From Nanobdellota archaeon (GTDB lineage Archaea; Nanobdellota; Nanobdellia; Woesearchaeales; UBA9642), in contig JBFYMA010000022.1 of the NCBI GenBank assembly GCA_041305085.1, positions 484-64,483 on the forward strand: a DNA stretch of 64,000 nucleotides, in the 5' to 3' direction. The translations under genes were made by a program, and so were the position numbers. The notes below the pieces were generated by a model. It had not been told where the DNA came from. It made no database searches and was given only the letters and a program-made list of their open reading frames with translations. Shown in pieces: positions 1 to 64,000 of the stretch; positions within the stretch are counted from its first letter, which is position 1; each line of letters starts with the position of its first letter.

Positions 1-295
1 CCCAGAATCTCAGAAAAGGATCCTTTTTTTTATTCAATATTGCCCTTCCTATATTCTTTCTGAAGATGCTCCTGTCCTTGTTCTGGTTCAGAAAGTGCTG
101 CTTAAGCCTGGACCTAAGCTGGTTTTTTCCTGTGTGTGTGCCTACCCTGACAATCCGGTCTGTACGATGAGATTTTTCTGTTTTTTCAAAAAGAATGTAG
201 ATTCCGTTGAGAGGAATGTTTAACTCATCAAAAGGAAAGCTGAACCTCTGCATACTGTTGAACAGCACATGAAGCTTTTCGCAGCTGCTGCTCAT
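1..295 (-). CDS. GIY-YIG-like nuclease domain protein (N-terminal part; gene runs off the window start)
   Basis: My own minus-strand translation from the ATG at 295: MSSSCEKLHVLFNSMQRFSFPFDELNIPLNGIYILFEKTEKSHRTDRIVRVGTHTGKNQLRSRLKQHFLNQNKDRSIFRKNIGRAILN. It has a GIY..(10-11 aa)..[YR]VG core followed by the conserved Arg and His (RL.QH), typical of GIY-YIG nucleases. The ATG overlaps the TGA of the upstream gene (ATGA). Confidence 0.5.
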   Translation of the reverse strand, partial: MSSSCEKLHVLFNSMQRFSFPFDELNIPLNGIYILFEKTEKSHRTDRIVRVGTHTGKNQLRSRLKQHFLNQNKDRSIFRKNIGRAILNKKKDPFLRFW

Positions 296-708
296 TTTGA
301 AACCCTCTTCTTAAGATAATGGAGCTGTTTTCCTATGCCAAGACCTTCCAGTGGAGTTTCATAATGTATTATTTTCGGAATCAGGTATTTCCTGTATTTT
401 TGGCTCGCAAGAAAAATGAATCTGTCATTTTTTAAATCTGCAAGGCATTCCAGGGAATCCAGAACTCCAATGCTCCATTCTCTGACTTCTTCGTCTTTCA
501 TTTTGTTCAGAGTTTGGTTGTAAGGACTTATTTCCTGGTCAGGATCCAGCAGGCCGTATTTTGCAGAAAGAATAAATATTTTGTCAGGTTTGAGTGATTC
601 TGCATATTTCCATGCATATACAAACAAAGGGCTTGTGTACATATCTTTTGCCTTTGACTTCTGGATTTTTTTCTTGCTTACGCATGAAACCAGCACTATC
701 TTTGCCAT
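292..708 (-). CDS. hypothetical protein (uncharacterised; translationally coupled to the downstream GIY-YIG-like gene)
   Basis: 138-aa ORF. A TATA-like sequence (ttttataataa on the minus strand) lies about 25 nt upstream of the ATG, suggesting a leaderless start. No recognisable catalytic motif. The stop overlaps the next start. Confidence 0.55.
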   Translation of the reverse strand: MAKIVLVSCVSKKKIQKSKAKDMYTSPLFVYAWKYAESLKPDKIFILSAKYGLLDPDQEISPYNQTLNKMKDEEVREWSIGVLDSLECLADLKNDRFIFLASQKYRKYLIPKIIHYETPLEGLGIGKQLHYLKKRVSK

Positions 709-1014
709 AAAAATCCAAGAATTAATATTATTATAAAAATAATTCTATTTTTGCTGCGTTAAAAATCTTGCTTTCGCGAGGTTAGCGCCTGGCTCACGGG
801 AAGTTGCCTTCCCTAGTGGCGCTCACTTCGTTCGGCACACAGCCTAACGCAATACTGCAAAGCAGCAGATCATTCCCTGATTGGATACGAGAAAAGCTTT
901 GCTTTTCTGGAAGGTACGCTCATTACATTCGATACCCAACCCCCTTTGCCTATTGAGCTATACTACTTGATATGCTTCGCCGGAAAAGGTGCCAACAACA
1001 ATTTCAATGCAGAA

Positions 1015-1932
1015 TTATTTTTCGTACAGCATATCAATTATCCTGTGGGCTTGTGCAAAATTGTTAAGCTGTATAAGAGCATCAGCAAGGTCTGTTACGC
1101 TGAGAAGACCTTCCAGCTTTTCCTCCTTTACTATTACCATCCTTTTTATCTTGTGCTCATGCATTATTTTTGCAATTTCAATCAATGAAGTGTCAGGAGA
1201 GGTGCTGATAACCGGACTGCTCATTATCTGCTCAATATGTATTTTGTCAGGATCGCTTTGGGAAGCGCATATTTTTCTGACCATGTCTGTATCAGTAACT
1301 ATTCCAATCGCTTTTTCTCCATCAACAATTACTATATCACCCACTTTGTAAGAGTCCATAAGGCCTGCAGCATCTCTTGCGGTTTTTTCCTTTTCACAGG
1401 TTATTATGTCAGAAGTCATCCACTTTTCAGCTGTTACTATGTTTTCAAATTTTTTTGCCCCAATCTTTTTTTTGGCTATATACTTTACAAGCTCGCCAAC
1501 TTCATATATTTTTCCAAGCTTCACCAGGCAGGCCATGAGGTCTGTGATTGTGAATATTCCTGCAAGGCTTCCGTGGCTTGTCACAGGGATCCTTTTTATC
1601 TTATTTCTAGTTATTATGTGGCTGGCCTGCATTATTGAGGAATTGGTCTCGATTACTATGGGCTTGGGGGTCATCACTTCTCCAATCTTGGTTTTTGATG
1701 GATCCTTTTTCTGCGCAACAACCCTTCTTGCAACATCTGTTTCAGTCAGTATGCCTATTATTTTGGCGTTTTTTTTGTTTAACAGAGAATTCTGGATTAC
1801 AACGATAGAGCCTATTTTTTTTTCAGCCATTATTTTTGTGGCTTCAAAGACAGTCCTGGTCTCTGTCAGTGTTTCCACTTGCTTTGCCATCCAATCATCT
1901 ACACTATCCCCTGAATAATTTTTTTCAGGCAT
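1015..1932 (-). CDS. CBS-domain protein (four tandem CBS domains)
   Basis: Repeated CBS signatures (e.g. GSIVVI..NSLLNKKNAKIIGILTETDVARRV, VGDIVIVDGEKAIGIVTDTDMVRK, KRMVIVKEEKLEGLLSVTDL). The ORF extends to 2007, but I chose the internal Met at 1932 to avoid the gap promoter; the start is uncertain (1890 is also possible). Confidence 0.7.
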   Translation of the reverse strand: MPEKNYSGDSVDDWMAKQVETLTETRTVFEATKIMAEKKIGSIVVIQNSLLNKKNAKIIGILTETDVARRVVAQKKDPSKTKIGEVMTPKPIVIETNSSIMQASHIITRNKIKRIPVTSHGSLAGIFTITDLMACLVKLGKIYEVGELVKYIAKKKIGAKKFENIVTAEKWMTSDIITCEKEKTARDAAGLMDSYKVGDIVIVDGEKAIGIVTDTDMVRKICASQSDPDKIHIEQIMSSPVISTSPDTSLIEIAKIMHEHKIKRMVIVKEEKLEGLLSVTDLADALIQLNNFAQAHRIIDMLYEK

Positions 1933-1962
1933 AACAATGTTTTTGTTGCTGAGGGTATTTAA

Positions 1963-3048
<1,086 letters not shown>

Positions 3049-3209
3049 TTTTTTGCTTTTTTTTTCTTATTTTTCTACACATACCATTTTTCTTTGTATG
3101 TTTTAATGTACTTTTTCTTAAGCACTTTTTCATCCAGTTTCTTTGGCAAAACTTCTCTAAGTTTTCCGTAATAAAAACATTTTTATATTAACCTGCATTC
3201 TTTTTTTTT

Positions 3210-3737
3210 ATGTCACAGGCATTGATAATTGTTGACTACGAAAACGAATGGGTAGACAGGAATTCTGAGTACTTCGTAGGGAACATCTCTGACAAAATAG
3301 TCAGTCTTAACAAGCTCATAAAATTCTGCAGAGGCAAAAAGATTCCAATATTTTTCACCACACACATTGAGAAGGATTCTGAAAAAGAGTTTAAAGAAGG
3401 AACAAAAAATGTTGAGATAATTTCAGACATAAATTTCGACAAAAACAAGGATATACTTATAAAAAAGAGCAAGATTTCCCCTTTCTACAAGACAGAGCTG
3501 GAACAAAAGCTTCAAAAGCTCAAAGTGAAAGAGCTAATAATTACAGGCATATTAACAAACCTGTGTGTAAGAAGCCTTGCTTCAGATGCCTACGACAGGG
3601 AATACTCAGTAAAAATAATTACAGATACATGCGCAGCATTTGACGAGGAAACGCACAACTTCACAATAAGGGATCTGCAGAGCACAAGGGATGAGATGAA
3701 ATTCTTGACAGCAAGGGAATTTATTAACTCAGGCTGA
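3210..3737 (+). CDS. isochorismatase-family (cysteine) hydrolase
   Basis: ALIIVDYENEW..., ELIITGILTNLCVRSLASDAYDREYSV (catalytic Cys in a TN.CV context), typical of isochorismatase/nicotinamidase-like hydrolases. Confidence 0.7.
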   Translation: MSQALIIVDYENEWVDRNSEYFVGNISDKIVSLNKLIKFCRGKKIPIFFTTHIEKDSEKEFKEGTKNVEIISDINFDKNKDILIKKSKISPFYKTELEQKLQKLKVKELIITGILTNLCVRSLASDAYDREYSVKIITDTCAAFDEETHNFTIRDLQSTRDEMKFLTAREFINSG

Positions 3738-3789
3738 AACCCCATAACCTTTATAAAGTTCTTTTCTTTCTGTATTCTATTGGAGGAGT

Positions 3790-3918
3790 ATGAAATGCGC
3801 TGAATGCCGGAAAGGTGTCAGCCAGATATCTGACACGGTCTGGTACTGCAAAGAGTGTGATAGGATAATCATAAGCAAAGACGAATTAATAGAGGAAAAG
3901 CAGCTGAAAAGGAGGTAA
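3790..3918 (+). CDS. small zinc-ribbon protein (42 aa, CxxC..CxxC), not in the ORF track
   Basis: My own translation: MKCAECRKGVSQISDTVWYCKECDRIIISKDELIEEKQLKRR. It has two CxxC pairs. It ends 3 nt before the pgk ATG and contains the pgk SD (AGGAGG). Confidence 0.4.
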   Translation: MKCAECRKGVSQISDTVWYCKECDRIIISKDELIEEKQLKRR

Positions 3919-3921
3919 AAA

Positions 3922-5109
3922 ATGAAATTCTTGAAAGACTTCAACTTCAAAGGGAAAAAAGTTATACTCAGGGCAGGTTTTGACATGCCTCTCGATGATC
4001 AAGGAAAAATATCAGATGACACAAGGATAAGGGAGACCCTTCCCACAATAAACTATCTTTTGGATAATTGTTGCAGGCAGCTAATAATAATATCCCACAT
4101 GGGAAGGCCAAAAGAACAGGTGGTTGAAAAGCTGAAAAATGATGTTGTTGCGCAGAAACTTTCAGAGCTGCTCGGCAAGGAAGTTGTAAAGCTGAATGAA
4201 TGCGCAGATGCAGTGATTCCTGAAAATAAAAGCATAATAATTCTTGAAAACCTGAGGTTTTACAAAGGAGAAGAGGCAAACGATGAAGACTTCTCAAAAA
4301 AGCTTGCCAACCTGGCAGATATTTATGTTAATGACGCTTTTTCAGTTATGCACAGGGAGCATTCAAGCATAGTGGGAATACCAAAATTCATCCCAGGATG
4401 TGCAGGGCTTCTAATTGAAAAGGAATTGAATGCGCTGACAATGGAAAACGCAGAAAAGCCCATACTCGGAATACTTGGAGGAAGCAAAATAAGCAGCAAA
4501 TTCGGGCTTATACAGGAGCTTCTCAAAAAGGTAGATAAGCTCCTTCTCGGAGGGGCAATGATCTTTACTTTTTACAAGGCCAAAGGGCTTGAAATTGGGA
4601 AAAGCCTTTTTGAGAAGGATGAAGTTGAAAAGGCAAAGCTTCTGATGAACAATGAAAAAATAATTTTGCCGACAGATATTGTTGTTGCAAAGGCATCCAG
4701 AATTGAAGATGTTAACCATAATTCAGAGGCAAAAACAATAACTCCTGAAAAAATTCCTGTTGATTGCATGGGGCTTGATGTGGGCCAGGATTCTGTTGAC
4801 GAGTTTGAGCTGGAGATGAAGGATGCAAAAACTGTTGTGTGGAACGGCCCATTGGGGTATTTTGAAGAGCCAAAGTTTGCAGAGTCAACAAAAAAAATTG
4901 CTAATTATCTGGCAGACTCAGGCAAAAAAGTAATTATAGGAGGAGGAGACACAGTCGCTGCTCTTGAAACTTTTGGAATACCAAAAGAAAAGTTTTTTCA
5001 TGTTTCAACTGGAGGAGGAGCGAGCATGGAGCTTATAGAAGGCAAAGTGCTGCCAGGAGTCAAGGCGCTGAATGACAATGAAGTTGAGTTTTTTGAAGTG
5101 AAAGGGTAA
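3922..5109 (+). CDS. pgk: phosphoglycerate kinase
   Basis: GKKVILRAGFDMPLDD, ISHMGRPK, GGGASMELIEGK hinge/ATP-site motifs. Full-length 395 aa. AGGAGG SD 6 nt upstream. Confidence 0.92.
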   Translation: MKFLKDFNFKGKKVILRAGFDMPLDDQGKISDDTRIRETLPTINYLLDNCCRQLIIISHMGRPKEQVVEKLKNDVVAQKLSELLGKEVVKLNECADAVIPENKSIIILENLRFYKGEEANDEDFSKKLANLADIYVNDAFSVMHREHSSIVGIPKFIPGCAGLLIEKELNALTMENAEKPILGILGGSKISSKFGLIQELLKKVDKLLLGGAMIFTFYKAKGLEIGKSLFEKDEVEKAKLLMNNEKIILPTDIVVAKASRIEDVNHNSEAKTITPEKIPVDCMGLDVGQDSVDEFELEMKDAKTVVWNGPLGYFEEPKFAESTKKIANYLADSGKKVIIGGGDTVAALETFGIPKEKFFHVSTGGGASMELIEGKVLPGVKALNDNEVEFFEVKG

Positions 5110-5110
5110 G

Positions 5111-5545
5111 TCAGCCTTCCCGCCTCAAGAAGTCTCCTTTGTCGAGCAATGGCTTGAGCATGTGCTTTCCTCCGTGCTGAAGAACTCCATAGCCAACATT
5201 TTCATCTTTTTCGTTCTGAACAAGGCACAGGCCATTTTGTATGTTGCTTTTTGTTATGTTTTCCTGGAACACATCCCTCTTGCAGGTAAAAAGCCATTCT
5301 CCTCTTTCATTCAGAAAAACTTTTTTCTGGCTTTTTTTGCTTATAATTTCAAGAAGTGCAAGGCTTGGGATAAACGCTTTTTTTGTTTCCCCAAGAAATA
5401 AACCTATGTGAAATAAATCTCTTTTTATGTCCTTGCTGTAATTCCATAACAAGGGATCTGCCTGGTAATATTTTCGCCCCATTTTATGGATATTTTCCAG
5501 CTCAAAGTTGCAGAATTTTTCTACAAATTGTTTCAGCGCTTCCAT
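5111..5545 (-). CDS. PUA-domain protein (Nip7-like, possible ribosome-biogenesis factor)
   Basis: The C-terminal NGLCLVQNEKDENVGYGV resembles PUA-domain beta-strands of archaeal Nip7 homologs. This is a weak assignment made from memory. Confidence 0.4.
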   Translation of the reverse strand: MEALKQFVEKFCNFELENIHKMGRKYYQADPLLWNYSKDIKRDLFHIGLFLGETKKAFIPSLALLEIISKKSQKKVFLNERGEWLFTCKRDVFQENITKSNIQNGLCLVQNEKDENVGYGVLQHGGKHMLKPLLDKGDFLRREG

Positions 5546-6774
5546 TTTATAGGGTTGCCAGAAAGCTCTGACAGTTTTTCAGTAATTTTTTGGAGTACAA
5601 GGTTGGGGTTTGTGCTTTCTAAGGTGTTTTCGATGGCTGCAAGCTGTTTTTCCTGATCTTTTATGCTTTGCTGGGTGCTTTCAAGATAGCTCTTCTGCTC
5701 TCTCAACTGGAGGCTTGTGGTGTTTTTCCTGATTTTTTCAGTATTCTCAGAAAGCTCTTTTTTTGCCTGCAAAAGCATTTTTCTTTTTTCTGCAAGAGCT
5801 TGTTTTGTAAGGCTTTTTATTGCTTCAAGGGTCTTTTCCTTTTTCTTGTCCTTTATTTCCAGCTTGTCTTTTTTCAGCTCTTCCTGGAGCTTTGAAATAG
5901 TATTTTTTATCTCTATCTTTTCATCATCCATAAGAGCTTCTGAAGGGTTGTCGATATATTGTTTAATGATATTGTCATCCAGCGCTTTTTTTGAAAACTT
6001 TTTAAGAGCTTTTTCAATTTCAGAAAAATCCTGGAGCAATTCGCTTTTCTGCTTTGCAAGCTTCTGCTCAATTGCCTCTTTTTCTTTCAGGAAACCCTTG
6101 TAGAACCTGTAGTCGTTGCTGCTTTCAAGTGAGTGAATCTTTTTAAGGATTTTTTCTTTTTCAGAATTCAAAATTTCTATCTCTGACTCTATGAATTTCT
6201 TGTGGCTTTTGGCATCTGCAAGGTGTATGCGCATATCCTCAACCTTTTTGAACAGCCCATTTATTTCATTTACCAGCTCTATGTTTTCCTTTTCAAGAAG
6301 CCGCCTTATTCCTATAAATAAATCCTCCAGCTCTTTTATTTTTCTTGTAAGCTTTTTTATTGTCTCCTCAAAAAAATCTTTCAGCACAAAAAGGCTTTTC
6401 TGGGTTTCAGCTGTTAGCAGCTCAAGGTCTTCAAAAAAATTCTTGCAGGCTTCATCAATCTCAATATAGGATTCAGGAATGCTTATTTTGTTTGCAAAAA
6501 CCCTTGTCCGTTTTATGAAGTTTTCCCTGTTGCCCTCCATTATCTGCCTTTCCCTTTCAGGAATGTTGGAGTTTCTGAGCTCTTCGCTTTCCAGAACATC
6601 AAGGTATTCTTTCAGCTTTTTTATGTTGTATTGAACCTCTATGCTTATTTCGTGAATTTTTGCGTTCAGCTTTGCAAATTTTTGGTTTATGGATTTTTCA
6701 AAGAAAGGATGGAGATCTGGTTCTTTTAATTCAACTGCCTCTTCCTTTTTTTTAAGAAAATCAAAGAGTCCCAT
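5533..6774 (-). CDS. long coiled-coil protein (hypothetical)
   Basis: 413 aa, rich in K/E heptad-like repeats throughout. No enzymatic motif. Confidence 0.6.
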   Translation of the reverse strand: MGLFDFLKKKEEAVELKEPDLHPFFEKSINQKFAKLNAKIHEISIEVQYNIKKLKEYLDVLESEELRNSNIPERERQIMEGNRENFIKRTRVFANKISIPESYIEIDEACKNFFEDLELLTAETQKSLFVLKDFFEETIKKLTRKIKELEDLFIGIRRLLEKENIELVNEINGLFKKVEDMRIHLADAKSHKKFIESEIEILNSEKEKILKKIHSLESSNDYRFYKGFLKEKEAIEQKLAKQKSELLQDFSEIEKALKKFSKKALDDNIIKQYIDNPSEALMDDEKIEIKNTISKLQEELKKDKLEIKDKKKEKTLEAIKSLTKQALAEKRKMLLQAKKELSENTEKIRKNTTSLQLREQKSYLESTQQSIKDQEKQLAAIENTLESTNPNLVLQKITEKLSELSGNPIKWKR

Positions 6775-6849
6775 AATACTGCTGGAGGAGGTTCTGGTTT
6801 AAAAAGCTTGTGCGTTAACTTTATTAATGCTGTTTGTTATTTTAGCTTT

Positions 6850-7164
6850 ATGAAGAGGAAATACAGCAAAAAGCCCCTTAAAGAAGTGGCTGTTGCAAAG
6901 CAGAGGATAAAAAAACTGTTCGAGCAGGCAGATCTGAGGTTTGATGAGGCTCCAGAGCTTTCCAACAGGTATGTTTATTTAGCAAGAAAAATCGCCATGA
7001 AGCTTAAAATAAGAATTCCTACTTCTATGAAGAGAAGGTTCTGCAAGCACTGTTATTCATTTCTGGTTCCGAACAAGAACTGCAGGGTCAGGATAAGAAA
7101 GGATAAAGTAATTTACAGCTGCTTTAACTGCAAGAAGTTCATGCGGTTTGGGTATAAAAAATGA
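6850..7164 (+). CDS. rnp4: RNase P protein component Rpp21/Rpr2 (Rnp4)
   Basis: Basic N-terminal helices (KQRIKKLFEQADLRF..RYVYLARKIAMK) plus a C-terminal zinc ribbon CKHC..(17)..CFNC, characteristic of archaeal Rpp21. Start trimmed to the internal Met (MKRKYSKK). Confidence 0.75.
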   Translation: MKRKYSKKPLKEVAVAKQRIKKLFEQADLRFDEAPELSNRYVYLARKIAMKLKIRIPTSMKRRFCKHCYSFLVPNKNCRVRIRKDKVIYSCFNCKKFMRFGYKK

Positions 7165-7198
7165 GGTGTATAAAATGAACTGGTGGTTTCCAGTTTTT

Positions 7199-9709
7199 TT
7201 AGTGGTGTTTTTGCTTAACCTTTTCCTCAATCTCTTTCCTGAACCTTTCAAGCGTCTTGACTATGTGCTCTGGCTGAGTTTTTAGTATTTCTGCTGTTTT
7301 CTCTATTACATCCCCGCGGTACTTTTCCGTACTAACAAGCATTGGATCTGTATTTAGCTTTTTCTTTTTAACAATCAATTTCCACTTTTCAAACAGTTCC
7401 TCTGCCCTTCCTGGTATCTCATCTTTTCCGCACTCAAGGATTTTTTTTGCCTGCGCAATAGCTGTGCCCTGGAAAGTTATCAGCTTATCTGTTGCCCTGC
7501 CTGCTGTAAACTCTATGCGGACTATGCCATCCTGTATTTTTGAAGTCTTTATAATCCTTATTTCGCCAACATCACCTGTTATGTCCAGATGTGTTCCTCC
7601 GCATGCCTCAACATCCAGTCCTGGAATTTCCACTATTCTGAGCTCTTTGCCAGGCACTGCTCCTCCCTGATATATGGAAAAGCTGTACTTTTGCTCTGCC
7701 AACCCGCGGGGCATAATTGTTTTGTACACCGGCAGGTTTTGGTGAACTATCTTGTTGGACTCTTTCTGGATATCTATTTCCTGCTCTCTTGTCAATGAGT
7801 CATAATGGGTTATGTCCAGCCTGGCCTTTTCAAGTGTTTTTGCTGCGCCTGCCTGGAATATGTGCTTTCCCAAAAGCTTTCTGCATACACCGTTGAGTAT
7901 GTGGGTTGCTGTGTGGTGCTGCGCCAGCTGGGTTCTTCTTTCAATGTCTATCCTGCAGTCAACTTTTTGCCCTTTCTTGAAGCTGTGGCTGCCAACAACG
8001 TGAACTATGTGAGGGCCGTGCTTGTATATTTCAAGGACTTTTGAACTTCCTATTTTTCCAAGGTCGTGCAGCTGACCTCCTGATGTTGGGTAAAATGCTG
8101 TCCTGTCAAGGACTATTTTGTTTCCGAATATTTCCTGAATTTTTGCCTCAAATGCAACATAATCGTAGTGCTCATAATATAGTATTTCTGTTGGTGGAGA
8201 ATCTATTTTCAGATCTTCTTTTTTCTTTGTCTGGGTTTGCTGTTCCTTTTTTTCGTGCAGACTGCTTACTATGCTGTAAAAATTGTCAGGAATCTCTATG
8301 GTCTGATTATTTTTTTCTGCTTCCTGCCTTATCTCTTCAGGAGTTATTCCCTGGCTGTCATATAGCTCAACAAGCTTTTTTTCATCTATTTTTTTGCCTT
8401 TTGAAATAAGGCCTGTTATTATCTGCTGGTTTCTTTTTTTTGTTTCTGCAAACTTGTTTTTTTCAAAATCAAGGATTGTTTTTACGTTTTCAAGGCTTTC
8501 CAGCAGTTCAGGGTAAAGGCTTTTCAGCTCTTTTGAATGCTTTTCGCACACCTCGGAGATATCAACTTTCCATCCGTAGCTGTCTATAAAATTTAGCGCC
8601 CTTCTGAAAAGAACTCTCAGGTTATAGCCGCCTTTTACATTGCTCGGAAGAACCCCGTCGCTCAAAGCCACTAATAAACTTCTGGAGTGCTCTGCAATGC
8701 TGTATATTGCTGACAAAGGCATTATCTGATTTTTGAGCTCTTTTTCATTCACACCAATTTTTTTTGAGATTTTTTTCCAGACTTTGTCAATGTCTGCAAC
8801 CTCATCCCTGTTTAAAAGCGCTGCATATGGTATGAATTTTTTTAGCAAAGCAGAGGGCTTTTTGTAGCCTGTTTTTTCAAGCACAAAATTGAGCGTTTCA
8901 GGGAATGTTGCATCGTACTGCGTTTCTGCTCCCTGGGAAAACCAGGCGTTTCTTTCCTGGCCCATACCCATATCAAGCACGTTAAGGTTCAGCTGTTTTA
9001 ATCCATTGCTGGTTTGCTCGTACTGCATATATACTTGGTTTCCAAGCTCTACACCTCTTGAAAAAAACTCCATGCACGGCCCTACATTGCCTCCGCCTGC
9101 CCAGCCGTCTTCGTGAAATATAACTTCTTCTTTTGGAAGCCCAAGCCCTTTTGTTATCCAGTTATAGATGTGTTCAAAGTAAAGGTTTACATCCCAGTCC
9201 TTTTTTTGTACAAACGCGTGCTGCCCAATCATGCTGAACCCTGTGTTGTGGGCACCTGTTATTCCAACATTGTCTATGTCATTAAACCTCAGGCAGAACT
9301 GGGGGACAACCAGAGGGTTGGCTGGAGGCTCTATTTCTCCAGAAACAACATAGGGCTGGAAGTCGTAAATAGATGCCTGGACAAAGTCTGTGTCTGAGCG
9401 CCATCTTGCAGCCACAGGATACCTTTTTATCGGAGTGTAGCCCTGATTTTTGAAAAGTTTTGAGAATTCCTGCCATACTTCTGTATAGCTCATCCTGTTT
9501 TTTGCTGGAGTGTTGCCAATAAACCTGAATCCTCCACTGCACTCAGGCTCTCCACAAGTCTTGCTGTTAATGCTCCAGAAGTATTTTCCGCAGCTGCACT
9601 TTTTTCTTGAAAAGCCGTATTTTTTAAGGGTTTCTGTGGCGTAGTATTTGTCAGGGTCTTTAGAAGCTTTGATTCTGAACTCCTGCTTTAGAGCTTTTGC
9701 ATCCATCAA
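7199..9709 (-). CDS. alaS: alanyl-tRNA synthetase (archaeal type)
   Basis: 836 aa. Archaeal-type N-terminus, class II core, editing-domain HxxxH/CxxxH (HHTATH..C..) and a C-terminal DHHA1-like region. Confidence 0.9.
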   Translation of the reverse strand: MMDAKALKQEFRIKASKDPDKYYATETLKKYGFSRKKCSCGKYFWSINSKTCGEPECSGGFRFIGNTPAKNRMSYTEVWQEFSKLFKNQGYTPIKRYPVAARWRSDTDFVQASIYDFQPYVVSGEIEPPANPLVVPQFCLRFNDIDNVGITGAHNTGFSMIGQHAFVQKKDWDVNLYFEHIYNWITKGLGLPKEEVIFHEDGWAGGGNVGPCMEFFSRGVELGNQVYMQYEQTSNGLKQLNLNVLDMGMGQERNAWFSQGAETQYDATFPETLNFVLEKTGYKKPSALLKKFIPYAALLNRDEVADIDKVWKKISKKIGVNEKELKNQIMPLSAIYSIAEHSRSLLVALSDGVLPSNVKGGYNLRVLFRRALNFIDSYGWKVDISEVCEKHSKELKSLYPELLESLENVKTILDFEKNKFAETKKRNQQIITGLISKGKKIDEKKLVELYDSQGITPEEIRQEAEKNNQTIEIPDNFYSIVSSLHEKKEQQTQTKKKEDLKIDSPPTEILYYEHYDYVAFEAKIQEIFGNKIVLDRTAFYPTSGGQLHDLGKIGSSKVLEIYKHGPHIVHVVGSHSFKKGQKVDCRIDIERRTQLAQHHTATHILNGVCRKLLGKHIFQAGAAKTLEKARLDITHYDSLTREQEIDIQKESNKIVHQNLPVYKTIMPRGLAEQKYSFSIYQGGAVPGKELRIVEIPGLDVEACGGTHLDITGDVGEIRIIKTSKIQDGIVRIEFTAGRATDKLITFQGTAIAQAKKILECGKDEIPGRAEELFEKWKLIVKKKKLNTDPMLVSTEKYRGDVIEKTAEILKTQPEHIVKTLERFRKEIEEKVKQKHH

Positions 9710-9843
9710 TCTGGAGTTTGATGCTTTATTTAAATAGTTTTAGCAGGCAAAAACTCCTCCAGGACCACTTTTTGTATAAAAATATTCACTATGTAGTGGT
9801 TAATTTAGAAATATTTAAAAATGATGGCTTAATCTTGCTAATT

Positions 9844-10629
9844 ATGCTTCAGGCAATTATATGCGATTATGATGGAACACTTGCTCCTACCATGGAAAGG
9901 CAGCAAAAATGGTTTAAGCACTGGTCAGAAGTCCATCGAAAAACCTGGGCTTTGGATGGCATTAAGGAGTTTGCAGCATTCTATAATCATCATTGCGCAA
10001 AGGAGGGAGGAGTGCAGAATGTTTATAATGCATTGAACCTGCCTTGTGAGATGAACAACAGAAAACATCCTGTGTGGTCAGCATATGAAGAGTTCAATAT
10101 TAAAAATCCTCATATGCTATATCCAGGAGTAAAAAAAACAATCAAGACAATCTGGGAGTTGGGGCGGCTTGGAACAAGCCCAGACAGCAATCGGCGCCTT
10201 AGACTAGGAATAAACACCACAAACAGCTGGACGTCTATAAGGAAAGATTTGGAAAAAGGAGGCATACTAAAGTATTTTGATGCTTATGTTACAGAAGAAG
10301 TTCTGAGAGCATACCAGGGAAATGGGATGCCTGATCCATTGAAAAAGCCCTCACCTATTTCTTTAGCGCTTATGCTGGGCTTGCTTGATTCTTCAGGAAG
10401 TGTTGCACTTCATTGGGGAGATACGTTGAATGATTTAAGGTCGTCCCAAAAAATAATAAGGCTAAATCCTGCCAACCCTGAAAAAGTAAAGACAATAGGA
10501 GCCTGCTATGGGTATGAGAAAAGGGAAATACTTGAGCGAGGGGTTGAAGTTGGTGGAAAGATTGTGACTTTTGACTATCTTGTCGACAGCCCTGAAGAAG
10601 TCATAGACATTGTCAGGAGCCTTTTGTAG
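9844..10629 (+). CDS. HAD-superfamily hydrolase
   Basis: Motif I ICDYDGTL and a C-terminal GD..ND motif (HWGDTLNDL). The ORF-track N-terminal extension (9697) overlaps alaS and was trimmed. Confidence 0.65.
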   Translation: MLQAIICDYDGTLAPTMERQQKWFKHWSEVHRKTWALDGIKEFAAFYNHHCAKEGGVQNVYNALNLPCEMNNRKHPVWSAYEEFNIKNPHMLYPGVKKTIKTIWELGRLGTSPDSNRRLRLGINTTNSWTSIRKDLEKGGILKYFDAYVTEEVLRAYQGNGMPDPLKKPSPISLALMLGLLDSSGSVALHWGDTLNDLRSSQKIIRLNPANPEKVKTIGACYGYEKREILERGVEVGGKIVTFDYLVDSPEEVIDIVRSLL

Positions 10630-10630
10630 A

Positions 10631-10825
10631 TTATTCAAGAACCAGAAAGAACTCATCCTTTTCAGCCAAGATGCCGTCAAAGCTTCGCGTTGCCAGCTTT
10701 ATCTTAAGTATGCACTTGTAGAAGTCTTCTTTTTCGTCGTAAACCTCGAATATTACTTCCTTGCTCTCGACTAGAAATGTCTTTTCTCCAATAACAATTT
10801 GGCTTTGGTTTTGGAATAATTGCAT
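10631..10825 (-). CDS. small hypothetical protein (64 aa)
   Basis: ORF only; acidic C-terminus. Low support. Confidence 0.3.
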   Translation of the reverse strand: MQLFQNQSQIVIGEKTFLVESKEVIFEVYDEKEDFYKCILKIKLATRSFDGILAEKDEFFLVLE

Positions 10826-10928
10826 TTTTTTGGGTGAAGATTAACTCCCCGAGGTGTTTTGGTAGAGGAGGGGTGGTTTGGTAAGAATCAAGCACCCCGG
10901 AGAGTTTTTCTTACTATGATTTCTTGGA

Positions 10929-11342
10929 TTACTTTTTGAGCTTGAGCGAAACAGCAGGCTTTCGCACTTCCTGCAGCCACATTAGGCCAAGCCTCATCAT
11001 GTTTTTGTTGAATTTTTCGCTTAGCTTGTAAGTTTTCTTGTAAAGGTCGTAGTCAACCAGTCCCATTGTCTTCATTGGTGTCAATATTCTGTCGTAAAAC
11101 TGTCTCTTGTTGTAGCTTAGGGGGGCTGGCTTTTTGTTGGTGTATCCCTTGTTTTCGGTTTCTATGAGCTTTCCCTCGTGGAGGGCTGATGCGAACAATG
11201 ACATCTCTGTTTTTCCAAGTTCTCCTTGGTTTTTCTTCATCTCGTTTATGAGCAATTTGGCTACCAATACCTGCTGTTTCGTTGCGAATATGATCTCGAA
11301 GATGTCTTCGGGGATGTTGTATTGGTCAAATAATATTACCAT
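10929..11342 (-). CDS. hypothetical protein
   Basis: 137-aa ORF followed by a 568-bp AT-rich non-coding stretch. No motif recognised. Confidence 0.45.
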   Translation of the reverse strand: MVILFDQYNIPEDIFEIIFATKQQVLVAKLLINEMKKNQGELGKTEMSLFASALHEGKLIETENKGYTNKKPAPLSYNKRQFYDRILTPMKTMGLVDYDLYKKTYKLSEKFNKNMMRLGLMWLQEVRKPAVSLKLKK

Positions 11343-11910
11343 TTTGCGGTTTTTTACACTTCTACCATACTAATATACATACTTATATATAAATGTATCG
11401 TTTTTGTATACTAGTTTGGGGTATTGATTAAAAATTTCTATATAGAAAACAAAGGAGTTTTTGGGAAACCTGGTAAAATAGTAAATTTTTATGCTGATTT
11501 TGGTTTCTGATTCCCGTGAGTATTGCACTGATACACAATGCAAGTTACATAGCAAAAGATGAGATAGAGTTGGCTCATTTAAGAGATGTTTTGAACGCAG
11601 CACCTTTAGAACTGGAATTAGGACCTTTGGCTCATTCTCTCCGTTAATTTTTGCACAAAGCAAAGAGCCAGAGTATAAAAATTATCATGCTCTTTACTTG
11701 AATACAGAAAACCAGTCAGGAATGGACTGTGTAAAGATGACGTTAACTCTCTGCACCCTGTTAAAAGAGAGATGGCTCTCCTGGCTATTTCGCTCCACTT
11801 TATCTAGTTATGCTTTTTCACGATTGTGTGCAGCTCTTGAGATATTGATAATGTAATATTAGGCATTTTTTCACCTCGTTGTGTAATATGTGAATTCACA
11901 TATATGAAGT

Positions 11911-13800
11911 TTATGATTTTTTAGAATCTTCAAAGAACTCGCCAATCCATTTCTCGTACATCAGAGTAATCTTGATGTCCCAATCTCCTGGAAAGCAGCG
12001 CTTGTAGTTGGGCCAGGCGTATCTTTCATCCAAAAAAATGATTACTCCCCTGTCCTTGTTGCTCCTGATGCACCTTCCTGCGCTCTGGATGGTTTTTGTA
12101 AAAGCAGGAAACAGATAGCCGTAATCCCATCCTTTGCCAAACTTGTCATCATAATACTTTATGAGTGCTTCTGCTTCCAAGTCTGGCTTTTGCAGCGGAA
12201 GGCCAACCACTATGACTCCTTTTACTTCATCTCCAGGCAGGTCTATTCCTTCGCCAAAACTTCCGCTCACAACTGCCAGCAGCACACTTCCTATTTTTTT
12301 GTAGCCCTTAAATTTTTCCAGAATCTCATTTCTTTCCTCTTTTGTGAGTCCTGAAACCTCGTCAAAAAGAGTTTTGTCGTTCTTTAAATATTGCCTTACC
12401 TGGTCTTTTAGATAATAGCTTGGAAAAAACACCAGCACATTTCCAGGAATCTTTTCAACAACCTTGTCCACTTCTTCAGCAATTAATTGATACTGCTGCT
12501 GGCTTCTGGACTGGTATTTTGTGCTTGTTTTGGGAATAATGATGTTCAGCCTGTTTTCTTTTGGAAAAGGGCTCTTGAAAGTCTTTTCAGAGGCATTCTC
12601 TATTCCCAGAAGCTCTTTATACATTGTTGTGGGTGTAAGGGTTCCTGACATAAGGATAGAGCAGTATGCCTCGTTTAGGGGCTGCCTTGTCACAACACTG
12701 GGATCAAGGCACCTGTAGCTTAGCACAATGTTTTTCTCCTTTACAGAAAGGATCCTTGTAAATCCCTCTTCTTTTAGCTTCCACCTTTCCAGAAACCTGG
12801 CAATGCTTCCAATATAGGAGTATTTCTGGTCTTCTCTAATATTATCTCCTATTATTCCCAGCTCTTCAACCATTTCATCATAATCTTTGATTTTTGAGAT
12901 TTTTTCAGTGAACTCCTCCATTGATATGTATTTTTCATCAAACTTTGACAGGCTTTTTTTGCTGGCTGAAAAATCATTAAGGCTTTGCTCTTTGAATCCT
13001 TTTGCATAATTAACCAGTACCCCTGCAATCTCTTTCAGCCAGCCAGCAATCTCATCAGGCGCATATTTTCTGGCTTCTTTTATTGCTCTTTCAAGGATTA
13101 CAGTTGAAAGGTATTCTGAGGCTAGGTCTTTTACCCTGTTGGGAAGGTTGTGGGCTTCATCCACAATTAATATGCACTGGCTGAGCTCTTTTTCAATCCT
13201 TTTTAAAAAGGAATTCCTTATTGAATTGTTGAAAACATAGTAATAATCTGTAACTATGAGCTTAGAGTTCTTGGCAGCCTGCATACTGACCTCATAAGGG
13301 CACAAATTGCACTTTTGGCACTCATCAATTATTTCCTGGCTGTCCTTTACCTTGTTTTTTATGCTTTCAAGTACTTTTTTTGCCTCTGTGCTTAGCTTGC
13401 CTTTTTTCTTAAAATTAGTGTAGTATTCGCACTTGTCATCATCTACCATTGCCCTGCAGTATTCTGCGAAGTCCTTGCTGTAAAGGGTTTGGGTTCCTGG
13501 CTGAAGACAGTACCATTTTTTTCCGAGAATGCTTGTTGCGCTGAAATCCTTGCTGTACTTCTGCTGGATGAGCTTAAGGGTATCTATTGCAATCTTGTGC
13601 TGGGTGTGCCTGCTGGTTAGAAAGAGCACTGTCAGACCTTTTTCAAAAGCTGCTGCAAGAGCTGGAGATATTGCGCTGGCAGTTTTTCCCAATCCTGTTG
13701 GTGCGTGGGCTACAAGGCTTTGCCGCTGCTTTATTGCATCTTCAATCTCTTTTATCAGCTCGTCCTGTATCTCTCTGACTTTTTCGTGCGGAAAAAACAT
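11911..13800 (-). CDS. xpd: ATP-dependent DNA helicase XPD/Rad3 family (Fe-S helicase)
   Basis: Walker A HAPTGLGKTAS, DEAH box VDEAHNL, and a four-Cys Fe-S insertion (C..C..CQKCNLC). Start trimmed to the Met at 13800. Confidence 0.85.
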   Translation of the reverse strand: MFFPHEKVREIQDELIKEIEDAIKQRQSLVAHAPTGLGKTASAISPALAAAFEKGLTVLFLTSRHTQHKIAIDTLKLIQQKYSKDFSATSILGKKWYCLQPGTQTLYSKDFAEYCRAMVDDDKCEYYTNFKKKGKLSTEAKKVLESIKNKVKDSQEIIDECQKCNLCPYEVSMQAAKNSKLIVTDYYYVFNNSIRNSFLKRIEKELSQCILIVDEAHNLPNRVKDLASEYLSTVILERAIKEARKYAPDEIAGWLKEIAGVLVNYAKGFKEQSLNDFSASKKSLSKFDEKYISMEEFTEKISKIKDYDEMVEELGIIGDNIREDQKYSYIGSIARFLERWKLKEEGFTRILSVKEKNIVLSYRCLDPSVVTRQPLNEAYCSILMSGTLTPTTMYKELLGIENASEKTFKSPFPKENRLNIIIPKTSTKYQSRSQQQYQLIAEEVDKVVEKIPGNVLVFFPSYYLKDQVRQYLKNDKTLFDEVSGLTKEERNEILEKFKGYKKIGSVLLAVVSGSFGEGIDLPGDEVKGVIVVGLPLQKPDLEAEALIKYYDDKFGKGWDYGYLFPAFTKTIQSAGRCIRSNKDRGVIIFLDERYAWPNYKRCFPGDWDIKITLMYEKWIGEFFEDSKKS

Positions 13801-13852
13801 GATAAAAAGAAAAAAGGGATTGATTATAAAGTTTAGCAATCTATGATTGCGC

Positions 13853-15244
13853 TTACCTTGCCATTGCTGTGTTAAGCCCTGCACTGTTTTGCATATACAG
13901 GCTGTCTGCTGCATTGGCATTTTCAGGGTCTGGCTTCATATAAACGCTCATTGTCAGCTGGTCGTCGACCCTTAACAGGATATTATGGTATTCAAACTCT
14001 TCAGCTATGCTTTGCTTATTTTTCTCGTAATACTTGTTAAAGAATTTGCCTTTTTTTCTAAGGACTTCATTTATTGGGTCTTCATTCACATTCATTCTTT
14101 TTCCTGAAGCTTCATATTGTGCAGTCTCCTTTGAGAGCTGTTTTCTTATATCTTTCATTGAAAGCCCCTGGTCGTAGAGCTCTTCAGCCCTGTCAGCAAA
14201 AGACTTGTTTTTTTCTTCTCCAAACATGAATGCAGTGTAGAGCATTTTTTTGTTGGCTCTTACTGTGTCAGGGTTTTGAGTTGATTTTCCTGTGTATTTC
14301 TCTCCTGCTTCAAAGCCCTTTTTATATAGTTTATAAACATCGCCTGTTGCTATTTCTAGCTTTGGAGCAATTTTCCAAGCAGGAGTGTTCTCTTTTTGTA
14401 GCTCAAAAGCCCTGCTTACAAGCGTGTCAAGGCTTTTAGAACATATAGGTGTTATTGGCTCTGGGCCTGCTGCAATGGTAGCTATTCCTTCAGTGTCTGT
14501 GAATTTTTGGTTTGGCTGCGCAAGCTTTGAGTGATCATTTGATTTGTATTCCTGCGGGAAATCAGGCTGTACTTTTTTTGGCGCCTCTGCTGTCTGAAAG
14601 TCCTTTTCTATTTTAGTCCTTATAGACTCTTCTTCTCCCGAGGAGTTTATAAGGCCTATCCTTGCGTAGTTGCTTGCAAGGATTTCCTGTTCTGTGAATG
14701 GTATGACAAACAGGCCTTCTTTGCTTTCAGCGCCAACTCTTTTTTCGTTTATTATGGCAAAATAGTTGCTTCCAGGAACAACAAACCCTTTGTTTTGGGT
14801 GTTATACAATGAGGTGTGGATGCTTTTGCCTGTTCTTATGGTTCCTGCAATTTCAAGAATGTCTGATCTAAGTGAATTGTGGGCAGGAATTTCTGTTATT
14901 GGCTTTGCTATACTGATTGGAGATTCTGTTATGGCTGCACTGTAGGCTGGCCTCTCTGCCATGCACCATGCATATTTTTCAAAGCTTTTTTCTTTTCTGT
15001 GTGTGCTTGATGTTGGTATGTCTGTTTCCTGCTCTGCCTGGCTTGTTGTTCCTATGCTTGAAGGCAGCAGATACAATAGTCCAAAAAACAAAAGAATTTC
15101 AGTTGTTCTTTTTATTCTTTGCAATGGGCTGCGAGGTATTGTTATGCCTTGCTCAGTCATGGATTTTTCAAGAGAAAACCTGTTTCCACTGAATCTTTCA
15201 TATGCATCCCTTAATTCTCCCTTTATAAGTTCTTTCCAGCCCAT
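13853..15244 (-). CDS. hypothetical membrane-anchored/secreted protein
   Basis: 463 aa with an N-terminal hydrophobic anchor (ILLFFGLLYLLPSSIG), then a long hydrophilic region. No catalytic motif recognised. Confidence 0.5.
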   Translation of the reverse strand: MGWKELIKGELRDAYERFSGNRFSLEKSMTEQGITIPRSPLQRIKRTTEILLFFGLLYLLPSSIGTTSQAEQETDIPTSSTHRKEKSFEKYAWCMAERPAYSAAITESPISIAKPITEIPAHNSLRSDILEIAGTIRTGKSIHTSLYNTQNKGFVVPGSNYFAIINEKRVGAESKEGLFVIPFTEQEILASNYARIGLINSSGEEESIRTKIEKDFQTAEAPKKVQPDFPQEYKSNDHSKLAQPNQKFTDTEGIATIAAGPEPITPICSKSLDTLVSRAFELQKENTPAWKIAPKLEIATGDVYKLYKKGFEAGEKYTGKSTQNPDTVRANKKMLYTAFMFGEEKNKSFADRAEELYDQGLSMKDIRKQLSKETAQYEASGKRMNVNEDPINEVLRKKGKFFNKYYEKNKQSIAEEFEYHNILLRVDDQLTMSVYMKPDPENANAADSLYMQNSAGLNTAMAR

Positions 15245-15340
15245 AGAAAAGAGCTAATTTAACTGTATTTATAACTTTTTCTATTTTTTACTACTTAGTA
15301 GTTACTTTTGGCGGGTTGCAACGTTCTATTCTATTTGTCC

Positions 15341-16000
15341 TCACTTTTTAGGCAGTTTTTCTTTTAGTTTTCTGAGCCTGTCCAAAAGCTTGCCTGCACT
15401 GGGCACGGATTTGTTCAGTGCTTTTTCAATCTCCAAGCTGTAATCTTTCAGATAAACATTCACATTTTTCAAAGGATTTCCATAGCTGTCAAAATATACA
15501 CAGGTATTTAATTGAACAATCTCCTTTTTTTCAGGAACCTCATCAGGATAACCAACAGTTATAAGTGCATGAAGGTTTACATTGCTTGGTACCTGCAGTA
15601 TGTCTTTTACTCTCCCATCCTCAAAGCCTCCAACCCAGCATGTTCCAAGTTCGAGAGCTGTTGCTGTAAGCAAGAGGTTTTCTATGGCAGCAGCAACACT
15701 CTGTATAGAGTAAAGCTGACTCCCCCTTTTTCCGTAAAATGTTTCCTGCTTTTCGCAGAGAGAGCATACAGCTATAATAACAGGAGCTTTTGCAACCCAG
15801 TACTGCTGGAAAGAATAATGGGAAATCTTCTGGATTTTTTCTGGCTCATTCACTATTATGAACTTCCAGTTCTGGATATGGCCTGCGCTCGGTGCAAAGC
15901 ATGCAGACTCAAGAATAAGGCCAATCTTTTCAAATTCTACAGGCTTTTGCAGGTATTTCCTGCAACTCCTCCTCTTTTGGACAGCAGTAAAAACATCCAT
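15341..16000 (-). CDS. nitroreductase-family FMN oxidoreductase
   Basis: RRSCRKY..PV, APSAGHIQNW, typical nitroreductase-fold motifs. Start trimmed to avoid overlap with the upstream gene. Confidence 0.7.
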   Translation of the reverse strand: MDVFTAVQKRRSCRKYLQKPVEFEKIGLILESACFAPSAGHIQNWKFIIVNEPEKIQKISHYSFQQYWVAKAPVIIAVCSLCEKQETFYGKRGSQLYSIQSVAAAIENLLLTATALELGTCWVGGFEDGRVKDILQVPSNVNLHALITVGYPDEVPEKKEIVQLNTCVYFDSYGNPLKNVNVYLKDYSLEIEKALNKSVPSAGKLLDRLRKLKEKLPKK

Positions 16001-16073
16001 GAACCAGATTACGCTTGATTTATTAATAAAAGTTTTGATTTTTTTTGTTTTTGGTTTAGGCAATTGGCACTTC

Positions 16074-16577
16074 TTAGTCATTCAGCTTTTCTAGTATAAT
16101 CTCAACTGTCTGCTCAATATTATTTTTTTCAGTGTTTATGACTATATCTTGAGGGTCGCTGAAGCCGTGCTTAGAATGCATTTCATCTATTAGCCCAGAC
16201 CTGCTTTGCCCGTTTATTCTTACAAGATCCCTTTTTTTGGCCTCTTCAATAGAACACTCCAGATAAAAAGAAACAATTCTATAATTGTTTTTTTTCAATA
16301 AATCCCCCAGACGTTTTTCTATAGTACAATAACGCATCTCTTGAAGCAAAATGTTTTTCTGCAAAGGAATAACTTGTTTGAGCATGTAAATAGTTACTTT
16401 GTTTGCTATTTCTTTGGCCTTTTCCCTGTCTGTCTTTTTAAGGCGTTTGAGCATTGTATCCTTGATATAAGCCTTGTCAACAAAGACATAATCTTTGAGT
16501 TTGTTATAAAGGTGAGAACAGACTGTTGATTTGCCAGATGCCATCGGCCCATGTATTGATATTAATATAGGTTTCAT
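16074..16577 (-). CDS. P-loop nucleotide/nucleoside kinase-like protein
   Basis: Walker A ISIHGPMASGKST at the N-terminus. Start trimmed to MKPILISIHG so that it does not run into the RNase P RNA. Confidence 0.6.
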   Translation of the reverse strand: MKPILISIHGPMASGKSTVCSHLYNKLKDYVFVDKAYIKDTMLKRLKKTDREKAKEIANKVTIYMLKQVIPLQKNILLQEMRYCTIEKRLGDLLKKNNYRIVSFYLECSIEEAKKRDLVRINGQSRSGLIDEMHSKHGFSDPQDIVINTEKNNIEQTVEIILEKLND

Positions 16578-16591
16578 TTTGAAAAAAAAGT

Positions 16592-16914
16592 GCAGAGCAG
16601 CTGTAAGCCACCTTGTGTGCCTCTCCACGGTTCATGGACAGAGGCTCTTAACATTCGACTAAGCCCTCAATTGAGGTTGCACCAGCCAGTACTCGCCGTT
16701 TCATCCATTCTCTTGGAGACGTCAAAGGGTCAACTCATGCCTGTCGCCAGGCACTTCGCCATTATCATCCCATTCCAAAAGTGGTCTCGTTTCTGAGCCG
16801 TTCACCAGGATTTCTCCTGCTCTCTTCCGAGAGTGGCGCTTTCCCCCTTTCGGGATCGGTGGGTGGACTTTCCTCAGAGCTTTTTTCAGCCCCGAAAGTT
16901 AAGCACTGCCCTGC
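16592..16914 (-). ncRNA. rnpB: RNase P RNA (archaeal type A-like)
   Basis: Minus strand reads GCAGGGCAGUG...GAGGAAAGUCCACCC (CR-I/P4 5' strand) ... CACAAGGUGGCUUACAGCUGCUCUGCAC (CR-V/P4 3' strand ACAG.A..GGCUUA). The 5' and 3' ends form a roughly 9-bp P1. A palindromic TATA (tttataaa) lies about 23 nt upstream. Length is about 323 nt. Confidence 0.85.
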
Positions 16915-16936
16915 ATAAATACGGAAAAAATGGGTG

Positions 16937-16944
16937 TTTATAAA
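16937..16944 (-). promoter_or_regulatory. TATA box for the RNase P RNA
   Basis: tttataaa about 23 nt upstream of the inferred RNA 5' end (GCAGGG at 16914). Confidence 0.5.
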
Positions 16945-16949
16945 GGTTT

Positions 16950-17222
16950 TTAAGCAAAATTCATAATAATCATCAATCCTATCAAGAGAAACAGGAAAAA
17001 TATTTTGAGAATAAGATTGGCTGTTTTTATGCCGTGCTGCTTCTGCTTTATTTGATTGATATTCTTCAGGATTGTGAAAATTATCAGTGCAAGTCCAATT
17101 ATCCATAAAATAAGAGAAACAACTGTTGATGAGCTGTACACAAACAATCCTATAAACCCGACAAGAAATCCTGTCCAGAAAATCAATGCATTCCACAGCC
17201 CTGAAACATGAAACTCATCCAT
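16950..17222 (-). CDS. small membrane protein (hypothetical, 3 TM)
   Basis: 90 aa, with three hydrophobic helices separated by short loops. Confidence 0.4.
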   Translation of the reverse strand: MDEFHVSGLWNALIFWTGFLVGFIGLFVYSSSTVVSLILWIIGLALIIFTILKNINQIKQKQHGIKTANLILKIFFLFLLIGLMIIMNFA

Positions 17223-17283
17223 GCATGTTTTAACTTTGTTAAGCTTATAAAGTTTTTTGGAATTATAAGAATATCCAGGCTTT

Positions 17284-17673
17284 TTAACTCAAAATCTCAA
17301 CATTAACTTTCCTGTTCCTTGGCCCGTCAAACTCGCAAAAAAATATGCCCTGCCAGGTTCCCAAAACCAGCTTTCCATATTTTACAGAAATTGTTTGTGA
17401 GCTTCCCATCAGTGAAGCCTTGATGTGGCTGTGGCTGTTGCCCTCTGCATGATAATAGTCGTCTTCCACAGGAATCAGCCTGTTCAATGTTTTGAGAATG
17501 TCCTTTTTGACATCAGGATCTGCGTTTTCGTTGATTGTTACTCCTGCCGTGGTGTGGGGCACAAAAACATGGCACAATCCATCTTTAATTCCAGAATCAT
17601 CTACTGCTTTTTGAACTTTTTCAGTTATGTCAATTAATTCCTGGCCTTTGAAAGTTTCAATTTTTATTTGCAT
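17284..17673 (-). CDS. YjbQ/UPF0047 family protein (secondary thiamine-phosphate synthase-like)
   Basis: GLCHVFVPHTTAGVTINENADPDV..D and the C-terminal QGIFFCEFDGPR are hallmarks of the YjbQ family. Confidence 0.8.
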   Translation of the reverse strand: MQIKIETFKGQELIDITEKVQKAVDDSGIKDGLCHVFVPHTTAGVTINENADPDVKKDILKTLNRLIPVEDDYYHAEGNSHSHIKASLMGSSQTISVKYGKLVLGTWQGIFFCEFDGPRNRKVNVEILS

Positions 17674-17763
17674 GCATTGTGGTAATGAAATATTATTTAT
17701 ATTGTTTGTCTAATAATAGTTCATAACAAAAACTTTTTTAAACATAAGGTTTTCATTTCAATT

Positions 17764-18930
17764 ATGCACCTGCCAAACTATTATGAGGGATGTACTGTGA
17801 ACCTTATGAGTTCTTTGGGAAAAGTTATTGGCTCAAAGCTAAAAACAGGCTACAACCCGTTAAAGGATCTAAGCATAAAATATCTGAAAAAATACAAAAA
17901 TGTTGTTCTTATAGTTCTGGACGGCTTGGGTTATGAGTTCTTAATAAAGCAAAAAAGCAGCTTTTTGAAAAACCACTTGGAGAAAAAACTCTGTTCTGTT
18001 TTTCCTCCAACAACCGCGGCTGCAGCAACAGTTTTTTTGACAGGACTGCCTGCACAACAGCACGGCCTTACAGGATGGTATGTTTTTTTAAAGGAAATAG
18101 GTATTTTAACAACAATACTTCGTTTTGTGCCAAGGATTAGTGGCTTCAAACTATCTGATGCAGGTGTAAACCCTAAAAAAATATTCCTGGGAAAGTCTCT
18201 ATACTCTAAAACAAAAGTTCCCTGTCATGTTCTCTATGATGATATTGTTATCGACTCGGATTTTACAATCGCTCATTCAGGAAATGCTAAAAGAAGCTCT
18301 TATAAAGCAGAATCAGTTAATTCATTTTTTAAAAAACTAAAACAGCTAATTAAATCTAACAATAAAAAGAAATTTATTTCTGCATACTGGCCCGGATTTG
18401 ACGCAGTATCTCACGGTTATGGAATAAACAGCAAAAAAACAAAGAGCCATTTTTTGGATTTGGATAAAAGGTTTTCCAAACTGGCAGACTCATTAAAAGG
18501 AACAGATACAATAATTTTAATAACAGCAGACCATGGTCTGATAGATTGCCCTAAATCAAAACAAATAGATACAAAAAATCACCCTGCGTTTGAAGAATGC
18601 CTCTCAATGCCCTTGTCCGGAGAGCCAAGGCTTGCCTATTGCTATGTGAAAGCTTCAAAAGCAAAAGATTTTGAAAAATATGTGAAAAAAAGACTTGGCC
18701 ATGCGTGCTGGATTTACAGGAGTGAAGCATTGTTAAACAATCATTTTTTTGGTTTATTTGAGCCTCATCCAAAGCTTAAAGACAGGATCGGAGATTATGT
18801 TCTTATAATGAAAGAGAATTATGTTATTTTGGATGGTTTGCTAGGAAAAAAACCTGACTTTCCTATAGGCAACCACGGTGGAGTTTCAAAAGATGAGCTG
18901 TACGTTCCTCTTATAGTTTTGAAATGCTGA
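17764..18930 (+). CDS. alkaline-phosphatase-superfamily metalloenzyme (phosphodiesterase / nucleotide pyrophosphatase-like)
   Basis: VVLIVLDGLGYE metal-site motif, putative nucleophile Thr in FPPTTAAAATVF, and distal His/Asp (ADHGL, GNHGG). Confidence 0.65.
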   Translation: MHLPNYYEGCTVNLMSSLGKVIGSKLKTGYNPLKDLSIKYLKKYKNVVLIVLDGLGYEFLIKQKSSFLKNHLEKKLCSVFPPTTAAAATVFLTGLPAQQHGLTGWYVFLKEIGILTTILRFVPRISGFKLSDAGVNPKKIFLGKSLYSKTKVPCHVLYDDIVIDSDFTIAHSGNAKRSSYKAESVNSFFKKLKQLIKSNNKKKFISAYWPGFDAVSHGYGINSKKTKSHFLDLDKRFSKLADSLKGTDTIILITADHGLIDCPKSKQIDTKNHPAFEECLSMPLSGEPRLAYCYVKASKAKDFEKYVKKRLGHACWIYRSEALLNNHFFGLFEPHPKLKDRIGDYVLIMKENYVILDGLLGKKPDFPIGNHGGVSKDELYVPLIVLKC

Positions 18931-19005
18931 ATTTTTCTTCTTCATAGCTTCAACCCAGCCTAAACCCTTAAATAACTATTTAAACAAACATTAATTATTC
19001 ACACT

Positions 19006-19614
19006 ATGTCAAACGAAGAATCATTCATGCTGGTTTCGCTTGAAGAAAATAAAGCCAAGAAGCTTGCCCAGGTTATAAGCAATGATACGAGCAGGAAAAT
19101 TCTTGACCTGCTGGCAAAAAAGGACTCAACAGAGACAGAGATAAGCAAAGAATTAGGCATTCCTATCTCTACAGTCCACTACAACCTAAAGGCTTTGATA
19201 GACTCCAATCTTGTGATAGTGGAGGAATACCATTACAGTGCCAAGGGCAAAGAGGTCAACCACTACAAACTGGCAAACAAGCTTATAATTATAAGTCCAA
19301 AGGAAAACACAGGGTTGAGAGAGGTCCTTAAAAAATTTCTTCCAATAACAATAATAACAGCGGCCGCAACTGCAATAATTTACTTTATCCAAAGAATCCT
19401 TTCAGGGCAGGATTTTGCTTCAAGGATTCAGGCTCCAATGATGTCAAAGGCTGCAGACGATGCAATGCTCATGACTGAAAGCACTATGGCAGAAACAGTC
19501 ACCCATGCAACTGCAACAAGCCAGTTTCCTTTTGCGCTGTGGTTTTTATTCGGAGCACTTTTTGTGATAATTCTTTACCTGATTTTTGAGATTATTGCAA
19601 AAAAGAGGAAATAA
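19006..19614 (+). CDS. ArsR-like winged-HTH regulator with C-terminal transmembrane segments
   Basis: N-terminal HTH (ILDLLAKKDSTETEISKELGIPISTVHYNLKAL) and two C-terminal hydrophobic helices. Confidence 0.65.
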   Translation: MSNEESFMLVSLEENKAKKLAQVISNDTSRKILDLLAKKDSTETEISKELGIPISTVHYNLKALIDSNLVIVEEYHYSAKGKEVNHYKLANKLIIISPKENTGLREVLKKFLPITIITAAATAIIYFIQRILSGQDFASRIQAPMMSKAADDAMLMTESTMAETVTHATATSQFPFALWFLFGALFVIILYLIFEIIAKKRK

Positions 19615-19692
19615 TGCATATTGTAACCCTTTTGAAGTAGTTCTTTTATCTTCTATAAAAATCAATATCTTTAAAAACTAATCCAGCCTAGC

Positions 19693-20706
19693 TTGTTTTG
19701 TATGGTTCACACTGTTTTCAAGATTGCAAACCTCACAAAAGTTTTTGGAAGGCATGTTGTCCTTAATGATATAAGCCTGGAAATTAATGCTGGAGAGATT
19801 TTTGGCATAATCGGAGCCAGTGGCTCTGGAAAAACAACATTTTTGAATACAATAATAGGGTTTTTAAGGCCTGAGATAGGTGATGTATTGTTCAGGGAGG
19901 AGCACCTTTTGGAGTTTAAGGAAGAGGATGCGTTTGTTTCTGTTTACAGAAAGCCAGCAGACCTTAAAAGGATCATAGGGTTTGCCAGCCAAAGCCCGTC
20001 TTATTATGAAGAGCTTACAGTAAGAGAAAACCTTGAGTACTTTGGGTCATTGCACAACCTCTCAAACGATGCCCTGACAACCAACATGAAGACTCTTCTT
20101 TCACTTATGGAGATAGAGGAATACAAGGACATGCTGGCAAAGAACCTTTCAGGGGGAATGGGCAGGAGGCTGGATATTGCTTGTGCACTTATCCATGACC
20201 CAAAAGTCCTTATTCTGGACGAGCCAACGTCAGACCTTGACCCTGTGCTCAGGAACCATATATGGAAGCTTATCCAAAAGATAAACAAAAAAGGGACATC
20301 TGTAATTCTTTCAAGCCACCACTTGAGGGAAATAGAGCTTTTGTGCAACAGGGTGGCCATACTTCAGAATGGAAAAATAATTGATGTAGGCACAACAGAC
20401 GAGATCAAGTCCAAGTTCTCCAAAAATGAGGAAATACATATTGAAAGCTTTCCAGGAAACTATGAAGAGCTTTCAAAAATTTCTGATCCGAACATTGCAA
20501 ATGTTGAGAACAAGAAAAATGAGTTGGTTATATATACGCAAAAGCCAGCCAAAGTTCTCAAACTGGTTCTTAACAGGATGGACAATCTGAAAGAAAAGAT
20601 AATAGAGATAAAGGTCAACAAGCCAAGCCTGGATGACGTGTTTTTCTCGCTCACAGCAAAAAAAGAAGCCCATGAAGAGGAAAAACGAGGCAGCAGCAAA
20701 AAATGA
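19693..20706 (+). CDS. ABC transporter ATP-binding protein
   Basis: Walker A GASGSGKTT, signature LSGGMGRRL, Walker B ILILDEPTSDLD, H-loop SSHHL. Confidence 0.9.
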   Translation: MFCMVHTVFKIANLTKVFGRHVVLNDISLEINAGEIFGIIGASGSGKTTFLNTIIGFLRPEIGDVLFREEHLLEFKEEDAFVSVYRKPADLKRIIGFASQSPSYYEELTVRENLEYFGSLHNLSNDALTTNMKTLLSLMEIEEYKDMLAKNLSGGMGRRLDIACALIHDPKVLILDEPTSDLDPVLRNHIWKLIQKINKKGTSVILSSHHLREIELLCNRVAILQNGKIIDVGTTDEIKSKFSKNEEIHIESFPGNYEELSKISDPNIANVENKKNELVIYTQKPAKVLKLVLNRMDNLKEKIIEIKVNKPSLDDVFFSLTAKKEAHEEEKRGSSKK

Positions 20707-22688
20707 AAATTTTCAGGATAATAAAAAAGAACTTTAAGCTTTTGCTGAGATCAAAGATTACTGCAATAGTAGTTGTGATAGCGCCTCTTTTGATAATACT
20801 TCTGGCAGGAGTTGCATTTAACAATAAGGACTCCGAGTCAGACCTTATAGTGGGAATATATCTTCAGAAGAATACAACTCTTTCTGCTTCTTTTATGGCC
20901 CAGCTGGAGAACAGCTCTTTTGAAATAACCCATTTTTCTTCTGAGCAGGAATGCAAAGACGCAATAAAGCAGTCCAATATTCAGGCCTGCATGGTTTTTC
21001 CAGAGGACTTTGAGATAATGCAGGATAGGCAGGCAGAGCTTTTTGTGTATGCAGACTATTCCAGGACAAATTTTGTTTTTTATCTTGTTGAATCCATATC
21101 AAAATCATTAAATACAAAAACATCAGAGCTTAGTGTAGGGCTTACAACCCAGATACTCGACGCTCTGGATAATGCAAAGCAAAAGAACTCAGAGGCTAGC
21201 CTCAAGCTGGTACAGATGAAGAGCTCTTTGGAAGAGCTTGAAAACTCCGCAGATACTCTCAAATCAAAACTTGACGCTATAAATGCAGAGAAGGAAAATG
21301 TGGGAATAACAGACATAAGCAGTTCTTTAGTAAACCTAAAAAGCGACATTGATGATCTGAAGCAAGATGGTGTAGATGCAGTGGGAATAGCCATAGAGGC
21401 AGGCGAAGCTGCACTTGATGAATACCCTGATATTTCAGACTGGGGAAACAATAACGAAACTTACAACATACTGATAGATGCCAGAGACCTTAATGACTCA
21501 TTGATTGTAAAAACCCATAATGAGTCAATAAAAGAGATAAATGAAATGCTTGCAACAATTGACGCAGCATCGGAAGCAGTCAAAAAAATTGAGGATAAGC
21601 TTGCAAAAGTGAAGGACTTCAAAACTTCAGGCTCTACAGATCTTTCATCGATAAAAACAAAGCTCACTTCCCTGAAGTCAGATGCAGAAGCCATAAAGTC
21701 GAGCCTTGAAGGAGTCAACCAGCAGATTTCCAGCCTGTCAATAACTTCTGCAGAGCGAATTGTCAACCCTATAAAAACAAACCTTCAGCCTGTTGTCACA
21801 GAGACCAACAACATAAACTATATGTTCCCGTATCTTATAATGCTCATAACTATGTTTGTATGCATTCTTTTATCAAGCACAACAATAATCATGGAGAAAA
21901 AATCCAAGGCTTACTTCAGGAACTTCACAACGCCAACTTCAGACCTAGTTTTTATCATCTCCACATACCTTACAAATATCATAATAGTTGTCTTGCAGCT
22001 TTTTGTGCTTTTTGTGCTTGCAAAATTTGCACTGGGCATACCAATAATAAACAATCTGCACTTTTCAATACTTGCATTGTTTATAGGCATTACTCTTTTC
22101 ACAGCAATAGGTATGGGGATTGGCTACTGGTTCTCAAGCCAGGAGGCTGCAATAATGCTCTCAATGTCAGTTGCAAGCATATTCATCCTGGTGTCCAACC
22201 TCATACTGCCCTTGGAAGTGATGCCTGCAACAATACAGGCAATTGCAGGATACAACCCATATGTGATGCTCTCAGAGCTTTTGAGGCAGCTCATAATCTT
22301 CAACATAATACCAAACACAATAGCATTTACTATGGTGATACTGGCCAGTGCAGCCATACTTATATTCCTTATTATTATTCTTATACAAAAAGTCTCTAAG
22401 CTTGCGTACTTCAAAAAGCTCCCCCACACAAAAAAGCAGAAGCTGGACAAAAGGAAAGAGGTCAGGCACAAAAATGCTTTCAAGCTCTATGAACGGACCA
22501 TTGAAAACCAGATAGACCTTCTTAATGAGCTGAAAAAAATGGATGATGAAACCTTTGCCACCTATGTGAGCAAGGACAAGAATGATTTCTATAACTGGGC
22601 AAAGTATGTGCTCAAGGACAAGAAGCTTGCAAACAAGCTGAAAGTAAGGACAAGGCAGGAAATGATTGGCGCAATAGAGCAGCAATAA
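20703..22688 (+). CDS. ABC-2 type permease with a large coiled-coil ectodomain (YhgE/Pip-like) and a C-terminal cytoplasmic module
   Basis: N-terminal TM, then about 300 aa of coiled-coil/Ser-Thr-rich region, then 5-6 TM helices. ATGA overlap with the ATPase gene. The C-terminal roughly 50 aa share the KDKNDFYNWAKYVL module with the AckA N-terminus. Confidence 0.75.
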   Translation: MKIFRIIKKNFKLLLRSKITAIVVVIAPLLIILLAGVAFNNKDSESDLIVGIYLQKNTTLSASFMAQLENSSFEITHFSSEQECKDAIKQSNIQACMVFPEDFEIMQDRQAELFVYADYSRTNFVFYLVESISKSLNTKTSELSVGLTTQILDALDNAKQKNSEASLKLVQMKSSLEELENSADTLKSKLDAINAEKENVGITDISSSLVNLKSDIDDLKQDGVDAVGIAIEAGEAALDEYPDISDWGNNNETYNILIDARDLNDSLIVKTHNESIKEINEMLATIDAASEAVKKIEDKLAKVKDFKTSGSTDLSSIKTKLTSLKSDAEAIKSSLEGVNQQISSLSITSAERIVNPIKTNLQPVVTETNNINYMFPYLIMLITMFVCILLSSTTIIMEKKSKAYFRNFTTPTSDLVFIISTYLTNIIIVVLQLFVLFVLAKFALGIPIINNLHFSILALFIGITLFTAIGMGIGYWFSSQEAAIMLSMSVASIFILVSNLILPLEVMPATIQAIAGYNPYVMLSELLRQLIIFNIIPNTIAFTMVILASAAILIFLIIILIQKVSKLAYFKKLPHTKKQKLDKRKEVRHKNAFKLYERTIENQIDLLNELKKMDDETFATYVSKDKNDFYNWAKYVLKDKKLANKLKVRTRQEMIGAIEQQ

Positions 22689-22751
22689 ATGAAAGAAGCA
22701 TAGGTCTGCTCCGTAAACAATAAAAACCCCTCCTGATTACTATAGCTAATA

Positions 22752-22943
22752 ATGGACAAAGGGTTTCAGTTTATGCGGTTTGGTGTCATGAGCATTTTGG
22801 GTGCTGCAGGAATGTACTTTTTCAGGGATTCAGCTATGTTTAACATTGCAGCCCTGCTCTTTATAGTTGCTACGTTTATCTTTGCCGCAGTGCTGATAAT
22901 TCCTGACAAATATGGAAACAGGCACATTGCCAGGAGGATATGA
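22752..22943 (+). CDS. small membrane protein (2 TM, hypothetical)
   Basis: 63 aa with two hydrophobic helices. Its stop overlaps the next start (ATGATG). Confidence 0.4.
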   Translation: MDKGFQFMRFGVMSILGAAGMYFFRDSAMFNIAALLFIVATFIFAAVLIIPDKYGNRHIARRI

Positions 22944-23509
22944 TGGGTTGGTTTGTTGCGGCTGTTTCAGGGACTCCAGGAACAGGAAAGACTGCTCTTT
23001 CAAAGCTTCTCGCAAAAAAATTTAATCTTTGTTATTTTGATGTCAACAATTTCATAAAAAAAAATGGGTTGGCAGAAAAATTTGACAAAGAGATGCGCTG
23101 CTGGGTTGTTAATGAGGTAATTCTGGCCAAGAAACTTTCTCAGGAGATTGTGCGCATTGAAAAGCTCCAGCCTGCAATACTGATGGATAAGAAAGACTTT
23201 TTTGCAAGAATAAATAAATTTCTCAACACAAAAAAAAATCCAGGAACAATTAAAGGCAGAAAAAATGTTTCAAAAAAGCAAATATTTGCAGGATTAGTTA
23301 TTGATTCACATCTAAGCCACTATTTGCCAAGAAAAATTGTGGATTTATGCATAATAACCAAGACTAGCCTGAAAACACTTCAAAAAAGGCTCAAAAAAAG
23401 GAGATATTCTAAAAAAAAAATAAGAAAAAATCTCGAAGCAGAGGCGTTTGACACCTGCTATGAAGAGGCGCTCCACAAAAATCACAAAATAATTGTTTAC
23501 AATAATTAA
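22943..23509 (+). CDS. Fap7/adenylate-kinase-6-like P-loop NTPase
   Basis: VAAVSGTPGTGKTALSK Walker A within 10 aa of the N-terminus, about 185 aa. AGGAGGA SD upstream. Start could be 22940 or 22943. Confidence 0.65.
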   Translation: MGWFVAAVSGTPGTGKTALSKLLAKKFNLCYFDVNNFIKKNGLAEKFDKEMRCWVVNEVILAKKLSQEIVRIEKLQPAILMDKKDFFARINKFLNTKKNPGTIKGRKNVSKKQIFAGLVIDSHLSHYLPRKIVDLCIITKTSLKTLQKRLKKRRYSKKKIRKNLEAEAFDTCYEEALHKNHKIIVYNN

Positions 23510-23510
23510 G

Positions 23511-24143
23511 ATGGATAAAACAAAAGCCAAAAGAATTGTGGAGATTCTTTACAAAGAATATCCTGAAGCAAAAACCTCTTTGAATTACAGGCATCCAATG
23601 GACCTGCTTGTTGCAACAATACTTTCTGCCCAGTGCACAGATGCAAGGGTTAATATTGTAACAAAGGAATTGTTCAAAAAATACAAGACACCTAAGGAAT
23701 ATGCTAATGCAAATCTAAAAACCTTTGAACAGGAAATAAAGAGTACTGGTTTTTACAGGAACAAGGCCAAAAACATTATTCTTGCTGCAAAGATAATCCA
23801 GCAAAAGCACAAAGGAATAATTCCTCTTTCAATGGATGAGCTTATTGCATTGCCTGGCATTGGCAGAAAGACTGCCAACGTCATAATAAGCAATGTGACT
23901 GGCAAGCACGAAGGAATAGTTGTTGATACACACGTAAAAAGGCTGTCTTACAGAATTGGATTTACTGAAAACAAGCAGCCTGAAAAAATAGAAAAAGATC
24001 TTGTAAATCTTTTTGAAAAAAAAGACTGGGGATTCCTGAGCCATGCGCTTATATTCCACGGCAGGAAAATATGCACAGCCCGAAAAACCCACTGTGAAAA
24101 ATGCATACTTAATAAGCAGTGCAGGAGCGCTTTTAAGGTTTAG
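23511..24143 (+). CDS. nth: endonuclease III (HhH-GPD DNA glycosylase with 4Fe-4S)
   Basis: HhH-GPD motif LPGIGRKTANVI..D and a C-terminal Fe-S cluster C..(6)..C..C..(5)..C (CTARKTHCEKCILNKQC). Confidence 0.88.
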   Translation: MDKTKAKRIVEILYKEYPEAKTSLNYRHPMDLLVATILSAQCTDARVNIVTKELFKKYKTPKEYANANLKTFEQEIKSTGFYRNKAKNIILAAKIIQQKHKGIIPLSMDELIALPGIGRKTANVIISNVTGKHEGIVVDTHVKRLSYRIGFTENKQPEKIEKDLVNLFEKKDWGFLSHALIFHGRKICTARKTHCEKCILNKQCRSAFKV

Positions 24144-24152
24144 AAAATTTAT

Positions 24153-24275
24153 TGAAAATTTCGACTAAAAGGAAAAATTTCTATGGGTTGAATATCACAG
24201 AGTGCAGCAATCTTTGATTGCTCTGCACCTCGACCTTTAGGTTGAGGATAGGGCGAACCTATCAGTAATCAGGTG
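24153..24275 (+). repeat. structured intergenic repeat element, copy 1 (deletion-derivative of the composite form)
   Basis: ttgaaaatttcgactaaaagg...gaatatcacagagtgcagcaatctttgattgctctgcacc...cctttaggttgagg...atcaggtgcatttttgtt. The sequence is shared with copies at 50030, 47212 and 36624. Confidence 0.75.
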
Positions 24276-24287
24276 CATTTTTGTTAT

Positions 24288-24728
24288 TTATATTTCTATC
24301 CTATTTTTAAAAATATCAAATTTTTCAAACTTTGCATTTTGTACTCTTGTTTCAAGCCCAGGGTCATTACCTCTTCTTTCAAAAAAGCGCCTCTGCTCGT
24401 GCATTATGTCTTTATGAGGATCTATTGAGTCACTTTCAATTTCTTTTGCTAGTTTTGCTCTGTCAATAGCGACATATCTGAATTTTAATTCCCCTCTTGA
24501 CATTGAAAAGTATAAAATCTCAGCTATGTTGTCAAGGTAAAGTGTATCTTCTGGTCTTATTTTGTTTAGCCTGCTGAAATCAATTGCTAAATCAAAAGCA
24601 GCAGAATCATCTGAGGCAAGAAATTTGTAACATGACCAGTCTTTCATGATATTATATGAGTATTTTGTTACATGCCCTGTCTTACCATTTTTTACAATGT
24701 ACTTAGCTACGCATATTCTTCTTCTCAT
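24288..24728 (-). CDS. hypothetical protein
   Basis: 146-aa ORF immediately flanked by repeat copy 1. No motif recognised. Confidence 0.45.
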   Translation of the reverse strand: MRRRICVAKYIVKNGKTGHVTKYSYNIMKDWSCYKFLASDDSAAFDLAIDFSRLNKIRPEDTLYLDNIAEILYFSMSRGELKFRYVAIDRAKLAKEIESDSIDPHKDIMHEQRRFFERRGNDPGLETRVQNAKFEKFDIFKNRIEI

Positions 24729-24826
24729 ACTTTGTCTGAAACTTTTTTCTATATAAAAACTTTTCGGGAGTTAAAAATAACAGAGGAAATAAAGTCTTAG
24801 GATTTTTCTATGTTTTAGAAACTGAT

Positions 24827-26245
24827 TCACTCCAGCGTATTATTTTCCAGCTCAACGCACTCCTTTGCTATCTCCAGCTCCTCGTTTGTAGGAATTACCA
24901 TGACCTTGATTTTGGAATCATCACTGCTTATGATTTTTTTGTTCGCTTTGTTTTTTTGGCTGTTCAGCTTTAGCCCTGCAAAAGCCAGCGCTTCACAGAC
25001 TTGTTCTCTGATATACCATGCATTTTCTCCAATGCCTCCTGTAAACACGAGCGCATCCATCCCGTGAAGTATGGTCATGTAGCCGCCTATAAACAGAGTT
25101 ATCCTGTAGGCCAGCATGTCAAGTGCTAGCTGGGCCATCTTGTTGCCATTTAATGAAGCTTCTCTTAGATCCCTTACATCGCTGGAAAGGCCTGCTATGC
25201 CCTTAAGTCCAGAACTTTTGTTAAGAAGATTTTCCATCTTTTCTATCGAGTAGTGCTTTTTTATCAGGAAAAGGACAATTTCAGGGTCTATTTCCCCGCT
25301 TCTGGTTCCCATAATCAACCCATCCAGCGGAGTAAAGCCCATGCTTGTATCGATGCTTTCACCATCTTTTATTGCAGTTATAGAGCTACCGTTTCCTAGA
25401 TGGCAGACAATCATTTCGTGGCTTTCTTTTTCAAGAATGTCTGAAGCCTTTCCTGCAACGTACCGGGTGCTTATGCCGTGAAAGCCATACTTTCTTATGC
25501 CATATTTTTCATAGAGCTCGTAAGGGATGCCATAAAGAAATGCCTGCTTGGGAATTGTTGAATGGAACGCTGTGTCAAAAACTGCAACCTGTTTTTTGTC
25601 TGGAAGAATTTTTCTGCATGCATTGATTCCTGCAAGGTTTGCAGGGTTGTGCAGCGGAGCAAACTCTGAAAATTTTTTTATTTCCCTGATAACCTCTTCT
25701 GTTATGAAAACAGGCTTTGAAAACTCTTCTCCTCCATGAACAACTCTGTGCCCTATCAGGGAGATGTCATTAAACGAGGAGATTATTTTGAATGAGATAA
25801 GCGCCTTTAGCGCAAGGGCGACAGCTTCTTCGTGGCTTTTTACAAAAATACTTTTTTTTATGTCCTGCCCGTGCGCACTCACCTGCAGAAAGCATTTTGG
25901 TGTTCCTATTGAATCAAAAACCCCCTTTATAAGCTGGCTTTCTGTCTGTGAATCGATGAGCTGAAACTTTAGCGAGCTGCTGCCTGCATTCAGAACAAGA
26001 ATTTTGAGGCTTCTGTAATTTTGCAGTATTATCAAAAAGTGCTTTTTGTCATAAATATTTTTTATTTCATGCGCAAGCTCGTACATCTTAAGAACATCTT
26101 TTATCCAGTTGTAGAAATCGTTCTTTTTATCGTTTACGTGATGGGTAAACACAGAGTCGTTCATGCTCTTTATGCTTTCTATGAGCCCTTCAAACGAACT
26201 TATCTCTGTGCCATCAATTACTCTGAAAAAACTTTGCTTGTCCAT
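24827..26245 (-). CDS. ackA: acetate kinase with an approximately 75-aa N-terminal extension
   Basis: ILVLNAGSSSLKFQL (ASKHA phosphate-1), HRVVHGG, GFTPLDGL.MGTRSG.IDP, and a C-terminal ELENNTLE-type end. The N-terminal extension carries the DKKNDFYNWIKDVL module. Confidence 0.88.
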   Translation of the reverse strand: MDKQSFFRVIDGTEISSFEGLIESIKSMNDSVFTHHVNDKKNDFYNWIKDVLKMYELAHEIKNIYDKKHFLIILQNYRSLKILVLNAGSSSLKFQLIDSQTESQLIKGVFDSIGTPKCFLQVSAHGQDIKKSIFVKSHEEAVALALKALISFKIISSFNDISLIGHRVVHGGEEFSKPVFITEEVIREIKKFSEFAPLHNPANLAGINACRKILPDKKQVAVFDTAFHSTIPKQAFLYGIPYELYEKYGIRKYGFHGISTRYVAGKASDILEKESHEMIVCHLGNGSSITAIKDGESIDTSMGFTPLDGLIMGTRSGEIDPEIVLFLIKKHYSIEKMENLLNKSSGLKGIAGLSSDVRDLREASLNGNKMAQLALDMLAYRITLFIGGYMTILHGMDALVFTGGIGENAWYIREQVCEALAFAGLKLNSQKNKANKKIISSDDSKIKVMVIPTNEELEIAKECVELENNTLE

Positions 26246-26271
26246 CTACAACCCCTTTTTTTTTTGACAAT

Positions 26272-27231
26272 TTACTCGTAAAGCGCTTCAAACGCAGTGA
26301 TGCCTGCAATGTTGAAAATGTCCTGAACGCTTGCTCCCCTGCTCATGTCATTGACGGGCTTTTTCAGGCCCTGCAGCAGTGGTCCCAGGGCGGTGAAGCC
26401 CCCAAGCCTTTCTGCAATTTTATATGAGATGTTGCCTGAGTTCAGGTCTGGAAAGATGAAAATGTTTGCCTTTCCGTTGAGAGTGCTTTTCTTTTTTTTG
26501 GATATTTCAGGGATTATGGCTGCATCAAACTGCACTTCACCATCAATTGCAAGAGATGGGTTTTTGGCCTGTGCTATTTCTGTGGCTTTTTTTACTTTGT
26601 CAACCATTTCATGCTTTGCAGAGCCCTTTGTTGAAAACGAAAGCATTGCCACTTTTGGGGAAATGCTGAACATTTTTGCTGTTTCTGCAGTTGTTAGTGC
26701 GATTTCTGCAAGCTCTTCTGCTGAAGGGCTTATCACAAGCCCGCAGTCAGAAAAAAAGTATTCTATATTGTTCTTTATCATAAGAAAATAGCTTGAAGCC
26801 CTCTCACCTTTTGTTCCAACAATGTGAAATGCGGGCAGAAAGGGCTTTGTAGAGCTGTTGTACCCTGAAACCATGCCGTCAACCAATCCATTTCTTAAAA
26901 GCATTGCGCCAAAATAATTGCTTTGCAGAACAGTTTCCCTAGCTTTTTCAGGGGTCATTTCTTTGCGCTTTCTCAACTCAAAATACTGGTCTGCAAAGCT
27001 TTCAGTGTTTTGGTCATACAAAGGATCCCTTATCTCAAACTTGTCCATGCTTATCCTGTTTTTTTTGCAGAGCTGTTCAATTGTGGGCCTATAGCCAACA
27101 AAATAAGGAATTGCAAGTCCCTGCTTCACAAGCATTGCTCCTGCCTTCAGAACATTTGGCTCGTGGCCGTCAGGAAAAACAATCCTGAGATTCTTTCCCT
27201 TAATCCTTTTTTGTATTTTTTGGAGTATTTT
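26272..27231 (-). CDS. pta: phosphate acetyltransferase (phosphotransacetylase)
   Basis: RIVFPDGHEP N-terminal motif and a Pta/PTB fold throughout (SDCGLVISP, ADILV-like regions). Lies 26 nt upstream of ackA on the same strand. Start trimmed from 27261 to 27231. Confidence 0.85.
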   Translation of the reverse strand, partial: KILQKIQKRIKGKNLRIVFPDGHEPNVLKAGAMLVKQGLAIPYFVGYRPTIEQLCKKNRISMDKFEIRDPLYDQNTESFADQYFELRKRKEMTPEKARETVLQSNYFGAMLLRNGLVDGMVSGYNSSTKPFLPAFHIVGTKGERASSYFLMIKNNIEYFFSDCGLVISPSAEELAEIALTTAETAKMFSISPKVAMLSFSTKGSAKHEMVDKVKKATEIAQAKNPSLAIDGEVQFDAAIIPEISKKKKSTLNGKANIFIFPDLNSGNISYKIAERLGGFTALGPLLQGLKKPVNDMSRGASVQDIFNIAGITAFEALYE

Positions 27232-27787
27232 CATTTTTTCTAAGTTTTTTGTAAGCCACAAATATGACTATTACAAGCTCGACAAGTATTATTATTGGCC
27301 TCATAACTCGTTCTGCATCGCTGAAATAAATAACAGTGCCTATGAACAGGGTTAACAGGCCGCCAAACATAAATCCTGTTGATACTATGTCATTTACCTT
27401 GCTTTTGGCTGTGGGAAAATAAAGCCCTCCTATTATTGCCAAAAGGCCCAATATTGCTGAATAAAGGAAAATGTAAAAGTTGAAATTTTTCTGGGAATTA
27501 TCATAGTCCTTGCTGCATGTGTTGCAGTAATGAGAGAATGTGCACCCGTTTTCATCATATTCATATTCTGTAAATCCTCCTGAGTTCCAGCATGCCTGCT
27601 CTTCCTGTGCAGGAACAGAATAGTTCTGGCAGGAGCTTCTGCTGTCAACAGCTTTTATAGGAAGCCCTCTGGAGCAGAAGTCTTCATAGTCTGGCTTGTC
27701 ATGGATTGCGTAAACAAGGCTGAAAACAAACACAGAGAACAGGATGGTAATAGCCAGCCCTATGATGATGTTCTTGAAGTCTGCCAT
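27200..27787 (-). CDS. membrane protein with a Cys-rich extracytoplasmic loop (hypothetical)
   Basis: 195 aa. N-terminal TM, then a Cys-rich segment (C..C..C..C..C..C), then 3 further TM helices. Its 3' end overlaps the pta start by about 30 nt. Confidence 0.5.
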   Translation of the reverse strand: MADFKNIIIGLAITILFSVFVFSLVYAIHDKPDYEDFCSRGLPIKAVDSRSSCQNYSVPAQEEQACWNSGGFTEYEYDENGCTFSHYCNTCSKDYDNSQKNFNFYIFLYSAILGLLAIIGGLYFPTAKSKVNDIVSTGFMFGGLLTLFIGTVIYFSDAERVMRPIIILVELVIVIFVAYKKLRKNENTPKNTKKD

Positions 27788-27832
27788 AAAACAGGATTAA
27801 GGGGCTTTGTTTAAATATTTAGTGGTTAACTT

Positions 27833-28975
27833 CTAGATATAGCCTCTCTTCCAATACCTTATGATTTCCATTAGTTCAGATACTGATAGGCTTTCATTGA
27901 ACCAGTTGTTTATACACTCAAAAAGCTCAGTGTTATCTATCATTTGGTTGCAGTCTTGGTCTATTGCACTGTTACAAGCTATGCAATTTCCTGAACCGTC
28001 ACATACATTGCTGCCTGTACATGACTCATCCTGCTGGCCAAACAGCACAGGAATTTGCTGGCATCCATTGCTGCACACAGGCTCATAGCATAAGTTGTCA
28101 GGGCACAAGTAATCATAATTTGAGCAGTTGTCTCCTGCATCGCAGCTGTTGTCTGTGCAGGGCCCTGTTGGCTGTGAAACAAAGTCATAGATGCTGTCAA
28201 CTATGAACTGGGCAAAAAGAGGGCCTGCAGCGTTGTTTCCTGCATCATTTGGATGAGAAGATAATGTGCCAACATACTCATCAGCCAAAAAATTGTCAGG
28301 TCCGACAGTAATACTCCTGTAATCAAAAATGTAAATGTTGGGATGAGTTTTGCCGTCTTCTGTAAGAAACTCATTTTTCATCCATTCTGAAAACTGCGTT
28401 GCGCGTAAAGCATTTGAAGCATTTGTTTCAGACTCTCTTCTCGGAGGAAGAGTCCAGAGGATAAAAATATTGTCAGGATAGCTGTCCATTAAGTCCCTCA
28501 AAGCCCTGTACTGGAGCTTGTAGTTTTCTATTGATTTTCTGTTTGATGAAATGTCTGGGCTTCCTGTGTCTGCCAGAACGTCAGAGCTGGGATAGCAGTG
28601 CTTGTAGATAATTACATCATAATTGCTCGTTAAATAGTCCATGCATACCATGTCAGGGTCAGAATTGGTGCATTCTCCGTTAATCCAAAGGTTCCAGTAA
28701 TCATAGGGATAGTTTGACCAGTTATAAGGTGTGCTTGGATAATATTTGTGGCTTATCTGAAAGCTTGTGCTGTGTGCTGAGTTGTATTCTGAAAACCATG
28801 CTGGAACGCTCTTGGCTGGATAAGTGTAAACCCCGTTTCCTGTGGAATGGTGAAGGAAATGAATTTTCTGGAAATCATCAATTGTGTACGCAGATGTAAT
28901 GCTGGCAAAAATCATTGCGCTGCAGAGCAGTGTAAAAAATATGAGGATTGTGGAAAAAGAGCTTTTTTTTAACAT
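27833..28975 (-). CDS. secreted protein with a Cys-rich region and a C-terminal dockerin/EF-hand-like module
   Basis: Signal peptide (MLKKSSFSTILIFFTLLCSAMIFASITSA). 20+ Cys in the C-terminal third. The terminal DQDCNQMIDNTELFECINNWF...ELMEIIRYW resembles Ca-binding dockerin repeats. Confidence 0.55.
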   Translation of the reverse strand: MLKKSSFSTILIFFTLLCSAMIFASITSAYTIDDFQKIHFLHHSTGNGVYTYPAKSVPAWFSEYNSAHSTSFQISHKYYPSTPYNWSNYPYDYWNLWINGECTNSDPDMVCMDYLTSNYDVIIYKHCYPSSDVLADTGSPDISSNRKSIENYKLQYRALRDLMDSYPDNIFILWTLPPRRESETNASNALRATQFSEWMKNEFLTEDGKTHPNIYIFDYRSITVGPDNFLADEYVGTLSSHPNDAGNNAAGPLFAQFIVDSIYDFVSQPTGPCTDNSCDAGDNCSNYDYLCPDNLCYEPVCSNGCQQIPVLFGQQDESCTGSNVCDGSGNCIACNSAIDQDCNQMIDNTELFECINNWFNESLSVSELMEIIRYWKRGYI

Positions 28976-29031
28976 TGTTACAATTATTTTATTTTTTATA
29001 TATAAATGTTTTCAACACAACTCTTTAAGAA

Positions 29032-30852
29032 TTATTCCACAGTAACGCTTTTGGCAAGGTTTCTGGGCTTATCAGGATCCAACCCTTTAAGAACTGCAAT
29101 ATGATAAGCAAGCAGCTGCAGGGGTATTATGTTTATAATCGGAGAGAGAAAGTCTAGTGTTTCCGGGACATAGATAACTTTGTTTGAGAGCTTTTCAACC
29201 AGTTCATCCTTTTGGGAGACAATACTGATGATTATTCCTTTTCTTGCTCTTACTTCCTGCATATTGCTAAGAATTTTTTCATAGGTTCCGTTTCTTGAGG
29301 CAATGAAAACAACAGGCATGTTCTGGTCTATAAGCGCTATTGGCCCGTGCTTCATCTCTGCAGCAGGATAACCCTCTGCATGTATGTAGCTGATTTCCTT
29401 TAGCTTTAGGGCTCCTTCAAGCGCTGTTGGAAAATTTATTCCTCTGCCCAAAAAAAGAAAATTGTTTGCTTTATAGAATTCTTTTGCAATTTCTTTTATT
29501 CTGTTTGTAAAGTTTTCCTGGAGTATGCTTTCGACCTTTCCAGGCAGTGCTTCCAGCTCCTTGAAAAGTTTTTCATAATGCTTGCTGCCTATTTTTCCTG
29601 TAACATTTGCTATCCTCAAAGTTAAGAGCAGCAGTGCAAGTATCTGGCCTGTGAAAGCCTTAGTGCTGGCAACGCCTATCTCAGGGCCTGCGTGGATATA
29701 AACTCCTGCATCGACTTCTCTTGAGATGCTGCTTCCCACAACGTTTATTATTCCAAGGGTTTTTGAGGTTTTTTTTGCCTTTCTCAATGCTTCCAGTGTG
29801 TCTGCAGTCTCTCCAGACTGGGAGATGGCAATTACAAGGTCTGAATCACTCATTATTATTTCTGAATACCTGAATTCTGAGGCGTACTCAACACTTACAG
29901 GCAGCTTAAGAATTGATTCCATGAACTGCCTTGCAATCAACCCAGAATGCCAGCTGGTACCACACCCAAGGATTATTATCCTATTTATTTTGTTAAGGTC
30001 TATGTTTTCTCTTTCAATGGAAATCTTTATTCCGTCTTTTTTCAGCCTTCCCCTGAGGCAGTTCTGCAAGGATTTTGGCTGCTCAAAAATTTCCTTGAGC
30101 ATGAAGTGGTCAAAGCCAGACTTTTCTATTGCTTTTATATCCCAGCTTATCTTTTCAATCTTTGGAGCAAAGGGCTTTTCCTTTTTTCTTATCACAACAC
30201 CTTTTTTTGTAATAGTGCAAAAGTCCTCTCTTTCCAGCACATAGTAGTCCTTTGTAAAAGGAGCAATTGCTGCAATGTCGCTTGCAACAAAAAATTCTTT
30301 TTTGCCGTATCCAACAATAAGTGGGCTGCCTTTTCTTGCGCACACAAACATATCATCTTTTTTTGAAAGTATTACAACTCCATAGGTGCCTTCAAGAAGG
30401 TTCAGAGCCTTTTTCACAGCATCCTCAAAGATGTTGCTTTTTGCAAAATCAGCAACAAGAAATGCTATGACTTCTGAATCAGTCTGAGTGGAGAAAACAG
30501 CACCTTTTTCTGCCAAGTATTTTTTCAAAGCCTCTGCGTTTTCTATTATGCCGTTGTGGACTATGAAAAAGTTTTTCCCCTGGTCAAAGTGTGGATGTGC
30601 GTTAAGCTCGTTTGGCTCGCCATGGGTAGCCCATCTTGTGTGGGCAATGCCTGAATTGCCTTGTATTTTCACATTTTTTATGGATTCTGCAAGAAACGAA
30701 ACTTTGCCAGGCTTTTTTATGCAGGTTATTTGCTGGCTGTTTTTTACAGCAATGCCCGCACTGTCGTAGCCCCTGTACTCCATCCTTTGCAGGCCCTGGA
30801 TAAGAATTTCTGCTGCATTTCTATGGCCGACATAGCCGAAAATCCCGCACAT
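29032..30852 (-). CDS. glmS: glutamine--fructose-6-phosphate aminotransferase
   Basis: N-terminal MCGIFGYVG (Ntn Cys), two SIS domains, C-terminal ...KSVTVE. 606 aa. Confidence 0.92.
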   Translation of the reverse strand: MCGIFGYVGHRNAAEILIQGLQRMEYRGYDSAGIAVKNSQQITCIKKPGKVSFLAESIKNVKIQGNSGIAHTRWATHGEPNELNAHPHFDQGKNFFIVHNGIIENAEALKKYLAEKGAVFSTQTDSEVIAFLVADFAKSNIFEDAVKKALNLLEGTYGVVILSKKDDMFVCARKGSPLIVGYGKKEFFVASDIAAIAPFTKDYYVLEREDFCTITKKGVVIRKKEKPFAPKIEKISWDIKAIEKSGFDHFMLKEIFEQPKSLQNCLRGRLKKDGIKISIERENIDLNKINRIIILGCGTSWHSGLIARQFMESILKLPVSVEYASEFRYSEIIMSDSDLVIAISQSGETADTLEALRKAKKTSKTLGIINVVGSSISREVDAGVYIHAGPEIGVASTKAFTGQILALLLLTLRIANVTGKIGSKHYEKLFKELEALPGKVESILQENFTNRIKEIAKEFYKANNFLFLGRGINFPTALEGALKLKEISYIHAEGYPAAEMKHGPIALIDQNMPVVFIASRNGTYEKILSNMQEVRARKGIIISIVSQKDELVEKLSNKVIYVPETLDFLSPIINIIPLQLLAYHIAVLKGLDPDKPRNLAKSVTVE

Positions 30853-30931
30853 AGCTATTCTAAGAATTGGCTTGTTTTTAAATATTTATCACTTGCATTC
30901 TATACTGAAAATTAACAACGTTTAAAAAGGG

Positions 30932-31663
30932 TTATTTTGAAATCCTCCACAGCCATTCAAAATATTTTTTGAATGAATCTGCTAGTTCTTTGCTTTCTAT
31001 GAGTATTATAAAAGGTATTTCGTTTTTGGTAACACAATAAAAGTTTATGCTGTTGCCGTATATGTTTATGACTGTTGGAGTCTGGATTGTTTTTGGAAGG
31101 TATTTTATTTTGGTGAAAGGCATTGCTGAAAGTGCCTTGCCTCTTTTTTTTGCTGTAGAATTGTTGGTAAGAAGTCCCCTTACTTTTATTTTCAGCTTTA
31201 TTCTTTCTTTGTGAAACTGCTCCAAAAAGTATGGTATTGTTTTATATGTTTCTCCTCCAGAGCTTAGAGAAAGCCATTCTTTGGGCTTTGACCTAATTAT
31301 ATCTTCAAGAACTGATTTTATTCCCTGCTTTCCTTTGAATATTTTTACTTCAAGGGTTGACTGAAATTTTGACAGCTCCAGAAGGCTCGGAAGAACGTTT
31401 TGTATTTTTTGCTCTTTTTCCTTAAGTATTTCAATTAGCCTGTTTGGATTTGCAGCTTCAAAAAACTTTTTTCTTCCAACTGTAGCATAGCTCGCCAAGC
31501 CTTTCTCTATAAGTCTTTCCAGGAGGTCATAAACAACTGCCCTGTGCAAGCCTGTTTTTTGTATTATGGCAGATGCTGATGAAGATCCTAACCGAAGAAG
31601 TGCGAGATATACTTCTGCCTCTTTTTCAGTCATTCCTATTTCCTGGAGTTCTGAATTTGACAT
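30932..31663 (-). CDS. TrmB-family transcriptional regulator
   Basis: N-terminal LTEKEAEVYLALLRLGSSSASAIIQKTGLHRAVVYDLLERLIEKGL (TrmB HTH) plus a C-terminal sugar-binding-like domain. Confidence 0.7.
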   Translation of the reverse strand: MSNSELQEIGMTEKEAEVYLALLRLGSSSASAIIQKTGLHRAVVYDLLERLIEKGLASYATVGRKKFFEAANPNRLIEILKEKEQKIQNVLPSLLELSKFQSTLEVKIFKGKQGIKSVLEDIIRSKPKEWLSLSSGGETYKTIPYFLEQFHKERIKLKIKVRGLLTNNSTAKKRGKALSAMPFTKIKYLPKTIQTPTVINIYGNSINFYCVTKNEIPFIILIESKELADSFKKYFEWLWRISK

Positions 31664-31719
31664 TATTTTTTGAAAGATATTCTCATATTTAAAGTTGTCG
31701 TAATATTGATTATTACAAA

Positions 31720-33006
31720 GTGTTATTAATAATCAGTAGTTTTTTACAATTCATGGACAGAAGTTTAATAAATAGAACTTTCATAAACGGTACAGGTGTA
31801 TGTATTCCTGATCATTTTTTGGATAGGAATACAGTTGCAAACTCTAAACTTGAAAAAGAGCTTGATATGGCAGAAGGAAGCATTGAACTTAAAACTGGAA
31901 TAAGGCAAAGGGCTTGGTCATCTCTTCCAGAAAATAACTATAAATTATACACTATTGAAGAAATGGCTGCAAATGCTGCTGTTGAAGCAGTGAAGTCTTC
32001 AAAGGATTCATTGTATTCTGGAACAAGAATTAGTAGAGTTTCAAGAATAATAATTTCAAGAGACATAATTCTTACAAGAAGAGCACGTTCAGTTGGCAAG
32101 GCAATAATAGAGAAATTGTACGAGAACAAAATTTCTGTCGACAAGTGCTATTCAATAGATTTAACAAATTATTGTCCTGGATTTGTCCATGCCCTGCACA
32201 TTGCTGAATTAATGGTGCGGAATGATGAGGCAGATCATGTACTTGTTGTTTCCTCGACAGATTATACTGACATAATAAATACAAACCATGCATTTAATAA
32301 ACAGTTTGAAAAAAAATTTGATTTAAATGCAAAATCAGTACTACAGTACTCTCTTTCAGAGCACGAATGTTTTCAGCCTCCGAAAGATAATGCTTTTCTT
32401 TGGGGCTGCGGAGCAGGAGCAGTTGTTGTTAGCAGGGTTGGGCCTTGCGATTATGCATTTACAGGATCAGAAGACAAGATAATTGGTTATGGTGCATGGG
32501 GCGCTGGAAGAGAAAAGCATGTCCCCAGTAATACAGAAAAAGGAGTTTTTGACCAATACCTTGACAGAACATTCATGAAACACTCTTTTGGAATAGGTGA
32601 AAGTGATGATGGCAAGGCATTTGCTTCTCTAGATGGACTGAAAATATATAAGTATGCAATGACTGAAGTTCCAAAATTTATTGAACATATGCTTTCAAAA
32701 TACAAAATTGACCCAAAAACTGTAAAGCTTGTGCCTCATCAGCCAAATCCAAGAATATTAAATGATTTAAGCCAAAGAATTCCCATCCCTAAAGAAAATA
32801 CGATTATGAGTTGTCACAGGCTTGGCAACATGATCGGTGCATCAATACCTGTTACATATCATTTTGCAAAAGAATCAACAAAAAGACAGTACTCCCGCCC
32901 ACCATATGGTATCGAAGGAACAATAAAAAAAGGAGATGTTGTCTTCTTTTGCTCTTTTGGAGACTCTTATTTGACTACAAGCGGGTTATTGTTTAAAGCA
33001 ACCTAA
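31720..33006 (+). CDS. thiolase-fold condensing enzyme, FabH (KAS III)-like
   Basis: Candidate active-site Cys in NYCPGFVHAL (cf. FabH AACAGF.YAL), His in VPHQPNPRIL, Asn in GNMIGASIP. 428 aa with insertions; the start may be 31753. Confidence 0.6.
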   Translation: MLLIISSFLQFMDRSLINRTFINGTGVCIPDHFLDRNTVANSKLEKELDMAEGSIELKTGIRQRAWSSLPENNYKLYTIEEMAANAAVEAVKSSKDSLYSGTRISRVSRIIISRDIILTRRARSVGKAIIEKLYENKISVDKCYSIDLTNYCPGFVHALHIAELMVRNDEADHVLVVSSTDYTDIINTNHAFNKQFEKKFDLNAKSVLQYSLSEHECFQPPKDNAFLWGCGAGAVVVSRVGPCDYAFTGSEDKIIGYGAWGAGREKHVPSNTEKGVFDQYLDRTFMKHSFGIGESDDGKAFASLDGLKIYKYAMTEVPKFIEHMLSKYKIDPKTVKLVPHQPNPRILNDLSQRIPIPKENTIMSCHRLGNMIGASIPVTYHFAKESTKRQYSRPPYGIEGTIKKGDVVFFCSFGDSYLTTSGLLFKAT

Positions 33007-33879
33007 TCAAACATACTTCTCCATGTCCTGGGAGATGTCTTCTTTGTTGATGGGGTAGTCGATCAGCGCTTTGCCGCCCTGGAGCGCTATGCAGTTTTCT
33101 TCGTAGGTTTTTCTTTCATGCTTATAGAATATGCCTATGGGCACTTTTTCTCCGAACTCTTCAGCCTTTTTCAGAGCTGATTCTTTGCTTGTAATATCAT
33201 GCCCTTGATCCTGTAGTTTGTAAACTCTTTCCTTCCAGAACTGGAATGTGTTGTGGTGGTTGAATGTTACGCAGGGCTGGAATATGTCTATGAGCGCAAA
33301 GCCCTTGTGCTTTATGGCTTCCATCATCAGCCATTTTAAGTGCTGTATGTCCCCTGCATACCCTCTTGCAACAAAGCTTGCACCTGAAGCAATTGCGACG
33401 CTTATGGGGTTGAATGGGACTTCATAGTTTCCCTGAGGGCTGGTTTTGGTTATTATGCCTTGTTCGGTTGTTGGGCTGGTCTGGTTTTTTGTGAGTGCAT
33501 AAAGAAGGTTGTCGTGCACAAAATAGCTTATGTTTATGTTTCGTTTGCAGGCGTGTATAAAGTGCTGCAGTCCTTCTCCATAGCCGTCTCCGTCTCCTCC
33601 TGCACTTACCACAGTAAGTCTTGGATTGGTAAGCTTTATCCCTTCAGCAACTGGAATGCCTCTGCCGTGTATTGAGTTGAACCCTATTGTTTTTACCCAG
33701 TAAGGGATTTTGCTGGAGCAGCCGATTCCTGAAGTAAGCACAAATTCATCTCTTGGTATTCCAAGTTCCATGACTGCCATTTTAATTGCAGTCAGTATGC
33801 CGAAGTTTCCGCAGCCAGGGCACCAATTATTGTCTTTGCACGCCCTGTCAAGGTCTTTGAGTGTTATTTTTTGCTCCAT
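33007..33879 (-). CDS. 2-oxoacid:ferredoxin oxidoreductase, beta (TPP-binding) subunit
   Basis: WCPGCGNFGI and GIGCSS TPP/Fe-S motifs. Immediately downstream of the alpha subunit. Confidence 0.85.
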   Translation of the reverse strand: MEQKITLKDLDRACKDNNWCPGCGNFGILTAIKMAVMELGIPRDEFVLTSGIGCSSKIPYWVKTIGFNSIHGRGIPVAEGIKLTNPRLTVVSAGGDGDGYGEGLQHFIHACKRNINISYFVHDNLLYALTKNQTSPTTEQGIITKTSPQGNYEVPFNPISVAIASGASFVARGYAGDIQHLKWLMMEAIKHKGFALIDIFQPCVTFNHHNTFQFWKERVYKLQDQGHDITSKESALKKAEEFGEKVPIGIFYKHERKTYEENCIALQGGKALIDYPINKEDISQDMEKYV

Positions 33880-33882
33880 TTT

Positions 33883-35619
33883 TTATTTTCCCAGCAGTTG
33901 TTTTGCCTTGTCATATATTTCTTCAGGATAAAATGCCCTTCCGTCGTATTTCAAAAATGTGTCAAGCTTGTGGCCTGTGAATTCCCTTATTATTCCTGCA
34001 AGCTGCCCAGTAAAATTGTTTTCAACAACTATTGACTTTTTGAAATTCCTGAAATAGCTGCTGAACTCCTGCTCTGGGAAAGGATAGATATAGGTTATCT
34101 GCAAAAAGTTTACTTTGAGGCCTTCTTTTTCCAGCCACTTCATTGCCTCAAGTATAGGCCCTTTGGTTGAGCCCCAGGAAACAATTGAAATGTCTGCATC
34201 TTTTGGCCCGTATAATTTTGGCTTGGGAATATCTTTTTTTGCGTATTCCAGCTTTCTGAAGCGCTTGTTCATCTGCTGGTTTCTTACTTCTATTGACTCA
34301 TCAAATACGCCAGTTTCATCGTGCTCATCGCTTGTAACCATAAATATTGCTTTTTGGCCTGGAACAGCTCTTGGGCTGACACCTGTTTCAGTATTCTTGA
34401 ACCGTTTATAATTGCTGCCCATACTTGCAGCTTCCTGGTCTGTAAGATAATCCCTTTCACGAACCTTTATTTTGTGCTGGTCAAAAAAAGGAACAGTTAT
34501 TTCGCTGCCTCCAAGGTATTTGTCAGTTATTATTATTACAGGAAGATGGTATTTGTATGCAAGGTTAAAGGCATTTATTGTTTCATAGAAGGACTCTTCC
34601 ATATCTCCTGGAGCAAGAATAATCCTGGGAAACTCCCCGTGGGATGCATTGAGCGCAAACTTCAGGTCAGACTGCTCTGTCCAGGTTGGGATTCCTGTTG
34701 AAGGCCCTCCCCTTGTTGCCAGAACAATAACCAAAGGAGTCTCTGTTATGCCAATCATTCCCAGTGTTTCACTCATAAGCGCAAACCCTCCTCCAGAAGT
34801 GGCTGTCATAGCCCTTGCCCCTGCAAAGCTCGCCCCGACTGCGTGGTTTATGGCGCTTATCTCGTCCTCTGTCTGCTTCATTATGAGATTGTGGGATTTT
34901 TCCCTGTTAACCATCTCTATCATTATTGAGGTTGCAGGAGTCATTGGGTATGCTGACATAAACTTGCAGCCTGCTTTTATTGCTCCCAATGCTATGCATG
35001 AGTTTCCTGTTATGAGCATCTGCTTCTTTTTTTTGTCAAGAACTTCCATCTTTGTTTTAAACCTGACATTGTTATAGTTTTTCTTTACATAGTTGTATCC
35101 TTCCATGAAAAGTTTTGTGTTTTCCTCAATTATTTCTTCGCCTTTTTTTGCAAATTCTTTTTCAAGGATTTCTGTAAACATTGTGGTGTCATAGTCGAGT
35201 ATTGCAGTACTTGCCCCTAATGCTACTATGTTTCGCATTATGGGCTCGCCCTTGTTTTCCCTGACAATCTTTTTTATAGGAACAGAAAAAAGCTGAATAT
35301 TTTTGAAAGGCTTTACATCGACTGTTTCAGGGTCAAAGATTATTGCCCCGTCATCTGTAACCTCTGATGCGTTTTCTTTTATTGTGTTCTGGTTCAATGC
35401 CACAAGTATGTCAATAGGCCTTATCTGGGAGTGTATCTGCTCATCCTCAGCCCTTACATGAAATGTGTTGTGACCGCCCCTTATCAATGAAGGATATTCT
35501 GTATAGCAGAAGACATTGTAGCCTGCTCTTGAGAATGCTTTGGCAAATATTGTGCCTGATTCCATGATGCCATAGCCTGCTTCTCCTCCAATCTTCCAAG
35601 AAACCTTGTTTTTCGCCAT
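33883..35619 (-). CDS. 2-oxoacid:ferredoxin oxidoreductase, fused gamma/alpha subunit
   Basis: N-terminal gamma-like domain (KIGGEAGYGIMESG..F) followed by alpha-domain motifs (AYPMTPAT, GGGFALMSE), as in two-subunit archaeal OFORs. Confidence 0.85.
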   Translation of the reverse strand: MAKNKVSWKIGGEAGYGIMESGTIFAKAFSRAGYNVFCYTEYPSLIRGGHNTFHVRAEDEQIHSQIRPIDILVALNQNTIKENASEVTDDGAIIFDPETVDVKPFKNIQLFSVPIKKIVRENKGEPIMRNIVALGASTAILDYDTTMFTEILEKEFAKKGEEIIEENTKLFMEGYNYVKKNYNNVRFKTKMEVLDKKKKQMLITGNSCIALGAIKAGCKFMSAYPMTPATSIMIEMVNREKSHNLIMKQTEDEISAINHAVGASFAGARAMTATSGGGFALMSETLGMIGITETPLVIVLATRGGPSTGIPTWTEQSDLKFALNASHGEFPRIILAPGDMEESFYETINAFNLAYKYHLPVIIITDKYLGGSEITVPFFDQHKIKVRERDYLTDQEAASMGSNYKRFKNTETGVSPRAVPGQKAIFMVTSDEHDETGVFDESIEVRNQQMNKRFRKLEYAKKDIPKPKLYGPKDADISIVSWGSTKGPILEAMKWLEKEGLKVNFLQITYIYPFPEQEFSSYFRNFKKSIVVENNFTGQLAGIIREFTGHKLDTFLKYDGRAFYPEEIYDKAKQLLGK

Positions 35620-35681
35620 ACACACCCCTTTTTAACTGTTTGAGGGAATATTATTATTTATAAACTTTGCGGATGTTAATG

Positions 35682-36568
35682 CTGTGTCCCGAAAGTGTGT
35701 TGAGCCAGCAGAATAAGTTGTGGCAGGCTAGTTTGCCACAGACTTCTATACAGATGGTTCAGGCTTTTTGAGAGCTTACGCTACTTCCGTATTTGCGTTT
35801 GGTTGCGCCAAACACTGCTTCGATAAGGCTTCTCCGATTGTAGGTTTTTTGTCTGAATGCTTTGTGCATCTTTTTTCTGAAAAAACCCTTTTTTGCATTC
35901 TTTTTCTTAGGAATCATGAGCAAGATTCCTTGCTCATGTGCTTGTTTGTAGAATTTTTCGGAGACGTAATCTTTGTCTGCTACAAGAATCCGTAGATTGC
36001 TTTGCCTTATGAGCTGGTATGCATCTTTAAGGTCGTGTGCGGGTAGCACACGAACCCTGGCGGCACAAAACTTTTTGTGCCGCGTGTCAAAAGCAGCATT
36101 CAACTTAATAGGCACTTTTGGCATTTTACCATCAATACACTTCAAGTAGTGATAGCTAGGGTTTATCCTAGACAAACCCGTTGCGTCAAGCGCAACAATG
36201 CGCACTTGCCTGCTTGTTGCCTTAATTACTTGCTGCCAAAAACGAATATCAAGCTTTGCAGCTGTGCGTTGCAAAAATGATTTTGTTGGGCAAGTAAAAC
36301 CCAACAAGTCACACAACTGCTTGACTCTCCGATAAGAGAGTCTACAACAGAAACGTATCAATAACGCACATATGTACTCGTACAACTCATACATCTTTGG
36401 CCCGAAATGGTGCAGCCATCTCGGACAGCCTAAGCGTTTGAGCAAACGCTTAACTTTATATACTAATTTTGCTTGTTTCTCCATTGGTAGACACCTGCGT
36501 TGTCCACCCCTCAGACAGCCTTACTGCTGTTTGAGGTTATAATCCTTTAGAAAAATCAGAGTCTCGGG
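35682..36568 (-). mobile_element. IS5/IS4-superfamily insertion sequence with imperfect terminal inverted repeats
   Basis: About 19-bp TIRs: gctgtgtcccgaaagtgtg at 35682 and cagagtctcgggacagagc at 36550 (15/19 complementary). GC content is visibly higher than the flanks. Encodes one DDE transposase. Confidence 0.7.
35759..36484 (-). CDS. DDE transposase (IS5-like)
   Basis: ALDATG, VADKDY and the C-terminal SLIEAVFGATKRKYG motif typical of IS4/IS5 DDE transposases. Confidence 0.8.
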   Translation of the reverse strand: MEKQAKLVYKVKRLLKRLGCPRWLHHFGPKMYELYEYICALLIRFCCRLSYRRVKQLCDLLGFTCPTKSFLQRTAAKLDIRFWQQVIKATSRQVRIVALDATGLSRINPSYHYLKCIDGKMPKVPIKLNAAFDTRHKKFCAARVRVLPAHDLKDAYQLIRQSNLRILVADKDYVSEKFYKQAHEQGILLMIPKKKNAKKGFFRKKMHKAFRQKTYNRRSLIEAVFGATKRKYGSSVSSQKA

Positions 36569-36623
36569 ACAGAGCATATATATCCATTAAGTATTTAAAT
36601 ATTGCAAATTTTTGTGTTGTAAT

Positions 36624-36693
36624 AACAAAAATTTCGACATGAAGGTCGGGCATTCAACCCATAGAAATTTCTCCTTTTAGTCGAAATTTTCAA
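36624..36693 (-). repeat. structured intergenic repeat, copy 4 (hairpin module only, reverse orientation)
   Basis: The reverse complement reads ttgaaaatttcgactaaaaggagaaatttctatgggttgaatgcccgaccttcatgtcgaaatttttgtt. Ends 9 nt before the wecB ATG, abutting the IS right end. Confidence 0.65.
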
Positions 36694-36701
36694 TAAATAA
36701 A

Positions 36702-37826
36702 ATGGAATCAAAAAATTGCAGGATAAAAATCATTAACGTTGTAGGCGCAAGACCTAATTTTGTCAAAATTGCACCTATTATGAGGGAGCTAAGAAACCAT
36801 AGTTTTTTTGAACCAATACTTGTACATACCGGACAGCACTACACAAAATCCATGAACGAGTATTTTTTTGAAGATTTGGGAATACCTAATCCTGATTACT
36901 CTTTGGGTGTGGGGTCAGGCTCTCATGCTGTCCAGACAGCAAAAATAATGACTGAGTTTGAAAAAGTGTGCCTTTCTGAAAAACCTGATCTCGTACTGGT
37001 AGTTGGTGATGTTAATTCAACAATAGCATGCGCACTGGTTGCAAAAAAGCTTCACATAAATGTTGTGCATGTAGAAGCAGGATTGAGAAGTTTTGACAGA
37101 GAAATGCCTGAAGAAATCAACAGAATATTAACAGATTCCATCTCTGACTTGCTTTTTGTGACAGAGATTTCAGGGATTCAAAATCTAAAAAATGAAGGGG
37201 TTTCTGAAGATAAAATGTTTATGGTTGGAAACGTAATGATTGACTCCCTTGTTCACAGCATTAAAAAAATAAGAAATGGGAAGTATTTTAAAAAATTTGG
37301 AGTAGACCCAAAAAAATATTTTGTACTAACTCTTCACAGGCCGAGCAATGTTGACAAAAAAGAAAACATTTTGTCCCTTCTTGATGCCATCAGCAAAATA
37401 CAAAAAAATGTAAAAATTGTTTTTCCTATTCACCCCAGAACTCTGAAATCACTAAAGGAAAAAAACATTCTGGAATCAGTAAAAAAAATGCAAAACCTAA
37501 TAATTTGCGAACCACTAAACTATATTGGCTTTTTGTCATTGGTCTATTACTCGAGAGGTGTCCTGACAGATTCGGGAGGGATCCAGGAGGAAACAACATA
37601 TTTCAAGATTCCTTGTATAACAATCAGGGAAAACACAGAAAGACCTTCAACAACAAAAACAGGAAGCAATATTTTGGTAGGTACTAATCCTGAAAGAATC
37701 GTTGAGGAAGCAAAAAAAGTTCTGGAAAATAAAAAATTTGAATCAGGGATACCTGAATTTTGGGATGGAAAAACCGCAAAAAGAATCGTTCAGATATTAT
37801 CAGAGCGTTTGAAAAATGGCAGTTAA
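36702..37826 (+). CDS. wecB: UDP-N-acetylglucosamine 2-epimerase (non-hydrolysing)
   Basis: KIINVVGARPNFVKIAPI, HTGQHY, HVEAGLRS, typical WecB/MnaA motifs. Confidence 0.88.
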   Translation: MESKNCRIKIINVVGARPNFVKIAPIMRELRNHSFFEPILVHTGQHYTKSMNEYFFEDLGIPNPDYSLGVGSGSHAVQTAKIMTEFEKVCLSEKPDLVLVVGDVNSTIACALVAKKLHINVVHVEAGLRSFDREMPEEINRILTDSISDLLFVTEISGIQNLKNEGVSEDKMFMVGNVMIDSLVHSIKKIRNGKYFKKFGVDPKKYFVLTLHRPSNVDKKENILSLLDAISKIQKNVKIVFPIHPRTLKSLKEKNILESVKKMQNLIICEPLNYIGFLSLVYYSRGVLTDSGGIQEETTYFKIPCITIRENTERPSTTKTGSNILVGTNPERIVEEAKKVLENKKFESGIPEFWDGKTAKRIVQILSERLKNGS

Positions 37827-39144
37827 AATAATCATTGTTGTGTTGGCTCCTGCAAAAGGAATTGGTGGAGGAAACAGAAAATTCAAAATTTATTATGACA
37901 ATTTTGATAAAAAATACTTTAACAAATATTATGTTTTTCTTGACAAAAACCCCAGAGCTTTTAAAAAAAACAAAGACGGTACATTCAACATAGGACTTGA
38001 AAAGTTACAACAATTTTTGGACAAAAAAAAGGCAGATTTTTTTTTTAGTGGGGAAAAAATTCCTGAAAAATTTTATAACGAAATTAAAAAAAAGTGCTTT
38101 TCCATAATTAATGTAAATTTCACATATCTTTATTCTAAAGACTCTAAGGATATAAACATTATCATAAGCAAGACAGACTATTTAAAGATAAAGCTTATTA
38201 ACAAAAAAATCCAGAACGCATATGTAGTATACAATCCCATAGATGTAAAAAAATGGGAATCTTTAAGAAATAATAGTCAAGGAAAGTATAAAAACTATTT
38301 TAAAAACAAAAAAATAAAATTAATTGTTGGTAGACTGGCCAGAGCAGAGCCCAGCAAATGGAATTATTTGATTATTAAAACACTTCTGCAAATGCAAAAA
38401 AGAAAGATATATGATTACGGATTTGTATTTGCAGGCATGACTGCATTATACAGAAAAACATTGCAGCTTTTCTTGGGAAGAAAAATGCTTGAAAACATCC
38501 TGTTTCTTCCCGAACTCAAAAAAGATGAAGACTTATCCAATTTTTATAACTCTATAGATCTTTTTTGGCAAACGTCCTTAATTGGCGAAAGCTTTGGAAA
38601 CGTTATTGCAGAAGCTTTTTACTTCAAGGTTCCAGTAATAACTGATTATAAAAGATTTGTGAGAAAAAATAAAAGAATAGACTTTTGGAGATATGATGCC
38701 CAGATAGAACTGGTGGATGATGGAAAAAATGGAAAATACTGCAACTATCCACAAAAAGTTATACAATTTTTGCAAAATACAAACTCTAAAAAACTTAAAA
38801 AAATGGGGGAAAATGGACTAAAAAAAACAAGATCTAAATATGATGTCAGGGACACATGCAAAACTTTTGCAAAAATATGCTATGAATACCTGAGAAAAGC
38901 CAAAAAAATTCCCAAAGATCCAAAATTTGAAGCCATCAAAAAAAAGCCTTCAGAAAAAGAATTAGATGATTATGAAAAAGAGTATTTTAAGAGAATAAGT
39001 TATGCTGTAAAGATTAACAAAATAAAACAAAACGAAAAAAGGACTTACAAAATCCAGGAATGGTTCTGGAAAAAAATAGAGTTGTTATATGTTGTAGTAA
39101 GAAAAGTTTGCAAAAAGCTCAAAATAGAATTGGAAAAGATGTAA
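37816..39144 (+). CDS. glycosyltransferase family 4 (GT-B) with a C-terminal extension
   Basis: EX7E motif GESFGNVIAEAF. Overlaps the wecB end by 11 nt. Confidence 0.7.
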   Translation: MAVKIIIVVLAPAKGIGGGNRKFKIYYDNFDKKYFNKYYVFLDKNPRAFKKNKDGTFNIGLEKLQQFLDKKKADFFFSGEKIPEKFYNEIKKKCFSIINVNFTYLYSKDSKDINIIISKTDYLKIKLINKKIQNAYVVYNPIDVKKWESLRNNSQGKYKNYFKNKKIKLIVGRLARAEPSKWNYLIIKTLLQMQKRKIYDYGFVFAGMTALYRKTLQLFLGRKMLENILFLPELKKDEDLSNFYNSIDLFWQTSLIGESFGNVIAEAFYFKVPVITDYKRFVRKNKRIDFWRYDAQIELVDDGKNGKYCNYPQKVIQFLQNTNSKKLKKMGENGLKKTRSKYDVRDTCKTFAKICYEYLRKAKKIPKDPKFEAIKKKPSEKELDDYEKEYFKRISYAVKINKIKQNEKRTYKIQEWFWKKIELLYVVVRKVCKKLKIELEKM

Positions 39145-39145
39145 A

Positions 39146-41008
39146 ATGTGTGGAATTTCAGGAATGGTTTTAGGAAATGGACAGGTTTCAGAAGATGTTC
39201 TGGAAGAAAATAACAATATAATGAAGCACAGGGGTCCTGATGATTCAGGAATATGGATTTCTAAAGACAAAAAAACAGGATTTTCCCATTCAAGGCTTTC
39301 AATCGTAGATCTTGATAAGAGATCAAAACAACCAATGATTTTTGAAAATGAAAAAATTGTCATCATTTTCAATGGAGAAATATATAACTATGTTGAGCTA
39401 AGAAAAAAACTTCAAAAAAAATACAAATTCAGAACAACATCTGACACAGAAGTTTTGGGTTATTTGTATATTGAAAAAGGAGTGAAGCTCTTAGACGAGA
39501 TAGAGGGAATGTTTGCATTCGCAATTTATGAGAAAGAACAAAATAAGACTTTTATTGCAAGAGATTTTATAGGACAAAAACCACTCATCTACTGCCAAGA
39601 TAAGGAAGGGTTTTTTTTTGGCTCAGAAATACCTGTCATTCTCAACAGCAACCCTAAACTTGACAAAAAAATTGATTATGGTTCTTTAGGTGTCTTTCTA
39701 ACTCCAAATTTCAGCCACATACCTGCACCATTCACTATCTTCAAAAATATCAAAAAGCTGGAGCCATCACATTACATAATAGTGAAACAAGGAAATATTA
39801 TTGAAAAAAAGCAGTATTACAAACTTCAAAAGAAAAAATTAAAAAAAAGAAACGAAGCTGATTTTATTTGCAGAAAAGTTAACTGGATGAAGCCTCTGGA
39901 CGTCAAATATGCCTCTTTCCTTTCGGGAGGTAATGATTCCTCACTTGTTTGCAGCTGTCTTGAAAAAGAAGCTGAAAAAAAAGTAGAGGTATATACGTTA
40001 AAGGTGGGAAATACTGATAAGGATTTTGAAAGAGCCAAATATGTTGCGAAAACACTGCATTTAAAACACAGCACAACAAATTTTAACTTTGAAAATTTTT
40101 TGAATAGTTTGGAAGACCAGATAAAAAACTTTGGCGAGCCTTATTACCACATCACTTCTGTTTATGCAGACTATATTCTGAATATGGTTGCAAAAAAATA
40201 CAAAGTTTTGTTTTCAGGCGCGGGAGGGGATGAAGTCTATTACGGGTATGACAACATCCAGTTTATTTTGATTGACTTTTTCCTTAAATCAAAAAAAATA
40301 ATTCCAAATTTTTTGTTTAAAGTTTTTCTGCCAAAAAAATATTCCTTTTTGCACGATGCAAACCATCAAAATTTCAAAGAAAAGTATTACAGCCACTGCT
40401 TTAACAGAACAAAAAATATTTTTGATTCTCAAATTGTTTGTAAAAAAACAAAAGAATACCTGAAAAAAATAAGCTCACAAATATTTATTCTCACAGATGC
40501 AAAAAATTATTTGGATATATCATACATGGCAGGAATTTATATAGAAAACAGCCATTCACTCACAATACAAAGCGATCTTGTGGGGATGAAAAACTCTGTG
40601 GAGATAAGATGTCCTTTTTTGGAAAAAAAAGTTATAGAAAGCGGATACAGTCTTCCTTTGCACAAAAAGATAAGTATTTTCAGGATAAGGGAAGGAAAAG
40701 AAGTGATAAAAAAAGCGCTTCTTAAAACTTTTTCAAAAAAATTTGTTTACTCAAAAAAAATTGGTTTTGGAGTGGAGTTCAAAGGACAAAAAAAAATACT
40801 AGAGTTGCATACAAAAAAAATAAGTAAGTACTTGAAAGATTTGGCAAAAAGAAAAGAGTTCAGCAACCTAGAAATAAGCAATATTCTTAAAAGAAAAAAA
40901 GAAAAAAAGTTTATACTTTTGATGAAGCTTTACTGCATCGAGACATGGTTTAAGGAATTTATCGACAAAAAAAATCATGATGTTAATTATTTTTTAGCAC
41001 AAAAATGA
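39146..41008 (+). CDS. asnB: asparagine synthase (glutamine-hydrolysing)-like amidotransferase
   Basis: N-terminal MCGISGMV (Ntn Cys) and PP-loop SGGNDSS. 620 aa. Confidence 0.85.
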   Translation: MCGISGMVLGNGQVSEDVLEENNNIMKHRGPDDSGIWISKDKKTGFSHSRLSIVDLDKRSKQPMIFENEKIVIIFNGEIYNYVELRKKLQKKYKFRTTSDTEVLGYLYIEKGVKLLDEIEGMFAFAIYEKEQNKTFIARDFIGQKPLIYCQDKEGFFFGSEIPVILNSNPKLDKKIDYGSLGVFLTPNFSHIPAPFTIFKNIKKLEPSHYIIVKQGNIIEKKQYYKLQKKKLKKRNEADFICRKVNWMKPLDVKYASFLSGGNDSSLVCSCLEKEAEKKVEVYTLKVGNTDKDFERAKYVAKTLHLKHSTTNFNFENFLNSLEDQIKNFGEPYYHITSVYADYILNMVAKKYKVLFSGAGGDEVYYGYDNIQFILIDFFLKSKKIIPNFLFKVFLPKKYSFLHDANHQNFKEKYYSHCFNRTKNIFDSQIVCKKTKEYLKKISSQIFILTDAKNYLDISYMAGIYIENSHSLTIQSDLVGMKNSVEIRCPFLEKKVIESGYSLPLHKKISIFRIREGKEVIKKALLKTFSKKFVYSKKIGFGVEFKGQKKILELHTKKISKYLKDLAKRKEFSNLEISNILKRKKEKKFILLMKLYCIETWFKEFIDKKNHDVNYFLAQK

Positions 41009-41156
41009 GCTGAGGTGTATAAACAGACCTTATTTTGGCAGCAATTTTTTCTATTGCACTTTTAAAGCTAACCCTTGGAAAATCAAAATAACAAAAATGT
41101 GCCTGATGACTGAACAGCTCGCCCTACTCCCTGCCTAAATGCAAGGTATAGATCAA

Positions 41157-41240
41157 TCAAAGATTGCTGGCATCACTCTGTGATATTCAACCCTGCGCAA
41201 TTTTCAATAAATTTCTGGCATCCCTCTGGGACATTCAGGA
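41157..41240 (-). repeat. partial copy of the intergenic repeat (reverse orientation)
   Basis: The reverse complement contains gggttgaatatcacagagtgatgccagcaatctttg, identical to the core of the copies at 50140 and 47300. Confidence 0.6.
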
Positions 41241-41625
41241 TGGAGTAGGATGTTAAAATCAAAACAATACAATAGCAGGAGTATAAAATACAAATAGAAA
41301 ATCGTGGCAAACATAACACCTGCATTTTTTTGCTGAACTGCTTTTTATCAGAATGATTTTTGGCTGGCTGATGCCAGCATTGTGCTGAGCTGCGCTCAGA
41401 ATACACCTGATTTTGTCAGGCTATGGCCTGCCATTGGAGGGTTTAGGCCGCGCAAAGCGCGGTTATTGTATTCATTCTGATCAATATTTTACAAGCCTGT
41501 AATTTTTATGATTCTTATGATTCTCATAATTCTCATAATCTCCACAATTCTTAATTCGATGCCTGAATGCTCGCAAAATTTAACACACCAAAAATTATAT
41601 AAATAAAGGAGATTCACTTTGTACT

Positions 41626-42765
41626 ATGAGGGGGGTTTGGTTCTTTGCGCTTATATTGATTCTTGTATTTGTATCTTCGTGCGTCCAGCAGTCCGAAACA
41701 GGAATAATCAAAAAGGGCGTTCAGAACGCTGTATCTTACAACAACACAAAAGACTGCCTTACCCAGAGTGGTGTGTGGAGAGATTTCTGCTATAAAGAGG
41801 TTGCCATAAATCAGGACAGTGCTGGTCTCTGCGAAAAGGCAGGCACAACAATGGATGCCTGCTATTACGGGATTGCAAAAAACAGGGTTGACGAATCTTT
41901 GTGCGCAAAAGCTGGTGGAGAGATGGACAACTGCTATTATGATGTTGCAAAAGAAAAAGAGGATGAATCAATATGCAAAAATGCAGGACTAAGAAGGGAT
42001 GTGTGTTTTGAAGACATTGCATTAATGAAATCAGACGAAACAATCTGCGAAGACGCAGGCAGAAGAAGGGATGACTGTGTTGCAGGGATTGCCCAGAAAA
42101 CAAATAATGACCTTTTGTGTGAGGATGCAGGCAAGAAAAAAGGCTTCTGCTATTTTATGCTTGCCCAGCAGAAAAAGGCAGAAAACCTGTGCATGAATGC
42201 AGAGGAGATGAAGGGCAACTGCTATTACAAGCTTGGAGTGCTGTTGGAGGATGCGCTGCTTTGCAACTCAACATACAGTGGAGCCTATTTCAATTTATGC
42301 TATAAGGAAGTTGCAGTTATTTTGAAAAATGAAAAATTTTGCCAGAGCGCAGGCAACAAGTCAAATGAATGCTATTGGGAGACTGCAAAAGCAAAATCTG
42401 ATGAAAGAATTTGTGAATCAATAGAGGATGACCAAAAAAGCTCAGAGAGCTGCTTTTATGATTTGGGTGTTGCCAAAGAAAACATTTTAATATGCAACAG
42501 GGCAGGCTCTCAAAAGAATGCCTGCTATATCAAGGTTGCATCCAGCACAAAAGATGCCAGCATCTGCGAGCAGACGGCCAGCAAGGATTCCTGCTATGTG
42601 GCTGTTGCCCAGTCAGTAAAGGATGAGTCTTTGTGCGATAATGCAGGCAGCAAAAAAGAAGAATGCTATTTTTCTCTTGCAAAAATAAAAAAACAGAGTG
42701 ACCTGTGCGCATCTACAGGGGAGAGCCAGCAGGCCTGCATGAAGCTCTTTGAAGTTGTAGAATAG
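41626..42765 (+). CDS. secreted/lipoprotein-like repeat protein: 14 tandem 24-aa two-Cys repeats
   Basis: Signal peptide ending VSSC. Repeats follow the pattern LCxxAGxxxDxCYxxxAxxxxDEx (e.g. LCAKAGGEMDNCYYDVAKEKEDES). DNA period is about 72 bp. Confidence 0.7.
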   Translation: MRGVWFFALILILVFVSSCVQQSETGIIKKGVQNAVSYNNTKDCLTQSGVWRDFCYKEVAINQDSAGLCEKAGTTMDACYYGIAKNRVDESLCAKAGGEMDNCYYDVAKEKEDESICKNAGLRRDVCFEDIALMKSDETICEDAGRRRDDCVAGIAQKTNNDLLCEDAGKKKGFCYFMLAQQKKAENLCMNAEEMKGNCYYKLGVLLEDALLCNSTYSGAYFNLCYKEVAVILKNEKFCQSAGNKSNECYWETAKAKSDERICESIEDDQKSSESCFYDLGVAKENILICNRAGSQKNACYIKVASSTKDASICEQTASKDSCYVAVAQSVKDESLCDNAGSKKEECYFSLAKIKKQSDLCASTGESQQACMKLFEVVE

Positions 42766-42772
42766 GCAGATT

Positions 42773-44269
42773 TTAATTTTCTGATTTTGTCAAAACCTTC
42801 TTTCCAAGGCTTTCAAATTTTTCTCCGTCCAGGTATTCTCTTATCTTTGTTTTGAGATCCTCAACTTTTACTCTTATCTGGCTCTCTGTGTCCCTCTCCC
42901 TGAGGGTTACTGTATTGTCCTTCAATGAATCAAAGTCTATTGTTATGCAAAGCGCAGTGCCTTTTTCAGCTTCCCTAAGATATCTTTTGCCAATGCTTGC
43001 TGACTCATCATAGCTACACACAAACTCTTTGTTGAGCTCTGCAAAAATATTTTGGCCCATTTCAGGAAGATTGTCTTTTTTTACAAGCGGAAGTATTGCA
43101 GCTGTTACAGGACTCATGCTAGGCTTGACCCTTAAGGCTGTTTTCCCCTCATTCTTTGTCTTTATGTCATAAAAATTATCCAGAAGGCAGAAAACAGGCC
43201 TGTCTGTTCCAAAAGCAATTTCCAGCACATGTGGATGCTGCTTTTTGTTTTTATCATTAGGCACTTCAAAGCTTTTTCCTGAAAACTTTTCATGCTGTTT
43301 TAAGTCATAGTCAGTCCTGTCGTGGATGCCGCAACACTCAATCCATCCAAAGCTGTCAGTCTTTATCTCAAGGTCCCAGGCATCGTCTGCGTAAAAAGCC
43401 ATTTCTTCTTTGCTGTGCTGCTTAAGCCTGATGTTTTGCTCTTTGAAGCCCATCTCCCTGAACAAGCTGTATGCTATTGTAATTGTCCAGGCATATGCAT
43501 AGTTTTTGAAAAGCTTTTTTTTCAGTGCGTCTTTTACAGAAATGTTTTCCTGCTTGTCCTTTTTGTTGCTGATGAGCGGAAGAACTGTTTTTTCTATTGT
43601 TGTAATATTGTAATCCTTTTTCTGCTCTGGAAAAATAAAAAGCTGGGCCTCTGCCTGGGTAAACTCTCTCATCCTTACTATGTGCTGCCTTGGGCTTATC
43701 TCGTTTCTGTAGGCCTTCCCAATCTGGAATACTCCAAAAGGAAGCTTTTTCCTGAAAAAATCGTAATACCTGATGAATGGAAGGTATGTGGTTGTGGCTG
43801 TTTCAGGTCTTAAAAATGCTTCTGTGTCTATGCCAATAACTGTTTTGAGCATAAGGTTGTGCTTTTTTATTGTTTTTGGAAGCGTTGCCTGGCAGTTTGG
43901 GCACTTGAAATCATTATTCTTGAAAAATTCTGGATAATTAGAGATTTTTTTGCCTGGAAAAAGCTCGTTCACTATTGTTTCAATCTTGAATGAGGAATTG
44001 CACTTTCCGCACGTTGCAACATCATCTGTAAATCCTCCAAGATGGCCTGAAGCCTCCCATACCCTGCCAGGCATTATGGTTGGCAGCTCCACCTCCCAAA
44101 AATTGTGCTTTTGGAAGTGCCTTCTTATGTGCTCCTCTACCTTGTTTTTGAGCAGCTTTCCAAGAGGTGCATATGTGTAGAATCCTGACAGTCCGCCATA
44201 TACTTCTGGAGAAGGCCCCCACACAAACCCTTTTTGCTGCAAAAAGCTTATCAGCTCTGATGCATTCAT
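42773..44269 (-). CDS. glyS: glycyl-tRNA synthetase (archaeal/eukaryotic-type class II)
   Basis: N-terminal FVWGPSPEVYGGLSGFYTYAPLG, class II motifs, C-terminal anticodon-binding domain. 498 aa. Confidence 0.85.
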   Translation of the reverse strand: MNASELISFLQQKGFVWGPSPEVYGGLSGFYTYAPLGKLLKNKVEEHIRRHFQKHNFWEVELPTIMPGRVWEASGHLGGFTDDVATCGKCNSSFKIETIVNELFPGKKISNYPEFFKNNDFKCPNCQATLPKTIKKHNLMLKTVIGIDTEAFLRPETATTTYLPFIRYYDFFRKKLPFGVFQIGKAYRNEISPRQHIVRMREFTQAEAQLFIFPEQKKDYNITTIEKTVLPLISNKKDKQENISVKDALKKKLFKNYAYAWTITIAYSLFREMGFKEQNIRLKQHSKEEMAFYADDAWDLEIKTDSFGWIECCGIHDRTDYDLKQHEKFSGKSFEVPNDKNKKQHPHVLEIAFGTDRPVFCLLDNFYDIKTKNEGKTALRVKPSMSPVTAAILPLVKKDNLPEMGQNIFAELNKEFVCSYDESASIGKRYLREAEKGTALCITIDFDSLKDNTVTLRERDTESQIRVKVEDLKTKIREYLDGEKFESLGKKVLTKSEN

Positions 44270-44331
44270 GGAGTTATTGAAGAAACCAGAAGTTTAAATA
44301 ATTGATGGTTTGGGGATATTATTGAAAATTG

Positions 44332-44372
44332 CGCAGGGGTTTAATACCCCTACCTTCAGGTCGCGGGAGGAG
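44332..44372 (+). repeat. degenerate fragment of the intergenic repeat
   Basis: ttgaaaattgcgcaggggtttaatacccctaccttcaggtcgcggg matches the hairpin module of copy 3 (47212). Confidence 0.5.
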
Positions 44373-44382
44373 GTTATTTGAA

Positions 44383-44724
44383 CTATTCCCTCTCCTCTTT
44401 TTTCTTTGGTCTGCTCTTTTTCTCAAAGTACTCATTTACTATCTTCTCCATCTTTGGCTTAGCGTCTTTTCCAAGCTTGTAATAGATCTTTTCAGCCTCT
44501 CCGCCCCAGGAATAGTCTCCTTTTTCCTTTTCTATCCTGTCAACCAAGAATTCTCCTGTTGCAACGCCCTTTTTCAGATGGTAATAAATAACGCGAAGGG
44601 TTACTTTTGGAAAAATGTCCCTGTAAGCCTTGAATATCTCATAACCATGGGCACGCTTCATAAAATAGAGCAGTTCCACCATGTTCTGCCTTATGCCTGA
44701 GCCTATAGGTCTCCCCCTTGCCAT
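44383..44724 (-). CDS. PadR-like winged-helix protein
   Basis: HGYEIFKAYRDIFPKVTLRVIYYHLKKGVATGEF resembles the PadR HTH-wing pattern. Basic C-terminal tail. Confidence 0.45.
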   Translation of the reverse strand: MARGRPIGSGIRQNMVELLYFMKRAHGYEIFKAYRDIFPKVTLRVIYYHLKKGVATGEFLVDRIEKEKGDYSWGGEAEKIYYKLGKDAKPKMEKIVNEYFEKKSRPKKKEERE

Positions 44725-44769
44725 GGCATTGAAAATAATTAATTTTATTTATAAATTTTGCTATGAGCA

Positions 44770-46119
44770 TCATTTTTTGTAGCAAAAAGTGCAGAAAGAC
44801 CTTCCTAATCCAACTTTTTCTGCTATCTGAAGCACTTCATCCATAGAGGGGCGCACATAGAAGTCTGCTCCAAGGAGTTCTGCAATCTGCTTGTTATTTC
44901 TGCCTTTTCCTGCATAAAAACTTTTGTCTTCAAAATCCCTTCTTCTTGGGCAGTTTCCTATTATTTCAGGAGAGCCTGCAACAACTACAACTTTTTCTGC
45001 ATACGTTCTTGCCTGGGAAGTGATCCATCTGAGTGTTGAGCCGCTCCTTACCATATCATCTATTAGGAATAGAGACTTAAGCTTTCTTCCAATGTTGCAC
45101 ACAGAATACTTTGCCCTGAAGTCCAGATCTGAAATATATTCAGGATCTTCTGGAAGGATTTTTGAGCCTCCGTAATGGGTTCTTGTGAAAAGAATAACTT
45201 CTTCATTATCTTGATTTTGCCTCAAAAAGATTTTTACAAAACCATTCTTGTAATGTATCCCTGAGTTCGGGACAACTGCAACTGCTTTTGCAAGATGCCC
45301 GTATTTTTCAGCAATCATCATGCCTACTTCCTCCTTGAATCTGGCTATTTTCTGGTATGTAGGCATGGAGAAATAATCTATAGTGTGAAAGCAGAGCTCA
45401 CTTTTTGTTTTTTCTGCAAAACGTTTTTTTTGCACCCCTTCTTTGCTTATATTGTAGAGCACTCCTGGCTCAACTTCTTCTGCTTCATAATCCTCTCCAA
45501 TGTATGAGGAAAGAATCTGGAAGCAGTGCTTGTCTGTTGCAAGAACCGTTTTGCTGTTGTGCCTTGCAATGCTCAAAGGAATTGTGCCCTCAGGGCTTCT
45601 TGCTGCAAATATTTCATCGTCAACCATTATTAATGCATTGTAAGACCCTTGAACTTGTTTTAATGCATCTATTATTTTTTGGCTTATTTCAGGCTTTTTG
45701 GATTTTACTATTAAAAACATCAAAAGCTCTTCATCAGTCCTGTCTGTGAAAAGAATTCTTTTTCTCTCAATCTTGCTGTAAATAGCTTCAGAATTTGCTA
45801 TCTTGCCGTCAAGACAAATGCTTATGCTTTTTTCCTGATGCTTTGCAGAAATAGGAGGAACATTTTCTTTAGAATTGTTTAAATGGCTTGCAGAATACTG
45901 CGTGCTTCCAATTGCTATGTTGCCAATAATCTGGTCCAAATTGTCTTTGAAAGCGCTTCTCGGGTTGTCAAATCCTTTTACAATATTGTGACCTTCCTTG
46001 TTGGATACTGCAATTCCGGACCCATCCTTACCCAGATGCATAGAGTTGTGCAACATAAGATAAGCCAGTATTCCAGCCCTTTTTCCTCTTGGCTCCCAAA
46101 CAGCTACCTGCCCCCCCAT
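44770..46119 (-). CDS. purF: amidophosphoribosyltransferase (PurF)-like protein lacking the N-terminal catalytic Cys
   Basis: Ntn-glutaminase-like N-domain aligned to PurF but beginning MGGQV, not MCG. PRTase motif LFLIDDMVRSGSTL. C-terminal CxxC (SFCTFC) like Fe-S-type PurF. Confidence 0.65.
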   Translation of the reverse strand: MGGQVAVWEPRGKRAGILAYLMLHNSMHLGKDGSGIAVSNKEGHNIVKGFDNPRSAFKDNLDQIIGNIAIGSTQYSASHLNNSKENVPPISAKHQEKSISICLDGKIANSEAIYSKIERKRILFTDRTDEELLMFLIVKSKKPEISQKIIDALKQVQGSYNALIMVDDEIFAARSPEGTIPLSIARHNSKTVLATDKHCFQILSSYIGEDYEAEEVEPGVLYNISKEGVQKKRFAEKTKSELCFHTIDYFSMPTYQKIARFKEEVGMMIAEKYGHLAKAVAVVPNSGIHYKNGFVKIFLRQNQDNEEVILFTRTHYGGSKILPEDPEYISDLDFRAKYSVCNIGRKLKSLFLIDDMVRSGSTLRWITSQARTYAEKVVVVAGSPEIIGNCPRRRDFEDKSFYAGKGRNNKQIAELLGADFYVRPSMDEVLQIAEKVGLGRSFCTFCYKK

Positions 46120-46237
46120 GTTTTGCGAAAATATTTTTGTTAATATAAACTTTTGTATATGGGATAAAATTATTGGTTTGCGGATAACATTTACTATTCC
46201 AGTAACTTTTTAAACCAAAAAAAAGATCGATGAAATC

Positions 46238-47191
46238 ATGTATGCTTTTGAGCTTTCCAAGAAAAACATGCAATTATCTGAGTCTGAAGTGCTAGAACTT
46301 TTAGGAATAAAACAAAAGCCTAAGCTTATTGAAAACTTTCTTTTTGCAGAAAAAATTGGCGGAAAAATAATTGAAAAAGCCAGCAGGCTTGCGTTTACGC
46401 GAAAAGTTTTCAAGCTGCTGTTTGATGGAAGCAAAAAAGACCTTGAAAAGCTTATGAAAAACTTTTCCTGGAAAAAAATTTACAGGTCAAGCTTTGCGCT
46501 CAGGGTTTACAACAGTCCAGAATGGCAGGAAAAGGATCTTGCAGGATTTATATGGAGGGCTGTAAAAAACCCAAAAGTTGTTCTTGAAGACCCATTCACA
46601 ATGATTGCGGTAGTTTTTTTTGGAAAAAGATTTTTTTGCTTTCAGGAGCTATGGAAAAATTCTCAGAATTTTGAGGCAAGAAAGCCCCAGAACAGGCCAG
46701 AGCAGCACCCATCCTCTCTTGATCCAAGGCTTGCAAGAGCAATGGTGAATCTTGCATCATCATCAAACATTATCGACCCTTTTTGCGGAGCTGGAGGAAT
46801 ATTGATAGAGTCTGCGCTTATGGGGCTTAAGACAAAGGGAAGCGATTTTGACAGGGTCATGATAAACAGGGCAAAGCTGAACATGGCCCATTTTGGCATA
46901 AAGGATGTTAAGCTGGAGCAGAAGGATGCGCTGGCTGCAAGAATTGGCAAAAGCTTTGCAATTGTCACAGACTTTCCCTATGGCAAGAATACAAAGGTTT
47001 CTGATGCAGGATCCCTTTTGAAAAGATTTCTTGAAAAAGCAAAAAAGCAGGGAGTAAACAAAATTGTTATAGGGCTGAATAACAGCATGCCGTATAATAG
47101 GATAATAAAAAATGCAGGATGGAAGACTAGGAAAGAGTTTTCAATATACATCCACAAAAGCCTTACGAAGAGGATTGTTGTGCTTGAATGA
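46238..47191 (+). CDS. THUMP-domain RNA (guanine-N2) methyltransferase, Trm11/Trm14-like
   Basis: SAM motif I DPFCGAGGILIE and motif IV DFPYG (N2-G MTase type). N-terminal THUMP-like region. Confidence 0.7.
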   Translation: MYAFELSKKNMQLSESEVLELLGIKQKPKLIENFLFAEKIGGKIIEKASRLAFTRKVFKLLFDGSKKDLEKLMKNFSWKKIYRSSFALRVYNSPEWQEKDLAGFIWRAVKNPKVVLEDPFTMIAVVFFGKRFFCFQELWKNSQNFEARKPQNRPEQHPSSLDPRLARAMVNLASSSNIIDPFCGAGGILIESALMGLKTKGSDFDRVMINRAKLNMAHFGIKDVKLEQKDALAARIGKSFAIVTDFPYGKNTKVSDAGSLLKRFLEKAKKQGVNKIVIGLNNSMPYNRIIKNAGWKTRKEFSIYIHKSLTKRIVVLE

Positions 47192-47211
47192 GGAATTTGA
47201 GCTTTTTGTTA

Positions 47212-47398
47212 TTGAAAATTTCGCAGGGATTTAATACCCCTCACTTTAGTGCGAAATTCTTCAATTCCAAAAATGTGCCTTACAAGATTGCGAGCATGTA
47301 ATATTCCAGAGGGATGCCAGCAATCCTTGATTGCTCTGCACCCCTGCATTTAGGCAGGGTATAGGGTGAGCTATTAAGTCATAAGGCACATTTTTGTT
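47212..47398 (+). repeat. structured intergenic repeat, copy 3 (degenerate tail continues to about 47530)
   Basis: ttgaaaatttcgcaggg...gtgcgaaattcttcaa hairpin, then aaatgtgccttac...gatgccagcaatccttgattgctctgcacc...cataaggcacatttttgtt. The terminal stem is perfect. Confidence 0.75.
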
Positions 47399-47584
47399 AT
47401 CATGATAACACAACTGCGCACTGTGGTGCACAGCCTAGACTCGCCAAAGGAGGGCAATAGCCAGGCAGAGCCGGGTTTTTCCTGAGCAGAGCTCAGTAAT
47501 CTTCTGGCAGGTGCCAGCAATATCATCATGATTAAGCATTATTCTGCTTTATACAAAAAATAAAAATAGTTGACTCTTACTTCT

Positions 47585-48079
47585 TCACTTCTTTATGCTC
47601 TTATATACCCTCTCCAGCTCTTTATCGTCTGCAATAATGTTGTTCATGGCCTCTATTATGACATTCACATCGGTTATCATGTCCTTAAGAAGGCCTGCCT
47701 CCAGCTCCTGAATTGTGGGCCTGTCCTCAAGCATGCCTATGAGCTCGTTCAAGTTTTTCTTTATCTTCCAGATCTGCTGGTTCTTGTCGTTCAAAAAGCC
47801 GCCGTCGTTGAGCCTGATGAAATCTTTTTTCTGAGCCTCCTCGTTTGTGATGTCAACTATGTCTGAAGAGACTATCTCAACTTCCCTGTGGAGCTTGAGA
47901 AACATGTTTCTGAGATCTTCAAGATCTTTTTCCCTGTCTCCAGGCTTCCCGTCTTCAAGTATTCCTTTTAGCTCCAGAATCTTTTTTTCAGAGTCCAGAA
48001 TGAGCCTGCAAATCTGCTTGTTTATGCTTTTGTCCTTTATCTCTATATTAAGAACATTGCTTTTTTTTGAAAAAACCAT
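47585..48079 (-). CDS. hypothetical coiled-coil protein
   Basis: 164-aa charged, heptad-rich ORF. Confidence 0.45.
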   Translation of the reverse strand: MVFSKKSNVLNIEIKDKSINKQICRLILDSEKKILELKGILEDGKPGDREKDLEDLRNMFLKLHREVEIVSSDIVDITNEEAQKKDFIRLNDGGFLNDKNQQIWKIKKNLNELIGMLEDRPTIQELEAGLLKDMITDVNVIIEAMNNIIADDKELERVYKSIKK

Positions 48080-48206
48080 GATTACACCTCTCTGCTTTTA
48101 AGCCAGAAGTCATATTTAAATATTTTTATACTGCCAAAACAAAATATTTATATATCTTCTTGTTTTTGTCTACTCAGAAGGGGTGAGAATTGATTATTTG
48201 TAAAAG

Positions 48207-50021
48207 GTGATAATTTTGGAAACAGACAAAAAAGAAAACTATGAAGAAAACGATAACATTTACAAGAACGATCTGGACTTTAATGAAGAAGACTATGAAG
48301 TTGATGCAGAAACAATAGAAATAAACGACGATGCTGACTCTCCTGCACAAAAAAAGCAGGAAGAGTCTTCCGCCAATGCAAAAAAAGCTGCAATACAGAG
48401 AGATGATGATAATGAAGAAAAAGACAAGCCAGTTGCTTCTTCCAGGCCTATGAAAAAGGTTTCAAAGCCTATAAAGCCTGTAGTAACAAGAAAAGCAAAG
48501 AAAATTACAAAAAAAACCAATTCAAAGCCTTCAAAAAGCCCAAAAAAGCCAAGCAATTCAAATGGTGAAACAGCAGTATGGCCTTGGATTGTGCTTATCA
48601 TAGTAATAGTGACTGCAGCTGCAGTTCTTATCTGGAGCATTGTTACACATCCACCGCAGCAGCAGACAGCTGGCAATAATACAGTTGTTGCCACAGTGAA
48701 CGGCGAGCAGATAACCCTGGGAGAAATTAATGCCAGATATGACTCTCTGAACCCATTTTACAAGAGCGTAATAACAAAGGAACTGCTTTTAAACCAGTCT
48801 ATAGATGAGTTGCTGCTGCTTCAGGAAGCAGAAAAAGAAGGTTTAACAGCAACAGATCAGGAAGTTGAAGACCTTATAAATTCGATACTTGAGGAAAGCA
48901 ACATGTCCTATGATGATTTTGTTTCAAGGCTTGCATCGCAGGGAATATCCATTGATTATGTAAGGAGTGTATACAAGAATCAGATGATTATAGATAAAGT
49001 CCTTAACCAGACGGTATTTAAAGGTATTGAGGTGTCAGAGCAGGAAATTGAGAATTACTATGAGGAAAACAAGGACCTGTTCACAGGCACGCCTGACCAG
49101 GCAAAGGTAAGGCATATACTGGTTGCCATAGACAACTACACAACTCTTGAACTGGCCTCTGAAAAGATAAATGAGGCAAAAAACAAGTACTTGTCTGAAG
49201 AAGAGGACTTCTGCAGCCTTGTGGCAGAGTATTCTGATGACGCAGGAAGCATTGCCTCATGCGGAGAATACACTTTTCCAAGGGGTCAGATGGTGCCTGA
49301 GTTTGAAAATGCAGCGTTTGAGCTGGAGCCAAACCAGACAGAGATAGTGCAGTCTGTCTACGGCTATCACTTTATAGAAAAACTTGAGGATATTCCAGGA
49401 ACCGTTGCATCGTTTGAGTCCTTGAGGGACCAGATAGAACAGACACTGCTGTACCAGAAGCAGGAAGAATCATATATGAGCTACATAAAAACACTGAGGG
49501 ATTCTTCAGCCATAACTGCCAACTATGATGCTCTGGAAGCTGAGGCTATGGAAGAGCAGGCAGAAACAACAGGAAATGTAGTGACAGAGCCAATAGAGAA
49601 TGTGATTGGTGAAGACCAGGAAACCTCAGACCAGTCCATGCAGGAAGAAAACTCTGTGCAGCAGGAGCAAACATCTGAACAACAAGAAACAATGAATGAG
49701 CAGCAAGAAATACAGGATGAAACACAGAATGAAGATTCTTCAATGATAGAAAATACAGAAGAGCTGAGAACCTGCCTTGCAGCTACAGATGCAGTTTTGT
49801 ATGGTGCATACTGGAAAAAAGAAGTAAAAGAGCAGAAGGATATGCTTGGAGATGTTTTCGATGTGATAGAATATGTTGAGTGCGATCCAAACTATCCTGA
49901 CAGCCAGCCTGAAAAGTGCTCAGAGAAAGAAATAGATGTTTATCCAACATGGATAATAAAAGGGGAAAAATCTGAAGGCAAAAAAACCCTTCAGGAATTG
50001 AAAGAATTGGCTCTTTGCTGA
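48207..50021 (+). CDS. membrane-anchored parvulin-type peptidyl-prolyl isomerase (PrsA/SurA-like) with a C-terminal thioredoxin-like domain
   Basis: Low-complexity acidic/basic N-terminal tail, one TM, SurA-like chaperone region, parvulin core (VRHILV...YGYHFI), an acidic Q/E linker, and a C-terminal YGAYW..YVEC.PNYP..C..YPTWIIKG domain. Confidence 0.75.
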   Translation: MIILETDKKENYEENDNIYKNDLDFNEEDYEVDAETIEINDDADSPAQKKQEESSANAKKAAIQRDDDNEEKDKPVASSRPMKKVSKPIKPVVTRKAKKITKKTNSKPSKSPKKPSNSNGETAVWPWIVLIIVIVTAAAVLIWSIVTHPPQQQTAGNNTVVATVNGEQITLGEINARYDSLNPFYKSVITKELLLNQSIDELLLLQEAEKEGLTATDQEVEDLINSILEESNMSYDDFVSRLASQGISIDYVRSVYKNQMIIDKVLNQTVFKGIEVSEQEIENYYEENKDLFTGTPDQAKVRHILVAIDNYTTLELASEKINEAKNKYLSEEEDFCSLVAEYSDDAGSIASCGEYTFPRGQMVPEFENAAFELEPNQTEIVQSVYGYHFIEKLEDIPGTVASFESLRDQIEQTLLYQKQEESYMSYIKTLRDSSAITANYDALEAEAMEEQAETTGNVVTEPIENVIGEDQETSDQSMQEENSVQQEQTSEQQETMNEQQEIQDETQNEDSSMIENTEELRTCLAATDAVLYGAYWKKEVKEQKDMLGDVFDVIEYVECDPNYPDSQPEKCSEKEIDVYPTWIIKGEKSEGKKTLQELKELALC

Positions 50022-50029
50022 TTTTTTTA

Positions 50030-50265
50030 TTGAAAATTTCGACTAAAAGGTGAAATTTATATGGGTTGAATATCACAGAGTGCAGCAACCTCTGCTGCTC
50101 TGCACCCCTGCCTTCAGGTCGAAATTTTCAATTCCAAAAGTGCGCCTGAGAAGATTGTGAGCCAGTAATATCACAGAGTGATGCCAGCAATCTTTGATTG
50201 CTCTGCACCGCAACCTTTAGGTCGAGGATAGGGCGAACCTATCAGTAATCAGGTGCATTTTTGTT
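50030..50265 (+). repeat. structured intergenic repeat, copy 2 (full composite form)
   Basis: Contains the ttgaaaatttcgac...gtcgaaattttcaa hairpin module and the gtgcgcctgag...atcaggtgcatttttgtt stem-enclosed module. The atatcacagagtg core occurs twice. Confidence 0.8.
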
Positions 50266-50863
50266 ATTTTTTCTTTCCTTTTTTTACCCTGCTAGTAATT
50301 CTGGAAAGCTCGTTAACATTTTCTGTAAATGCAGGCAGCACTTTTGAAAACACTTTTTCCATAGCCTTTATCTCACTTCCGACTTCTAGAATGTTTTTGT
50401 CGTACTCTCCTATTTTGCCAATCACTGCCTGGTGAAGCTTGTCAAAGCTGTCCTTTAAATCGTTGAACTTCTGCTCCAGTGAAGTAATTTTGTTTTCTGT
50501 CTTGTTCTTCCATTCAATAATCTTGTTTATATCCTTTACAAGCTCGTTCCACTTTTCATCAATTATTGCCTCTATAAGGTCTTCGCTTGATCCAAGATCG
50601 TTCATTGTGGGCTGTGGCTGTGGAATGCTCATTGGAGCTGGAGAATCCATTCCTGGAAAACCTCCGAATCCTGCTCCCTGGCTGTGGCTGTGCTGTATTG
50701 ACCCCCCTCCAATATTTTCTGACTGGTCAAGTGCTCCTATGATATCAGAATAAGTATAGCCATCCCTCTGCAGACTCTCAATTATCTGAGTGTTTGAAAG
50801 GCCCTGCGCCTTCATATTTTTTACCTGGTCAACTGGAGGTTTTTTGTTGCCCAAAAATGCCAT
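50264..50863 (-). CDS. hypothetical protein (N-terminal small helical domain, Gly/Pro-rich linker, C-terminal coiled coil)
   Basis: 199-aa ORF. No catalytic motif. Confidence 0.5.
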   Translation of the reverse strand: MAFLGNKKPPVDQVKNMKAQGLSNTQIIESLQRDGYTYSDIIGALDQSENIGGGSIQHSHSQGAGFGGFPGMDSPAPMSIPQPQPTMNDLGSSEDLIEAIIDEKWNELVKDINKIIEWKNKTENKITSLEQKFNDLKDSFDKLHQAVIGKIGEYDKNILEVGSEIKAMEKVFSKVLPAFTENVNELSRITSRVKKGKKK

Positions 50864-50946
50864 AATGATTCCTCTTTTTCATCACAGACATAAACAAGCA
50901 TATTTATAAATCTTTTTATTATCCCTTTTTTCTTAAAGAGCAAGAG

Positions 50947-51303
50947 GTGTTAAACTTGTATCATATAGGAAAAGTGCTGAATGTGCTGAAATCAGGCAAA
51001 GAAGTTGTGAGCTGTGATGACTCTGTCCAGGCAGTTGCAGAAATGTGGGACAAAAACATTCTTACATTCCTGGTCGACCCAAAAATATCTGGGCAGCTAA
51101 AAAAAGCAGACTTTGTTCTTGTTGACTACAAGCCTATTGGTGAAAAGATTCCTGTGCCAAGGCACATTATTGTCAAAATACTCAAAGGAAAGACTGCTGA
51201 AGAGGTCTGGAAAGAATACAAAAAGTATTTTGCAGACAAGCATAAAAAGGCTGCCAACTCCCAGATTCAGCCGCCAACAATGGTGCCCCAGTATCTGGGA
51301 TGA
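50947..51303 (+). CDS. hypothetical protein
   Basis: 118-aa ORF with a basic C-terminus. Confidence 0.45.
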   Translation: MLNLYHIGKVLNVLKSGKEVVSCDDSVQAVAEMWDKNILTFLVDPKISGQLKKADFVLVDYKPIGEKIPVPRHIIVKILKGKTAEEVWKEYKKYFADKHKKAANSQIQPPTMVPQYLG

Positions 51304-51369
51304 ATTTTTAATAGAAGTTTTTTCTTGTTTTTACTTTTTTTGTCTGTCTAACCCCTGTTTAAGAACACA

Positions 51370-51966
51370 CTATCTTTCTGTCAGGAAAACGAGTGCAAGA
51401 ATTCCGACTATTAAAAGGAATAGAAGTCCAAGAACTTTTGGATGGAACAGGGTGTTGTAGAGGTTTGTTGTAAAGCTTCCTGTGTCTGTGGATTGGCCCT
51501 CGTTGACATCAACGCTGTTATCAGTGCTGACATCAGAATTTCCATTATTGTTTGTTGAAGTTGAATTTCCTAATCCCTGCTCAAGCGCGCTCTGGCCGAA
51601 GACGCTTCCAAATCCAAACAAAAGAATAATTACAGAAATAGTTATCACCCACATCCTGGCTTTGGGAATAGCACCCATAATGCTGCTGTCTTCTGCGCCG
51701 AAAACCCTGAAAACAAATATTATGAGGAAAACGACAACCACAAGTATTAGGAACCAGGGAACAATAAAATTCACAAACCCCAGTGCAAACTTGCTTGCGA
51801 GCACAAGCACTGCTACAGAAACTGCAACCATTCCGTTAAGCCCTTTTTTTTCTGCACCAAAAGCCTTTGTTTTTTCCAGCAATGCATAGACAATTATCCA
51901 GACCAGTATAAAAGTAAATACTGATCCGAAAAATGAAAAAAGGCTCAGGTCTAAAAGCGTTGCCAT
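51370..51966 (-). CDS. paralogous integral membrane protein A (third of a tandem triplet)
   Basis: 4 predicted TM helices. N-terminal motif ..VFTFILVWIIVYALLEKTKAFGAEKKG is shared with the two upstream paralogs. Thr/Ser/Asn-rich extracytoplasmic loop. Confidence 0.65.
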   Translation of the reverse strand: MATLLDLSLFSFFGSVFTFILVWIIVYALLEKTKAFGAEKKGLNGMVAVSVAVLVLASKFALGFVNFIVPWFLILVVVVFLIIFVFRVFGAEDSSIMGAIPKARMWVITISVIILLFGFGSVFGQSALEQGLGNSTSTNNNGNSDVSTDNSVDVNEGQSTDTGSFTTNLYNTLFHPKVLGLLFLLIVGILALVFLTER

Positions 51967-51968
51967 GT

Positions 51969-52574
51969 TCAGTCCCTTTTTCCTCCTTCCTGAAGCATTT
52001 TTGTAAGTCCCTTTACCCAGCCTTCGCTGTCAGCACCCCTGGGCTTGTCCTCTTTGGTAATAAACCATATCACTATGCCGAAAACAAGAATTGTTATTAC
52101 TGCTGCCTGGGTTGAAGGATCCCTTAAAAATCCAAGCCAGCTTGGCAGGCCAGTCCATCCTGCTTGTGTTGCAAAGATATAAATTACTATTATAAAAGCG
52201 GCCAGAACAATCCATCCTCCAAATGAGTGCTTGGAAATGTCCAGCTCTTTGCCAAAAACACCAATAAGCAATAGAACCATTAGTATGGCAACTATTATCA
52301 GGGAAATGTTTGGCAAAGCGCCATTTATTATCTCAACAATGTCAAACCTTCCATAGCTTCCTGTAACGTGCGGAATTACAACTGCAAGCGCCATCACAAG
52401 GGAAACAATAACATTGAAATTCTTTTTTGGCCTGCCGTCAGGCTCTTTTCCGAGAATTTTTGCCTTTTGCAGCACAGCAAAAACCAGTGTGAATATAAGT
52501 ATGAACGGGAGTATTACATCTACCAACCCTATATTCTCAAGCGACCTAAGCGCGTTTTCAAAAAAGCTCATCAA
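51969..52574 (-). CDS. paralogous integral membrane protein B (second of the triplet)
   Basis: IGLVDVILPFILIFTLVFAVLQKAKILGKEPDG N-terminal motif. 4 TM. 2-nt spacer to paralog A. Confidence 0.65.
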   Translation of the reverse strand: MMSFFENALRSLENIGLVDVILPFILIFTLVFAVLQKAKILGKEPDGRPKKNFNVIVSLVMALAVVIPHVTGSYGRFDIVEIINGALPNISLIIVAILMVLLLIGVFGKELDISKHSFGGWIVLAAFIIVIYIFATQAGWTGLPSWLGFLRDPSTQAAVITILVFGIVIWFITKEDKPRGADSEGWVKGLTKMLQEGGKRD

Positions 52575-53143
52575 CCATCACCCTCTTCTGTTTTTTTATC
52601 CTTTGAGGCAGCTCTGTCTCTTGTTACGTAAAACATAAAACCTACAATCAAAGCTACGAGTATTATTCCTGAAACAACATTGGTGTTCCAGTTGTTCTTC
52701 AAAAAGTTGTAAATATTGTCTAGCCAGCCAAGGCTGTACAGGAATATGAGTATTATTCCTATGAACATAATTACCATGAATACTGTCTTCCAGGGACCTT
52801 TGAGATAAAATTCCTTGTCTCCAGAGTGGAAGCTTCCGACAAGAAGCATGAATCCTATTGACAGGAGCAAAAGCAGGATTATGTAGGAAAGAGTTTCGTT
52901 CATGACTTTGACAACTTGGGCGCTTCCAACCACGAAAAAAGCAACCACAAAGCTGGTCATGCTGTTGAGGTTTTTCCTTGTAACCATGTTTCCCTTATCA
53001 TTTTTTTCAAGCCCGTAAATCTTGGTTTTTTCAAGAATTGCAAATGTGAGTGTGAATGAAAGCAGGAATGGAAGAACTACATCGTATATTCCTATATCAT
53101 TGAAAAAACCCAGTGTTCCCCTGAATACAGATTCCTCTGCCAT
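52571..53143 (-). CDS. paralogous integral membrane protein C (first of the triplet)
   Basis: IGIYDVVLPFLLSFTLTFAILEKTKIYGLEKN N-terminal motif. 4 TM. ATGA overlap with paralog B. Confidence 0.65.
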   Translation of the reverse strand: MAEESVFRGTLGFFNDIGIYDVVLPFLLSFTLTFAILEKTKIYGLEKNDKGNMVTRKNLNSMTSFVVAFFVVGSAQVVKVMNETLSYIILLLLLSIGFMLLVGSFHSGDKEFYLKGPWKTVFMVIMFIGIILIFLYSLGWLDNIYNFLKNNWNTNVVSGIILVALIVGFMFYVTRDRAASKDKKTEEGDG

Positions 53144-53244
53144 AAGCTCAGTATGGAACAGATTTATATATAAATGTTTTGGTAATTGACACTTATAAGT
53201 ATCAACTGCAAACCTTTAAAAAAGGCTCCAAACTCCTTTAAGTT

Positions 53245-53769
53245 ATGGAGTACTCTTTTGACCTCAAAGTGCCAAAGGACAGGATTGCTGTCATTATAGG
53301 CAAGGATGGAGAAACAAAGAAGGAGCTTGAAAAAGACACCAAAGCAATGATAATGGTGGACTCAAAGGAAGGAGATATCCATATAGAGGGAAAGGATCCT
53401 CTGCTTGCCTATGTGCTGAGAGAAGTCATAAAGTCAATAGCCCACGGCTTCAGCCCTGAAATAGCAAGGCTTTTGCTAAAGCAGGACTACATCCTTGAAA
53501 TAATATCCTTAAAGGATTTTGCAAAGGCAAACCACCACAAAAGGCTGAAAGGAAGGATTATTGGGGCAGGTGGAAAGAGCAGGACAACAATTGAGGACCT
53601 TACAAACTGCTATGTTTCTGTGTACGGCAAAAATGTTTCCATAATCGGAGAGGCAGAGACAATAGACGATGCAAAAAGGGCAGTCATTATGCTGCTGAAA
53701 GGCTCAACCCATGCAACTGTCTACAAGTTTTTGGAAAAGCAGAGAAAGCAGAAAGGCACATTTTTCTAG
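53245..53769 (+). CDS. KH-domain RNA-binding protein (archaeal Dim2/Pno1-like)
   Basis: Two KH-type GxxG motifs (IIGKDGETKK, IIGAGGKSRTTIE). About 174 aa, typical of archaeal Dim2-like proteins. Confidence 0.7.
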   Translation: MEYSFDLKVPKDRIAVIIGKDGETKKELEKDTKAMIMVDSKEGDIHIEGKDPLLAYVLREVIKSIAHGFSPEIARLLLKQDYILEIISLKDFAKANHHKRLKGRIIGAGGKSRTTIEDLTNCYVSVYGKNVSIIGEAETIDDAKRAVIMLLKGSTHATVYKFLEKQRKQKGTFF

Positions 53770-54635
53770 GCAAAAGCAATTATGAATATTCCTGCAAGCA
53801 TTATCGCAGAAGCTATTATTTTGTGGGGAATCCTATGCTCGTGGTACATTTTCCCTCCGAGAAATACTGTTATCAGGGTTGAGAACCTCCTTATAGGTAT
53901 TACAAGTGAGACAAGAACAGTCGGAAGTGCTATTACCCACAAAATGCTGAAAGCGGCAAAGTTGTCAAGAATTGCAGGAATCGAGAAAATCCAGAAGTGC
54001 TCCTTCAGCACTTTCAGGACAGTTTTCAGCCTTCCTGAAACAACAACAAGAATCATTATAAAAACTGTGTTTATGAGCACTGCCCAGAAATACTTTGTAA
54101 ACGCGCTAATTGTCTGGAGCACTGTCTTATCAATGATTGCCATAAAAGAAGCGAGAATCAATACGAGAAGCATAAAGAAAAGGTATTTCTTTTTTATCTC
54201 TGTAAAAGGATGGTGCCAGTTTTTTATGTTTTTTATTGTAAGATAATAACCTCCAATTATTATAACAACAACCCCCATAATCTGCAGGGTTGTGGGTGCT
54301 TCGCTAAGCAAAAAAAAGGAAAGCACAAGCAGGAATGCAGGGCTGAAGTTGATAAGAGGTGCAACAGTTGAGACCTCCTCGTTCTTGTATGATGCATACA
54401 TGAAAAATGCAGTGATTATGTTCATGATGCAGAAAATTATTATAAGAACAAGAATCTTTCCAGGAATCTCAAACTGTATATCAAAGAACAGAATTGGAAT
54501 GCTGAATATGAACTGTACAATCGCATATGAGCCGATAAAGTCGAAAATGCTTTCAAACGCCAATGCTTTTTTTCTCAATGCCTGGCTCAAACCGAAGAAC
54601 ACTGCAGAAAGCAATGTAATAAGTATCCAGCTCAT
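53766..54635 (-). CDS. DMT-superfamily (EamA-like) transporter
   Basis: 289 aa, about 10 TM helices in two EamA-like halves. Confidence 0.6.
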   Translation of the reverse strand: MSWILITLLSAVFFGLSQALRKKALAFESIFDFIGSYAIVQFIFSIPILFFDIQFEIPGKILVLIIIFCIMNIITAFFMYASYKNEEVSTVAPLINFSPAFLLVLSFFLLSEAPTTLQIMGVVVIIIGGYYLTIKNIKNWHHPFTEIKKKYLFFMLLVLILASFMAIIDKTVLQTISAFTKYFWAVLINTVFIMILVVVSGRLKTVLKVLKEHFWIFSIPAILDNFAAFSILWVIALPTVLVSLVIPIRRFSTLITVFLGGKMYHEHRIPHKIIASAIMLAGIFIIAFA

Positions 54636-54722
54636 GCAGACTTTTTAAAAAGTACAGTATAAATAGTTAACGGATAATATTTTCCAAAACAATTATAAAT
54701 AATTTAACAAACACACCAAGGA

Positions 54723-55181
54723 ATGATAACCGCCAATAAAAATAATTGCCTGATAATAAAACGCGCAACCCAGAAAGACTATGCTTCTATTTATAAGATT
54801 GCAAAAAGCAGCAAAAAAGGTTTCATTATGTCAAAAAAAACATGGTTTTATGACAAGAAAGAGCTTGCAGGATATATAGCTGACAAGAAAAGAAGCATTC
54901 TTCTGGTTGCTTTTGTCAACAAGAGAATTGCAGGGTTCATTCATGGAAGAATGATAAACAATGCATGGTATACTGTTGACACTGCAGCCACATTGCCAAA
55001 ATACAGATCTTTGGGAATAGGAACACTGCTTTTCCAAAAACTGGAGTTAACTGCAAAAAGACGAGGCTGCGTTTATTTTAATGGGCTTGTAAAATTTGAA
55101 AACAAGAAAGCCATCTCATTTTGGCAAAAGCAGGGATTTGAAAAAGGAAAAAAGTTTGTGTGGGTGGAAAAGTTTCTTTAG
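54723..55181 (+). CDS. GNAT-family N-acetyltransferase
   Basis: Acetyl-CoA-binding motif RSLGIGTLLFQKLELTAKRRG (Q/RxxGxG/A). Confidence 0.7.
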   Translation: MITANKNNCLIIKRATQKDYASIYKIAKSSKKGFIMSKKTWFYDKKELAGYIADKKRSILLVAFVNKRIAGFIHGRMINNAWYTVDTAATLPKYRSLGIGTLLFQKLELTAKRRGCVYFNGLVKFENKKAISFWQKQGFEKGKKFVWVEKFL

Positions 55182-55214
55182 CTGAAAAAACACTGAACAT
55201 ACTTTGTGTAAAAA

Positions 55215-55552
55215 TTAGACTTCGTCTATTGCCGCAAGGTTCGCTTGTCTTGATTATGAAACTCGAAAGCACTCGTCTCCGGATGGGACATCCCCCTGCT
55301 CGTGCTGCAAAACGTTTCAACTCACAAATGGGCGGCAACGCATTTTTACACAAAGCCAAATGAATATGCTATGTCCTTAATGTCTTTTTTGCCATTCCTG
55401 TGAAGCCTTTCACTTCATTTGTCGCTACACTCCAGAGGGTTGGCTCCTTCGGAGATGGAGTGTACACTCACTCATTCATTACTAGGCGAGCCCGGCAAAA
55501 AGCGAACCTCTGGTGAGATTCGGGACATAGCTGGTTAACTGTGGCCGCAAAA
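55215..55552. ncRNA. candidate structured RNA of unknown class (GC-rich island; strand unresolved, minus slightly favoured)
   Basis: About 48% GC in a roughly 35% GC genome. Long-range complementarity GCUAUGUCC (55368) / GGACAUAGC (55527). Hairpin CACUCCA...UGGAGUG containing a CUCC-UUCG-GGAG tetraloop stem. CCAGAGG/CCUCUGG pair. Oligo-T at 55215-55221. Only junk ORFs overlap. Confidence 0.4.
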
Positions 55553-55599
55553 ACCTAAAAAACAAAACTATAAAAAACATTTCCTTATTCTCTTTTTTT

Positions 55600-56073
55600 A
55601 TGGAGCCGCTAAAAATCCAGAAGATTGCTGACACTGATGATGTCGGATTTATAAAGAAAGGGGATTCTGCCATAGACCTTAGAGCTAGCGGGGTCTTTGT
55701 TGTAAATCTTGATGAAGAGCAAAAAGAAATTTCACAAAAACAATATTCTCTCCAGCCAGGCGAGCGCATACTTGTAAAGACCGGTGTAAAGGCACATTTT
55801 CCAAAAGGTTTTTGGGGAAACATAAGGGACAGGTCAGGACTTGCACTGAAGCACGGCATACACCAGCTCGGAGGGGTTATTGATGAGAATTACCGAGGGG
55901 AAATTGGAGTAATAATCATAAACCTGGGAAAAAAGCCTTATACTATTTCAAAGAATGACAGGGTTGCCCAAATGGTGCTTACGCCCTATGCTACTCCAAA
56001 CATAGAGTTTGTCAGCTCTTTGGAAGATTCTGAAAGAGGAGAAACAGGGTTTGGGCATAGCGGAAAATTCTAA
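55600..56073 (+). CDS. dut: dUTP diphosphatase (dCTP deaminase/dUTPase family)
   Basis: GSAIDLRAS, RSGLALKHGI, GVIDENYRGEIGVII, GETGFGHSG, the classic trimeric dUTPase motifs. A TATA at 55569-55576 lies 24 nt upstream, suggesting a leaderless transcript. Confidence 0.85.
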   Translation: MEPLKIQKIADTDDVGFIKKGDSAIDLRASGVFVVNLDEEQKEISQKQYSLQPGERILVKTGVKAHFPKGFWGNIRDRSGLALKHGIHQLGGVIDENYRGEIGVIIINLGKKPYTISKNDRVAQMVLTPYATPNIEFVSSLEDSERGETGFGHSGKF

Positions 56074-58733
56074 GGGTTGTTTGAAGATTTCCTGATAAAC
56101 ATGTTAACAATTGCAGATGCAATTTTCTGCACAATGTACACTGCAATCACTGCAGCAATCAGTATTCCCCACACTTCAAAGCTTAATGGAGACAGCTCAA
56201 ATATTCTGTTAAGAGGGGTATAAATTATCGCCAGCTGCAGTATTATTGCTCCTCCTAGCGCCATCATCAAGTACTTATTGGAAAAGAATCTAATTTTGTA
56301 TTCAGACCTCACAATCTGTATTCTCAGGAACTGCATCAGAACCAGCAGCGTAAGTGTTACTGTTCTTGCTGTTAACACATCATAATTCTGAAGCATGTAT
56401 CTGAACAGCCAGATTGCTGCTGCAGTCATTATCAAACCCACCAAAAATATGTTGACAAATATTTTTTTTGATATTATATTTTCCTTGATATTTCTTGGAG
56501 GCTTTTCCATTATGCTCTTGCTGTGAGGGTCTATTCCCAAAGCCAAAGCTGGAGGCCCGTCCGTCACCAGGTTCATCCAAAGAATATGCAGTGCAGTAAG
56601 AGGAAGTATAAGCTTTCCTTCGCCATCCAAAAACCCAAGCCATCCTGCAAGGATCATTGCCGTAAATAAGACTAGTACTTCTGCAAGGTTTGTGCTCAGG
56701 AGATAGTTTACAAATTTTCTTATGTTGTCAAATATTCCCCTTCCCTCTTCAACAGCATTGACAATGCTGGCAAAGTTGTCATCAGTAAGTATCATGTCGC
56801 TTGCCTCTTTTGAAACGTCTGTTCCTGTTATGCCCATGGCTATCCCTATATCTGCACGCTTAAGCGCAGGTGCATCATTTACCCCATCTCCTGTCATTGC
56901 AACAACGTGCCCCTTCTTTTTAAGGGCTTCAACTATTTTCATTTTGTCTTTTGGATTTACTCTTGCGTATATTCCTATGTTTTCAACCTCTTTATCAAGG
57001 TCTATGCTCTGCAGCTCCTGGCCGTCAACAGCCCTGCCCTCTATTCCTATCTCTCTTCCTATAGCAACAGCAGTGCCTTTGTAGTCTCCTGTAATCATTA
57101 CAACTTTTATTCCTGCAGTCTTGCACTTCTGCACTGCTATTTTTACTTCTTCTCTTGGAGGGTCTATCATTCCCTGAAGCCCCACAAAAATAAGGTTTTT
57201 CTCCACTGATTTGATATTATCCTCTTTTTCGTTTTTTGCAAGAGGCCTATATGCAAACGCCAAAACCCTTAATGCTTCGCTGGAAAACTGCTCATTGGTT
57301 TTTTTTATCTGCTCAACATCCTTTTGGGTAATATTTCTTACTTTTCCGTTTATGAGTATTCTATTACAGACACCCAGCACAGAATCAGGTGCCCCTTTGA
57401 CAAGCGCAGACCTGTCTTTTCCATTCAGGATGTGGATTGTTGCCATTCTTTTTCTTTCGCTGTCAAATGGAATCTCGTTCAGCCTTGGATATTTTTCCCT
57501 TGTCTCAGGAATGCTGAAGTGGGCCTTGGCGGCAACAGCCAGCAGGCATCCCTCTGTTGGGTCTCCTGAAACAGTCCATTTTCCATCCTCGTGCATCAGC
57601 TGCGAGTCATTGCAGAGCACACCTATTTTCAAAAGCAGATCGTTTTTAATTTGTTTTGAAAATTTCCCTTCAGGAGAATAGCCTGAGCCTGACACTTCTA
57701 TGAGCTGGCTGTCAGTAAAAATCTTTTTTACAGTCATTTCGTTTTTTGTAAGTGTTCCTGTCTTGTCAGTGCAGATAACGCTTGTCCCTCCAAGAGTTTC
57801 AACGCTTGGAAGCTTTCTTATGAGCGCGCTTTTTTTGACCATTTTCTGTATTCCCATGGCAAGGGTTATTGTGACAACTGCAGGCAGCCCTTCCGGAACT
57901 GCAGCAACTGCCAATGAAACTGCAAACTCAAACATTTTCAGAATATCATTTCCGCCTATTATTCCTGTAACAAATACAATGATGCAGATTGCCAGCACAA
58001 GCATCCCTAATCTTTTTCCAAGCTTTTCCAGCTTTAGCTGCAGGGGAGTTGCAGTTTTTGGGGTTTCCTGGATAAGGCCTGCAATTTTTCCAATCTCTGA
58101 CTGCATGCCTGTGCCTGTAACAATTGCCTTTCCTCTTCCATTAACAACAGTTGTTCCTGAGTAGACCATATTGAGCCTGTCTGCAAGCACTTTGTCTGAA
58201 GCCATCTTTTCTGTTGTTTTCTCTACTCCTCCGCTCTCTCCTGTGAGTGCTGCTTCCTGAGTCTTGAGCTGGACTGCATCTATAAGCCTTGCATCTGCAG
58301 GAATCTTGTCTCCTGTTGCAAGAACAATAACATCTCCTGGAACAAGGTCATTTACATCAACATGGGTTTCTTTTCCATTCCTTATCACCAAAGCATTTAG
58401 GCTGGCCATCTTGCGCAGTGCCTCGATGCTTTTTTCTGCATTGTACTCCTGGATAAACCCAAATATTGAATTAAAGAGCAGAATCACGAATATTGCTATT
58501 GCATCAACCCATTCTCCTAAATATGCAGAAACAAGTGTTGCAAAAATAAGGATATATATAAGGAAATTGTTGAACTGCCTCAAAAATATCTTGAGCTTAG
58601 AGTCTCCTTTTTTGCAGACAAGCTCGTTTGAGCCGTACTGGGCAAGCCTGTTGCGGGCATCCTCATGGGAGATTCCAGTTTTTGAGCTCTTGAGCCTTGC
58701 AAAAACTTCACCAATAGATTCATCAAAGTACAT
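56070..58733 (-). CDS. cation-transporting P-type ATPase (P2-type, Ca2+-ATPase-like)
   Basis: Phosphorylation motif CTDKTGTLT, TGES actuator motif, MITGD, hinge GDGVNDAPAL, 10 TM. 887 aa. Confidence 0.88.
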   Translation of the reverse strand: MYFDESIGEVFARLKSSKTGISHEDARNRLAQYGSNELVCKKGDSKLKIFLRQFNNFLIYILIFATLVSAYLGEWVDAIAIFVILLFNSIFGFIQEYNAEKSIEALRKMASLNALVIRNGKETHVDVNDLVPGDVIVLATGDKIPADARLIDAVQLKTQEAALTGESGGVEKTTEKMASDKVLADRLNMVYSGTTVVNGRGKAIVTGTGMQSEIGKIAGLIQETPKTATPLQLKLEKLGKRLGMLVLAICIIVFVTGIIGGNDILKMFEFAVSLAVAAVPEGLPAVVTITLAMGIQKMVKKSALIRKLPSVETLGGTSVICTDKTGTLTKNEMTVKKIFTDSQLIEVSGSGYSPEGKFSKQIKNDLLLKIGVLCNDSQLMHEDGKWTVSGDPTEGCLLAVAAKAHFSIPETREKYPRLNEIPFDSERKRMATIHILNGKDRSALVKGAPDSVLGVCNRILINGKVRNITQKDVEQIKKTNEQFSSEALRVLAFAYRPLAKNEKEDNIKSVEKNLIFVGLQGMIDPPREEVKIAVQKCKTAGIKVVMITGDYKGTAVAIGREIGIEGRAVDGQELQSIDLDKEVENIGIYARVNPKDKMKIVEALKKKGHVVAMTGDGVNDAPALKRADIGIAMGITGTDVSKEASDMILTDDNFASIVNAVEEGRGIFDNIRKFVNYLLSTNLAEVLVLFTAMILAGWLGFLDGEGKLILPLTALHILWMNLVTDGPPALALGIDPHSKSIMEKPPRNIKENIISKKIFVNIFLVGLIMTAAAIWLFRYMLQNYDVLTARTVTLTLLVLMQFLRIQIVRSEYKIRFFSNKYLMMALGGAIILQLAIIYTPLNRIFELSPLSFEVWGILIAAVIAVYIVQKIASAIVNMFIRKSSNNP

Positions 58734-58913
58734 ATGCTTAATTCAAATGCTTTACTATTTAAAAGTTCGTCATTACTTGGAGAGAGTGGAATAAGGAGAG
58801 AGTGTATAATAACATTTCGTTGGGCTTTTTATGGGTGGATAATTTTTACGCATCAGGTTTTTCCTATGCTCACATTTGCTCGATTCTGTAGTTATGTATG
58901 TATAAGGGTTAGG

Positions 58914-59858
58914 TCAGAAATAAACCAATTTAAGATACTTGCGTATTGTAAACTCTTCAAAGTCTTTAATGCTTGGGAAGTTGTTCTTAAGTTCGGACAA
59001 TAGCTTGAAGTATTCTTCTCTTGAGGGTACTTCTACATCGAACTCGAAGTCGTTCAGGGAGATGGTTGTATCAATATAGGTAACATACTTGTTCATCTTC
59101 GAGAATTCCAAGAGCCTATCAAGTATAGAAAGGTCATTCAATACAAGATTGATCTTATAGTACTTGTATCCTATCCTATCAAGATTAAGGATTGCCTTAT
59201 AACCAAGTATAATCTTTTTTTGTTCAAGTCTTCTTATTCGAAAGGCGAGCGTGCGAACGGGAATTGCTATCCTCCTTGATAGTTCCAGCGTGGATACCCT
59301 TGCATCTGAGGATATTTCTTGCAAAATTCTTCTATCTGTCTCGTCTATCAGCTCTGTCTCTGATCCCCCTACGATCAATGAGTTAAAGTCTTTCCTTTCT
59401 CCTACGAAATATTCTCTAGAGAGGTGATAGACTTTTGTGAATATGGCCAGACTGTATCTTCCTATGTTTCTTTTGTATTTTTGCTTAAATTCTTGCCATA
59501 TATCTTTAAACTGATAGACTGAACTAACCCAACAGACAAACCCTGCATCATATATGCCGTCCATGGTTGAAAGAACGTGAATCTCAGGAAGTTTTTTCAG
59601 GCAGTTCAGGATCTCAGCCTCTTTTTGGGTGTCTGTGTCAATAAATCTCAGGTAAACTCTGAATCCTATAAGCCCAAGCTTTGAGTTGTCTATAAGTGCA
59701 TAATAGCCCAGTATATATTTTTCCCTTTCAAGGCGCGAGAGCCTGTAAGCGGCAGTGTTGGGATTAAGTCTTGTTTTTTTGGCAAGGATGTTTATAGGCA
59801 TCCTTGCATCTTCATCAAGGCACACCAATATACGAAAATCCTTAATATCAAGCTTCAT
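58914..59858 (-). CDS. tandem-duplicated Lrp/AsnC-family transcriptional regulator
   Basis: Two successive HTH+RAM-like units (FRILVCLDEDARMPINILAKKTRL...; RRILQEISSDARVSTLELSRRIAIP...). Confidence 0.65.
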   Translation of the reverse strand: MKLDIKDFRILVCLDEDARMPINILAKKTRLNPNTAAYRLSRLEREKYILGYYALIDNSKLGLIGFRVYLRFIDTDTQKEAEILNCLKKLPEIHVLSTMDGIYDAGFVCWVSSVYQFKDIWQEFKQKYKRNIGRYSLAIFTKVYHLSREYFVGERKDFNSLIVGGSETELIDETDRRILQEISSDARVSTLELSRRIAIPVRTLAFRIRRLEQKKIILGYKAILNLDRIGYKYYKINLVLNDLSILDRLLEFSKMNKYVTYIDTTISLNDFEFDVEVPSREEYFKLLSELKNNFPSIKDFEEFTIRKYLKLVYF

Positions 59859-59951
59859 TTTAATAATTAGGCTAATAAGTTTAAAAATATTGCTATTTTA
59901 ACAAAATATGTATACAAAAATTCATATATTTATTATCACTATACAGTAAGT

Positions 59952-60956
59952 ATGAAAGCCGAAACATACTTTGAAATCATGAACCAGGTGTCCAGATCAA
60001 CGAGACCTATACTGGAAAAGGCAATTGCAGGAGAAGATGATTGCATAGGCTACCGACTCATAAGAAGAAGGCTGGACAAGCCAAAGTTAAGAGATATCCT
60101 TGTATACGCAAGCTACAAGAGTGTATGCAACCAGGACTCAGAGAAAGTTTATCCTGTTTGCGCAGCAATGGAGCTGTTTAACTGCTCCACCTACGCATAC
60201 AACTGGATACTTGACCAAAAAGAAGATGTCCATACAGGAGAAGATGTCAACAAACTGATAATTGCAGGGATGCAAATGAGAGAGAAATCAGAGGAACTTC
60301 TCTTCTCCTATGGAAATGTGGAACTGATACAAAGGTTCTCAGAAGCACACAGAAAAATATATGATGCCCAATATATGGATCTCTTCAAGCTTACCTACAA
60401 TAAGTTTTCCACTGCATCCATGACAGATTTTGAGAACCTCTACGAGCAAAGGCTTAAAAACATAACAGGACATTTCATTGGCCTCTGTTGCTATGCTGGC
60501 GCAGCTGTTGGTGAAGACAAAAAGAATGCAGAAATACTTCATCAATATGGTGTGTTACTGGGCACAGCCGGGCAGCTCGTCAATGATCTGGGCGACTTCG
60601 TAGCATCTCCGCAAAAGGTTCTTGAGAAATCATATAAGGATCAGTTCAGCGATATACGCCAAGGAAAGTTAACTCTGGCTGCAAAGTACGCACTTACTCA
60701 CGGAACCAAACAAGAGCAAGAATCTCTTACTGATCTTATTGGCAACGCCAACCCCACAATAGAAGAGTTGGAGCGTTGCCAATCTGCCATAGTTAGCTCG
60801 GGAGCTGCAGAGTATGTAATGAAGAGGTCAAAAAACTATCGAAATGCTGCAAAGAAGGTGCTGCACCAGATTCCCGAATCGCATTGGCGGGACATATTAT
60901 CAGTGACCAGCGTGCACACACGCACGAACAAATACATCAAAAAACTATTTCGCTAA
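59952..60956 (+). CDS. trans-isoprenyl diphosphate synthase-like protein with degenerate Asp-rich motifs
   Basis: The region around QLVNDLGDFVASPQ...IRQGKLTL aligns with the second Asp-rich motif region of polyprenyl synthases (..DD..D.....GK...D...GK.TL) but reads NDLGD. No clear first DDxxD. Confidence 0.45.
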   Translation: MKAETYFEIMNQVSRSTRPILEKAIAGEDDCIGYRLIRRRLDKPKLRDILVYASYKSVCNQDSEKVYPVCAAMELFNCSTYAYNWILDQKEDVHTGEDVNKLIIAGMQMREKSEELLFSYGNVELIQRFSEAHRKIYDAQYMDLFKLTYNKFSTASMTDFENLYEQRLKNITGHFIGLCCYAGAAVGEDKKNAEILHQYGVLLGTAGQLVNDLGDFVASPQKVLEKSYKDQFSDIRQGKLTLAAKYALTHGTKQEQESLTDLIGNANPTIEELERCQSAIVSSGAAEYVMKRSKNYRNAAKKVLHQIPESHWRDILSVTSVHTRTNKYIKKLFR

Positions 60957-61047
60957 ACTGAACAATCATGATAAAACCAGCATTATTAGACACTCTCAAA
61001 ATAGCTAAATAACTAACTTTATTAACAACCTGTTTCTCTAACAAAGC

Positions 61048-62931
61048 ATGCAGTTCAACGGATTAACACTCGACATCTTCCAGGTAGATGCTATAAAAAG
61101 CCTTTCAAAAAACAACTCTGTTGTAGTCAGCGCGCCTACAGGCTGCGGCAAGACAGTGATTGCAGAGTACTTGATAGAGCAGGAGCTGAAAAAAAACAAA
61201 AGGGTTGTCTATACTGCTCCAATAAAGGCGCTGAGCAACCAGAAGTACAGGGATTTCAGCAGCCAGTTCGGAAAGGAAAAGATTGGTCTGATGACAGGGG
61301 ATGAAGTCATAAATCCCACTGCCCAGATAATAATTATGACCACAGAGATTTACAGGAACATGGTCCTTGTCAAGGATGAAAGCGTCCAGAACATCAGCTT
61401 TGTCGTGTTTGACGAAATCCATTACATAAATGATATAGAAAGGGGGTATGTGTGGGAGGAGTCAATAATTTTTTCTCCTGAAACAGTAAGGTTTGTCTGC
61501 CTTTCAGCCACAATCCCAAATGCTGAGGAGTTCTCAAGATGGATTGAGAAGATAAAAAACCACAAGGTTGACACAATCATATACACCCACAGGCCTGTGC
61601 CTCTGAAAAAGCTCTTTTATGCAGAGGATTTAGGGTTTGCAGAGCTGGAAAAAATCCAGGCAATGAAGAAAGCAGTGCCTTACAGAAAAGTTTTCAGGAA
61701 AAAAGGTGCTCTGCCAAGATTTCCCCTGCCAAACCACCTGAGCCTTGTAAGCCTTCTTGGAGAGGAAAAAACACCTATTCTTTTTTTTTGCTTTTCAAGG
61801 ATGACATGCCAGAAGTATGCAGAGCAGCTGGCAAAAAAAACAAACAAAACAAATCTTGATTCAATAAAGCTCATAAACGAAAAGCTCAAGACTGTTCCCA
61901 GAGAGGTTTCCATGCTGAAAACAACAGTTATACTGAGGGAGACCCTTCCAAAAGGTATCGGCTTCCACCATGCAGGGCTTATACCAGTACTCAAAGAGAT
62001 CGTTGAAGAGCTTTTCAGCAAAGGAATGATTGACGTGCTTTATGTTACTGAAACATTTGCTGTAGGAATAAACATGCCTGCAAAGACTGTCTGCTTCAAT
62101 GACCTGCGAAAGTTCAACGGAATAAATTTCTCCTATCTGAACAGCAAAGAATTTTTCCAGATGGCCGGAAGGGCAGGCAGAAGGGGAATGGACCTTGTGG
62201 GATTTGTGGTTTCAATGATAGACTACAGGTTTTTTGATATTGAAAGAATAAGAAAAATCACTTCAAAGGATGCTGAGCCTCTGCAGTCCCAGTTCAGGCT
62301 TTCAGTAAATACAGTGCTGAACATGATAAAAAGGCATTCTCATGAAGAGATTGATAAAATACTTGAGCAGTCATTTTTTGCGTTCCAGAAAAGCTCCACA
62401 AGCACTGTCAAGAGAACATATAAAAACCTTCTTGGAAGGCTTAAAAAGCTGGACTTTCTGGATGAGCAGCTAAGGCTTACTGAAAAAGGGGATTTTGCCT
62501 CAAGGATTTTCTGCGATGAAATAGTTTTTACAGAGCTCTTTTCAACAGGCTTCTGGAAAAAGCTCACAACATATGAGATAACACTAATAATTGCAGCAAT
62601 GGTTTATGAGCCAAAAAGAAACGCAAGGTTTTACAAAAATGTTTCTTCAACAATAGAGCATAGGTTAGAAACCTCAACCCTGGGAATCCTGGGAAAAAAA
62701 GCAAAGCAGATAGCCAACATGTCTTCAATAGTCTACCCTATTTTTTCAGGAAAAAGCTTTTTTGAGATGCTCAACAATACAAGCATGGACGAAGGTGACC
62801 TTATGAGGCTTTTCAGCCAGATACTTGACAGGCTTCAGCAGCTTTTGAGGGCTGCAGATGATTACGAGCTGAGGCAGAGGCTTGAAAGCTGCCTCTCAAC
62901 AGCGAGAGATTTCATTAAGGATATTTACTAG
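61048..62931 (+). CDS. superfamily 2 DEAD/DEAH-box helicase (Ski2/Hel308-like)
   Basis: Walker A APTGCGKT, DEIH box (VVFDEIHYI), SAT, helicase C motifs (HHAGL, QMAGRAGRRG). Confidence 0.8.
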   Translation: MQFNGLTLDIFQVDAIKSLSKNNSVVVSAPTGCGKTVIAEYLIEQELKKNKRVVYTAPIKALSNQKYRDFSSQFGKEKIGLMTGDEVINPTAQIIIMTTEIYRNMVLVKDESVQNISFVVFDEIHYINDIERGYVWEESIIFSPETVRFVCLSATIPNAEEFSRWIEKIKNHKVDTIIYTHRPVPLKKLFYAEDLGFAELEKIQAMKKAVPYRKVFRKKGALPRFPLPNHLSLVSLLGEEKTPILFFCFSRMTCQKYAEQLAKKTNKTNLDSIKLINEKLKTVPREVSMLKTTVILRETLPKGIGFHHAGLIPVLKEIVEELFSKGMIDVLYVTETFAVGINMPAKTVCFNDLRKFNGINFSYLNSKEFFQMAGRAGRRGMDLVGFVVSMIDYRFFDIERIRKITSKDAEPLQSQFRLSVNTVLNMIKRHSHEEIDKILEQSFFAFQKSSTSTVKRTYKNLLGRLKKLDFLDEQLRLTEKGDFASRIFCDEIVFTELFSTGFWKKLTTYEITLIIAAMVYEPKRNARFYKNVSSTIEHRLETSTLGILGKKAKQIANMSSIVYPIFSGKSFFEMLNNTSMDEGDLMRLFSQILDRLQQLLRAADDYELRQRLESCLSTARDFIKDIY

Positions 62932-62983
62932 AGCTGCTAAAACCACAGTAACTTATATAAATAGATGCACCAACTATATTCTT

Positions 62984-63805
62984 ATGGAGCATCAGGTGAC
63001 AGAGGAAGAGCTGAAAAACATGAGTCCTGAGCAGATTGCAGAGCTTCAAAAGCAGAACTGCATCTTCTGCAAGATAATCAGCGGAGAGATTCCTTCAAAA
63101 AAAGTCTTTGAAGACGAGTTCTGCACTGCCATCCTCGACATCAATCCAGCAAACGAAGGTCATGTGCTTATACTGCCGAAAGAGCACTACCAAATCCTTC
63201 CCCAGATCCCTGAAAATATTGTCGGAAAGCTGTTTGTGGTTGCAAAAGAGATTTCTCACTCAATACTCCAGGCTTTTGGCGCAAAAGGAACAAATATTTT
63301 TGTTGCAAATGGGCAGGTTGCTGGCCAAAGAGCTCCTCATTTCATGATTCATGTGTTCCAGAGGGCAGAGGGGGATGGGATTTTCAAAAACAATCCTTCA
63401 AAGCTTTCTGCCCAGGATATCCAAAAGCTGAAAAGCCATCTTGTTCCAAAAATTAGCAGGCTGTTTGGGAGCGGGGCAGAAGAAGAGTCTGCAAGCCTTC
63501 TCGAAACAGAAAGCATTGATCAAGACATGGTAAGGGATCTTCAGAGAAAAAAGCAGCAAGATGAAGAGCAGGAAGAAGACTCTTACAAGGATGACTTTGA
63601 AGAATATGACAAAGCTGAAGAAACAGAAAAAAGAAGCGATGCTGAAGGCGAAAAGCCAGAGAGCAAAGAGGATGAGAATAAAGACAAAAGCCCTGAAGAG
63701 GACAATGAAAACGAAGACGAGCATGAAGGAGAAGAACACCAGGATGTAGATATTGAGAGCGGAGAAAAATTTGACCTTGACAAGATAGGTGATTTGTTCA
63801 GATGA
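62984..63805 (+). CDS. HIT-family hydrolase with an acidic C-terminal tail
   Basis: HIT-like core (ILDINPANEGHVLILPKEH ... HFMIHVF histidine triad-like), followed by about 100 aa of D/E/K-rich low complexity. Start trimmed from 62882 to clear the helicase gene. Confidence 0.6.
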   Translation: MEHQVTEEELKNMSPEQIAELQKQNCIFCKIISGEIPSKKVFEDEFCTAILDINPANEGHVLILPKEHYQILPQIPENIVGKLFVVAKEISHSILQAFGAKGTNIFVANGQVAGQRAPHFMIHVFQRAEGDGIFKNNPSKLSAQDIQKLKSHLVPKISRLFGSGAEEESASLLETESIDQDMVRDLQRKKQQDEEQEEDSYKDDFEEYDKAEETEKRSDAEGEKPESKEDENKDKSPEEDNENEDEHEGEEHQDVDIESGEKFDLDKIGDLFR

Positions 63806-64000
63806 GCGAAGAATTTGAAAACATCGAAACCAGCCCAAGCTTTTTGTACTGGAATGAGAATATCATAATCATGCTTCCGGAAAAGCCGTTAAGCCCAGGT
63901 GAGCTGCAGATTTTTCCAAGAGAGCACTACACAATAATAGAGCAGGTCCCGAACAAAACTGTCTCAGAGCTGTTCAATGCAGCAAATTCTCTTTCAACAA
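63802..64000 (+). CDS. second HIT-like protein (5' part; runs off the window end)
   Basis: My own translation: MSEEFENIETSPSFLYWNENIIIMLPEKPLSPGELQIFPREHYTIIEQVPNKTVSELFNAANSLST, paralogous to the N-terminus of the upstream HIT gene. ATGA overlap. Confidence 0.5.
   Translation, partial: MSEEFENIETSPSFLYWNENIIIMLPEKPLSPGELQIFPREHYTIIEQVPNKTVSELFNAANSLST

Follow-up and report, generated by a model that had tools for sequence, protein, structure and literature searches.

The locus studied here raises the question of what three tandem, co-oriented genes for small, related membrane proteins contribute to an archaeal cell. Archaea of the Woesearchaeota and related lineages are abundant, have reduced genomes and remain uncultivated, and they presumably depend on other cells. 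We analyzed 64,000 nt from a Nanobdellota archaeon (assembly GCA_041305085.1, contig JBFYMA010000022.1, positions 484 to 64,483 of the forward strand), hereafter the window. The three genes, c1, c2 and c3, are collected with their neighbors in Table 1. A first-pass annotation had described three tandem, tightly spaced and co-oriented paralogous membrane proteins, and the ORFs are indeed present and show full-length profile homology to each other. The lengths that it gave for c1 and c3 were correct. For c2, a length of 201 residues is obtained with a TTG start codon at position 52574 (ORF 51969-52574), and one of 200 residues with the ATG; the database protein, P0001, is the version that begins at the ATG, one codon inside the TTG start.

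Table 1 Features of the c1-c2-c3 locus, in window coordinates
Feature	Position	Strand	Description
c1	52571..53143	-	First paralog, 190 aa; amphipathic helix at the N terminus, then 5 TM helices, predicted N-out/C-in; ORF
c2	51969..52571	-	Second paralog; 200 aa when translated from the ATG (52571); ORF
c3	51370..51966	-	Third paralog and the most divergent one, 198 aa; ORF
c3 outside loop	51451..51594	-	Residues 125-172, between TM4 and TM5; low complexity, Thr/Ser/Asn/Gly/Asp-rich; predicted outside
TATA-box-like element TTTATATATAAA	53163..53174	-	Putative promoter element upstream of c1; read from sequence
cc199	50264..50863	-	Candidate cytoplasmic partner of the trio; ORF
118-aa ORF	50947..51303	+	Convergent with c3; no family match

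The three genes appear to form one operon expressed as a single transcript. The 2-nt spacing reported earlier between c2 and c3 was confirmed (TGA-ac-ATG), but the ATGA overlap reported between c1 and c2 was not. At that junction (...GGT TGA TGA GC), the TGA stop codon of c1 and the ATG of c2 have one base in common (TGATG); the overlap thus amounts to 1 nt with the ATG start, and to 4 nt only with the TTG start. GGTGAT and GGAGG-like motifs are found upstream of c2 and c3. Because the TATA-box-like element TTTATATATAAA is centered approximately 25 nt upstream of the c1 ATG, it may serve as the promoter of a leaderless or near-leaderless archaeal transcript encompassing the trio. The position of the 118-aa ORF is kept only in the closest relatives of the window (57% identity in locus L008, and a 108-aa gene at the same place in L164), and its membership in the trio system is doubtful.

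The relationship between c1 and c2 is evident from pairwise comparison (31% identity, E 7e-21), while BLASTP aligns c3 with c1 (E 5e-5) and c2 (E 1e-4) over the N-terminal helix only. Full-length profile-profile alignments of the orthologs yielded probabilities of 99.9% for c1-c2 (E 7e-33), 99.3% for c1-c3 (E 5e-20) and 98.8% for c2-c3 (E 1e-16), against at most 2% in control alignments of the c proteins with two other proteins of the cluster described below. Judged by these profiles, c1, c2 and c3 are full-length homologs, far above chance. The N-terminal signature pointed out in the first-pass annotation proved real on alignment, and takes the form G..DV.LPF.L.FT..FA.L.KTK..G. Its DV.LPF.L.FT part places conserved polar or helix-breaking residues, D, P and T, within TM1; c3 lacks the Asp, which c1 and c2 have. 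In c2, P67, H68, N83 and P87 are invariant and belong to a conserved outside loop 2.

Homologs of c2 numbered 613 at E ≤ 1e-3, and a word search retrieved 54 homologs of c3. Orthologs of c3 share on average 38% pairwise identity, versus approximately 50% for those of c1 and c2. At 50% identity the family comprises 3365 clusters, the named sources of which are all Woesearchaeota or Nanoarchaeota. The trio consists of three anciently diverged paralogs from a family of proteins of approximately 190 to 200 residues that is restricted to these DPANN archaea.

As suggested by the first-pass annotation, we determined whether the triplet recurs in related genomes. Orthologs of c1 were found in all 82 species-level genome loci, and both order and strand of c1-c2-c3 are fixed in every one of them. 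Among 32 independent metagenome loci, 26 showed the same order; the rest were truncated or carried an extra copy. Each copy forms a separate ortholog group with its own level of conservation. The triplication is thus old and fixed, and the constancy of gene order argues that this is not a variable accessory locus. Together with the fixed order and strand, the conservation level proper to each copy suggests that c1, c2 and c3 are non-redundant subunits.

Hydropathy analysis and an AlphaFold model both indicated five transmembrane helices per protein, preceded by an N-terminal amphipathic helix, rather than the approximately four helices proposed at first. Counts of positive charges predict that the N terminus is outside and the C terminus inside: K+R values for the proposed inside segments are 9.8, 10.9 and 5.3 for c1, c2 and c3, respectively, versus 2.5, 2.0 and 1.5 for the outside segments. 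The model of c1 (pLDDT 78.7, pTM 0.58) has helices at residues 2-17, 19-40, 57-73, 75-104, 118-137 and 154-180, and a beta-hairpin at residues 45-55. That of c2, built from 26 sequences (pLDDT 64.5), is too poor for use, and confidence in the monomer models is moderate altogether. Foldseek comparison of the c1 model with the PDB and BFVD revealed no fold match (best E above 1, TM-scores at most 0.30). The insert of c3, described earlier as extracytoplasmic and Thr/Ser/Asn-rich, is likewise predicted to be outside by the positive-inside count; it contains a single N-x-S/T sequon, at N134. Across c3 orthologs this loop 4 has a mean length of 45 residues and a net charge of -4, is rich in T, G, S, D and N, and is kept as a feature.

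No family was found for these proteins, in agreement with the first-pass annotation. Searches of Pfam and NCBIfam with c1, c2 and c3 gave only sub-threshold noise from TM helices, and Pfam searches with 142, 26 and 48 family members revealed no recurrent family. There was no defense or meaningful phage family match to c1-c3 in PADLOC and PHROGs, no match to two family profiles (A2 and A5) in PDB sequence searches, and no description of the family in literature searches. Two candidates dismissed earlier did not fit here either. The Yip1 family, with five TM helices and a cytoplasmic N-terminal domain, gave no match at E ≤ 1 and is missing from the 25 most frequent families among the 142 members. 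The class III signal-peptide pilins are not matched by the window proteins at E ≤ 1 (Class_IIIsignal), nor do they appear among the families listed for the 142 family members; the N termini of the c proteins are acidic or neutral (mean K+R at most 1.5) and devoid of a [KR]-G leader, unlike those of genuine pilins of the lineage (MRKGQFALEF...), and five TM helices with the N terminus outside are the reverse of the arrangement in pilins. Prepilin peptidases of the A24 family (FlaK/PibD/TadV) were rejected as well, as Peptidase_A24 had no match at E ≤ 1 to the window proteins and is not among the 25 families listed for the 142 members, the consensus sequences have no conserved GxGD, the type of motif that holds the second of the two catalytic Asp residues in such enzymes, and c3 lacks the TM1 Asp. 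The platform family T2SSF (PF00482) matched none of the c proteins. Alignment with hhalign to the 744-residue polytopic protein of the cluster, described below, gave 0.2 to 2%, and a derivation of c1-c3 from the platform protein was rejected on this ground.

The sole Pfam match above a curated cutoff was to TMEM127 (PF20517), a eukaryotic tetraspan membrane protein, and was obtained with the c1 ortholog of locus L005 (32.2 bits versus a cutoff of 25.3). Residues 121-179 of this ortholog, i.e., TM4, loop and TM5, align with profile positions 18-74 of 113. The likeness concerns only some c1 orthologs: 8 of 48 matched, as opposed to none of 26 c2 orthologs and no c3, and the window c1 gave no match. 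As half of the profile, a two-helix hairpin, is involved, membership in the TMEM127 family was rejected, and the likeness is most likely compositional or convergent. The N-terminal domain of ComEC (DUF4131, PF13567) matched with 13.7 to 21.8 bits, short of its 31.6-bit cutoff; these matches covered TM helices only and occurred in 4 of the 142 members at E ≤ 0.01. The trio thus defines a large membrane-protein family that matches no family library, solved structure or paper among those searched.

In most relatives, the trio is followed by genes for two coiled-coil proteins, cc199 and cc148, then by those for a GspE/CpaF/FlaI-type ATPase and a 744-residue polytopic partner. Of the trio-anchored loci, 46 extend 7 kb or more downstream; these contain cc199 in 42 cases, cc148 in 33 and the ATPase in 31. 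Conversely, 33 ATPase-anchored loci extend 5.5 kb or more upstream, and cc148 is found in 30 of them, cc199 in 28 and c genes in 25, 24 of which have at least three c genes; the trio accompanies the ATPase in 76 to 81% of such loci. The partner gene follows that of the ATPase in 43 of 46 loci. This seven-gene block is thus linked in both directions, from the trio to the pilus-type ATPase, its partner and the two coiled-coil proteins, and back. cc199, the most constant neighbor of the trio, consists of a small helical domain at the N terminus and, after a Pro/Gly/Gln-rich linker, a C terminus of approximately 100 residues that is conserved and helical or coiled-coil; the named ones among its 1400 homologs are all from Woesearchaeota or Nanoarchaeota. 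Attempts to identify cc199 and cc148 yielded only generic coiled-coil matches, among them the ZorA tail and a tail fiber of a phage.

The nearest solved relatives of the cluster ATPase are GspE of A. fulgidus (2oap, 2e-26), CpaF (7e-20) and FlaI (2e-17). It matches Pfam T2SSE (3.8e-11) and carries approximately 300 extra N-terminal residues. The likeness of the 744-residue partner to T2SSF is weak: 5 of 25 members matched, at best with E 1e-4, which misses the Pfam cutoff. The partner gave no PDB sequence match, and no internal repeat or duplication was detected in it. Canonical class III pilin genes (MRKGQFALEF...) adjoin the partner gene in L003 and L013, and in L152 and L154 pilin-like ORFs lie no more than 3 kb past it; the latter two are the 2 of 57 loci in which a strict scan placed pilin genes with the cluster. 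A nanoarchaeal ATPase without identifiable cognate pilins has been noted before (Makarova et al. 2016, PMC4858521). The hexameric GspE/PilB/FlaI-family ATPase by which a type IV filament (TFF) system is recognized was found in related loci only. Within the 64-kb window, we found no gene for the ATPase, the 744-residue partner or cc148, and no pilin gene.

Because the trio lies beside motor genes in most relatives, it is probably the membrane part of a filament-like machine. We favor, tentatively and at somewhat less than an even chance, the reading that it forms a hetero-oligomeric membrane scaffold in a type-IV-filament-like machine specific to this lineage; this role, the formation of a hetero-oligomer, and any contact of its subunits with the motor or the coiled-coil proteins are inferred, with gene neighborhood as the functional evidence. 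c1, c2 and c3 most likely assemble as a single hetero-oligomeric complex in the cytoplasmic membrane. This complex would be a membrane-embedded collar or stator-like part of the machine, the motor of which would consist of the GspE/CpaF/FlaI-family ATPase and the FlaJ/TadC-like polytopic partner. The lysine-rich cytoplasmic loop 1, with its beta-hairpin after EKTK..G, and the charged C-terminal tails might dock cc199 and the 148-residue cc148, which would bridge c1-c3 to the ATPase. Toward the envelope or the base of the filament, the trio may present two outside loops, the conserved one of c2 and the flexible, Thr/Ser/Gly-rich one of c3. If the link between the trio and the motor is functional, c1-c3 are lineage-specific membrane components hitherto missing from the picture of an archaeal type-IV-filament-like machine.

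Part of the association between trio and ATPase is inherited gene order, since in close relatives the housekeeping genes for AspRS, translin and an MBL hydrolase show synteny with the trio equal to that of the ATPase. Moreover, in the clade to which the window belongs (L005 to L009, L012, L019, L024, L029 and L164), no ATPase is adjacent to the trio; cc148, the ATPase and the partner are gone from the neighborhood, while c1-c3 and cc199 are well conserved and remain side by side. A membrane-anchored PPIase of the extracytoplasmic foldase type, the next gene in this clade, or other genes occupy the place of the ATPase and its partner. A role of the trio independent of the motor is therefore a serious, if rather unlikely, rival: trio and cc199, its tightest neighbor, would form an autonomous membrane or cytoskeletal module for envelope organization, cell shape or division, or membrane-protein biogenesis, and the adjacency of the ATPase would be a legacy of ancestral gene order. 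The behavior of the block in divergent lineages, at approximately 40% c2 identity, argues against this. There, c genes, coiled-coil genes, ATPase and partner have stayed together while the flanking housekeeping synteny decayed, with AspRS near the trio in 3 of 11 divergent loci versus 38 of 46 close ones. In addition, L001, L003 and L013 have the ATPase-partner pair on the opposite side of the trio, showing that adjacency survives rearrangement, and the frequency of the trio in ATPase-anchored loci points in the same direction. If the trio does work alone with cc199, it represents a new conserved envelope module of Woesearchaeota and Nanoarchaeota.

The low frequency of pilin genes in the cluster and the lack of a known fold for c1-c3 also leave room for a bolder proposal, which we consider improbable. 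The seven-gene block would be a new kind of machine rather than a conventional pilus, reusing a GspE/FlaI-type motor, and the c1-c2-c3 hetero-oligomer would be its working membrane part, possibly a conduit through which these reduced-genome archaea exchange with host cells, or a ring that anchors them there. Slightly less probable still is a heteromeric channel or transporter with approximately 15 TM helices that would move ions, nutrients or DNA, perhaps coupled to or energized by the ATPase. The D, P and T residues inside TM1 would suit such a function, and scattered sub-threshold Pfam matches to the transporter-type families DUF4131, Gate and Na_Ca_ex could be taken as hints of it. However, no match is consistent across orthologs (Gate, for instance, was found in 5 of 26), Foldseek returned no solved transporter fold (best E 1.4, TM-score below 0.25), the TM1 Asp is missing from c3, and the conserved block has no substrate-binding or ABC-type genes.

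The accessory locus for surface, transport or phage interaction put forward in the first-pass annotation, here taken as a variable locus of redundant, diverging paralogs, fits the tandem paralogy and the variable, low-complexity extracellular loop of c3; nevertheless, it is very improbable given the copy number and gene order, both fixed in all species sampled, the separate ortholog groups, the lack of defense or meaningful phage matches and the location of the trio among housekeeping genes. Least probable of all are non-canonical pilins or a prepilin-peptidase-like protease of a neighboring filament system, for although a pilus-type ATPase adjoins the trio in relatives, a conserved Gly precedes the hydrophobic helix and an Asp starts TM1 in c1 and c2, the topology, the N termini and the missing GxGD speak against both.

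The scaffold reading that we favor has precedents in known machines. PilM-PilN-PilO and GspL-GspM, the assembly or alignment subcomplexes of bacterial type IV filament machines, and ArlX or ArlC/D/E with ArlF/G, the scaffolds of the archaellum, are encoded beside motor genes; these non-catalytic parts, located in the inner membrane and the cytoplasm, hold the ATPase and the platform and link them to the envelope, and PilN/PilO and GspL/GspM are paralogous pairs that form heteromers. By analogy, the trio may have the same role. Scaffolds of the PilN/PilO type and those of the archaellum are, however, bitopic proteins with one TM helix and globular domains in the periplasm or cytoplasm, whereas c1-c3 have five TM helices and almost no soluble domain, and we found no sequence or fold similarity between c1-c3 and scaffold proteins of type IV filaments or the archaellum. 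The T2SSF platforms (GspF/PilC/FlaJ/TadB-TadC) are polytopic proteins of the same machines, and that of the Tad system is split into two smaller paralogs, but c1-c3 are unlike them, with a profile-profile probability of at most 2% against the 744-residue partner of the cluster.

A further comparison is with archaeal type IV pilus (T4P) loci, for which Woesearchaeota and Nanoarchaeota had reportedly barely been sampled by 2016. Such loci contain lineage-specific membrane and coiled-coil proteins, e.g., the membrane proteins arCOG07264/07329 and arCOG10497/10500 and the coiled-coil protein arCOG07564 of clade 4F (Makarova et al. 2016, PMC4858521). The likeness of the trio to these arCOGs is one of neighborhood, and the trio differs from them as a fixed set of 5-TM paralogs found only in Woesearchaeota and Nanoarchaeota. 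In both cases, uncharacterized membrane or coiled-coil proteins have as neighbors the genes of a VirB11/GspE-family ATPase and of a polytopic protein that resembles FlaJ/TadC, though weakly so in the cluster of the trio, and it is this neighborhood alone that suggests their membership in the machine.

The three neighbouring genes c1, c2 and c3 (together, the trio) lie consecutively on the minus strand, as the ORF listing agrees (table), and the observation made in the first-pass annotation was confirmed overall, with small corrections. The 2-nt spacer described between c2 and c3 is present (TGA-ac-ATG), but the ATGA overlap described between c1 and c2 is not: the junction reads GGT-TGA-TGA-GC, in which the stop codon of c1 and the ATG of c2 have one base in common (TGATG). 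The overlap reaches 4 nt only if c2 begins at TTG; P0001, the database version of c2, begins one codon further in, at an ATG, and has 200 aa. A TATA-like element, TTTATATATAAA, upstream of c1 and approximately 25 nt from its ATG, suggests that the trio may form a single near-leaderless archaeal transcript.

Positions of the genes and segments discussed (window coordinates unless a relative's locus is named)
Feature	Position	Strand	Size	Source
c1	52571-53143	-	190 aa	ORF listing
c2	51969-52574	-	201 aa counted from TTG	ORF listing
c3	51370-51966	-	198 aa	ORF listing
cc199 (coiled-coil protein)	50264-50863	-		
SurA_N + PPIC rotamase protein	48207-50021	+	604 aa	
Asparagine-synthase-like gene	39146-41008			
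Low-G+C segment	38001-40000			
Cluster ATPase	L001:2831-5146	-		
Fourth copy, extra c2	L040:2228-3383			
Fourth copy, extra c2	L124:1395-2414			
Fourth copy, extra c2	L161:3318-4706			
Fourth copy, extra c1-like	L152:3880-4958			

c1 and c2 share 31% identity (E 7e-21), and by BLASTP c3 aligns to c1 and c2 (E 5e-5 and 1e-4) only in the N-terminal helix. In profile-profile comparisons, with each copy's profile built from 75 to 79 orthologs, the copies aligned over their full length at 99.9% (c1-c2), 99.3% (c1-c3) and 98.8% (c2-c3), versus at most 2% for two control profiles from the same cluster (a further polytopic protein and a coiled-coil protein), which bears out the proposed paralogy. The family is uncharacterised, as first supposed. 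Pfam and NCBIfam scans of the trio gave only sub-threshold matches to unrelated TM families, and no family recurred when 142 members were scanned one by one. The sole match above cutoff, to TMEM127 (32.2 bits; cutoff, 25.3), covered one two-helix hairpin in 8 of 48 c1 orthologs and was absent in the window's c1 and in c2. PADLOC, PHROGs and PDB sequence-profile searches with the trio returned nothing, Foldseek with the c1 model found no fold match in the PDB or BFVD (best E > 1), and the literature searched does not describe the family.

Word-sharing homologs numbered 613 for c2, 54 for c3 and 1400 for cc199, and all organism-identifying source names were Woesearchaeota, Nanoarchaeota or Nanoarchaeia. 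At E ≤ 1e-3 the family profile retrieved 3365 cluster representatives (50% identity), 1979 of them at 1e-10 or better, and all of the best 150 are stand-alone proteins of 180 to 240 aa; at least 249 species-level genomes hold a relative. A Woesearchaeota-type cluster of 50 to 58% identity also occurs in approximately 25 GenBank records that bear the title “uncultured Methanosarcinales archaeon” (L005, L007, L010-L012, L016, L017, L026 and others) and in one record each titled “Alphaproteobacteria bacterium” and “Methanobacteriota archaeon” (L032, L075); these contigs are probably mislabelled or mis-binned.

In relatives, the trio is usually followed by cc199, which there runs on the opposite strand, by another coiled-coil protein, cc148 (~148 aa), by an ATPase and by a 744-aa polytopic partner. 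The 771-aa ATPase matches Pfam T2SSE (3.8e-11), its best solved relatives being A. fulgidus GspE (2oap, 2e-26), CpaF (7e-20) and FlaI (2e-17); in the partner, T2SSF similarity is weak and was seen in 5 of the 25 members (E 1e-4 at best). At ~770 aa, the ATPase and its orthologs are unusually long and highly conserved (mean pairwise identity, 62%), with ~300 N-terminal and ~130 C-terminal residues outside the region aligned to solved GspE/CpaF/FlaI. Of the trio-anchored loci, 46 extend 7 kb or more downstream; cc199 is present in 42 of these, cc148 in 33 and the ATPase in 31. In the reverse test, 33 of 80 ATPase-anchored metagenome loci had at least 5.5 kb upstream, and these hold cc148 (30), cc199 (28) and c genes (25, with three or more in 24); the c1 c2 c3 order was found in 26 ATPase-anchored metagenome loci, and the partner comes after the ATPase in 43 of 46. 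Housekeeping genes are as syntenic with the trio as the block in close relatives (AspRS nearby in 38/46 loci), whereas in divergent loci (median c2 identity, 40%) AspRS is nearby in just 3 of 11 and the block is still kept. In L001, L003 and L013, the ATPase-partner pair has been relocated to the trio's opposite flank, still adjacent. This two-way association with the ATPase, the partner and both coiled-coil proteins leads us to propose, tentatively, that the trio acts as a membrane scaffold, specific to this lineage, in a type-IV-filament-like machine.

Two variations were observed among these loci. A 451-aa P-loop protein that looks like a HerA/DUF87-type ATPase lies between cc199 and cc148 in ~15 loci (including L026, L036, L037, L053, L062, L067, L071, L072 and L083), and fourth copies in four loci (table) indicate that the trio can occasionally expand.

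The ATPase, the partner, cc148 and any pilin-like gene were not found in the 64-kb window. There, cc199 and the trio share a strand, cc199 has a TATA-like element of its own, and a 118-aa convergent ORF lies between cc199 and c3; SURF_58 (L008/L164), the closest of the large contigs, and several other loci have this layout too. That the trio and cc199 form an autonomous module, as this layout would allow, is the nearest alternative, which we consider a serious one, though somewhat less probable than the scaffold.

The gene beyond cc199 encodes a membrane-anchored rotamase with an acidic/Lys-rich N terminus, one TM anchor, SurA_N and PPIC domains and a Cys-rich C terminus. It adjoins cc199 in the window's clade (L006, L008/L164, L012, L019, L024, L029), in the place of cc148, the ATPase and the partner in other lineages. 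Residues 95 to 176 of cc199, its conserved helical region at the C terminus, match in PADLOC the long coiled-coil tail of the MotA/ExbB-like protein ZorA from the Zorya defence system (E 4e-5) and in the PDB a short tail fibre of a phage (E 0.0017), most likely through generic coiled-coil similarity. The window's gene set is archaeal (KH-domain protein, Lrp/AsnC regulator, P-type ATPase), and ARAGORN found no tRNA genes in the whole 64 kb. Its G+C content averages ~39% and falls to 0.30, versus ~0.39-0.41 elsewhere, in a segment adjoining the asparagine-synthase-like gene, possibly a foreign island or a glycan-related one.

Hydropathy and an AlphaFold model of c1 (67-sequence alignment; pLDDT, 78.7; pTM, 0.58) predict five TM helices rather than about four: an N-terminal amphipathic helix, TM1 and a short beta-hairpin precede a TM2-TM3 helical hairpin, TM4, a short loop helix and TM5. 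In trio orthologs, Lys and Arg number 5.3 to 10.9 on loops 1 and 3 and the C terminus and 1.5 to 2.5 on the N terminus and loops 2 and 4, which supports an N-out/C-in orientation. The Thr/Ser/Asn/Gly-rich insert of c3 (residues 125 to 172) is thereby predicted to lie outside, in keeping with its initial description as extracytoplasmic; c3 orthologs keep it as a feature, on average 45 aa long and with a net charge of -4. A predicted outside loop conserved in c2 has P67, H68, N83 and P87 invariant.

The comparative signal for the trio is strong, and the functional reading draws on gene context. Across an order-level radiation the paralogs keep a fixed order, and each has a rate and conserved surface features of its own, as would be expected if they were non-redundant subunits of a single hetero-oligomer. 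Such a hetero-oligomer could also be a heteromeric channel, which we regard as unlikely. The c1-c2-c3 order on one strand is invariant in 82 species-level loci, contrary to the diverging accessory locus first envisaged, and a variable accessory locus is very improbable. Least probable of all is that the trio are pilins or peptidases. Pilin-like ORFs occur beside the partner gene in only 2 of 57 loci (strict scan); canonical class III pilins adjoin it in L003 and L013.

In the scaffold reading, the c1-c2-c3 hetero-oligomer would serve as the membrane scaffold of an ATPase-driven type-IV-filament-like machine and, if so, would provide new membrane subunits for such a system; there is a minority chance that the trio is something more unusual. 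Comparable uncharacterised membrane and coiled-coil proteins occur in other archaeal T4P loci, and a nanoarchaeal ATPase without identifiable pilins has been noted (Makarova et al. 2016, PMC4858521). The proposed scaffold would resemble PilMNO, GspLM and ArlX/ArlCDE in role, but not in sequence or fold.
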